DNA of 64,000 nt from the human T2T-CHM13v2.0 reference genome, Homo sapiens: assembly GCF_009914755.1 (NCBI RefSeq), contig NC_060935.1. The stretch is one strand, 5' to 3'. The first letter of the stretch is position 1. The number at the start of each line of letters is the position of its first letter. A program made the translations under genes and the position numbers. Under the pieces are notes generated by a model that was not told where the DNA came from, made no database searches, and worked only from the letters and a program-made list of their open reading frames with translations. Positions 1 through 64,000 of this stretch are shown here, piece after piece.

Positions 1-1079
1 GCAATGTGTGGCTTCCTCCCTGAGCCTCAGGCCTAGCCCAGTGCCAGGACTCATCAATATTGTTTGAACTGGCTGAGCTCCAAGCAGGTGGGTTTGGAGG
101 TTTTCACTCTTTGTTTGTTTTCTAGGTTGGTCTTATTTAACAAGGCAGGCAGCCTGGGGTCAGACCCAAATTCTTGCCTGCCCAGTTTCAGTCCTGCCTG
201 GAGAATGAGATGGGCCTGACTCCCTCAGGCTGGAGCCCAGATGAGTTCCTGGGTGCAACAGAGGAGGCAGTTGGAGCAATGGGGACTGCCCAGTGGGAGG
301 GAGGCGGAGCCAGTCTTATTGTTGAGAGGGCAGAGGGCAGAAGGGACTCCTCTTGGCAGTTGGTCCAGCTCTGGGCTACCTTGTCCATCCTGAGCCCTAG
401 GAAAGAAAACAAAAGGAGCCTTGCAGTGCAGGCCTGTGTGGTCCAGAAAAAGAAAGGTAAAATCTCCCATGGCTGCTGCTTTCGGTCCGACAGGCATCAG
501 GCTGAGCTACTCGGGCTGCTTTTCCCCTCTGGGTGAGGATGCACCAACACAAACATACAGAGCGGCTGCTTCTACACAAAGGGACCCCAGGAGAGCAGGA
601 GAGGCATTTGTGGGACGTCACGGGGAACTTGTTGTCCACCTGGAAGGGGCTGCCAAGTCAGACTCTTCTTTGGGGAGAGGAGACAGGTAGCGCCCCTGTG
701 GGGTGCCAGGGTTTGGCCATCACTCAACGACGGCCGGGCCGGTGCCTTAAGGAGCTCGGGGAAGGAGAACACACCTGCGCAGCATCAGCCCAGTTCTAGT
801 GTGAGTCATCACCAAGTAGCTGATGGCAGCTGTGGAACAAGAGCAGGTACAGGATGGGGGCCCCAGTTGGGAGAGAAGAGTGGAAGAGGCATGTTTGGGG
901 TGAGAGCTGGAGGCATGAAAAGGTGGAGGGACGTGGAGGGTACGTGCTCCTCACAACAGCAACTGCAGCCAGTCAGCCTGAGCACAGGGCCCTGGGAGTT
1001 TGGGAATGGAAGACACAGGGCTGAGTGAGAAGGTGGAGGTGAGCTTCCTCATTACAGGGGCCAGGAAATGCTGACGAAT

Positions 1080-1560
1080 AAACAGCCATTGTTTACTGAG
1101 CCGTTGCTGCATGCCGGGCGCATAGCCAGGCCTTCACACACAACAACAATGGCATTTGCTAGGTGCTGGGCACATTCTGAGCACGTCACGGCACTCACTC
1201 ACGTGGCTCTCACAAATCAGAGGGCGGAACAGACCACAGAGAGGTTAAGTGGCTAGTCAGAGGTCAGCCAGGATCAGGACTCCTGACCCCCTGACCCCTG
1301 CCAACTACAGCTTCTCCAGATATGACTGCCCGGTAGATATTTTCCCCACTTTATGGACGAAGAAACTGAGGCTCGGAGGGATTAACTGAGCAGGGAAGGA
1401 GCGCTCTCATTGTGCCAGGCTCCGTGCTAATCACGCTCCCATATGTTATTCCCTCCATTCTGGCCACAGCTGTGTGAGGTGGAGATTATGATCCCCAGGT
1501 TACAGAGGAGAAAACAGGGGGCGGGGAAAGGAGGGATAAGTCATTTGCCAAGATTTGATC
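1080..1560 (-). mobile_element. Cluster of MIR SINE fragments
   Basis: MIR core on the minus strand, e.g. CCCACTTTATGGACGAAGAAACTGAGGCTCGGAGGG (~1346-1380) and CAGAGAGGTTAAGTGGCT (~1237); boundaries approximate. Confidence 0.65.
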
Positions 1561-2490
1561 GAAGAATCAGCATGAAGCCTGTGGAGTTTTCAGGGATCCT
1601 CATTCCCTCAGGGAGCCACAGCTACAGCACCCACATTTCAGGCCCCAGTAATCCCCCCCAGGCCTGGGGGTGAGATGGGCGGGGTCCCAAAAAGACCCTT
1701 CTCCTCCAGAGCCCAAGTCACTGCACCCAGCCACTTCCTGCTGCAGGAAATGCAGACCAGGACGATTCCCGTTCCCCAGGGCTGCAGGAGGAGTCCAGGG
1801 GAAGGGGCTGTGTGGAAGGCTGCAGAATCCAAGTTCAGGAAGGAAAAGCATCCTCTCCAGGGTCTGGGTTCCGATTCTGGCTTAACCTTTGCGGTCTGTG
1901 AGCTGATCAGAGCCTCAGTTTCCTGTCAGATAAGAATAGTCACCCTCCCCGCCTCGGGGCGGAACTGTGAGGACCAGATAGAAAGGGCCCCGGGTACAGT
2001 GCTGCTCTGGCCGGACCCCAGGAGTAAAGTCTGAGATGAGGATTCCTGTACAAGGAATGCATCAAGGGTGTGCTCCTGGGGGAGCTGGTGAGGGCGAGGG
2101 AGGCACCCAGCCAGGGTACATGCAGGAGGCTGGGGAGGGGTGCCCACAATGTAGATCACGCCTCTGTGTTGGTCAGACTCAAAGCAAGGCCCTCTGCCAC
2201 TGGCCAAGCGTCCCACCCTGGCTTCCAGTTCTCTGCACTCAGGGTCAAAGTGGCTCCAGCAGCCTGAAGGCCATCAGACGCCAAAGCACACAGAAGCCAG
2301 GGGTGGGGCGGGGCACTCAGAGTTGGTAAGCAGCATCCAAGGGGATTTGGGTGCAGCACAGATGCTGTCGCCTGTGCCTGACACAGAGCAGATGCTCATT
2401 AAACAGGGTCAGTAACTGCTGGCACCCACAGAGCTGGGACAAGGACCCTTGGGCCTGGGTCAAATCGTGTGGCCACTCAGCCTTGGCAGG

Positions 2491-2941
2491 TGTATCGGTT
2501 TTCTGTTGCTGCTGAAACAAATGACCACTCCCCTCAGTGGATTAAGCTGATATTCATGGATTGCATTCTCTTAATGGTTCTGGAGGTCAGAGGTCAAAAA
2601 TCAGGATGGCAGCAGGGGTGAGCTCTTTCTGAAGGCCTCGGGAGAATCTGTTTCCGTGCCTTTTTCAGTTTCTAGGAGCTGCCTGCATTCCTTGGCTTGG
2701 GGCCCCTTCCTCACATCCCTCCAGCCTTCACTTGCAGCATTACCTCTCCTGCTGGATCTTCTGGCCTTCCCCTTGTGATAACACTGGGCCTGTTCTGATA
2801 GCACAGGATACCCTCCCCATCTGAAGACCCTTAGCTGAATCACAGCTGCAAAGGCCCATTCTACCATGTTAGGTAACATATTCACAGGTTCTGGGGATGA
2901 GGATGTGGACGCCTTTGTGGGCCACTACGCAGTCAACCATA
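2491..2941 (-). mobile_element. MaLR solo LTR, MLT1D/MLT1C-like
   Basis: Matches the recalled MLT1D consensus along its length (GAACCTGTGAATATGTTACC..., GCCAAGGAATGCAGGCAGC); perfect 5-bp TSD GCAGG at 2486-2490 and 2942-2946. Confidence 0.85.
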
Positions 2942-3019
2942 GCAGGGAAAGGACAGGGACCTCAGCCTCCCCCAAGATGGATACACAGCCCTGCCTTTGT
3001 CTCAAGGGGACAGCTCTAC

Positions 3020-3195
3020 TCCAGAGCTCCCTGTGGGATGGGGCTGAGACTAGACTTCAACTGGACCCACATCTTTGCCTGGCTTCTTCCCTTACTTTCT
3101 TGTTTCTTTTACCCCTATAGGTTTCACCCCAGACACCCCCTGCAAACAATAAATTACTTGCATAAGGCTCCCTGCTTCTGGAGAACCTGACCATG
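3020..3195 (+). mobile_element. ERVL LTR 3' fragment (LTR16-like)
   Basis: AATAAATTACTTGCATAAGGCTCCCTGCTTCTGGAGAACCTGACC resembles the LTR16 3' end. Confidence 0.5.
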
Positions 3196-3988
3196 TCACT
3201 TTGTAACATTATCCCCATTTCACCGACCTGGAAGCTGAGGTGCAGAGAGAATGATTATATCTTGCCCAAGGTTACACAGAGAGTCAATGGCAGAGCTAGG
3301 ACTGGACCCCAGTCTCTCAATTCTCAGTTCTGGGCTCCCCATCCCTCCTGTTTGTCTAAGGGCCAGCGAGGGGGTCTGGGGAAGATCAGAGAGCCAGTCC
3401 CCACATAGCTCACCATTCTCAGGGTTGTCATGGTGCTGCTGAGCTGGCTACCTGCCGTCCAGAGCCTTTTTCTTCCTACCTCTTCTAAGTCCTTTGTTAA
3501 GGAAGTGCACTTTGAAGAGACTTCTGGCTGTTTTGCTTTGAATTTCCGCAGCAGCTCTTTTGCCCCAAATCCTGGCAGCTTGGCTTGAGAATAGACTGTT
3601 CATCCAGTTGCCTGGGATGGTGTGAGAGGGGTCTGCTAGTCCTGGAGCGGGAGGCCGAGACAGAGGCAGGCCACCCCATGCCCTGAACCCCCTTCAGAAG
3701 ACCCAGGCCACAACACAGCAATGGTCCGAGCTAAGACAACTCAAGTCTTGTGCTGCTGATTTTCGGTCTCTCCCCACTCCATCCCTTCCTTTCTCTGCTC
3801 CAGGTCCCAGTTGCATCTGTGGACCATGGGCTCTCTGCCTTCTGGCCTCTGATGGCTGCAGCCAATGGAAGGCCCCGGCAGGAGAGACTGGTGTTTATTC
3901 CTCCCGGATCCTTGCCCTTTCAGGCCTAGGGTTGGGCACAGCTTCCCAGTGATGCTAAGCCCCCACTGCCTCTCCATCCCTTCTCATG

Positions 3989-4752
<764 letters not shown>

Positions 4753-5239
4753 CTGCACTTCTGTAAATACCTTCTTAATTAAATTATCTTCAGTTAAAGC
4801 CTCAAATGTGTTTTGTATTTCCTGCCAGGACCTGAGTCATACAACTACTGATATGTGTCAGAAATGGTGTCAATTATTTTATTTATCTCTCATCGCCCAT
4901 GTTGCTGGTGGGGAAGGTGGGACTTATGTCCCACAGTCCATAGTAAGAGGTGGCATCCAACCCTCTGGCTCCAGGACCTGAGTCACAACCCGGCAGGCTG
5001 CTGCTCGTCACTGTTAAAGGAGAAGCCGATAGCAAGGGAAGGAGCCCTCATGAAAGTGAGAACCACCCGCACCCCAACCCCGAAGGACACAGGCCCAGGG
5101 TCAAGTTGGGTGGGGCGAGTGCAGCCCAGCTGTTCAGGGGCATGAACATTTCACTTCTTGCTTCTGAGAACTCAAAAACACACCCAGGTGCTTTTCAAGG
5201 TTTAGCTGAACCCAAGGAACAGCATTTGAATTGATAACT

Positions 5240-5375
5240 CTCAACCCTCAGTTTCCTCTTCCACAAAATGGGAATTTAAATGCCCATCTTGTAGGGTGGC
5301 ATTGTGAAAATTAAAGTACACATGAGGAATGATGACCACATGGTAATTACCCAATAAATGGTGATCACTCTTATT
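5240..5375 (+). mobile_element. MIR
   Basis: CTCAGTTTCCTCTTCCACAAAATGGGAAT core. Confidence 0.7.
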
Positions 5376-5377
5376 TT

Positions 5378-5930
<553 letters not shown>

Positions 5931-6254
5931 TCTCCTCGTTGTTTCATCTATTGACGTGCTGATGTCCTTGTATTTGCTTCAGTATAATTGGTGCTAATGG
6001 ATGGCTGTCTCTTGAACCCTGGGTGAGGTAAGGATGAAGGCTCAGTGTGCCTCGTGTATGTGTGAGGATGGGTGTGCTCCCCAGCTTTCCCTTCCCCCGC
6101 CAGCCATTTACTGACTCTGAGCCTTTGCCCAAGCTTTGCCCTCCGCCTGACATGCATCCCTCCCCTTGCCAAATGCCCTCCCATCCATCAAGTCCGCAGC
6201 ACACCCTCTCTTATTGTCCTTGGTGCCCTCCCCGTTCCTTGGGAAGAACTGAGG

Positions 6255-6472
6255 GCCCCTTCCATGCGTTCAAGCAATTCTCCTTCTTCAGCCTCCAGAG
6301 TAGCTAGGATTACAGGAGGGTACCACCATGCCCGGCTAATTTTTGTATTTTTGGTAGAGATGGGGTTTTGCCATGTTGGTCAGGCTGGTCTGGAACTCCT
6401 GACCTTGGGCGATCCGCCCGCCTCAGTCTCCCACAGTGCTGGGATTACAGGCATAAGCTGCCATGCCCAGCC
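6255..6472 (-). mobile_element. AluS lacking its 3' end and A-tail
   Basis: Intact Alu 5' end at 6472; similarity stops inside the right monomer near 6255. Confidence 0.9.
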
Positions 6473-6597
6473 TCATGCATTCTCCTAACACACCTTTATT
6501 TTTTTATAGATGAGGAAACTGAGGTACAGAGAGGCTAAGGCCATTCATGTGAACCCACAGAGTCTGACTGCAGAGTAGAGCTCTAAAAATGATCTAA

Positions 6598-6960
6598 TTT
6601 TGAAAAGTTAATTTGTGCATACGGCACAAAATTCAAAAGATACACAAAGTAATGGAATGAAAATTTAGTCTCGCTCCCAGGGAGTATCCACCACAGGTAT
6701 TTTTGTTGGAATGTCCTTCCAGAGATAATCTGTGTAAAAACATACATGTATTTGAAATTTACATTTAACGCAAATGGGAGAACAGCAGCTTTGCATGGCC
6801 CCTTGCCTTTTCCTGCAGGTAGCGGCATCTGTCTTGAGATGGCTCTATATCCATGCACACAGGCTGCCGCTCCACCGCTGCTCCATGCAGTGCAGGGAGA
6901 ACTTGGGGCTGGAGGGCTGAGCCCGTGGTTCAAAGCATGCACACAGCATTGAGCAGCCAT
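6598..6960 (-). mobile_element. Ancient L1M (L1ME-like) 3' fragment
   Basis: CAAAATTCAAAAGATACACAAAG...TCCTTCCAGAGATAATCTGTGTA...AACGCAAATGGGAG. Confidence 0.55.
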
Positions 6961-6999
6961 GCCTATCCTGTGGTCCTGGCCTCCCTGAATGCATAGTGG

Positions 7000-8060
7000 A
7001 ACAGAAGCACCCTAGAAGGTCACCACGACCCCATCAGAACCCAAGCATGGCACTTCCTTTCCTGCCCTCTGTCCCTGGTCAGAAGGCACTGGCTGTTCCT
7101 GGATGTGTTTGTCAGAACAGTAGAGGATAGAGAAGACATACATCTACAAGTCTCTCATTCAAAAGAGAGGCTCCAGGGAGACCATCCCAGGCCCCAAATA
7201 ACTCCAAGGTAAAAGCTGGTGTACAGCAAGGAAAACAGGAGAGGCACTTTGGTCGTTATCAGGTTATCTGTCTGGGACAGGCAGGTGAACTTGATGTCCA
7301 GTAAAAATTCCTACACTCATGCCTCTGGGTCCTAATTTCTGATCTCTGGGCCTCTGAGGCACAGACCCAGCCCTCACGGTCCTTGCACCTGCTTCAGAAG
7401 CAAGTCATTTCTCAGCCTCCTGGGCAGCTGCTGGCCGAATTGCAGAATCATTGCACTGTGAACCCCAAGAGGTCCTCTCACCTAGCTGTTTTTTAAGACA
7501 TGGGCCCTGTGCAGTCCAGTTCACTGCTCTGCTAGCTTTTTTTCTTGAATGCCTCCAGTGACAGGAATCTCATGCCCTTTCAAAGGCATTTAGGGGAATT
7601 CCTCGCCACCAAATATCAGAACTAGAAGACATCTTAGGAATCTCTTTGCCAACCCCTTTATTTTTTCTAATTATACTTTTTCCTGCCTTGTACCTTATCC
7701 AGTACAGACCTAGCTCTCTTCTTCTGGTGGGTGTATTTATTTTCCTTTCATTTAACATTTTTTTAACTGCTACATAATATTTGTACATATTTATGGGGTG
7801 CATGTGATATTTTGTTACAGGCATAGAGTGTGTAATGATCAAGTCAGGGAATTTGGGGTATCCATTATCTCGAGTGTTTATCACTTCTATGTATTGGGAA
7901 TATTTCAAGTCCTCTCTTCTAACTATTTTGAAATATCCAATACCTTCATTAGCTGTCCTCACCCTACTTTGCTATCGAAATGGCTGGCTTTATAATTGCT
8001 GCAGTGTGGGGAAGGTCCTCTTTCTTGAAGGAAAAGCACCACCAAAGTAAAGAGCGATTC
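7000..8060 (-). mobile_element. Probable MaLR internal (MLT1-int) remnant
   Basis: Reverse complement GGTTGGCAAAGAGATTCCTAAG and GGATAAGGTACAAGGCAGG resembles the MLT-int motifs at 59330-59415; boundaries uncertain. Confidence 0.35.
7755..7979 (-). mobile_element. L1MA-like 3' end fragment
   Basis: TGTACATATTTATGGGGTGCATGTGATATTTTG...AATGATCAAGTCAGGG...CTATTTTGAAATAT. Confidence 0.85.
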
Positions 8061-8443
8061 TGGCTTAGTTCAGGTTTCCATAACAAAATGCTACCAACTG
8101 AGTGGCTTAAACACAAGACTTTTGTTGCTCCCAGTTCAGGAGGCTCGGAAGGCCAAGATCAAGATGCCAGTGATTTGGCATCTGGGTGAGGGCCCTCTTC
8201 CTGGTTTGCAAATTGTTGCTTCCTGCCTCTCCTTACAGGGTGGATGATCTCTCTCTTCCTCTCTCTCTCTCTCTCTCTCTGTCTTTTCTGTCTTTCTTAT
8301 AACAGCACTAGTCCCATTCCTGGAGACTCTACCCTCATGACCTAATCACCTCCCAAAGGTTCCACCCCCAAATATCATAGCATTAGGGACGAGGGCTTCA
8401 ACATTGGAATCTGGGGGGACACAAACATATTTAGCCAATAGCA
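8061..8443 (-). mobile_element. MaLR solo LTR, MLT1A-like, with internal (CT)n
   Basis: CCAAGATCAAGATGCCAG...CCCTCATGACCTAATCACCTCCCAAAGG...GGGGGACACAAACATATTTAGCCAATAGCA. Confidence 0.85.
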
Positions 8444-9099
8444 AATCCCTACTCCCCACCCTAGCTGTCCTCTCCAACTCCACCCAGCCAGGATGGGAAG
8501 TACCTGGCAATTGTGCTACTCCCTGGGCCTGCAAACGCTTGGCTCCCGTTGCTAATCACACTCAGATGCAGCCTGAGTCTTCTCAACACAGCACTCTAGG
8601 AGCTGCTCCAATCACTGGGAATTGGCATGGAAGATGACACCCCTGCCATCCTGCTCCTTCTACCGAGGCAGCCCTGCAGATGAGAGAGTTTCCAAACCCA
8701 CCCGCCTGCAGGGTTGTTTCCAGTCTGGTCTCAACGAGACCAAAGGCCTCTCACGGCCCTCAAACCGCCTGAGCCCCTGCCCCTGGCTGCCTGTGTCGGA
8801 GCCGCCTGCTGTGGAAGCCACCTTCCCACACAGTTCAGTCTTCATCATGCCTCGCTTCCCAAATGCCATACTCCACCCCAATCTCCAAAAATGGGTTCAG
8901 CCTCTTCCCCAAGTCTGGAGCGCCCTTCTTGGTCTTTTCTGTGTATCCAGATCTCCAACCTTGGAGGGCGCCTTTACATGCAGCCGAGGTTGAACCACTG
9001 CTAGGTGATCTAAGAGAACTTTCCACACACACCCTCAGTTTGTACCACAGTCAGACCTTCCTGCGAAGTGCTTTTATGGGTTTGTTTATTCATTGACCA

Positions 9100-9325
9100 C
9101 GCTTACTAAGGGGCCACATGTTGATCAGAGTATTTACCTGGGGCCAGGTGCCACGCTGAGACTTACTCACTTCATCCCATTAAATCTTCATGACATTCCT
9201 ATAAAGTAGGTATTCTTATAAGCCTGGTTTTTGGGAAATGGAGGCTAAAAGCTTGATGGGCTTATCAAAGTTGCCTAACTGGTCAGCAGCAACCCCAAGA
9301 TTTGAGTCCCAGCCTGACCCCAGAG
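9100..9325 (-). mobile_element. MIR
   Basis: AAATCTTCATGACATTCCTATAAAGTAGGTATT...GGAAATGGAGGCT...AGATTTGAGTCCCAG. Confidence 0.6.
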
Positions 9326-9645
9326 CTGGCATGGGTGGCCCCATCTCTGCACAGCCACACCCTCATGGGTATAGCTCCCCATTCTCTTCACCTGTTGTGT
9401 CCCATGCACCCTTCAGACTTCAGCTTGGCAGGGAAGGGGGCCCTCTCCGACCTGAGTCCCAGACACACTTTCACTGAGAGAGCACTTGTCACTGTGGCCA
9501 TTTTTATTTATTCGTGTCATTATTTGAGTCACGGCTGTCTCTTTCTGCCCCCTCCACAGACCATAAGTTCCACGGAGGCTGGATTATGTCTGCTTTTTAC
9601 TGCCTTTCTCAGGGTTCTTTAGCAGAATGCCTGGCACATGTTTGT

Positions 9646-9760
9646 TGGATGGATGGATGGACGATGGATAAGAAAAGAAGGAAGAAAAAAAGAAGGAAGG
9701 AGGGAAGGGAAGGGAAGGGAAGGGAAGGGAAAGGAAGGGAAGGGGAAAAGAAGGAAGGAA
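9646..9760 (+). repeat. (GGAT)n followed by a (GGGAA)n purine tract at an L2 3' end
   Basis: Directly visible; preceded by the L2 tail GAATGCCTGGCACATG. Confidence 0.9.
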
Positions 9761-9884
9761 GCAGATTCTAGATACAAATTCCAGCTTCCCAGCCAGCCGG
9801 CCACAACTTTAAAGACAGAGACCCATTTCTACTTCTCTAAGCAGCAGGGATCTCAAGCAAAGGACAGAAGCTACAGAGGCAACT

Positions 9885-10050
9885 TTGCTTCCTGGCTATG
9901 TGACCTTAGGCAAATGCTCCAGCTCTCTGAGCCTCACCTGCAAAATGGAGATGGTAGTACTCACTTATAGGAAGGTAGTGAGGATTAAATGGAAGCAGGA
10001 GGAGGAGCTCCCTGTAAACAGCAAGAACTTGCCCACAGTGAGTTATGATT
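9885..10050 (+). mobile_element. MIR
   Basis: GCTATGTGACCTTAGGCAAATG...CTCTCTGAGCCTC...GTGAGGATTAAATG. Confidence 0.7.
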
Positions 10051-11329
10051 ATGCTTCCAGATTTCCCTGAGCCTGGTGCCTCTCACAGGGGCTCCATCAA
10101 CAGTAGCCATCTCTCCCCACCCCCCGCACACTGTGTGCCATTAGCTTATTAGCCTTGGTAGTGAGGGCAGCCTGTGCAAATCCAGGGGAGAAGCAATCTA
10201 GGAGTGGGCTTGTGAGTGGGCTCCCCCCATGGGCTCGTTTTTCCCAGACCTTCCCGAGGGCTGCTAAGACTCTGATGAGAAGATGGTAAAGGAGTAGAGT
10301 GGAGCATGGGTTCTGAGCACTGCGGTTGAACTGGGAGGTGCAGGGATGAGATCGTCAGAGGCAATGTGTCCAGTAAAGCCCTCTCTCCTGCCACCCTCCT
10401 GTTAGTACCTGGCTCACCTTCTGCCTGACTGGGCATGGCACTGATTCTTATCAGCAACCAATTGTCAGGACCCCAGGTCAGAGGCCCAGTGCTAAGTAAC
10501 CAGTCAGCTTTGGGACCCTGAGTTTGTTTAGGGGACCTCCCTCAGCCTCAGATCAATGCATGAAGGATGATGACCTCTAGGGCAGGGGTCTTGAACTTCC
10601 TTTCCAGGTCAGGACCAGCCCTCCTCACTTCTCCCATCATCCAAGGACAGGTAGCTTTGCTGATAGATCCTTCCAGGAGCTCTCCGGAGCCTTGGTTTTC
10701 TCATCTGTAAAATGGGATAAGGCCCAGCTCACAGGCTGACCTGTGCACCCAGTGAGTTCTTCTAGGAAAGAGCATGATACACAGGAAGGGGAAGTGCCTG
10801 TACCCAGGCTCTTGCCCTCCTTTGGTTCCCAGGTAACCCTCAAGCCCGCATCCCTGGAGCAGCAGACCCAGGTGAGAGGTCAACGCCGGCAACCCCGGGC
10901 CTCTCCTTTCCTGCGAGGCCCAGCCTTCAGCAAAGGCTGTGAAGCTGACTGCAGTTGCCTCGGCAGCAGCCTGGTGCTGAGGTCAACACTGTCATCTTGC
11001 TGGAGTATGGGAGTCGGTGCAAACATGGCTTCTCGTCAGCCAGGAAGACGCCCAGCCTGGCACAACCTTCGGTTCTGACTCCCATCACCTCCTGTTGACA
11101 GCGTCTGGCTGGCATCCTAATCGCTCATTGGACAAATTGCCAGGGCAGCGGTAGACAGCTGGCATGTGTTAACTCGCTCAGTCCTCACAGCGATCCCATG
11201 GGGAAGGCGGTTATCATCCCCGTTATTGTACGGCCAGAGAAACAGTGGCACAGAGGAGTGAAGTGGCCTCAGGATTGGCACTGAGGCAGCCCTGGCTCTG
11301 GGGGTTGAGGCCCTCAACACTGCTCTAGA

Positions 11330-11575
11330 TCAGAGGTCTCATAGGATTTGTCTGTTAAAACCCCAGCTGCGGGGCCCACCCCCTGTGCTTCGGATCCAGT
11401 AGGGCTGAGACTCATAGGGCTGGGGCCTCACTGCTCAGAGAGTGGGGAGCTGCAGCACCCAGTGCTGGTCGGAAATGCAGACTCCCAGGCCCCACCCTGG
11501 TCCTCTCAATTGGAATTCAATTAGAATTCACATTTTAGCAAAATCCCAGGCAATTTGTGAGCCCACTACAGCTTA
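11330..11575. mobile_element. Two adjacent MER5 (hAT-Charlie MITE) fragments
   Basis: GGGCCCACCCCC...GATCCAGTAGGGCTG and GAAATGCAGACTCCCAGGCCCCACCC...CATTTTAGCAAAATCCCAGG. Confidence 0.55.
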
Positions 11576-12281
11576 CAAAGCTGACTCTAAACCACCGCAT
11601 GGACAAGGACCCGTTACTTCTGGGGCTTACATACCTGTGTGGGAGGCAGAAACAAATATATGAGATCATCTCAGAGGGCAACGTGTTCTATGAAGGGATA
11701 AAACAGAGCCACGAGGAGTCAGGCACTGGGGGTGGTCTGTGCTGTTTTAGGAAGAATGGTCAGGGGAAGCCTCTCTGAGCTGGTGACACTGGAACTGAGG
11801 CCTGAGGGAAGAGGAGAGGCCAGCACTTCACAATCAGAGGAAGAGCGCTTACAGCCTGGGAGGGGCACTGAGCTGCCACCCCCAAACAAGCGAGGGACTC
11901 AGACACAGACATGGTGCAAGCTGGCAAGATGGGTGCACTGAAGACAGATGTAGAGGAAATGCTGAGGGCCGGAGGGATGGCTGGGCCTCAGGGTCAGGCA
12001 CCAGAGATTCAGATGCAGATGAAACCCAGGCCCCACACCATAGGGAGATTAAGTTAGGAATACAAAATTGATAAAACAACGCAGAAGGTGCCAAGTCAGG
12101 GAGGGACAGAGATAAGATTTATGGAAACTTGATGTCCCCTGAGTGATTGGACCACTTGGTGCCCGGCACAGTGCTGTGAGCTTTCTCTCTCTGTCTCACA
12201 CAGGCACACAATGCACACACACACACACATGGCTGTCACACAACACACACACACACTTATCACACAATGATTAAGAGCAGG

Positions 12282-12610
<329 letters not shown>

Positions 12611-13102
12611 TAAAAGCAGGGACCTGGAGCCAGGCTGCCCTCCACACAGTCCCAGTCCCATCTTGACTACTGATTAGGTCCTTGTGCCTGTTCCTTCACT
12701 TCCCTGTACCTTGGTTCCCTCTTCACAGATGGGAAATAAGAACACCAGCCTAATGGGGTTGATGTGAGGATTAGGTATTTGTAAAGCCCTTCAAACAGTA
12801 CTTGGCATCTAGCAAGTACTATGTGAATATCAGCCACTGTGATTCTTTTATCCTCTGACCCTATGATTCACTGAGACAGGTGGATTAGCATTCTCATTTT
12901 GCAAACAGAGAAAATGAGGCTCAGAGAGGTCCAGCAGTTTCCCAAACTGGAATATCTGTCTGCCTGACACCAAGCTTGGAGGGAGCCTCCAAATGGTAGG
13001 GAATACCACCATTTGGCCTTGAACACAAAGGCCGCTAATGGAGGAAATATGGCTGGACCAGGTCAAAGAGGGCTCAAGGCTGGGAGCTTTAGGATTGGTT
13101 TT

Positions 13103-13134
13103 GTGAGAGCCATAGAAAGTGAGAGCCATAGAAA
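13103..13134 (+). repeat. Perfect 16-bp tandem duplication GTGAGAGCCATAGAAA x2
   Basis: Directly visible. Confidence 0.95.
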
Positions 13135-14059
13135 TCTCTAGCCCCAACCACCATATTCCAAGCCACCATGGGAGCCACTGGGCATCTACAGACAAATGTG
13201 ACCTCATTTCCAAAGGCCATACTCATTCCCACTTTAGAAGGTCTGGCATTGGCCTTGGTTCTCAGCTGGGCCTTAAGCCACATGACCCAGAATTAGGTCA
13301 CATCCTGTGGCCAGAGCTTATTTCTCAAGGAAAGTGGGACCCAGCAACACAGCAAACCCAAAGGCAAGCGGTGCCTACTGAGTGGCAACAGCTGTGGGGT
13401 TCAAGGTCTTTAGCCTGTGCTGCAGACCTCCACGGAGGCCCTGCCAATGGTAATGTTCTCTTCCCTGGCTGGCTGTCAAGGAAAGCCAGAGAGATCTATC
13501 TTCGGCCCTCAGCCAGCTGGAATGGGCACTGCCAAGGAAACTGGCACTGTTTTGGGAGACAGCTGGCCCTCTGGGGCCAGGAAGAAGCATGTTCACAGGT
13601 AGGGGCAAGCCAGGAGGCTGTCCCCAGCCTCAAGATGCGAAGAAGGGTTTGCACCTCAGCCTTGGCACCTACTTGTTACAGGACCTTGTGGATGTCACTT
13701 CCCCATCTGGGGCCTTGATTTCTCATCTGTAAAATAGGGTTGGTGGTAATTTACACTTTTGCTGGTCTGTGTGTTGTTTGCTTGTGGTTGTCAAATTAAT
13801 TGTGCACTTGTTTACTTCCTGTGTTCACACTGGTCTGCACATTTCCTGAGGACTAGAAACACACGTGTCATGCCGTTCAGCACACAGTTTTTGATTGATT
13901 AAGTGACTATTGCAAAGATCAAATGAGATGGGGAATGAGAAAGCACTTAGCAAAATATGAAATGCAAAAGATACCTACAATAGTATCAGGCTCTTATCTC
14001 ACCATGACATGGCCCAGCCTCAGCACATGAAAGCATCACTCCAGGTGCTGACAAGGATG

Positions 14060-14680
14060 AGAAAACACAGATAGGAATGATCAACATTGAAAAGGCAGGC
14101 AAAAATAATAACAATTTGCTGATGGTACGATTTTCTACCTTGAAAAATTCAAACTCTGCTGGGGAAACATGAGCGGCTCTAGTAAGAAAGTTTGGTAAAA
14201 TAACTGGATAGAAGAACTAGGTAAAAATTAATTGTTTTCCCATTTAGTTACTATTTTTAATTTCAAGATGTTATTTAAAAAAAGATCTCGCTCATAATAG
14301 CAGCAACAAGCTGAAAAAGTCTAGGAAATATACTTAACAAGAAGTGTTGCAAGTGCTATAAGGAGAAATCTTTAACACTTCATTCCAGGAGGGGGGAAAG
14401 AATATGTGAATAAATAGAGACACATTCAGTTTCTAGAAAGGAAGTCCCAATTGTAAAGATGTCAATTCTCCCTAACAGAATTAATACATATAACGTAATT
14501 CCAGGGAAAATAGCAGTGGGAGCATGAAGTTTATTTGGAAGAGTCCTTGCTTAAGAATAGCGAAGACAATTTGGGACAAGAATAATAATGAAATAGTGAT
14601 AAAGAGATCTTACCTAACTTGCTAACCAAAACATAGGATGAAATGACAGTCATTAAAACTGTGTGGGTTTTGCATGAGAA
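14060..14680 (+). mobile_element. Ancient L1M ORF2 (RT region) fragment
   Basis: ATTTGCTGATGGTACGATTTTCTACCTTGAAAA (degenerate [11 protein letters not shown]) and GTAAAGATGTCAATTCTCCC (VKMSILP). Confidence 0.75.
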
Positions 14681-14749
14681 TTCCTGCTCTTAGGACTCAA
14701 TGGATTATTCGTAGACATTCAGTGATGCGACCTTCCTGTGGGGCATGGT

Positions 14750-14990
14750 GGAGCCTCAGCTCGGTAGAGTGTAAACCCTGTTTTGCAGGGGTCTGGTTCA
14801 ATTCTCACCTCCCCGGCTCCTAGCAGTGAGACCTCAAGTAACCTATGTAACTTCTCTAGGTTCTGTTCAGCGAAATGGATATTATAACAGTACTGGAGTT
14901 GATGAGGGAATTAAACGAGCCGGAGTATAAGTGGCACTTAGCATGGTGCCTGTGGTAAACTCTCAACAGATGATTATTTTATTCACTAAA
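14750..14990 (+). mobile_element. MIR
   Basis: CTAGCAGTGAGACCTCAAGTAACCTATGTAACTTCTCT...GCACTTAGCATGGTGCCTG. Confidence 0.65.
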
Positions 14991-16545
14991 AACAATAATA
15001 AATAAGTAAATTGTTAATTGGCTTATGGGCCAAGGAAAAGCCAGTTGCATTTTTTCAGTTATTGGTTGATAAAATCTTGGCACAATTTCCCAATTTGAGT
15101 CCTTGCTGGGCAAGCTCTGAGCAGATGGGAGGTGGAACATCTGCGTATTGAACTTGGATTCATTTCCTCTGCCCTCAGCTCACCTTCCAGGTGGTTCTGT
15201 GGGTTCACTGTGGTTGTTCTTTCTGATCGCGGTTCAGAAGACCAGCCTCCTGGCCATCCTCATAGGCCAGACTTGCTGAAGCCAGGATTAGACAAGCAAG
15301 AGCTGTCCAAACTTTATCCTGTAGGGGAAGGGCCGCTGTTCTGCACTGTATTTTTTCCATGGGTCCTTCCATGCCTACGATGCACTCCCTATCCCACAGG
15401 GCTGAGTTCAGTACAGAGTGGGGAGTTCCCTTCCACTCCCCTCCCCACCTACCCTAAGCCTTCTGGCACGCACTGGGCTCCCAGCTGGGAGAGAACAATA
15501 TTTTCCCAAACACAATCTGTATGTGATCTGGGGTAAAGCTCCCTGGGGTGACCTTGGGACAGTTTGCAAGGAAATAAGCAGAGAGCACAGTGAAATGCTC
15601 AGTGTCCTGTGAGCACAGTGGGCACCACATGCAGGTCGCTGTTGGGGCTGTCATCACAACCGTCCCCTCCGATGGGAGAGACGGCAGCCCCTAGAGAATG
15701 GGCTGTGCGGGAAGAGAGGGATTGTTCTGAAGGGGAGGCAGATGGAGTAGGAAGACCACTAGATGAGGAGTCATGAAGCCCAGGTTTGAGCCACTTAGCC
15801 TCTTAGGAGAGGAGGTAACTGCAGGGCGGGTGAGCTTCTCCCACCAGGCTGTCTTTTCCTGAAGGGAAAGACCAGTGTCCTATTTGTGTCCCCAGGCCCA
15901 CTAGGGTGCAGTGTAAGTCCTGGAGGTGCCCTAGCATTGAGAAGGTTGAGGGCAGGGGGCCACGTGGGCCTGGGCAGAGTGGAGTCCATGTGACGGTTGA
16001 CCTTTCAGAGGGCACTGATGGTGCTCCCATGGCCCCACCCTCTAGCTGACATTCATCCCTGGTCATAGACACTGTAGGCACAAGTTTCTGGATATCATGG
16101 AGACAGGACTTCCACGCTGACCAGGGCTAAGCATCCATCTGATTGGAGTCAATGCCCATCTGGGGCCTATCAAAGAAGTCGTGGGCTATCACTCTGTGAT
16201 TTTTTTCCCTTACCAGTAACCAGTTCAAACTCCCATTTTTTCCTTCTTTGTAAATGACACTATCATCTCCCAAATTCCTTAGGCTGCAAACATTGATATT
16301 TTCCTAGAGTTTCCTCCCTTTCCTTCAGCATCCACATCAAATTCATCAACAAACCTTGCCAATGCCATCACCAATTACTGTCTCAGAGATCCATGTCTCT
16401 ATCTCGGTTGCTGAGAACTTAGCCCAAGCCATCCCAGGGCAGGATAGTGCCCAGAGCCCCCAGCTGGGGATCTCTACCTCATTCCAGAGTCCAGCATAAG
16501 GAAGCCTGTGTTCTCAAAAGAATAAGCTGCATGTTCTATTATCAG

Positions 16546-16697
16546 TTTTTTTTAAAAATTTCATTTTATTTTAGATTCAGGGGGTACATGCACATATTTG
16601 TTATATGGGTATATTGTATATTGGTGGGGATTGAGCTTTTAGGGTACCCATTACCCAAATAGTGAACATTACATCTGATGGGTAATTTTCCAATACG
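16546..16697 (-). mobile_element. Short 5'-truncated L1PB-like 3' end
   Basis: GATTCAGGGGGTACATG...GTACCCATTACCCAAATAGTGAACATT; 12-bp TSD ATTATCAGTTTT at 16538-16549 and 16698-16709. Confidence 0.85.
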
Positions 16698-17214
16698 ATT
16701 ATCAGTTTTATCAGTAATAATAGTAACAGTTTTGTCTTATTTCTTAATTGGTTCAGAATTTAGGGAAGAGAGGAGTTGTTCATTGAGCCCCTTCAAAAAT
16801 ACCAACCCTAACACCTTGATAGCACTTTATAGGTCAAAGAGTATTCCTATTTATAATTTCCTGGAATCCTTCTTTCAGTTATGCAACGTAAAGATTATTA
16901 TTATCCTCACTTTACTAATAAAAAAGTTAAGACTGAAAATTGTGAAGTGACTTGTTCAAGGTCACACAGAGTCAAGCATAGAATCCAGGTTTCACAAAAA
17001 TTTGCTACCATGGCTTCTTCCTTTTGGCTTAAGTCTTGGACTCCTATTAAAATACAGTTTTATAATTATATAACTGCATTAATTAAGACGTCATGGTACT
17101 GATGGAGGGAGAGGCACTTAGATCAATGAAAGACTCATTTATCGGGGGAAGAGGAGGGTAGCATAAGGAAGTTTCTTTGCTTATGCCCATCCTTACACTT
17201 CACAGAAATATATA

Positions 17215-17840
<626 letters not shown>

Positions 17841-18189
17841 GCAGATCCCACGAGGCAATAGATATGTACTTTAATTCTGAGATGGCAAATGAATTTCAAC
17901 TCCCATCCCAATTGTAGTCAACTGACAGGGGTTCTCTGGTCCACAATTCATAGTGTTAAGAAGTCTGAAGCCACATATGGGCCCAGTGGTAACGAGCACC
18001 TTCACTAATGAGTGATGCCTGCTGTGGACTCTGGGAATGGGATGGGGAGCATGGGGCAGGTTCACGCCATCTGTGCACGCAATCCCTAACAGCTCAGTGT
18101 GAACCAAGGTGCTGAGACTAGGGAGACACTGGCCTGAGACAGAGGGGAGAGGAGGGAGGGGGCAAAAGAGGGAAGCAGGTGCTCTGTGC

Positions 18190-18412
18190 AATCCTGTTTA
18201 TGTCAAGTTCAAGAATGGGCAATGTGAAACAGTGGTAGCTTTTAGTGGTGGGAATTGATTGGTAGGCAGCATGGGAGTGATGGAAAAGTGTTCTCTATCT
18301 CTATCTTGGAGTGTTGGTCATGCCAGTGTGAACATTTGTTAAAAGTTATTGGGCTGTATTTTAAGATCTGTGCATTTTATTACATATAAATTATACCTCA
18401 ACAATAAAAAAA
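18190..18412 (+). mobile_element. L1M 3' end fragment
   Basis: TTTAAGATCTGTGCATTTTATTACATATAAATTATACCTCAACAATAAAAAA. Confidence 0.75.
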
Positions 18413-18584
18413 GAGGGAGGCAAGGCAGATCTCTGAAAAGAAAATCATTTCCACAAGTAAAACGTACCCTGGAACTTCCAAGGCTATCATGGGAGGAATT
18501 CCTCCTAGTGGACAACGGGTGGTAGACCAGATGCTCAGACAGGCCTATGTTACCCCCCATCCCTTGGTGATGGGGCTGTTTGGG

Positions 18585-18820
18585 GCAAATTCCCAGCCCA
18601 GCCACTTCCTAGCTGGGTGGCCTTGGACAACTTGCTGAATCTTTCTGCTTCCATTTCCTCAGCTGTAAAATGGGGGTAGAAATAGCGCCTGCCTCACAGG
18701 GTACTTGCATGAATTAAAGGAGTTAATCCGGTGAAGAGCTTAAAATAGTGCGGTCTGGTGCACAGCACCTGCTCCATGTATCTGAGCCACTATTGTGATT
18801 GTGGTTATTTTTATTATTGT
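18585..18820 (+). mobile_element. MIR
   Basis: CCACTTCCTAGCTGGGTGGCCTTGGACAAC...TTTCCTCAGCTGTAAAATGGGG. Confidence 0.8.
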
Positions 18821-20404
18821 TCCCATTTTGATTCCTATCACTAACAGCTGCTGTTCCTCTTTAAGGCTGTGGCACGAGGGTGAACACAAATTCTTCCTCC
18901 GACATAGCTGAGACTCACTGGATATCCAAAGAGATCAAACCCTTCAGGAAGACAACAGTGAAAGACACACTCTCTGTCCACTGCAAGGTAGAGCCTGGCC
19001 CCCATGGAGTAAGCTCTGCCCTGGATCCCGTCCCTTCCAATCTGCCCTTTGGGAGCCTGCAGCCCCACTCTTAGACTTACTGTGTGCTAGTGCTGGGCTG
19101 CTCTCAGTACAGAGTTGCCATCTGGGCACTCACTGCCTCCTAAGTATTTCATATCTTGAGCAAGATAAGAGAGCTCCTACGGCCTCTGCTCCTGCCTCCC
19201 AGTTCCTGGTCTGGGAGCCATGTACTTGCCTTGATCACTAGCCCCAGAAATGATCTCACTCCTTAGGCGAGGCCTTGACTTCTCCCTACTGTGAGGGCTC
19301 AGTCCCCCAGACAGGGCTGGTGTATAAAACAGCATGGCAGAGGGGAGGAGTTGCTGTTTCTTTCCAAACACCCACTTTGTACTGCTCTGAGAACAATCAA
19401 TAAACTTCTATTATCTTAAGCTGTGGATGTTTGGAGTTTTGTTACAGCAGCTAGTATTTCCTTGAAGAATACACACACGAAGAGACAGAGAGGAAAGGGA
19501 GAAGGATGTTTCAGATAAAACCACATGTGCAAAAGCCCTAGGGAGAGACAGAGGAAGAGTGATGCCAGGTGAGGCTGGAGGTAAACTGAGGCAGCTCAGG
19601 GGGCTCTTTCAGCTGTGCTAAGCACAGTTGGGACTCCATCCTAAGGAAACAGGGTGTACACAGGCCAGACACTCCCAGACATGCCCCTCTGTACCCTAAG
19701 GCTCAGAGGAGACAGGTAACTTGCTGAATGGAGGTCACTTGATCAGTGAAGGCAGAGTTGGACCCTCCCCCCGACTCCAAGGCTCCCTGCCTCCATGTCC
19801 CTAAGCGCTCAGCTCTATACTTCAAACAGAATATTCTACAACAGAGAAACAAGGACATCCGTCTCCCAAGAGTTCCATGAGATTCCTGACTATGTGGGCC
19901 CCTTCTCCAATATTCTGGGACTGGCCCCCAACAGGAGTGCTGTCTCCTGGCACCAGGCCCAGGCCAGCTCACAAAATGATGTCCCTTCCTCCCCCGCGCA
20001 CCCCTCCCCCAACGAGCAACAGTGGCCCTCAGCATTCCCCACCCTGACTGAGGCTTTGCATCCTCAGGAAAACCAAATGAATATCCACCCTGGTGTAGTC
20101 CTCTTTCCTGGGGGATCCCAAAGAAGCTCATCACCCAATAGGTGAGGTTGACCACTTTGACCAGCTCCCACCTGTGGTCTGGTCCACAAATAGGGCACAG
20201 TAGGTAGCAGAGGTTGGCCAGAGTTACTCACTCCTCTCTGCAGCTTTCTGGGTAGAGTGAGCAATGTGGCAGGGTTGCAGACAATGCCCAGCTCCCCATC
20301 TGGACATCCTCAGCGGAGCTAAAAGCAGACATCACTGTGTCCCCTGGGCTACCACTATTAACTAAGTGCACCCTTGCTAAACCACTAGGCAGAAATTCTT
20401 GGGG

Positions 20405-20709
<305 letters not shown>

Positions 20710-21077
20710 TGATATATGATGTGGGCAGGAAAGGCTAGGAGTTGGGCTAAGATCCCCATTTCTCTGCCACCCCTCTTCAACATGTTTGCCCCCGTTTCTG
20801 AAACTGGGGTGTTTTGGATCACCTCTGTTCAAGGCTTTCCTTGGTTTTGGGGAGTTCACTGGATGATGCCCAGGGGCAGAGCTTCTAGTACTCTGCCCAC
20901 CTCCTTCCCTGACCCTATCCAGAACAAAGTCCTCTTTTATCATACTCAACTTTCCCATAAGATAGCATTTGAAGAAAGGATTTTACTACTAAAACAATAG
21001 TACAAAAACAATCTCCCCTTGGCTCAGCTCACTCCCTGACCTCCTGCAGGTCACCCCATCAATTGAAAGAAGCCATG

Positions 21078-21242
21078 TGATATGGTTTGGCTCCGTGACC
21101 CCACCCAAATCTAATCTTGAATTGTAATCCCCATGTGTGGAGGGAGAGATCTGGGTGGGAGGTGAATGGCTCATGGGGGCAGCTTCCCCCATGCTGTTCT
21201 CATGACAATGAGGGAGTTCTCACAAGATCTGATGGTTTGAAA
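21078..21242 (+). mobile_element. THE1D LTR 5' half (part of a local duplication)
   Basis: TGATATGGTTTGGCTCCGTG...GATCTGATGGTTTG; shares its 5' flank with the LTR at 22212. Confidence 0.85.
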
Positions 21243-21364
21243 TTCAAGTCCAACCCTCCAATTTTCTAGATGGAGACCCTGAATTTCAGAAAAAGGAAAT
21301 GAGTTTCTTGAAAACATACATATAGGTTACAGAAAATGAGCTGCTTTCCTATTCATGTCTGTCA

Positions 21365-21488
21365 TTATCCATCCATTCATCCACACAACCACCCAACTAC
21401 CTATCCAGCCAGCCAGCCAGCCAGCCACCCATCCATCTATCCATCTATCCATCTGTCCATCCATCCATCCACCCACCCATCCATCCAC
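21365..21488 (+). repeat. (CCAT/CCAG)n simple repeat
   Basis: Directly visible. Confidence 0.9.
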
Positions 21489-22211
21489 CGAGGCAACTTT
21501 TACCGCAGGCTTAGATATTCTGGCCTTCTAACCTTGCAGCCAAGGTCATTGCATCTAAAGCTCTCAGCCTTCTTAGCATCATGGAAGAGAAAAGCCTGGG
21601 TTTCTACATAGATTTAGGCTTCAGCTCCTTTTCTGTCACCTTCCAGCAATGAGCTTAATTTCACTTTTTTCAGCTAGAAAATGGATCAGCACTTTCTACC
21701 TTCGGATTACTGTGGGGAGTTATCGAGGTCATGAACACGATCCTTGACCTAGTGCCTAGAATGCATGGGACCTTCATGCCTGCTCCACGTCTGAATGAGT
21801 TTTCCAAGTGCCCCATACTTGGGCATGAGTGGGGAGACCGGGGCTGTTCTTATCCAGAGGTGTTCAGGGCCACCAGGGAAGGATGTTTCTCTGCTCCCCT
21901 TGCAGAAAGCCTGGCCCTAGTCCTTCCTAGGTTGTGACCTAATTTTGGTCTGGCCAGAAGTGGCATCTTCCTTTATCCCTCATTGTCTTGAAGACCTTGA
22001 GTGAACTTGGCCAGGACGATTTCTGCAGGAGTAACACATCCAGCCAGCTGGGCATGGTGTGCACCTCCTGTCCCCACCCTGTCTCACACACTTTCCCTGA
22101 GTGGTGCCCGCAGCTTCTGCGGTACCGCCTCCCAGATCTCCCCATGGCTCAGCTCACTCCCTGACCTCCTGCAGGTCACCCCATCAATTGTCACCTCCTG
22201 AGAGAAGCATG

Positions 22212-22624
22212 TGATATGTCTTGGCTCTGTGTCCCCACCCAAAGCTCATTTTGAATTATAATCCCCATGTGTCAAGGGAGGGACCTGGTGGGAGGTGATT
22301 GGATCATGGGGGTGATTTCCCCCATGCTGTTCTCATGACAGTGAGGGAGTTCTCACGAGATCTGATGATTTAAACATGGCAGTTTCCCCTGTGCACACAT
22401 TCTCTTTCTCTCTTTCTCTCTCACTCTCTCTCCTTCCACCTTGTAAAGAAGGTACTTGCTTCTCCTTTGCCTTCCACCATGATCGTTAAGTTTCTTGAGG
22501 CCTCCCCAGCCATGTGGAACTGTGAGTCAATTAAACCTCTTTCCTTTATAAATTACCCAGTCTCTGGTAGTATCTTTATAGCAGTGTGAAAATGGACTAA
22601 AATAGAAAAATGGACTAAAATACC
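22212..22624 (+). mobile_element. THE1D solo LTR inserted in an L2 fragment
   Basis: Full THE1D-type sequence (GAATTATAATCCCCATGTGTC..., GAGTCAATTAAACCTC, GCAGTGTGAAAATGGACTAA); terminal 16-mer AAAATGGACTAAAATA duplicated (22589-22604, 22607-22622). Confidence 0.9.
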
Positions 22625-23603
22625 AGGCCGAATGCTCTCTCTACCACTTTCTCTTTCCATAACTTATTTTTTATTACGTCATTGGAAATTAGATGACATT
22701 CATTGTTCCCTTGTTTATCACCTGCCTCATCACACTGGGGCGTAAGTTCCATTACTTTGTTCATTGCTGTATCCCCAGCCCCGTCTCTTGGTTGGTGCTT
22801 AGAAAGATTTGTCTAAGGAGTATATTGGTGAGAAATTGGGAAATTCTAAACTTTCTAGCCCTAAAATTAGCCATATTCACTGAAATCACTCACCCTTACC
22901 CCACAGGGTATCTATGGCTGCCTGGGTTGAGGTGGTGATGACACAGACCAGGTTCTGGACAGAGCATTTGAACTTCTCCCAAAGGGGCAGTGGAAAAAGT
23001 CCAACTTACCCAGCGGTGTGTGAGGGACTGTGCATGGCTCATACCTTCTCTCAAGAGCAGGCAGATAAGTGACTGAATGCCAGAAGCTTGAGAAGCTGGT
23101 CTTAAGTTCAAATCCTGACTCTACCACTTTCTAGAAGTCACTTAGCCTCTCTGAGCCTCAGTTCCTTTTGGACAACAGAGTGGATGATTCTTGCCTCACA
23201 GAGATGTTCAACTCAAAAGCTACACTTCACTGTTATTTGAGCACTGGGATCCAATGGTGAGCATGCCAGACACAAATCTTGTCGATTGGAGTGAGTGAGT
23301 TGTGTGACCTTAAACAAGTTACACAACCTTGGGGTGCATCAGTTTCCCCATTTGTAAGATTTGTAAAGCTTTCATGAGTTAATGCACGTTAACTCTTTGG
23401 ATCTGTGCCTGGCACTAATAATGCTCAGTGGTTTTATTTTTATATTTCTTCTTTGAAAATTAATGTACATTTTACATACAGTAAATTTACACTTAATTGC
23501 ATATATTATATAAAGTAAGAATTGTATACAAATCTTAAATATATAGTAAGAAGAGTTTTGACAGGTGAGGTATATGTAAATATATATATATGTATAAATT
23601 CTA

Positions 23604-23899
<296 letters not shown>

Positions 23900-24716
23900 T
23901 CTATATGTATGTATATATGTATGGGTATATACATATAATCTCCAACTAGATAATCCAAACCCCAAGCAGGACCTAGAACATTCTTATCGCTTCAGATGGA
24001 TCCTTTATACCCCTTCCCAGTCAATTCCTGCCATCTCCCCTCCCCAACAGGCAACTACTGCACCATTCTAATGTCTGTCACTCTAGCTAAGTGTTGCCTA
24101 TTCATGAGATTCATTTAAATGAATCAAACAGTACACAATCTTTTGTGTCTGGCTTCTTTTGCTCAGCCTAGTGTTGTTGCAGTTTATCCATTTTGTTGTG
24201 TGTATCAGTAGTTTATCCCTTGTTATTGCCGAGTGCTGTTCCATCATGTAGATATGCCGCAGTTTGTTTATCCATTTTCTTGTTGATGGATATTTGGATT
24301 GTGCACACTTCTGGGTAATTGGGAATAATGTGGCTATAAACATTCTTGTGTATGTCTGTCTCACTGTGGGCATGTTTCCATTTCTCTTGGATACCTAAAA
24401 CAATTATTGGTCATAAGGTAAGTAGATGTTCAACTTTATGAGCAATGTTCAACTATAGTGCTTTGAAATTTCTTGAGACTTATTTTTTGGCCCAGCTCTT
24501 AGTCTGTCTTGCTGACTGTTCCACGTGTACTTGAAAATAAAAACGTGTATTTTGCAGTTCTAGAGTGTAGCATTTTACAAATGTCAATTGGCTTAAATTG
24601 AGTAATTGTGTTCCTCAAGTCTTCTATAAACTTACTGGTATTTTGTCTCTCAACGGCTGAGGAAGGAGTGTTAAATTTTCAACAATAATTATGATTTTCC
24701 CTATTTCTTCCTGTAG

Positions 24717-25081
<365 letters not shown>

Positions 25082-25641
25082 TAATAATTGACAATTTCAT
25101 CATTTAAAAACACCCTGCTTAATATTTCTTGCCTCATATTCTACTTTGTCAGGTCTTAATATAGCCACACCAGCTTTCTAATGCTTAATGTTTGCATACT
25201 TCATAATTTTATAGCCTTTTATTTTTAACTGATCTATGTTTGTATTTAAAATAGGTTTCCTGTGGACAGTGCATCACGTGTCTTGCTTTTTTTGCACATT
25301 CTGACAACCACTGCTTTTAACTGGGGTGTTGAGCACTATTTAATATAATTGTAATTTCTGATAAGTTGGGCATAAGTCTATCATCTTAATATTTGTCTTC
25401 TACTTGTAATAATCTGCTCTTTGTTTTATCTTTTCCCGCCTTCTTTTGAATTACTTCTTTTGAATTATTGGCCTTTAAGCTATGTATTTTTGCTCTGTTT
25501 ATTTTAGAAGTGTCTCTAGGAACTAAAATATACATCTGTAATTACCAAATTCTACTTTGAATTAATATTATACCTTCACATATAATGTAATAATTTTAAA
25601 ACACTCTACTTCCATTTTACCCTCTTTCAATCCTTGGATTG

Positions 25642-25711
25642 AAAAGTTAGCCAGGTGTGGTGGTGAGTGCCTGTAATCCCAGCAACTTGGGAGGCTGAGG
25701 CCTGAGAATTG
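25642..25711 (+). mobile_element. Internal Alu fragment (start of right monomer), no head, tail or TSD
   Basis: AAAAGTTAGCCAGGTGTGGTGGTGAGTGCCTGTAATCCCAGCAACTTGGGAGGCTGAGGCCTGAGAATTG. Confidence 0.85.
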
Positions 25712-26628
25712 TCAAATATTTGTCAATTTTTTGTCCAATATTTCACCTGTATATGTGACATAAAACCTAAAACATATCATTATATTATTTTTGCTTTTAA
25801 CAGTCTGTTTTTATCACCTTCATTGAGGTCCACTTTACATAGCATAAAATCCAGCCACCGTATAAGTGTACAATTCAATGATTTTCAGTAAATTGATGGT
25901 GTTGTACAACTATTGCCACAATACAATTTTAGAAAATTTCTATCATCCCGAAAAGATACCTTGTGCCAATTTTCAATAACTTGTCATTGTCCTCTCTCCC
26001 AGCCTTGGGCAACCACTGCTATATTTTATGTGCCTATAGTTTGTCTTTTCTGAACAGCTCATGTAAAGTAGTCTTTCACATTTGGCTTTTTAAATTTAGC
26101 ATAACGTTTTTGAGGTGCATCATATTGTAGCTTGTGTTATTAGCCTGCTCCTTTTTATTGCTGGGTGGTATTCCACTGTATGGATGTATTACATTTTGTT
26201 TATTAATTCACCAGTTGATGGGCATTTGTGTTGTTTTCACATTTTGGACATTATGCATAATGCTGTTATGAACAGTCCTGTAAAAATCTTTGTGTGTACA
26301 TATGATTTATCTCTCTTGAGTAAATGCCCTTAGGAGTGAAATTGCTGGGTTATATTACAAATGTGTGTTTAACTCTTTAAGAAACTGCTAAACTGTTTTT
26401 CAAAATGACTAGAACATGTTACATTCGCACCTGCAGTGTATGATCAATTGCTTTTTAGAGTAAAGAGGAAAAAATAATCTTTTATATTTAAAAATATATA
26501 CTTAGCTTTGATGGTGCTCTTTATTCCTTCTTGTAGATCTGAGTTTCTATCTATACAATTTCGCTTCAGCCTGAACATCTTATTATCTGAATCTGCTAGC
26601 AATAAATTCTGGTTTTATCCAAAAATAT

Positions 26629-26671
26629 CTTTTTCTTTTCTTTTCTTTTCTTTCTTTCTTTTCTTTTCTTT

Positions 26672-26725
<54 letters not shown>

Positions 26726-26786
26726 TTCCTTCCTTCTTTCTTTCTTTCTTTTTCTTTCTTTCTCTTTCTTTCTTTCCTTTTTTTTC
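26629..26786 (+). repeat. (CTTT)n / (CTTTT)n microsatellite expanded from an Alu tail
   Basis: ~158-bp pure pyrimidine tract. Confidence 0.95.
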
Positions 26787-27073
26787 TCGAGACAGGGTCT
26801 CATTCTGTCGCCCAGACTGGACTGCAGTGACATGGCTTCAGCTCACTGCAACCTCTACCTCCAGGGTTCAAGCAATTCTCAGGCCTCAGCCTCCCAAGCC
26901 ACTGGGATTACAGGCACTCACCACCACACCTGGCTAATATTTGTATTTTTAGTAGAGACGGGGTTTCTCCATGTTACCCAGGGTGGGTGGTCTTGAACTC
27001 CTGGCCTCAAGTGATCTGCCCACCACGGCCTCCCAAAGTGCTGGGATCACAGGCATGAACCACTGTGCCCAGC
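26778..27073 (-). mobile_element. Alu (S/Jb-like)
   Basis: Antisense Alu; TSD AAAATATCTT at 26622-26631 and 27077-27086. Confidence 0.93.
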
Positions 27074-29031
27074 TTGAAAATATCTTGATTTTACTTTTAT
27101 TTTCGAGGGATAGTTCACTGGATGTAGAATTCGTGGTTGGCAGCTTTGGATTCTTCCAGCACTTTGAAGACACTTTCCATTGTTTGTTGACTTGCACTAT
27201 TTCCAGTAAAAAGTTAGCCTTCATTCTTATTATTCTGTTCCTATATGTAATGCATGTTTGCGGGAACACTTTTAGGTTATTTCTATTTATCCTTGGTTTG
27301 TATCAATGTTACTGTAACATACCTCATCGTGATGTTTTTTGTGTTTATACTGTGTTCTCCTTTCCTTATCGGATCCAGTTCTACATCTGTATACTACCTG
27401 ATGGTACACCACAGGTTGGTGCTTTGTTCATTTTTTTAAAATCTTTTTTCCCTCCATGTTTCAGTTTCAATTTATCTTGACCGATCTTTAAGTTTACTGA
27501 TTCCCTTTCTACTGTTTATCCAATAAATTTTCAGTTATACTTTAATTTTCACCTCCAGAATTGCCATTTTATTTTTTAGAACTTTCACTGATAGTCTGAA
27601 ATATCCCACCTTTTCATCCATTCTATTTCCCATAAATATCTTAATCTATTCATATATATTTAAAGTTTTTTTTCTAATTCTAATTGGGACATGTCTGCTT
27701 CTATTACTTGTGTATTGTCTTGATTGTGGGTCACATTTTTCCCATTGCTTCTCTTGTCTAGTGTTTAATTATATTATATTCTTGAGAGTGTGCATAAAGT
27801 AACAATTGAGTTTGGAGAGTAATTTTTATTTTTAGTTTTGTTTTTTAGAACACCTAAACCGTTTCTGCTGTCTGGTGGTTAGATTGAGAAGCTGATCACT
27901 CAGATTTCTCAGAGTGTAATTGAGCTGGTGATGAGAAACAGCTTAATTACATTGAGTTACCTGTGGTTAGCCAACCACCAGCATCCTCTGTCTTTCCAAT
28001 CTTGTTAGTGTTTGGAGTAGAGGTGATTGGCTGCAGTTTCAGTTATTTTTGGTTCACACTTTAATTCAACTACTTCAGGGTCCTGCAACCCAATCACAGC
28101 GAGAATGCATGAGACCATGCAAGTTTTCCCTGCTCATGTATCTTTCCACCACCACTGCCTTCTAGAAAAAGATAAGCAGGACCGGTGGGGCTGCTAAATT
28201 GCTGAACCGAATGATCCATTCTTGCATCTAAGATTATCCATCTTGCTGGCCTGAGTGACTTCTCTTTGCATTCAGGACTCTTCCAGACCCGTTTGATCTG
28301 CCATCCCATACTCTGGTCCAAGCTGGAATAATTTTTCCTTGTCCTTGCAAAGTCTCTCCGTCTATGGTTGATGTGCCTTTGTCCACCCACGCAGAATGGC
28401 ATCTCTTTAGTTGCGGAGCTGCCATAGCTCTTGTTTCTGGAATTCAGTTCATTGAGGCTTCTTTGATCCTACAGCTCTTCTCTAGCACCGTAAAAAGTCT
28501 GACTTTTATTTTGTATGAGTTTTTCTTGTTGTTACCACAGGAACAAAGGCCTTTTACACTTCTCTACATCTTAAACAGAAGTAGACATTTCTATAATTGT
28601 TAGCTATTATTATTAGTGAATACAGTCATTAATAAGATAAGCACACAAAAAATAAAACTGCAATGAAGATTAATGCTATTATGCAGAAGCACATGGTTCT
28701 CTGAGAATATTTTCTGGCAAAATGACCATTTTGCAGGTAAGGAAACTGAAATTAAGAAAAACTAAGTACTTCACCCAAGGTCACATTACTAGCAATGAGC
28801 AGTGTCAGGATTTAAACTATCACCCAATTCTAGAATCTTGACTTTTACCCATGGTGCTATAAAAACAAAAATTTATGTTTAATTTACTTGAAGTTCCAGA
28901 CATATAAAAAGCATTTAATAAATGACATTATGTAAAAAATATCCTGCCTATGAGTTAGCAACCAGGAACACAGCGGATAGATAGTTCTCAACAAATATTT
29001 ATCGAATGATGGAATGAATCTTCACCCCACA

Positions 29032-29073
29032 ACACACACACACACACACACACACTCTCTCTCTCTCTCTCTC
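29032..29073 (+). repeat. (CA)n(CT)n compound microsatellite
   Basis: Directly visible. Confidence 0.95.
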
Positions 29074-29544
29074 AACTTGCCTTGGCAGAAGAACCTAATA
29101 TCTGAAGGGATTTCAGAATCTTCTGTCACATACATCGAGCCTGCTTTTGTGTCTTTGTTCCAGCTACCTCCTCCTTCTCTGGTTTGACAGCTAGTGGCTC
29201 TGGGGAATTAGACAATGGGATAGAAAGGGGAAATCTCAAAGTTCTAGAATGGCCTCATGTTCCCTGAAGCTTACTGGGTTTCTGGCTCCAAGATGACCCA
29301 GTGGCATCTCCACTACGTGCTGGAGACTGAGAGGCTCAGGACAGTGCCTGAAGTTCATTCACCCTCAGGCTACGTCTTCAGGGACTCTGATCTGCTACTA
29401 AAACCAAGCCCCAGGGAGTGAAGGTCCCTGCCATGCCATCCCTCTGATCTCCTCCCTGTGAGGGCAAAGAAAACTACTGGGTGTTGATCATCCAGCACCG
29501 GTAGAGCCTGCAGTCAGCTCTTAGACTCCAGTATAATTGTGAAG

Positions 29545-29775
29545 TGTGCTGCAGCAAACAGGTCAGTTCAAATCCCAGCTTTACTTACTTCATGTTGTAC
29601 AGTCTTGAGCAGTGTGCTTAACCACCCTGAACCTTAGTTTTCCATCTAAAACATGGGTATTAAAAATATAACCTCCCACATAAAGTAGTTGATTAACTGG
29701 GCAAATGCATGGTCTGGTTTAGCACAGTGCTTGGCACATAATAAACACTCAATAAAAAATAGCATTCTTATTAAG
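29545..29775 (+). mobile_element. MIR
   Basis: GTTCAAATCCCAGCTTTACTTACTT...AGCACAGTGCTTGGCACATAATAAACACTCAATAAA. Confidence 0.8.
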
Positions 29776-29859
29776 CTATTTGGATTATATATTACCAGCA
29801 GAAGGATCAGGATTTGAATCAAAGTCTATATGTTTTAACTGTTGTATTACTTTTCTCAC

Positions 29860-30012
29860 CCAGTGAGCTTGTTAGCAAGACATATTTCAGATTTTAGCCT
29901 CCAAAGATGCTGATTCAGAGGATCTAGGGTGGAGTTCAGGAACCTGCATGTTGATATGCACTCCAGGTGATTCAGATGCAGTATCTAGGGCCATACTTTG
30001 ACAAGCACCCTA
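29860..30012. mobile_element. MER5-like hAT MITE
   Basis: GATGCTGATTCAGAGGATCTAGGGTGG...CTCCAGGTGATTCAGATGCAG...CCATACTTTGACAAGCAC. Confidence 0.65.
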
Positions 30013-30300
30013 GGCTTTTTCACTTCCCTGCTTGGGGCCAGGCACTGTACAGAGATACAGGTTTGGAGGAAGACCCTGGTCACATCTGGTCCTCAGCACA
30101 TCATCTGTCTGCACTCTGCAGATACAGCAAAGAACAGCTGCCCTCCTTGGTACATTTAGGTGGTTCTGGGAGTCCCATGGGGGGACCACATCCCCAGCTG
30201 TTGGCATGAGACAACATAGGAAAGCTGGAGCCCCCAAAACCAGCCCACTCTTTTTTTTTTAAGGTGGTTTTTTTCTTTATTTTTAAAAGGAAATTTAAAA

Positions 30301-32220
<1,920 letters not shown>

Positions 32221-32221
32221 T

Positions 32222-32449
32222 CAGTGGTTTTCCAACAAGCACAATTTTGCCCTGCATGGGGATATTTGATAATTTCTGGAAAGATTTTTGATGTCAGGAT
32301 TGAGGTGGGGTGGGATAATGGAATCTAGCAGATAATTGCCAGGGATGCTGCTAAGCTGCTAATTCCCCTAAAACAGTGCACTGGACAGGCCCCCTACAAC
32401 CAAGAACTCTCCTGTCCAAAAGTCAGTAATGCCAATGTGAGAAATTCTG
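32222..32449 (+). mobile_element. MER20 (hAT-Charlie)
   Basis: CAGTGGTTTTCCAAC...ATTTTGCCC...GCCAGGGATGCTGCTAA...GTCAGTAATGCCAATGTGAGAAATTCTG. Confidence 0.8.
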
Positions 32450-33033
32450 CTGGAGCAGAGCCTTGAGGCTCAGTGGGAAAGTATCCTGGTTGATTGATAA
32501 CATCTGGCATAGTATGGGGGGGGGTGCTTTGGTGACAGCTAATGTGTTCTATATCTGCAGATGACAATCTTTGAGGTTTGATTTCATTGCATCCTTTAAG
32601 ATTCCCATTGTATTAGGCCATTTGTGTGTTGCTATAAATAAATACCTGATGTTGGATATTTATAAAGAAAAGATGTTTTCTGTTCTTGTGTTAGTTTGCT
32701 TAGAACGATGGCTTCCAGTTTCATCCATATCCCTGCAAAGGACATGAACCCATTCTTTTTTATGGCTGCATAGTATTCCATGGTATATATGTGCCACATT
32801 TTCTTTTTTTACTTAAAAAAATTTTTTAAATTATACTTTAAGTTCTAGGGTACATGTGCAGAACATGCAGGTTTGTTACATAGATATACATGGGCCATGT
32901 TGGTTTGCTGCACCCATCAACTCGTCATTTACATTAGGTATTTCTCCTAATGTTATCCCTCCCCCAGCCTACCACTCCTTGACAGGCCCCGGTGTGTGAT
33001 GTTCCCCACCCTGTGTCCATGTGTTCTCATTGT

Positions 33034-36841
<3,808 letters not shown>

Positions 36842-36904
36842 TATGATGTTAGTTGGTTATTTTGCCCATTAATTGATGTAGTTTCTTCATAACATCGATG
36901 GTCT

Positions 36905-37937
36905 TTACAACTTGGCATGTTTTTGCAGTGGCTGGTACCAGTTGCTCCCTTCCATGTTTAGTGCTTCCTTCAGGAGCTCTTGTAAGGTAGGCCTGGTGGT
37001 GACAAAATCGCTCAGCATTTGCTTATCTGTAAAGGATTTTATTTCTCCTTTGCTTATGAAGCTTAGTTTGGCTGGATATGAAATTCTGGGTTGAAAATTC
37101 TTTTCTTTAAGAATGTTGAATATCGGCCCCCACTCTCTACTGGCTTGTAGGGTTTCTGCCGAGAAATCTGCTGTTAGTCTGATGGGCTCCCTCTTGTGGG
37201 TAACCCGACCTTTCTCTCTGGCCGTCCTTAACATTTTTTCCTTCATTTCAACCTTGGGGAATCTGACAATTATGTGTCTTGGGGTTGCTCTCCTCAAGGA
37301 GTATCTTTGTGGTGCTCTCTGTATTGCCTGAATTTGAATGTTGGCCTGCCTGCCTTGCTAGGTTGGGGAAGTTCTCCTGGATAATATCCTGCAGAGTGTT
37401 TTCCAACTTGGTTCCATTCTCCCCGTCACTTTCGGGTCCACCAATCAGACGTAGATTTGTTCTTTTCACAAAGTCCCATATTTCTTGGAGGCTTTGTTCA
37501 TTTCTTTTGGCTCTTTTTTTCTTTAATCTTCTCTTCACAGTTTATTCCATTAATCTGATCTTCAATCACTGATATCCTTTCTTCCACTTGATTGAATCAG
37601 CTATTGAAACTTGTGCATGAGTCACGAAGTTCTCGTGCTGTGGTTTTCAGCTCCATCAGGTCATTTAAGGTCTTCTCTACACTGTTTATTCTAGTTAGCC
37701 ATGCGTCTAACCTTTTTTTTTTTAAGGTTTTTAGCTTTCTTGCGATAGGTTAGAACATGCTCCTTTAGCTTGGAAGTTTGTTATTACTGACCTTCTGAAG
37801 CTTACTTCTATCAACTTGTCAAACTCATTCTCCATCCAGTTTTGTTCCCTTGCTGGTGAGGAGCTGTGGTCCTTTGGAGGAGAAGAGGTTCTCTGTTTTT
37901 TGGAATTTTCTGATTTTCTGCTCTGGTTTCTCCCCAT
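36905..37937 (-). pseudogene. L1 ORF1 remnant
   Basis: MGRNQSRKSENSK..., RNEQSLQEIWD, RRATPRHIIVRF, QPRISYPAKLSF, ...LQKHAKL, split by frameshifts. Confidence 0.93.
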
Positions 37938-38957
37938 TTTTGTGATTTTATCTACTTTCGGTTTGATGTTGGTGGTCTACAGATGGGGTTTTGGTGTGGA
38001 TGTCCTTTTTGTTGATGTTGATGCTATTCCTTTCTGTTTGTTAGTTTTCCTTATAGCAGTCAGGCCCCTCAGCTGCAGGTCTGTTGGAGTTTGCTGGAGG
38101 CCCACTCCAGATCCTGTTTGCCTGGGTATCACCAGTGGAGGCTGCAGAACAGCAAATATTGCTGTCTGATCCTCCCTCTGGAAGCTTCATCCCAGAGGGG
38201 CACCTGCCTGTATGTCTGTCAGCCCCTACTGGGAAGTGTCTCCCAGTCAGGCTACATGGGGGTCAGGGACCTGCTTGAGGAGGCAGTCTGTCCATTCTCA
38301 GAGCTCGAACACCATGCTGGGAGAACCACTGGTCTCTTCAGAGCTGTCAGACGGGGACGTTTAAGTCTGCAGAGGCTGTCTGCCTTTTGTTCAGGTATGA
38401 CCTGCCCACAGAGGTGGAACCTAGAGGGCAAAGGCCTTGCTGAGCTGCACTGGGCTCTGCCCAGTTCAAGTTTCCTGGCCACTTTAGGAGCATAAAACCC
38501 CCTACTCCAGCCTCAGCAATGGCAGACGCCCCCTCCCTGTCAATCTGAAGCGTTGCAGGTTGATCTCAGACTGCTGCACTAGCAGTGAGCAAGGCTCCTT
38601 GGGCTTGGGACCCGCTGAGCCAGGCATGGGAAGGGATCTCCTAGTCTGCTGGTTGGTAAGACCATGGGAAAAGTGCAGTATTTGGTCAGGAGTGTATCAT
38701 TCCTCCAGGTACAGTCTGTCACGGCTTCCCTTGGCTAGGAAAGGAAAATCCCCCGACCCCTTGCACTTCCCAGGTGAGGTGATGCCCCGCCCTGCTTCAG
38801 CTTGCCCTCCTTGGGCTGTACCCACTGTCCAACCAGTCCCAATGACATGAACCAGGTACCTCAGTTGGAAATGCAGAAATCACCTGTCTTCTGCATCGAT
38901 CTTATTGGGAGCTACAGACCGGAGCTATTCCTATTTGGCCATCTTGGAAGCATCCCC
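37938..38957 (-). promoter_or_regulatory. L1 5'UTR internal promoter (sense leftward, antisense rightward) with YY1 motif
   Basis: CAAGATGGCC on the minus strand at 38937-38946; CpGs largely decayed; activity unknown. Confidence 0.7.
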
Positions 38958-39553
38958 TGCCTTTATTCAGTCTATCATTGATGGGGATTTGGGTTGGTTC
39001 CAAGTCTTTGGTATTGTAAATAGTGCTGCAATAAACATACGTGTGCATGTGTCTCCCTCATAAGTGGGAGTTGAACAATGAGAACACATGGACACAGGGA
39101 GGGGAACATCACACGTGGGGGCCTGTCAGGAGGTAGGGGGCAAGGGGAGGGAGAGCATTAGGACAAATACCTAATGCATGCGGGGCTTAAAACCTAGATG
39201 ACAGGTTGATAGGTGCAGCAAACCACCATGGCACATGTGTACCTATGTAACAAACCTGCACATTCTGCACAAGTATCCCAGAACTTAAAGTAAAATAAAT
39301 AAATAAAAAGAGGTTTGATTGGCTTACTGTTCTGCAGGCTGTACAAACATGGCAGCAGGCAACTTTTAGTCATGGCAGAAGGTGAAGCGGAAGCAGGCAT
39401 ATCACTTGGTGAGAGCCGGAGCAAGGGCAGCAGAGGAGGTACCGCCCACTTTTAAACAGACCTCACGAGTACTCGCTCACTATCTCCAGGACAGCACCAA
39501 GCCACGAGGGATCCACTCCCATGACCCTAACACCTCCCACCAGGCCCCACATC

Positions 39554-39635
39554 CAACATTGGGAATCACATTTCAACATGAAATTTAGAGCAGACAACCT
39601 CTATATCTCATGTTGAAATGTGATCCCCTGTGTTG
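39554..39635. repeat. Inverted repeat with 37-bp arms and an 8-nt loop
   Basis: 39554-39590 vs the reverse complement of 39599-39635: 32/37 identical. Confidence 0.9.
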
Positions 39636-40959
39636 TAAGAAGCCCTCCCCCTGACCCTGATGCATGGCAGTTTAAGAACCACCCATGTACGTGAAAAGAC
39701 CTTTAAGAAAAAATGGAGATATATGTTGTATAACTATTAGTCTGCTCTGGAGTCATCTGGGGAAATCAGGGTCCGGTGGGTGGAGCATTCACTAAATGAG
39801 GGGGATTCAGTTAGGACACATCAAGCCATGGCTCCAGATAATTAGATCATCTAACTGAGGTTTAAATTATGCTAAACTGTTTTAAAATTACATTTGTGTA
39901 AATTATATTACACAGACTGAGAATGGCAATGCTCAGGTGTGGCAAAGACCTGATTTTATGTAAGTATTTACGTCCAACACAAATATTATTTTGTACCCTC
40001 ATTTGTCTGATGGGCTCATTCCAGGTCAACAGCTTTCTGTTACCAGGATTGATGCCATATCACCCATTAAGTGGAGAGAGTAGGCATTGTCACTCCTCTT
40101 GGCCAAATGAGGGGAATAGAGACTCAGGACAGCAATGTGGAATCCCACAGTTGATGATCTTGCAGTGCCCCTGAGGCCTGGGGACACGTGGAAGGATGAG
40201 ACTTAAGGAGCCTATTGCTATTCGGGGGCTTCCTCTCTGGCTTGATTAACTCTGAGGAGCCACTTCTTGTCCTTGGGGACCCAACCTCAGCCTATCCTAG
40301 GAACATAATAAAGGAAGAAATGGGCACATCCCCCAGAGCTCCTAGGTGGTGGGGACAGGCGGCAGGGGGATGTCCTGGGAGAGGAAAGGGCAGTCGGAAA
40401 AAGGTGTTGAAGAAGCAGTTAGATATCCCCTGATCCCCTTCCCAGCTCCACGCTGCAAGGTGACTGTGCCATCCCACCCAACAGAGGACTCTGAGTTTAT
40501 TGTCTGGCGACCATAAAGAAGGGAATCTCTGCATTGGAAAGCTCCAGGCACAAGGGAGGATGCGGCACCACACTGACAACAAGGGGAGTGTGTCAATGGG
40601 TCATTCAGAGGCTGAGACTGCAGCCTGCTCTGCGCCAGAATACTGGCAGCCAGACTTCTGAACTCCAAACAGGAGAACAGAAGTCCCCTCTGGGGAGTTG
40701 ACAGTTCAAGAAGACAGACCTAACAATACCAACATCCAGTATTTCCCCTAAAGGCTCAACCCTCCCACCCACTCTTGGGCCTGGTTCTGTATCAAGAGCA
40801 AACACTAAGGACCTCCAGGCATCCCTGAAAGTCTCTAATGTGAATGTAGAGATCTAAACAGATCATGTGTTTACTCTTCTGTGTATGATCACTAATTTTT
40901 CTAACCTCAAACTCTTTGCCAATTGTCCAAACATTTTTCAGCATTTTCATTCACACAGA

Positions 40960-42330
40960 TCATGAATGGAAGAGAGACACTACACAAGGAGAAAAGTCAT
41001 CATCATATAACCATAATAATAACAAACCCCTCTATCCAAAGAGAGACAACAGCAGATAAGGCATTCATGAAAAAAGAACATAATGCCATAAAAAAGGAAC
41101 ATGAAGCACAAGAAGAGGTCTTGGAGAACAAAAACACAAGAGCAGAAATAACAAATTCAGTAGGAGGTTTGAGAGCCAAAGTTGAGGAAATCTCTCAAGA
41201 ATATACAGTGCAATAAATCACTGAAACCAGGAGACAAATGACAGGAAAATTGGAGGACTAGTGCAAGAGCTCTAATAATCTACTACTCAAATCATAGGCA
41301 TTCTAGAAACAGAGGGAACATGGTAGGGAGGAAATGTCAATAAAATAAGAGAAGAAAACTTCCTAAAAGTAAAAGACATGAATCTCGAGATTGAAAAGAC
41401 CCCACAAGTGCTTACCTAGCACAGCAGATAAGCCACACGTCCAGATTTCCATCAGGGCAGGTCAAGGGAAATTTCAGGACATTGGTAGGATAGAGAAAGT
41501 CTACAAACTTTCTACAAATCAGAACAGCTTTAAACGTCTCAACAGTAATCCTGGAAGCAAGAAGACAGTGGAGCAATGTCCTTAAAATTTGGAAGGAAAT
41601 GTATTCCTAACCTAGAGTTCTATGTGAAGCCAAAATATAAAAATATCCTTAGATATGCAAGGTCTCGAGAAATTTGCCTCCCACCCACCCATTCACAGGA
41701 AACTACTAGAGGATGTGCTTCCCCATAATGGGAGAGTCCAGCTCGAAGTGAAGTTTGAGTGACAGGGAAGGGAGGGCCCAGGACGCCAGTTTGGGAATGC
41801 CAGAAGTTTCCAGGAGAGACTTCAAGATATCAAATTGATATCTTGATGTGAATGAAAATACTGAAAAAGGTTTGGACAACTGGCAAAGAGTTTGAGGTTA
41901 GAAAAATTAGTGATCATACACAGAAGAGTAAACACATGAAGAAATCATAACAGTCGTAACATTGAATACCAATCTCATTAAAATGATGGCACATCTATTT
42001 AGGGAGGATGGGAGGGATGGAAGTTTAGGGTTAAGGGGTAGGGGAGGACAGAGATTTAAAACTGCATCTCCTATACAAAGAGGCAATGGATAATGCCTAA
42101 AACTGAAAAATATACATAGCATTGCAAGCATGTTTTGTAGCAATAGAAGCCAAATGGCAGAGTGGTCAGCTGAGGGCATTGAAAGTTGTTATTTCTGGAG
42201 AAGAGGAAGTGGAGGGGGGGAAGGGCTGGAGAGAGCAGCTTGAATGAACCAGCCTCCTAAACCAGATGACTCTCTAAACTAGGCACACTTGGGTAACTGG
42301 TAAAACTGGATAATTAAAAACAATACAATT
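40960..42330 (+). mobile_element. HAL1 (half-L1, ORF1-like) remnant
   Basis: Decayed coiled-coil reading (NAIKKEHEAQEEVLENKNTRAEITNSVGGLRAKVEEISQ); CAAGGTCTC...TTGCCTCCCA...AGGAAACTACTAGAGGATGTGCT. Confidence 0.7.
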
Positions 42331-42334
42331 AAAG

Positions 42335-42495
42335 TATATGAAAAACTGGTAAATGTGAATAAGGTCTGTTTCTGAGTTAATAACATTGCACCAATGTCAA
42401 TTTCCTGATTTTGACAAAGGGTGCGTAGGAATTCTCCAAACTATTTTTGCAACTTTGTGTGAGTCTTAAATGATTTTGAATTAAAAGGCTATGTA
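42335..42495 (+). mobile_element. L1M 3' end fragment
   Basis: AAAAACTGGTAAATGTGAATAAGGTCTG...CACCAATGTCAATTTCCTGATTTTGAC. Confidence 0.7.
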
Positions 42496-44679
42496 AATAA
42501 CACAACAAGCATAACTACAATAGGAGAATGTGCTGTGCCTAAAGCCACACCTAACAGAGTAAAGGGCTTTGCTGGCCACGTCTGCCCAGGTCCTGGGTGG
42601 TGGGCCCAGGTGCCTCTGGCCTCCCAGGTACATCTAGACACGGTCAGACGGGGTTAATTGAAGAAACTGTCTGTCTCCAAGCCTCAGCTGAAGGCCAACA
42701 TTGCTAACTCCTAGAGAGGGCAGTGCGCAGAGGCTGAGCTATTCCTCTCCAGCAGTTTTGTGCAGAGCTGTGGAGGAGAAAACAAAAATTAAACCATAAG
42801 CATGCTGCTGACAGTGTCCTTTTAAAAGGAAATAAACACCTGCCAGTCACTGCCTGGGGAAAATGAGCCTTAATCATGCGGTCGGGTGGCGTCTGGCCAT
42901 CCCATTCTGCTCACATTCTCAGGGGAAGCTTGCGGGGCTCTGCAGCTGTGGGCGGTGGCCTCCATCAGGGGGCAGGGCAGGAGGGAGGTGGGCCAGGGCC
43001 AAGAAGCTGAGCGGCGCCAGCCTAGAAATTTCATCCACAGCCTCGTGGGACAGATGAGCAAACAGTGGGAAGGAGGCCCAGAGAGAACTTGAAGATGTGG
43101 AGTCAGGCTGATCTGCATTTAAACATTAGGACAACCTGATCCCAAATTACTTCAAACTGCATGGCCTCAGGCAAGAACCTCACACTTCCTGAGCCTCATT
43201 TTCTTCTCCTGAATATGGATGTTCCGTGTGAAGATTGGAAAATATTCCAGCACATTGCCAATCTACACGTGAAGAACAGTGGCCCAGAGGTATTGAGCAG
43301 CTTGCCTGGGATCACACAGCTGGCGAGGGGGGAAGCCAGGATAGGAACCGTGTTGGGAAGGGTTCAGAGTATGGCTCCACCCAAACCAAACCCTTTCCAG
43401 TCTTTGCCACTATCCCATGGTGTGCAGTTGGGGATTCGCAGATATTTACTGAGCACCTACTATGCACAGGCAGTGTTCTAGAAGCAGAAGTTGCAGCAGT
43501 AAGCAACACAGCCCCATGCCTTTAAGAAGTGGCATTCCAGTGGGGGAGGTAACTGTAGACAGAGACAGGAGACACCATGAGCCTGATGTTACAGGTGAGA
43601 GGTCAGCTGTCGAGGTATGTTGAGTACCTTGAGAATGTGTGTTGCCCACTGAAGGTGCCATACTGTCCCATCAAGGGCCCTGAGCCAGTTCCTCCATGCG
43701 GGCTGCAGGGTGTGAGTAATGAGGTGTGGATTTCAGCGTCCTGACTCCTGGAATGTGAGTGGAAAAGGCCAGTCTTAGTGGTTAGCTCAAAGATAGTCTC
43801 TGACCACGCTTAGGGCACTGGGATAATGAGCCTACACCCCTTCTTCCCAGACGCCCAAAGAGCTTCAGGGGCCTCAGGCACCACTCCTTAGACACCTGTG
43901 GCTAGCTGCCCCATGGGGTCCTGATTCCTGTGAGGCTACAGGGGCCCAGGCAGGGGCACTGGACTAGGGATCTAGCCCGTGTTGTGCTGCCCACTTGCTG
44001 TGTGACAAAGGGTGAGTCCTTGCCCTCTCTGAACCTCTATGTCCTCACCTGAACAACTTGGGGGCTGGATTTAAGAAAGGCAGCTCTGGTTTGCACATTT
44101 TGACATCTTCAAACCCTCAAGCGTTTGGGGAAGCATTCCTTTATTCAGCATCCTGGAATGCTCCCTATGTATCTGGTGCTCAGTTACAACGAGGAACAAC
44201 ACAGATGTGGCCGCTCACTTCATGGAGCTTACAGGACACTTAAAAGAAGCAGCCGTATCTGGCATGAAGCTGATCATGATATGCCTATGAAGGAAGAGCG
44301 TAGGGGGCACCTCTGGATCACTTCCTGTTGGTGGAGTGTATGGGGCTGGGTGACTGTAGATTATAGCATGGTGGATAGAACATAGGGCCAAGGAGGAAGG
44401 CCTGGGGGGGTCAGTGGGCAACCATTTGGGTCTGCAAGGGCAAGCTGGTGCTTGTGTGCCAGGACCGCAAACCAGGAGCCAGGGCTGGAGCTCCTCCAGC
44501 CCAGTGAGGTTCAAGGGAAGGGGGAGGGCAGTGGCTTCTTGTCACCATTTAGACACTGGGACCTAAGAAAATGGCTGAGTGAACTGTGTCACTCAGTTTC
44601 TGAGGCCTGCTTTCCAAGTTTATAAAACAGGCCTGATGGCATGGGTGATTAAATGACATGATACGTGAGTTACCTGCCA

Positions 44680-45270
44680 TCAGTCAGCCCCAGTGTCCAC
44701 TTCAGACCCTCTTTCAATCTACTCTCCACGGTATCAGGAGAATGAGCTTTTTGAAAACACAGACCCATCGTGCCACCCCTCTATTCACACGCTTGCCATC
44801 ATAACCAGGAGAAAGTCCAGCCTCCTCACCATGGCCTAGAGGGGTCACTTTGGCTGCTGTGCTGTTTCTTGAATATGCCAAGCACACTCCAGCCTCAAAG
44901 TCTTCACACTTGCTGTTCCATCTGCCTACATTATTCCCTCCACTAGTTTACATCTTGTAAACTCCTACTTATTTGTTAAGCCTCAGCTTAAATGATACTT
45001 CCCAAGGGAAGCTCCCGTCAGGCTGAATTTGGGCCCTTGTTTGTAACAACTATAAAATCATATACTTTTTCTTCAAATCCCATATTTATTCTTGCAGTTA
45101 TATGTTTAATGTGTGTCTGCCCCACCAGACTGTAAGTTCTTAGCAAACAGGGACCCTCTGCTTTGTTCATGATCATGTCTCTAGTGCCTGGTACCATGCC
45201 TTGTACATGGTAGGTGCTCAATTGTTCTTAATAAATAGTTTGTGATAGAAGGATTATATGAATGATTGAA
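44680..45270 (+). mobile_element. L2 3' region
   Basis: CACACTTGCTGTTCCATCTGCC...CCCACCAGACTGTAAGTTC...CATGGTAGGTGCTCAAT. Confidence 0.7.
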
Positions 45271-45639
45271 TGTCTATCACTTTACTTCAAGTTTCCCCTG
45301 GGACCAAGGCTCTGGATTGACTTCAGCAATTCTTGGCACTACCCACATTTGAAGTAGCAACCTGGACTAAGACTTCAGCACCCATGCCCCTATTCCCAGC
45401 TCTATGGGAATCTTCCAGTGAATTCTGGAAGTCATTAAACCTCTCTGGTTCTTAAGTTCCCACGTCTATAAAATGAGGAAAGAAAGCTCCTCCTCTGGTT
45501 TCCCAAAGAGTCTGGGAGGAGGAACGGCAGCAGCGCATCTGCAAAGTGCTGAGCCTCTGCAGGGGAGTGGCTGGCCTTGGTCTGCTGTACAGGGTGACAC
45601 GCATAATATCCAAAAATTGGAAACCAAGGCTGTCTCTGG

Positions 45640-46240
45640 TTATCCTCCATGGGAGTCTGCAGTACAGGAGAGGGATTTGAAGAAGAGGATCTGTCTCCCA
45701 AGTTCACCTCACAAGATCATGGAGTCCAGTGCCATAATGGAGGGAGAATTTGGGGGAAGTTTTGGGAGGAGGTGAATATATTTTGCACGTGGAAAAATTA
45801 TGGTCAAATGGAGGTTCTGTGGTGGATGAACAATGAAATCCTTTGTAGCATTTCACATTGAGGGCAAGAGTCCCTGTCACCTCTTGACCTTTACAAGAGG
45901 TCTCACAGCTCCCACTCTTGCTGTCTTGGAATCTAGCTGCCACATAAGGAAGCCCAAGCTAACTCCCTGGAGAAGCCACCTGGAAGTAAACTGAGGCACC
46001 TGATTGGCAGCCCCATCCCCATTGCTAGACTTGTGAGTGAGGCCATCTGGGACCAGCCAGCCCCTAGCTGACCTTGCCTCTTCCTTAAAACTGGTCCAGC
46101 CAACACCACACAAAGAGGATTCATCCCAGCGGAACCTTGCCCAAATTGCCAAACCTTAGAGCCATGAGTAGTCAGTGATGGTTGTTTTAAGCCACTCAGT
46201 TCTGGGGTGGCTTGTTTTGCCCCAATATATAATTGAGGCA
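45640..46240 (+). mobile_element. MLT1 (F/G/H-like) LTR (45818-46240) preceded by the end of MLT-int
   Basis: GGTGAATATATTTTGCACGTGG internal end, then TGTGGTGG...GTTGTTTTAAGCCACTCAGTTCTGGGGTGGCTTGTT. Confidence 0.7.
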
Positions 46241-46319
46241 GCTGTCTGTGTGTCCATTTGTCTCTTTGGCCAGACTTTCTTATTCTTCTTCCTGTCTCCT
46301 GATCACAGCAGAGCAGAAT

Positions 46320-46930
46320 ATTAAGAGCATGCAGCTGCATCAGAAAGATTTGGATACAAATCTTGATTTTCCTACTTACACGCTGTGTGACCTTAGACAG
46401 GTTTCTTAACCTCTCTGAACTTATATTTTCTTTCATCAGTAAGATGCACACACCTTTGGCTTATGGGTTGCGAGTTTGAAATGAGATACTAGTCAGTGCC
46501 TGGCACATAACTAGTACTCGTTAAATTTGTTAATCTGCCAATAAATATTTACTGAGCACATACTTCATGCTGATGCTGATCCTGGAATTAGGAGGCTGAA
46601 CAAGACAGATGAGAGCTCTGCCCTCACAGGGGTTATAGTCCAGAAGGGGAAGACAGAATAAACACTTGAAAAACAAGATGATGGCAGATGGTTACACATG
46701 CTCTGAAGCCTATGGGACAGAAAGTCTGAGCCCATGGGACTAAGGCATGACATGGTTCAGGGGATGGGTCTAGGGAAGGCCTCTGTGGGGAGGTGACATC
46801 TAAACCAAGAGGTGGTTAATGAGCAGTAGGCAGCCACAAGAAAAGCAGGAGAAAAGGTGCTCTAGGAAGAGGAGCCAGCATATGCAAAGGCCCTGTGGAG
46901 GGACAGAAGTGGCAGAGACTGAGGAACCCA
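46320..46930. mobile_element. MIR (+, ~46320-46530) abutting L2 (-, ~46540-46930)
   Basis: GCTGTGTGACCTTAGACAGGTTTCTTAACCTCTCTGAAC; ATAAATATTTACTGAGCAC...GAACAAGACAGA. Confidence 0.7.
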
Positions 46931-48680
46931 GGGGAGGCCAGCGGGGCTGCCACATGGCAGGAGGCGGGGGGCAGGCTGGAGGAGCTGATGCTGTGGCCTA
47001 AGTAGGTGGAGGCTGCTTTGTTATTATTGCTGCTGTTATTGACAGTAGCTCAGATTCAAGGCCTGATCCAGAGCAAGTGCTCGGTTCATGCTGGACAAAT
47101 AGCTGATAAGCGAGGGCTTCAGGCATAACCTGTGTAATGTTTCCATGGAAACTTATCACTGCTTCCTGTTGGTAACCTGAGAGACTCCCAGAGGTCTCTC
47201 ATCCTCTGGTCCTGCCCTGATCTGGGCTGGGGACTCACTTCCTCTTCCTCTGCATCTCACCCTGAGCCCCAGCTGTCGGGGAGGACGCACAGCACGGGGA
47301 ATGGAAGCTCTTCCTGTCGCGGACCCTCTGCACACGCACAGCACACCAGGCCCAGATGGCCCTAGGCCAGGCCTCAAAGTTCCAGCCCACGTCAGCCCAG
47401 GTCCAGGATGCAGCTGGGCTCATGCAAGAGGAAGAGCTTACGCTGGTGGTGGGGAGTTGGGGAGCAGCCAGTCCACTGTTCTAGACAAAGGAGCTGGCCT
47501 GAGACGTGTTCCTCAGGAGACCCCACCACCAGTCACAGCAGCAACACAGTGGAAAGATGCTGTGTGGCCCCAGGACCGGGTCTGCAGCCCCATTCGACAG
47601 CTGAAGAAACAGAAGCAAAAGGCAGAGCTGGCCTGCTCTGGAAGGCTGGTGTTTTGAGAGCCAGGTTGTACCCGCCAGCTGGGCATACCTGTGTCCACAC
47701 ACATAGACCCACAAACACAACCTTACATGGTTCTACATGGTTATGAGAGATTCAGACATACATGCTGTTATGTGAGTAGGACAGAGACACAGACACACGC
47801 CATCCAACAGGACACTGTCTCTTATGAGGATGTGACATTCAAACATGTCATTCTACACAAGTCACACACACACAAAGCTGAGGACATATCCATTGATGTT
47901 TCTGCCCTCACTTCCCAGATAATTGTGCTGAAAAATAGAAACACCTGCACCCTACCAAGCTATTACCCGGCAGCGGCAGGAGCAGGCTAATTAAGCCTTC
48001 ACAGGAGGCTGGCATTTTCCTGGCAGCCCTGCTGCCCCTCGCTGCCAGGGTGGCCGCCAGCCCGAGTGGCCTTTGTGATGAGCCCCAGGGGGCACACGGC
48101 CCAGCCTGTCTCCCTCTCCTCCCTCTCTGGGCCCTGAAATGATTCTGCATCTTGTTCTCCCAAAGGATGCCTCTTGGGCCAATGGCCTGCTTATGAAGAT
48201 GGCTAGAATGAAACCCTCCCTGAAGCTTGAGGCCTGGATCAGCAGAGACCCTCCCAAAGTTCCCAGTTCTCTGACTGGAGGACATTTGAGGGACCTAAGT
48301 TAGCTGTGGACATGAGTGATGGATGCCCTCGGCTGTTCTCTGCCTATTCCAAGGGCTTAACTCCATCCCTCTGGCCAGAATGGGACTCAGTTTCCCCTTC
48401 TTGCCACCCTGGGCTTGGTTCTTGGCCATTCTCTCTCACACATTCACCTCTCAGCCACCCTGGACTTCCTGCTCTTCTTCCAATACGCCAAGCTCATGCC
48501 TGCCTCAGGGCCTTTGCACCTGCCCTGTTTTCTGTCTGAAACCCTCCCTTCCTTCCAGGTCTTTGCCTGTTCCTCTCATCATTCAGGTCTCAGCTCAAAT
48601 GGTACCTCCTTAGGAAGCCCGCCCTGACCCACCTAGTTAAAATCTCTCCTCCAGGTGCGCCCCTCAGTTTTTTCTTAATT

Positions 48681-48850
48681 CAGTGGTTTTCAGCCCTGGC
48701 TGCTTGTTAGAATCACCAGGGGAGCTTTTAAAAATAACGGTGCCAGGGCATTGTGTAGGCTAATTAAGAATCTCTGGGATGTGGGTCGTGCATGCTGCCA
48801 TTATTTTAAAAAACCCTATGTGGTTTGAATGTGCAGTCAGGACTAAGACA
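48681..48850. mobile_element. MER5A-like MITE
   Basis: CAGTGGTTTTCAGCCCTGGCTGCTTGTTAGAATCACCAGGGGAGCTTTTAAAAATA. Confidence 0.7.
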
Positions 48851-48919
48851 TCTTGGTCCAGATACTTTTTGGTCAGCAAGAGAAAAGGCCGAATTTTGCA
48901 ATCCCCTCCCTTCAGTGCT

Positions 48920-49237
48920 CTCTCCCTAATAGCTCTGTGATATGGGAACTATTATCACACCCATTTTACAGACCAGGAAACTGAGGCTGTAAGTCAGAGA
49001 AGTAAAGTACCCAAAGTCACACAGCTGGGAAACTGTAGAACTGGGAATTTAACCCAAGCACCATGGCTCTGGAGTCTGCCTCTTAATCCCAACACTTGGC
49101 TGCAGTTGTTTTATTAAATCTCACAACCACTCCATGACACGACATTTTAAAGATGGGGAACCATGGCTCAGAGAGTCAGGAGACATGACCAAGGTCACAC
49201 AGCCAGGATTCAAACCCAGGTCAGGCCGACTCTAAAG
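48920..49237 (-). mobile_element. Two tandem MIRs
   Basis: CCCATTTTACAGACCAGGAAACTGAGGC; CCAAGGTCACACAGCCAGGATTCAAACCCAGG. Confidence 0.8.
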
Positions 49238-49468
49238 CAGGGGTGTCCAATCTTTTGGCTTCCCTGGGCTACACTGTAAGAAAAAGAATTGTCTTGGGCC
49301 ATACATAAAATATATGAATACTAACAATAGCTGATGAGCTGAAAAAAAAATTACAAAAAAAAAAATCTTAATGTTTTAAGAAAGGAAGGTTCAGGAATTC
49401 GTGTTGGGCCATATTCAAAACCGTCCTGGGAGGCATGTGGCCCGCGGGCTGTGGATTGGACAAGCTTG
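49238..49468 (+). mobile_element. MER30 (hAT-Charlie MITE), complete
   Basis: CAGGGGTGTCCAATC ... GATTGGACAAGCTTG termini; perfect 8-bp TSD CTCTAAAG at 49230-49237 and 49469-49476. Confidence 0.92.
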
Positions 49469-49554
49469 CTCTAAAGCATAGGAATTTGTGTTGGGCCATA
49501 TTCAAAGCCTTCCTGGGTTGCATGTGGCCCGCGGACTGTGGATTGGACAGCTTG

Positions 49555-50803
49555 GCAGCAAGGCAGACCATATCAAATGAGGTCTGGGCCTGAAAACACA
49601 TCACAACTTCACCCAAGGACCCAGCCTTCCTCTTGGGAAGCATCATCTCTCCCCAGCCTCCCAAGCCCCTTCTCTTTTCCCATCTCTATCACGCCCATTG
49701 CCTGGCTGTTTCCTGCTCTGCTGTAAAGCTACATCTCCCAGGAGGATGTGCAGAGTTGCTCTAAAGCATAGAGTACAGGACACAGGGAAGGGACAACTTC
49801 ATGATCTCTCACGTCCTCATTTCTCCACCTTTTGGGAACCAGCCTCAGGGGGAATGGAGCAGATGGAAGGTTGGCACTAGAGCATGGATCTACTCACTTG
49901 CTGCCCATGAATTAATTTCACAGTAGAATAAGTGGCATTGTATATAGCCCTTGTGTGGCAGCCACTGTTCTAGGTATTTTACATATATTGGCTTGACCCT
50001 CAAAGAAACCGTATACTCTTCCTCTTTATTTTAGTGACAAGTAATAGGCACACAGAGAATTAAGCAACTCACCCCAAAGCTGCACAGCTAATCATGCAGA
50101 GCTAAGATCTGAACTCACGCAGGCTGGTTCCAGAGTCTGTGCTCTCAGTTCCTGCACCATACTCTCCCTCTCAGCTGCCTTGCTTATTGAACTGCGTGAA
50201 GCTCACTTTTCTCCCCTATGAATGGGTATAATAGTGCCTACCTCGGATGGAAAATTAGAGGACAAACCCAGAACATGATTGCACAGGCAGGCCCTGGCAC
50301 AAGGAGGTGCAGAGTAGGCATTTGGTAAGGGAGGTCACTGGACAGCTGGGAGATCATGGACAGCCAGGATGTCACCCCTTCAGCAACCAGCCTGGAGACT
50401 TATATACAGTAGGTGCTGAACTGACATGCAACGCGGATGAAGGTGGTGACATTTGGAGGCCACCAGGCTGCAGTTTCCCCAGAGAGGTTCAGGGCTCAGC
50501 AGCCCCTTGGGATCTCGAGCTCAGCAAGAGGACCTTTAAATGCCTAGAGACTGCCTACGTGCGTCACCGCTGTCTTCCATTAACGCATAATTGCTCTTGC
50601 AGGCGAGTAGCTATGCTCACTAGGGTCAGATTTACAGCAGAGCAGGAAACAGCCAGGCAACGGGCATGACAGAGATGGGAAAAGAGAAGGGGCTTGTGTG
50701 GCTGGGGAGAGATGACAATTCCAAAGAAGAAGGCTGGGTCCGTGGGTGAAGTTGTGATGTGTTTTCAGGCCCAGACCTCATTTGATATGGTCCGCCTTGC
50801 TGC
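49555..50803. repeat. 173-bp inverted repeat (49555-49727 / 50631-50803), 903-bp spacer
   Basis: Manual alignment gives 161/173 identical with no gaps; also visible as near-identical ORF translations on opposite strands. Confidence 0.97.
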
Positions 50804-51462
50804 CCCCACAAAGCACATCGGGGAAATGCCAGCATTTGAGCCTCCAAGCTACATCTCCCAGGAAGATGTGAAAATGTATCCCCTGAATGGGCAGTACTAG
50901 GATTAAAGATTTTCTTATGAGTCTCTGTAATGTTCTCCTTATCTATGTAATATCACTGAAATCTGCAACAAGTCATCAAAGACATCCCGTCTGGAAGGTG
51001 TGACGGCAGCTTTTTCATTTCAAGGCTCTGGCTTCCTCTCCCGGGAGCTAAGCCCCATGCACACTACTAGGCGTATTGTTCATCACTCCAGCCCTTCAAA
51101 GAGATCTCCAAAAGTGCACACACAATCTGCAAGCTGCCGAGTGACCCCTTCACTCACGTGCACCCCACAGATGCCTTAGAGGTTAGGGAAGATCACTGTG
51201 CCTCAAATGTGCCATATTTTCTCCTACCACCTTGCCTGGGCACCACCTGTTCCCTCTGCTGGGATGTTCTTGGTCTAGCCACCGTGGCAAATTTCTCCTG
51301 GTCCTGCAAGGCTCAGCTCAAGTACTACTTATTTTGCAAAACCTTCCCCAAAGGGGCAGCCTGAATCTCTAAGAAGCCGGGCCAGAGCTCTTAGAGTTAT
51401 CTTCTCTCGTGTCTGTGTCCCAAAATCAACTGTCCATCCACAGAGCAGCTGATGTAGCCAAA

Positions 51463-51658
51463 CAGTGGTTCTCAAAGTGAGGTCCCAGGACCAGCAACAT
51501 TACCTTCATCGTTACCTGGGACCTTGTTGGAAATGCTGGATCTCTGCCCCACACCCCAGACTTACTGAATCAGGAACTCTGGGTGTGGGGGCCGGCAACC
51601 TGTCCTTCAACAAGCCCTCTAGGTGAGTCTGATACATGCTCAAATTTAAGAACAACTT
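51463..51658 (+). mobile_element. MER5A
   Basis: CAGTGGTTCTCAAAGTG...CCCAGACTTACTGAATCAGGAACTCTGGG...AACAAGCCCTCTAGGTGA. Confidence 0.85.
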
Positions 51659-51706
51659 TGGAAGGGGGATAAGGTGAATTTGGGTATGACTCATCCAGGA
51701 CAAATA

Positions 51707-51835
51707 TTAGGTTGGTGCAAGAGTAATTGCAGTTGTTGCCATTAAAAGTAATGGCATTACTTTTTGCCATTTAAAGTAATGGCATTAAAAGTACTTTTAA
51801 TGGTGACAACTGCAATTACTTTTGCACCAACCTGA
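51707..51835. mobile_element. MADE1 (Hsmar1-derived MITE), internally expanded to 129 bp
   Basis: TIRs TTAGGTTGGTGCAAGAGTAATTGC / GCAATTACTTTTGCACCAACCTGA with TA on both sides. Confidence 0.92.
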
Positions 51836-52124
51836 TAACACAAAAAGCAACGACAACAAACGCTACCTACAGGACCATGAGCTAGATGCGTGCCAGGCAC
51901 TTTACCTGCACTGATTCTTCACAGCAATGCATGAAGAAGATACCCATTACATAGACGAGAAAACTGAGGCTCAGACAGTCACTCATTTCCCTAGGAAACA
52001 ACTAAGAAGTGATGGCTCCAGCTGCAAACCAACCCCAGTCTAACTACAAAGCCCGTGTGCTATCACAGAAAAACTGTGCGATTTGGAGATTCAAAGGAGG
52101 GAGAGACCACATCCAAGTCAGGTT

Positions 52125-52900
52125 TTTCCTGAATTTTATATTTTCAAAGTATGGTTTTGAAAGATCAAATAATGCTTAAAAAAAAAAAAAAAAGCAAGCT
52201 CTTGTTCCTTCCTACCCTTCTCTCATCTCTGCTCTCAGAAGTGACTACTTTCAACTCTTTTAGCTACTTTTTTAGGTATTTACTTCCATACTTTAAAATA
52301 TCTGTCTTGTATTATTTCTTGTTTCATCGGTTTTAGACTCCACCTCTTGACTTACACTGGATAAGGACTTTTGATCATGAACACCCCCTGTCCCAGGATC
52401 ACCATGTAATCTTGGGATACATCGGTTCACCTTGTAAACACCATAGATTCATATATGATCTAGATAATTTTCCTTTCAATGGCAGCAAAACTTCTTGAGG
52501 GCCTGTGTCTCTAGTTGCCCACAGGTGCTATAAGGGCTAAGGGTAGCTTTTCCCTGCTGCTGTCCCCTCCCAACAGAATTAAATCTCCATTTTTTAAATT
52601 AAATTCATAGTCAATGTTTTATAATTGTGACCAAATAAATATTACTAACAGTAGAACCAAGTCATTTGCTACTGATGCTCACTTTCTTGGACTTTTTGTT
52701 TTTCCTAGAGCTGATAATTGTTGTGGTCCATTTTCCTGGCTCCTGTGATGTCCTTTTTCTTAGTTGCCTCTTTATAGAATGTCCTAGAATCATCATGAGT
52801 TCCATCGTTCCATAGTGAGTTCTCCCTGAAGATTCTCCAGTACCTTCATTCCTCCTGACTGTATGAAATACCCCAGCATCATCCTACAAATCCATATGAC
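52125..52900 (-). mobile_element. HAL1/L1M-like antisense remnant
   Basis: CTCAGAAGTGACTACTTTCAACTCTTTTAGCT...GGTATTTACTTCCATA. Confidence 0.5.
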
Positions 52901-52909
52901 CACTTTAGA

Positions 52910-53380
52910 TCACATTCAGCTTTAAGCAGCTTACATAAGAGAGAAGTTTTTGTTTGTTTGCCTTTGGTCCATATCAAGAAACTTAAAATTCAGAGACATG
53001 TCCCGGGTGGGCATAGAAGGCCCACGACCATCAAGGACCCAGGCTCCTTCCATCTAGCTGCTTCACTACCCTTAATATCAGCCTCCTAACTCATGGTTCA
53101 CTGTGGCTGCTTGAGCTCCAACCATTATGTCTGCATTCCAGCCATGAGAAAGAAGAGTACTTCCACTGTATGTAAAACTACATCTTGAAAGTTGCACATG
53201 TCATTTTTGTTTGTACTCCTATGTTCACAGCTTAGACACATGGCTATACCTAGCTGCAAGAAAGGCCAGGAAATGTAATCTTTATTCTGAGTGGCTACAT
53301 TCTCAGCAGAAAAAGTCGAAATCTGAGATCAGGTAAAAAAGGGGAACTGAGAGTTGGGGCAACTGGCAGGCTTGGCCACA
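52910..53380 (-). mobile_element. MLT1J/K-like LTR
   Basis: CATCAAGGACCCAGGCTCCTTCCATCT...CACATGGCTATACCTAGCTGCAAGAAAGGCCAGGAAATGTA. Confidence 0.7.
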
Positions 53381-54864
53381 CCCCCTTTTGCTATAGTTCA
53401 TTTGAACTTGCATGTCAGCTTCACACCTTTGTTGAGAATATGTGGTGGCCTCTTCCTACATTTCTGGGACCTTTTCTCCACTCTTGCCTTCATTCATTGT
53501 GCTTTGGGCACCCCACACTCCTCTGGCCTTGGGGGCCTCCCACACACTGTGCCTCTGCTGGCAGTGACTCCCTGAGAGCCACCTATCCTGGATGCAATGC
53601 CTCCCACTCATCCTCCGGTCTTCAGATGAAATGACAGCTCCCCAGAGAATCTTCCCATATCCCAAAGGGTCAGGGTCTGTTAGATGGTCTCACAGCCTTC
53701 TGACCCTTTTTGTTACAGCATCCATTGCAATTGTAATTGGTGATTGAGTTGTGTGATCAGTTGTTCACTCACTGTCTCTCTTGCTAGACTATGAGCTCTT
53801 GAGGATGGGGCCACCTCTGTCATGTGCATCCACCTGACATGTGGAAGCACAATAAACATTTGTGGCATGAACAGTTGCCTCTTCCTGAATCACACATCCT
53901 AACCCCCTTATCCTTCCAGATCAACTAAATGCCCCCTCCTCCAGGAGGTCTTCCTGTGCTCCCTCTGAGACCAGTAGCACCCCCTCCGCCTGAGTGCCCA
54001 AGCCCTCTTTGTCACCATCACTTTCTATCACATGCTATTGACTTTAGGGAGCATGCCTCAGCTCCTCTCTGAGCCTGTGAGTTCCTGGAGGGAGGGAGCC
54101 ACATCTGATTCTTCTGTGTCTCTCACACACATGCACAGGGACAACCCAGAAGACTATCTGGTTCAGCAGCAGAATTGTTGACCAGGAAGCAAGACTCCTG
54201 GTGTGGCCTCTGGCTGGCCATGTGACATCCAGCAACAGCCTCACTTTCCCCACCTGGCCTCTCAGGGCCCATCCAGAGCCAGCATTCTCTGATACGCCAC
54301 CTGATGCTGCAGCTCAGGGGCTGCTGAGCTCTACTCTGCATGCCTCTCTCCGTGGGCCATGGGCTTGGGTTCCTGGGAATTTGTTTTCCATTCGGAGATC
54401 AAAGGAACAGAAATGCTGGACACCAGGTTCCCAGGCAAAACAAAACAAACATATCAGAGTGGAGAAACTTTTATTAACTTAACAGCTGGCATCAGGCCTC
54501 AGAGGAACTGTAACATAATTTGGACAAAAATATTGTGAGGAGTCTTAGGGAGGAAGGTAAGAACTCATGAGTCTGGAGCCAAAGCTTTGGGGCAAGGGAG
54601 GATGCTGCCTGTGAGGGGGAAGACTTTGCAGCTTGATGAAGAATACTTCATATTTATTGATACGTTGCTTTGCACTAAGGAAGATGTGTACTTTGTGCTT
54701 TAATGTATTGCAGCAATCAAGGTGCTGGATTACAAAAAAAGAACAGAAAGGAAAAAGAGAGAGGGAGAAAAGGAAAATAAAAGAACAGAAAATAACAAAA
54801 AAGAAAGGCAAAGGAACCATCTGTGGCTAGCTGAAGCAGTGGAGGAAATCTATTAGAAGGTATA

Positions 54865-55693
54865 TGAGTTAGATATAATATAAGGCACATGGCTATGCAA
54901 AGAAGAGAGAGCCCAGAAATAACAGTGGCTTAAATTAGACAGAGATTTCTTTCTTTCTCAGTAAGTAGCCAAAATGTTATGGTAGTTGTCTTAGTTGGTT
55001 CAGGATACCATAACAAAATAGCTCAGATTGGGTGAGCTGTGAAATTTATTACTCACAGTTGTAGAGGCTGGGAAGTCCAAGATCAAGATGCTGGCAGATT
55101 CAGTGTCTGGTGAGGGCTTCATAGATGGAGCCTTGTTGAAGCATTCTCACATGGCAGAAGGGCAAAAGGGGGTGAAGGGGTGAACAGACCCCCTTGAGCC
55201 CTTTCTAGGAGCATGAATCCCATTTGTGAGGGTAGAGCCCTCATGGCCAATTGCCTCCTAAAGGCCCCATCTCTTAATACTATTGCATTGGGGATTAAGT
55301 TTCAACATGAATTTTAGAGGGGTATAACCATTGAAATCATAGCAGTGGTTCTGCTTCAAGAAGTTTTCAGGCCCTGGTTTGTGGATCCCCCAACCCTAGG
55401 TATTGCCCTCAGGATGTGGTCCAGGAAGCCTTACTCCATATCCACATTCTAGCCAGGAGGGAAGGGAGAAAGCAAGGGGGAAGGAATGCTCCTTCCTTGG
55501 AAGGCACCACCTGGAAGGTGCCCACCTCTCTTCTGCTCACACCTGCTGTCCACAGCATAGTCAATGGCCACACTTGGAACAAGGGAACCTGGAAAAGCCA
55601 TTGTAATCTAAGCAGTCATTGGCCCAGCTAAATAATCTATTACTACATAAGCAGGAAGATGGCTCTTGGGAGGATCCACAAGTCTCTGCCACC
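54865..55693 (-). mobile_element. MLT1J/K-like LTR split by an MST LTR
   Basis: AATAACAGTGGCTTAAATTAGACAGAG...; CAATGGCCACACTTGG...GTCTCTGCCAC. Confidence 0.6.
54987..55344 (-). mobile_element. MSTC/MSTD-like MaLR solo LTR
   Basis: GAGGCTGGGAAGTCCAAGATCAAGATGCTGGCAGATTCAGTGTCTGGTGAGGGC...GGGATTAAGTTTCAACATGAATTTT...ATAGCA; TSD GT(A/G)GT at 54982-54986 and 55345-55349. Confidence 0.85.
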
Positions 55694-57899
55694 GATGAGA
55701 TTGGGCAGCCTAGATAATTGTTGGCAAGAGTGAGGAATCAGGCTTAGAAAACTGGTAGGAGTCAAACGTGGCCACAGGGCAGGACCCCAGCCCCATCATA
55801 CTAATGGACAGGCTGGCTAGGGTATGTCACCACTGCTGCCACTGGGAAGGATTTCCCATCTGTTCCTGCATCTTTGCACAAGATCCAGAAGGGCAGCGTT
55901 CTGCAGGTGGAGTCAACGTCACAGGCCCAGGTACCAACTGCCAGGGGGTGGAGAGGAAAGACTTCAGGTCCCCTCACTGACTTCCGTGGAAGGAAAGGAT
56001 ACGGGACCCACCCACACTAGAGGCAACTGAGAATTGCTCCCCAAATGTGATGGGAGTTGGATATCTGATGATGTGTACCACCCCTTGAAAGCCAAAAGCA
56101 AATGTTCATGACACATGCCATTTCATCCTCACAGCCATCTAGTGAGGTGAATCTCTTCATAAGCCCCAGCGTTCAAGAGAAATTGAGGAGCATAACTGGA
56201 GTCACATTTGTCACTCACTTACGTAGCGCTTCCTATGAGCTAGGCATGGTTGTAAGCAGATTACAAATATTAACTTTTAAAATTTGTCTTAGCTTCAGAA
56301 CAACCAATTAGGACATCTTAGTATCCCCATTTTATAGAAGCACCAAATGGCAAGGGGATTTGCTCAGGATCACAAAATTACTAAGCAGGAGCAAAACTGG
56401 GATTTGAACCCAGACACTCTGGCTCCAAGTCTGTGCCTATAACCGCTATTCTACACTGCTAGCAAATGTAAGAAATACCCAGGGAAAGATATATGGCTGT
56501 GCATTCTGAGATGAGGCCCAGCCCCAGGCTTTCCAAACAATTTTTCGTAAAAGATGTTAAATTCACGAATGCTTTATGTGAATTCTTGTTGTTGCTGCTA
56601 TTCCGGAAACCAAGCAGATTTCATGTCAGGGTCAGTGAGGCACAGTTCAGAGATAGCTGCTACAGGAAACTGGGGACCAGGAGGAAGAAAGACTCTGAGA
56701 AGTGAGTATTTCCCCTTACCTCCCCGCCATCCCCTGCAGGAAGTTAGGAAAAAATATAGAAGAAGGCTTTGAACTTCACTAGGTCTTAGAACAAAGGGCA
56801 TGATGACAATCATTTAGGCTTTAGAAGTAGGGTGGCCAACAGCCGCCATCTCGGTCACCCAAACTCTAAAGCCAGCAAGCAAGGGGCTCAGCCTCCCATG
56901 CCCTGTAGACCCTTCATATACACACAGAAGATCCTGGAGCTTCAGTCAGGGCTACTACCTGGGAACTGAACTTACAAATTTAAATTTTACGTACTTACCC
57001 AGTCCTGACTCCAGTCCAACACAGTGCTCTGAGCAGGCTGCAGCCCCAGAAGGCTGACAAAGAGCAAAGGGGTCTGCAAAATCCACCAAGGAGCTATCCA
57101 TCTCCAGAATTTAGCCAGGGCATCCCATGGCTTATCCTAGGGTGCTGGGCCCTAGGGTGAGCAGCTTTGGGGGAGCCCCATGTCAGAGACAGAGCTATGC
57201 CTACTGCAGACACTTCCCTTCCTCCTGCCAGGCCATGGCTGGTGTGAGAGCTGGCGCGCTGGGAGTTGTTGGGTCCTCAGAGGCCTGCCGTCTATTCCCT
57301 GCATCAAGGAGGCTCAAGGTGTCATTGATTGAGTCACACCACACCTTAATACCACTAATCAGGTCCCCAAGCATGAAGAGACCCCACTCCTTATCCCCTC
57401 AAAATTCACAGGCCAAGGGGCAACAACTACTGTAACACATGTAAGTATATATTGCTAATTATTATTATTGTTGTTGTTGTTATTCTAGCCATTATCTTTT
57501 AGTATTTGCAGTGCCAGATTAGGCTGTTGACATTTGCTATCTTTGGCCCTGCCACGACATGTGAGGCAGGGATCCCATCTCCGTCCTGCAGATGAAGAAA
57601 TGGAAGCTTGGAAAGACGAACGGACGATCATGAAGCTTGCAAAAGGCAGAACCAGGATGCAAGCCCCTTCCCCATGCTGGATGAAGATCACATCACCACC
57701 AAGAACAGAGAATGGCTCGCCCTTCTAGGAGCAAAACAGACAGTTTTGAGGCAGCCTGAAGAAAAATGTCATCAGAGGGAGGGTTGACGGACTGATCAGC
57801 AAGACTGTCTCCTTGAGGGCCCCTTACCTTGGTCTCCAGGAGACATACTCGGGGCCCCAGCATGCCAGGATGAACCCTGAGGGAATTCCAGCTGTCCCT

Positions 57900-58516
57900 G
57901 GAGAGCTTCACACCCACAGCCCAGCTGGAGGGGCACATCGGAGAAGCCGTTTTGTATCACGTGATGCCTTCCCTGACATCCGTAGCTGATTGGACCAGGG
58001 GTGAATGGCTAATCCAGGAGAAGCCAGTCCACTGTGGGGCCAGAGACCTACTTTTCTTTCACTAAAAATATGAACTAAGGAATATGAAGACTCTGGTTAA
58101 TGGGTGGTGGTTCTGGGTCTGTGTCTGTGGAATTGGGGCTTTGGACCCCACAGTAGGTCAATGTTGGCAAGCATATTTTTTTATGCTCCCTCTCCCAACA
58201 GACCAGCAGACTTTTGCTTGCATGTCTTGGACCAAAATTATAGGAGGAAAGAAGCCACAAGGATGCAGAGTAAGTAGATTTTCAGAGAAGAATGGAACAG
58301 AGACACACACACACACAAAGCAGCAGCATAGAAGACTATACTGAAGAAGGAGAGAGAGAGGAAACAAATGACAGAAAGATACTTTCTTGGTCCCTCCCCA
58401 TTCCAGGTTTCATGAGATCCCCATTTTATTTCCGTGATATTTGTACCCTCCCCAACCTGAATTGAGCTATTTTGCAGGGTTTCTATTATTTGCAATGAAA
58501 CAATCTCTAACTAACA
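57900..58516 (+). mobile_element. Old MaLR/ERVL LTR (MLT1K/L-like)
   Basis: GCTGATTGGACCAGGGGTGAATG...GGGTTTCTATTATTTGCAATGAAACAATCTCTAACTAACA. Confidence 0.5.
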
Positions 58517-58605
58517 GGAAATTTGAATAGACTTGCAAATAATAAGCTCTTGGAGGAAATATGAGCTGACTATGGGATCAAAGAAAATAGAGAGGCAATG
58601 AGGAT

Positions 58606-60560
58606 TGTGGTAGATTAAATGGCCATAAATTCCTCCCATCTCAGTACAGCCTCTTCTTTGTAACATGATTGTGCTGAGTCTCCCAGCCAGGGGTGGAGTT
58701 CTTTCTCTATCCCCTTAAACCTAAGCTAGCCAGTGGCAATAGAATCTGGCAGAAGTGATGTTGTGTGAATTTCAGAGCCCAGGCCTCAAGAGGCCATTCA
58801 GTTTCTGCCTTTGCCCTCTGGGCATGCTACCCTGAGCCTACTCATGTAAGCAAGCCCAGGTTAGCCTGGAGGATGACAGACCACATGGAGGAGAACCCAG
58901 GCACCCCAGCCAATAGCCAGCACCAACTGCCAGTCCTCCAGCTGCATGCAGCCATATTTAAGTGAGCCCAGCAGAAACAGCAGAGGAACCACCCAGACAA
59001 CATGAGAAGTGCTAGATTATTGTTTTAAACCAAGTTTTGGGGTAGGTTTTATACTGCCATTGATAACAGTTAATAAAAATTGGTACCTGGAAGTAGGCTG
59101 CTTCCATAAAGCAAAGCTGAACGATGTACATTGGCCCTGGAACCCAGACATTGGGTGGAGGCTAAGGGAACTGGGGAAACCATCCATGGAGGCTGGAGTA
59201 GGTGGACTGTAAGCATATTGCCATTGGAGGTTGAAGAAAGGGGACTCATGTTATGTCATGGCAGAACCGTTGGCAAGGCTGTCACCAAAGAAACTTGGGA
59301 AATAGAAAATGTGCCAAATGGACTTATGGATCTGGCTAAGGAGATTTCCAAGCAGAGCCTGGAAAGAGCTAATTGGCTCCTTTTAGGGTTGTATGATAAG
59401 GCACAGGAAGAGAGATGAACCAAAACTATTTAGTTGGTAAGAAAAATTTAGAGGTAACAGAAGAACAGAATATGCGGAGTTGAAAAATAAAACTGTTCTT
59501 TATCCCTTAACCTTTCTTGGAAAAATATTCTGAGTGAAAACAACCTTAGGGTTAAGACAGAATCAAGGCTGTAAAAACCCTTTGTTAAGACCTCAAAATG
59601 ATTTCAAGTGATGCCCAGCAGTGCCTCACAGCTGTACAAAAGGGCTTCTAAGAACCTTAAGAGTATTGAGCTACAGCAGCTGGACATGCCCAAAGTGGAA
59701 AAAAAAACCTGTCTCAAAGAGAATTATGTGGCTTTGGGAGCACTGAATGCCCCCAGTAAGATTCATAGAAAACCCACAATGTTTGAGGGAATTGTATTAA
59801 CAAGAGTATCACTAGTTCGGACTAAAAGGGACTAAGACAGTTTCAAATGAAAAGAGTACTCTGGGCCTCTGAATTTACAAGCAGAAAGCTGACCATGAAA
59901 GCTATTTAGTTGCAAAAAAATTCATATGGAATAGGAGAATCTCAGAGAGCAGAGGCAGGAGCTCAAAGAATGGAGGCAAGAGCTAAAAAGAACAATGAAC
60001 TGGAGACCACCACCAGGAAGCCAAGCTAGGCCCTAATCAAGGAGCGTCTCCTATCCCCAGAGGAGGTGGACTTGACAAGATGTGCCTGGATAGATTTCAA
60101 AATTGCTAGGGACCAGAGATTTTTACATACCTAATGGTCCTTCCTTGTTATGGATTGTGTCCATAATGTCTTGCCATTGTATGTTGGGTGTCTGCAGGTT
60201 CAAACAACTTGCCTTTTTATTTCACAAATGTTGGATGGAGAGGAGCCCCACTGACATCCAAACCTGATCTAGACCATGAGACTTGGATAATGATCCTGAT
60301 GCTATAAGTAGGGTAAGATTTATGGGGGCTTGGAGACAGGATACACATAATTTCCTGTGGAAAGAACATGAATAATTTGTGGCCAGAAGGCAGATGTGGT
60401 AGGACTTGTAATGGCTGCAATCCAATCCCACATGTTTACCCCTTTGCAATGTAGAATCTATTCCATCCCCTCAAATCTAAGGTGGTCTTTGGATTGCTTT
60501 CACTAATAGAATGTGGCAGAAGTGAGATTGTGTGAGTTTTACAGGCTAAATGCCAGGAGA
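58606..60560 (+). mobile_element. MLT1 (F/G-like) MaLR provirus: 5' LTR 58606-59076, internal region 59077-60394, 3' LTR start 60395-~60560
   Basis: Both LTRs start TGTGGTAG and share AATAGAAT(C/G)TGGCAGAAGTGA..TTGTGTGA; internal region starts AAATTGGTACC and ends AATAATTTGTGGCCAGAAGGCAGA. Confidence 0.75.
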
Positions 60561-60789
60561 CATTTGACTACTGAGTTTGCTCTTTTGAAACAGACATGAG
60601 ATCTGGAGCTCCAGCAGCCATCTTGTGACCAAGAGACTTCAAGCATAAGATGAAAAACAAGGATCTCCAAGAAGACAGACTGGAATTCTGGACTTCTGAT
60701 GGCATTGTTGAGGCCTGAACTATAACCCCAATCACCTACTGCAAGATGAGGAAATAACACCTTATTGATTTAGGGCCTAAATTTCAGGC

Positions 60790-60966
60790 CAGTGGTTCTG
60801 AAAGTCTGGGACTAATTTGAACATCACCAGCATCACGTAGAGACTCATCAGAAAAGCAAATTCATGAGCCCCCGTCAGATGTGCATCATCACAAACTCTG
60901 AGCTATCTGAGGTTTAACAAATCCTCCAGGTGATTCTAATGCACATTGAAGTTTAGGAACCCATTG
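60790..60966 (+). mobile_element. MER5A/B inside an MLT1 LTR
   Basis: CAGTGGTTCTGAAAGT...TTTAACAAATCCTCCAGGTGATTCTAATGCACATTGAAGTTT. Confidence 0.8.
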
Positions 60967-61539
60967 GCACAAGTGACTGGTTAACCTAGTACTTGTTTAC
61001 TTACATCTGAGTGCAAGCTTCATTGATACCACATCTCTGAGCTTTTGCTCAAAGCCTTTTCTCTGCCTCTAATGCCCAATTTTCCTCCTCTCTGCCAGTC
61101 TTTCTTACTAAATGAATTAATTTCAATCATAGAAACCAAGAATGGCAAAAATTCAGCTGCTGCAGTTTGGCAAGGTGTATGGTTATTTTCTGAATTTGGT
61201 CTCAGCAGTCTCAGAGGGCTGGATACAAGCAAAAAGCTACAAAATTGCCCTATTTAAAAATTTTTTTTTGGTTCCAGATGGAAAACCCAGAATTAGTGTT
61301 TGTCTCTCTCCCTTTTACATTAGACCAGAAGGAGTGTTCAGTGTGTGCCAGGATTCTTCTTTTCAGCAGCCACAGGTCCCCAAGGCTCCCCTCTCATTAG
61401 GGTCACAAGCCAGGCCTGCAGCTTATCCACTGTGGGCTGCTAGCATGTCGAAGCAGACAGTTGTTTTCATTAGATTTTGCCGCATAGCAAGTCTTGCCAA
61501 ATCTTGGTAGTGTAAGTGACAATAATGTATTATTTTCCT

Positions 61540-61745
61540 GATTCTGTAGTTGATCAGGCAGTTCTTCTGCTGGTCGGGCAGTTCTTCTGCTGGTCTTACC
61601 TGCATTCTGCTGGAAGATCAGCTGTGGACTGAGTAGCTGTGATGCTGGGCCCGTCTATCTCCACGTGGTCTTTCAGCCCAGATTTCTTTATGGCATGGTT
61701 GTGTCAGGGCAGAGTATTTAAGGAAGGAAGAGAGTAGAAGATGAT
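61540..61745 (-). mobile_element. MLT LTR fragment with a 19-bp tandem duplication (61557-61575 / 61577-61595)
   Basis: GGCAGTTCTTCTGCTGGTC x2; CTCCACGTGGTCT. Confidence 0.55.
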
Positions 61746-64000
61746 CTGTGGAGTCGTGGAGTTTGATTCCTTTACCAGGAATTCAAAGCTTTGTTGGAAA
61801 GACCAATCCCCCTCCACCTACTGCTCGCTCCAACTCCCCCTACCAAATTGTCAGGTGCATATCATGGACTGTTGCTGGCTGTAAATATACTGGGAAGCTG
61901 AGTGAGTAGCTTTCTCACCTCCCTAGTAGAGGCATGCAGGGAAAAGGGGATGGGAAATGAAGGTACAGTGTGTGTCACTGATGTGAAGGTCCCTGGCTTG
62001 CCAAACAACGGGCTGTAGCAAAAAATTCTGGAGTCTAGTCTTGCTGGAATCGAGTGAGGAACATCATAGGCACCCAATCAATGTTTATGAATGAAAGCCA
62101 AGAGTGGGTGCAGAAGGAACAATGGGATGAGACTTCTTCCCATTGGGATGATCTTGGATACGTCACTTTATTCTCTAAATCCGTTTCCTTTTCTGTGAAA
62201 AAAGCAAATTACTGCATGGGGTTGTGTGGACATTAAATGAGATATTATATGTAAAAGGGTCCTCAGTGGGGCCTTTTCCCCTGAAAGGTGAGGTGGAACC
62301 TGGGGTTTGCAGCTTAATGTAGCCTCCAATGGCCAAAGGCTTGCTGTAGGCTGGGCTCCATGCTAAACCCTTTGTGTCCTTTTTTCATTTCCTTTCCATG
62401 ATAGCATTCCCATTCAGATGAGAAAACTGGGGATCATAGAGGCTTTGAGAGGTTCCAGCTGGTAAGCAGAGAGCAAAGGCTCAAACCAGGTCTGTTGGGC
62501 TCCAAGCATGCACCCCTAATCACTACTCTAAATTGCTTTTACAGAAAAATAAGTCAATGCAGAGCTTCCAACACCATCAGCTCACTGTGGTTCTGCCTTC
62601 ATGGGCCAGTAACTCAGCCAAAGCCTGGAGATTCTGGAAACTGCCTCCATTGCCTTTGCTGTCCCTGCCCCTCTGCTGGAAGTCGCCCACAGATGCCAGC
62701 TGGGGCCAGCCTCCCCCAAGACTGCCTCCCCCATCAGGAGTGGAGTCCTGCCAGGTTAGCAGAGCGGCTTCCAATTAGACATCATCTCCTGCCCAGGCAG
62801 GAGGCAGAAAGCAGGCGGAGCTCAGTGGGGTGCAGGCAGTTAGAGGGTAATTAGATGTGGATGCGGAACAGCTCCCTTAATGAGGAGGCTGCTGTGGGTG
62901 AGGGACACGCAAGAGAAGCATCACTTCAGGCACCTGCCGCCACCAGCATCTGGCCCTGGGCAGGCTGGGGAAGGAAAAAAGAATTCACGTTATTTGTGGC
63001 CCAGGCTCTGTGCTGGCTACAGGGCTCCTTTACCCTCATAACACCCTCCCAAGGGCAGGAATAGCATCCTATCCTGCAGAGGAGAACACTGAGACTCAGG
63101 GAAGGAAAACACTGCTCAACCCCTCCAGGGCACACAGCTAGAATGTGGCAGACAAAGAGGTTAAGAGGTCTCAATCCCAGGTCTGAGCCCTTTCTCCTCT
63201 AGCACACCACTGCCCCCATGTTCTTCATCTGCTCTCATCCTCTGACACTAGAGCATCTGATGGGCACTCATAGTTGACACCAAGGATGATATTCAAATTA
63301 TTCCTCACCTGGTATGGCAGGGCTATGACCAGCTAGAACACACCCAGGCCTTCTGGAGGCCTGAAGCAGGGTCCTGAAGGGCCCTGGTTGTGGCAAGCAT
63401 TAATCCCTTGGTTGCTGGATTGTGAGAAGGATCTCAGGAGAGGGCTGGGGTGGTTGGAACAGCTGTGGTGGTAAAAATACTCAGGGGCTTGGGGGAGCAG
63501 CTTTTAACCAACTGGTATAAAAGAATCTCAGTTTTTAATAACCAGCATTGCTCTAATAACCAACACATGTCGAAAGAACCTTCATCTCCTATTGGGTCTA
63601 CCCTTAAAGGTAACGTTTGCTTCTATGCCAGAGGGCTGGAACCAAGGAGGCTGCTAGTGGCATCCTGCTGAACACACCCCGCCCTTCACCCAGAGCTGGC
63701 ACCCAATGCCCAAGATGAGTGACTCATGCTGTCTCCCCAGAGCAAGCAAGAGAGGGAACAGAGACTTCCCAGGCAGGAGCAGCCAGCCTCAGGGAAGCCC
63801 CCATCTGGCTGAGGCAATCTAGTCCATCTGGAAAAGGGGAGAATGTGCCAAACACTACAGCAGCTGTGCCCAAAGCAAGTTCTGCAGATCCAAAAAGTTG
63901 TCCTCAGCAAAGAGGGTTCCTTGAGTAAATCTGTTTGGGAAATACCGCATGCCCCACACTCCCTCAGGACAGTCACAGCACAGATTGGCATATTCAAGGT

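What the first reader, a model, noticed from the sequence alone, without database searches (positions are those of the whole stretch)
49466..50870. Four-part chained templated insertion beside a MER30, creating a 173-bp inverted repeat
Seen: TTGCTCTAAAGCATAG occurs at 49466-49481 and again at 49756-49771. Between them lie (A) 49481-49554, a direct re-copy of the MER30 right end (~49394-49468); (B) 49555-49727, an inverted copy of 50631-50803 (161/173); (C) 49726-49750, a direct copy of 50846-50870 (24/25); (D) a 5-nt linker CAGAG. Junction microhomologies are AG, G and AA. There is no poly(A). The donor of B continues a MIR, so 50631-50803 is the original. Known: serial short template switches with microhomology typify FoSTeS/MMBIR or polymerase-theta repair. 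Inference: one ~290-bp fossil repair event. It starts and ends at the transposon TIR/TSD, so a hAT transposase nick (abortive excision) is a plausible trigger. It left a second TIR end and a non-Alu dsRNA or inversion substrate around a 903-bp spacer.
Basis: partly seen in the sequence, partly recalled or inferred. Interest (0 to 1): 0.75.

Follow-up and report, generated by a model that had tools for sequence, protein, structure and literature searches.

The report
Old DNA-copying scar beside dead transposon
A 290-letter patch in an intron of a predicted human non-coding gene is made of copies of three nearby stretches of DNA; it is likely an ordinary scar of a DNA copying or repair slip, of a known kind, that likely arose long after the neighbouring jumping gene had stopped moving.

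Summary
The anatomy is real: 16-mer repeat, A (69/76), B (161/173, inverted, two places in the genome), C (24/25), 5-nt linker, microhomologies 2/1/2 nt. It is likely a multi-template insertion of the MMBIR/FoSTeS kind, a described class of human germline mutation.

Three corrections. (1) The donor of B shows no MIR. (2) A plus the 16-mer is simply an 87-nt tandem duplication; B-C-D (201 nt) sits in its second copy at the transposon end, with TTG repeated. (3) The transposase trigger is unlikely. A shares four derived bases with this MER30 (0 of 77 other copies carry more than two). The copies differ by 6.6% pairwise, while MER30s lie about 11% from their consensus, so the event is about 0.3 of MER30's age, after primate DNA transposons fell silent. 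No similar chain was seen at 162 other ends, and a genome-wide motif search found only this locus.

Orthologues, RNA editing and inversion polymorphism could not be tested.

The parts
49094..49237 (+). MIR fragment at whose 3' end the MER30 sits
   Evidence: MIR profile built here, E 3.9e-13
49230..49237 (+). left 8-nt target site duplication
   Evidence: identical to 49469-49476
   Evidence: 231 nt, TIRs, 8-nt TSD; 40 best relatives 80-84% identical; divergence 0.112
49395..49481 (+). copy 1 of the 87-nt tandem duplication (MER30 right end + TSD + 5 nt of flank)
49469..49476 (+). right 8-nt target site duplication
49482..49554 (+). segment A: direct copy of this MER30's right end; first part of tandem copy 2; AG overlap at 49480-49481
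   Evidence: 69/76; four shared derived bases; best match among 78 rows is the host
49555..49727 (-). segment B: inverted copy of 50631-50803; left arm of the 173-nt inverted repeat
   Evidence: 161/173; two places in the genome
49726..49750 (+). segment C: direct copy of 50846-50870; AA overlap with B
   Evidence: 24/25
49751..49755 (+). segment D: 5-nt linker, template not identified
   Evidence: best covering match 9 nt at 50307-50315; 17% of random sites do as well
49756..49771 (+). second 16-mer: repeated TTG + TSD + 5 nt; tail of tandem copy 2
   Evidence: 16/16
49728..50630 (.). 903-nt spacer between the arms; holds two MIR fragments
50631..50803 (+). donor of B; right arm; unique sequence, no MIR match
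50846..50870 (+). donor of C, 42 nt beyond the donor of B
40863..40955 (-). second scar of the same geometry (outside the finding): inverted copy of 41847-41939, flanked by a 10-nt direct repeat at 40858 and 40955
   Evidence: 90/93; spacer 891 nt; two places in the genome

Best explanation
The 290-nt patch is made of copies of three stretches lying within 1.1 kb of it, and is likely the fossil of one germline template-switching accident (MMBIR/FoSTeS type) that likely happened long after this MER30 had stopped moving, without a transposase. Shown: the pieces, their donors and orientations, the 1-2-nt overlaps, that A came from this MER30 after it had mutated, and the re-parse into an 87-nt tandem duplication holding a 201-nt insert at the TIR end. 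Inferred: a nascent strand stalled or broke at the MER30 right end, primed twice about 1 kb away (25 nt in the same sense, 173 nt in the opposite sense), returned within 3 nt of where it left, and slipped 87 nt on an AG overlap. The strand cannot be told from the product. The age is likely 10-30 million years (0.19-0.45 of an element 40-58 My old). The trigger is unknown; a TIR-plus-TSD stem that stalls the polymerase is a weakly supported candidate. The patch is most likely neutral.
For: Anatomy and uniqueness. Four shared derived bases in A and host; 0 of 77 other copies carry more than two, product of frequencies 5e-5. Pooled divergence 19/289 = 6.6% pairwise (95% 4.0-10.1) against 10.9% per lineage in 34 chr1 copies; P = 2e-11 if the copy were as old as the family. 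CpG decay occurs in both arms, so much of the divergence is time. Tandem part 6/86 and B+C 13/198 are equally diverged (P = 1.0). Tracts of 73 and 173 nt and donors about 1 kb away exceed Pol-theta insertions of 3-30 bp and match complex germline MMB-TIs of up to five templates, 33 of 103 and 26 of 99 events in two people. Primate DNA transposons were silent by about 37 My and 22 of 33 human Pack-TIRs arose after that. A second scar of this geometry lies 8.6 kb away.
Against: No orthologue could be read, so 'one event' and the date rest on divergence alone, with wide intervals. Microhomology is not above chance (P = 0.078). MER30 is CpG-rich and B is not, which biases the age ratio low; within A alone the ratio is about 3/(4+3) = 0.43, and the lowest non-CpG family figure (6.9%) still predicts about 40 differences against 19 seen. 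Gene conversion could make the copies look younger; error-prone synthesis could make them look older. The insert sits within 3 nt of the TIR end, which this model explains only by chance or by a hairpin; the whole element does not fold better than shuffles (z = -0.89).
Confidence: 0.7

Rival explanations
1. Two separate accidents: an ordinary 87-nt tandem duplication over the MER30 end, then a later 201-nt templated insertion (B-C-D) into the second copy with a 3-nt duplication. Both transposase-independent.
For: The structure parses exactly this way. A plain 110-nt tandem duplication over a MER30 left end, 91% identical and with no foreign insert, exists on C4 (L093), so step one happens alone.
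Against: The two parts are equally diverged (6/86 vs 13/198), though power is low. Two independent rare events would have to fall in the same 87 nt.
Confidence: 0.2
2. A hAT transposase (Charlie12, or a domesticated relative) nicked the MER30 right end and abortive repair made the patch.
For: B-C-D sits within 3 nt of the TIR/TSD border, where a hAT enzyme cuts (recalled). MER30 is a Charlie12 derivative from the last hAT wave.
Against: The copy postdates four substitutions in the element and is about 0.3 of its age; only 17 of 29,966 scored DNA-transposon insertions postdate the New World monkey split. 0 of 162 other ends show such a chain. A genome-wide pattern for an A-type re-copy finds only this locus among at least 1207 right ends, at about 47% motif sensitivity (36 of 76). 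Pack-TIR breakpoints skew away from element ends.
Confidence: 0.04
3. Polymerase-theta end joining of a resected double-strand break (for example a meiotic one), with several aborted rounds of synthesis.
For: 1-2-nt overlaps, direct and inverted templates and several rounds are its marks; template switching and TMEJ signatures occur at human meiotic breaks.
Against: First-round tracts are rarely over 10 bp and scars are 3-30 bp; here they are 73 and 173 nt with donors 1 kb away. No PRDM9-type 13-mer (motif recalled) within 48500-51500, which says little about an ancient hotspot. Sequence alone cannot name the polymerase, so this overlaps the best explanation.
Confidence: 0.04
4. An L1-driven or RNA-templated insertion, with the 16-mer as its target site duplication; or independent repeat insertions or an assembly error.
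For: 16 nt is within the usual L1 TSD range (recalled), and the locus lies in a predicted lncRNA intron.
Against: No poly(A) or A-rich target; pieces in both orientations; the 16-mer is the tail of the tandem copy; B and C are unique; 6.6% divergence excludes an assembly duplication.
Confidence: 0.02

Closest known systems
Complex MMBIR templated insertions (MMB-TI) in the human germline (Osia et al. 2021, PMC8421209; passages and section 10 part 1 of 2 read)
   Same: Several local templates, reverse and forward, short overlaps, return to the original template; their example FG-16 has one reverse and two forward templates; up to five templates per event.
   Different: Those are variants between living people and the reference; this one is about 7% diverged and presumably fixed. 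Tract lengths of their events were not compared.
Single-copy Pack-TIRs made by transposition-independent gap filling (Tan et al. 2021, PMC8277862; passages, section 8 and supplement searches), notably the MER30/MER30B case in an ARFGEF1 intron
   Same: A 178-nt local copy from about 1.3-1.4 kb away in a MER30-type element, listed in baboon, gibbon, orangutan, gorilla and human; median microhomology 2 bp; formed after transposons fell silent.
   Different: A Pack-TIR filler lies inside the element, between TE halves. Here it lies at the end of a duplicated right end and has three to four parts. This locus is not among the 33 human rows that mention chr11 or MER30.
Short-range template switches in great apes, four-point model (Walker et al. 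2021, PMC7954356; passages read)
   Same: An inverted copy from a nearby template with return behind the departure point, leaving an inverted repeat.
   Different: One excursion, median 12 nt, maximum 128 nt, templates tens to hundreds of nt away. B is longer, farther and chained; the second scar (93 nt) is closer to this class.
Polymerase-theta templated insertions (Carvajal-Garcia et al. 2020, PMC7165422; passages read)
   Same: Direct and inverted local templates, iterative rounds, short microhomology.
   Different: 3-30 bp and close to the break; here 73-173 nt tracts and donors 1 kb away.

Membership tests
Complex MMBIR/FoSTeS templated insertion | Insert copied from two or more local templates | tested here: met
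   A, B, C from three donors within 1.1 kb
Complex MMBIR/FoSTeS templated insertion | At least one inverted template and return to the original track | tested here: met
   B inverted; flank resumes after the second 16-mer
Complex MMBIR/FoSTeS templated insertion | Microhomology at junctions beyond chance | tested here: inconclusive
   2, 1 and 2 nt at three junctions, P = 0.078; two junctions at D unresolved
Complex MMBIR/FoSTeS templated insertion | All pieces arose in one event | tested here: inconclusive
   Divergences homogeneous but low power; no orthologues available
Complex MMBIR/FoSTeS templated insertion | Replicative origin and polymerase identity | not testable with these tools
   A fossil sequence does not name the enzyme
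Polymerase-theta templated insertion (TINS) | 3-30 bp, templated from DNA close to the break | tested here: not met
   Tracts 73, 173 and 25 nt; donors of B and C about 0.9-1.1 kb away (definition)
Pack-TIR | Captured sequence flanked on both sides by parts of one TIR element | tested here: not met
   MER30 profile hits only 49238-49468 and the A region; only TTG of the TIR follows the insert
Pack-TIR | Local donor, formed after the element's insertion | tested here: met
hAT abortive-excision scar | Break at the TIR/flank border | tested here: met
   B-C-D lies at 49554/49555, TTG repeated
hAT abortive-excision scar | Formed while the transposase was active | tested here: not met
   Age ratio 0.30 (0.19-0.45); four earlier substitutions; silence dates
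hAT abortive-excision scar | Recurs at other ends of the family | tested here: not met
   0 of 162 ends; genome-wide motif finds only this locus
L1-mediated insertion | Poly(A) tail and A-rich endonuclease site | tested here: not met
   Sequence read; features recalled
MER30 (Charlie12-derived hAT MITE), for the host element | About 230 nt, TIRs, 8-nt TSD, about 11% divergence | tested here: met
   published length 230 and divergence 0.11-0.12
MER30 (Charlie12-derived hAT MITE), for the host element | Match to the Dfam/Repbase consensus (MER30 versus MER30B) | not testable with these tools
ADAR-edited long dsRNA | Both arms in one transcript and editing observed | not testable with these tools
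   Stem predicted, longest perfect run 50 nt; both arms lie in intron 1 of a predicted lncRNA; no RNA data

The most novel reading that the evidence does not exclude
The two scars 8.6 kb apart, each an inverted copy fetched from about 0.9-1.0 kb downstream (spacers 903 and 891 nt), are the marks of one clustered fork collapse in an ape or catarrhine ancestor, or of a local hot spot with a fixed jump length; and the dead MER30's end stem, stronger than in 54 of 55 other copies, was the stall site. Fossil pairs like this would then measure the size of the single-stranded loop at a germline fork.
Probability: 0.1. Interest if true: 0.55.

Novelty: new member of a known kind. Interest (0 to 1): 0.25.

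Why it matters
It is a clean, readable fossil of a mutation type usually seen only in patients, tumours or living variants, and its date can be read from a single genome. It argues against blaming a transposase for scars at transposon ends. No function is indicated. It would matter more if the neighbouring scar proves to be the same age, or if the 173-nt stem is edited or drives inversion of the 903-nt spacer.

Tried and rejected
MIR origin of B's donor: no hit in 50400-51000. A MIR continuing across the patch as proof of the ancestral join: removing the patch, or patch and MER30, did not extend the MIR match. Template for linker D: best 9-nt match at 50307-50315, reached by 17% of 3000 random sites. 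A structured RNA family: 8 Rfam matches at E up to 1 in 48500-52000, all far below gathering score, none on the arms. A from another MER30: L037 looked as close over a shorter stretch, but over the full length the host scores best (69 identities). Repeats of the scar at other ends: two flagged ends of 162 were Alus; the three other hits show only a 7-mer. Whole-element hairpin: z = -0.89. G4 or PRDM9-type motif nearby: none (motifs recalled). A prior inversion of the spacer was considered by reasoning only and needs more steps. Pace and Feschotte 2007 was not held; its dates are taken second-hand. Primate orthologues and earlier scan notes were not available. The survey of ends stopped at 84 loci, fewer than planned.

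Full report
Observation. B occurs at two places in the genome, and a search with 50330-51200 returns only itself, B and C; the tool warns that such searches skip very common words. The host element is 231 nt with TIRs and an identical 8-nt TSD. One claim failed: a MIR profile built from about 50 local copies finds five MIRs in 48000-52500 but none in 50400-51000. The donor side is still the original by parsimony: B's and C's donors lie 42 nt apart, and removing 290 nt restores a single TSD and flank.

Re-parse. A and the second 16-mer together are copy 2 of an 87-nt tandem duplication (49395-49481). B-C-D, 201 nt, sits in that copy at the TIR end with TTG on both sides. So the 16-mer is not a target duplication, and only one breakpoint, not two, coincides with the transposon end. 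D has no demonstrable template.

Dating. Against 77 other copies, A and the host share four derived bases, one of them a common CpG decay; no other copy carries more than two, and the host is A's best full-length match. The copies differ by 19 of 289 bases (6.6% pairwise). MER30 copies lie 10.9% (34 chr1 copies), 8.4% (29 best BLAST hits, biased low) and 11.2% (host) from their consensus. The ratio is 0.30 (0.19-0.45), and P = 2e-11 if the copy were as old as the family. CpG content biases this ratio low; A alone gives about 0.43. With inactivation placed at 58-40 My (PMC5059674, passages) or about 37 My (PMC8277862, passages), the event falls at roughly 10-30 My. That is inference from divergence; no orthologue was available.

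Are MER30 ends special? At least 1207 right ends carry an exact 14-mer. A pattern for a right end followed within 300 nt by an internal MER30 motif finds only this locus; the motif is intact in 36 of 76 copies, so the rate of A-type re-copies is under about 0.5%. The mirror pattern for left ends finds one locus, L093, a plain 110-nt tandem duplication whose breakpoints lie about 55 nt inside and outside the element. Of 84 loci held, 81 had a profile hit; 2 of 162 ends were flagged and both were Alus; in several Alu-split elements one 'end' was an internal break. Control windows were flagged in 29 of 1438, mostly Alus and tandem repeats by inspection. One locus, L053, has a 40-nt copy of its own MER30 interior about 400 nt beyond the element. 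Local copies thus occur near MER30s at a low rate and not at TIR ends in particular. In favour of a structural trigger: the host's end-plus-flank duplex is -14.2 kcal/mol against a median of -8.8, matched by 1 of 55 copies; this test was post hoc, and the whole element folds no better than shuffles.

A second scar. 40863-40955 is an inverted copy (90/93) of 41847-41939, unique in the genome, flanked by a 10-nt direct repeat, with an 891-nt spacer. The repeat scan of 40000-42800 shows no TIR pair beside it; the surrounding DNA looks like old L1 (recalled). Its divergence does not differ significantly from the first scar's (P = 0.31). No unique inverted pair of this kind was found in 259,374 control bases, but those loci are 3 kb long and undercount 1-kb spans, so one unselected case in 64 kb is not a significant excess. 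The matching spacer length is noted after the fact.

Mechanism. Shown: pieces, donors, orientations, overlaps, order relative to MER30 decay. Inferred: a stalled or broken nascent strand at the MER30 right end primed on two templates about 1 kb away, came back within 3 nt and slipped 87 nt. Tract lengths favour MMBIR/FoSTeS over polymerase theta, whose insertions are 3-30 bp (PMC7165422, passages), but the overlaps are not above chance (P = 0.078) and the enzyme cannot be named. Two separate events remain possible (0.2).

Consequences. A + strand transcript is predicted to pair the arms end to end; the longest perfect run is 50 nt. Both arms lie in intron 1 of the predicted lncRNA LOC105376650 by the hub's table. 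Editing, expression and inversion were not testable.

What is known. Complex germline templated insertions are described: 33 of 103 and 26 of 99 events in two people, up to five templates (PMC8421209, passages and section 10 part 1). Single short switches are catalogued in great apes (PMC7954356, passages). A 178-nt local copy in a MER30-type element, shared by catarrhines and classed as transposition-independent, is in PMC8277862 (section 8 and supplement searches). MER30 derives from Charlie12 (PMC5753468 and PMC1914374, passages). Template switching at meiotic breaks is described in PMC7615360 (passages). A search for LOC105376650 found no paper, and the human Pack-TIR rows with chr11 or MER30 do not include this locus. 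Searches were read as listings only, apart from the papers named. Supplements of the MMB-TI and ape template-switch papers were not read, and variant catalogues were not available.

Verdict. A real, well-resolved, likely neutral scar; a new member of a known kind; interest 0.25.

Noticed in passing
window 40858-40964 and 41847-41939: Second templated inverted copy (90/93), 891-nt spacer, 10-nt flanking repeat, unique in the genome; same geometry as the finding.
   Followed up: partly
L093 (G000:C4:79490550-79491150): 110-nt tandem duplication (91%) over the left end of a MER30-type element, copying flank, TSD and 55 nt of the element.
   Followed up: yes
L053:1906-1945: 40-nt direct copy (92.5%) of the interior of the same locus's MER30, about 400 nt beyond the element.
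   Followed up: partly
L079:1502-1560: Short internal repeat near the right end of a MER30-type element.
   Followed up: no
window 30318-31983 and 32830-34495: Two direct copies of 1.67 kb at 91.5%, in repeat-masked DNA that looks like L1; either two insertions or a local duplication.
   Followed up: no
window 21011-21241 and 22136-22374: Direct pair of about 240 nt at 85%; not examined.
   Followed up: no
window 51705-51837: Palindromic element with 46-nt arms and an internal 27-nt repeat, weak mir-548-like Rfam match; looks like a Made1 MITE (recalled).
   Followed up: no
L020:1890-1932 and 2534-2578: 45-nt direct repeat (91%) flanking Alu sequence; longer than a usual target duplication.
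   Followed up: no
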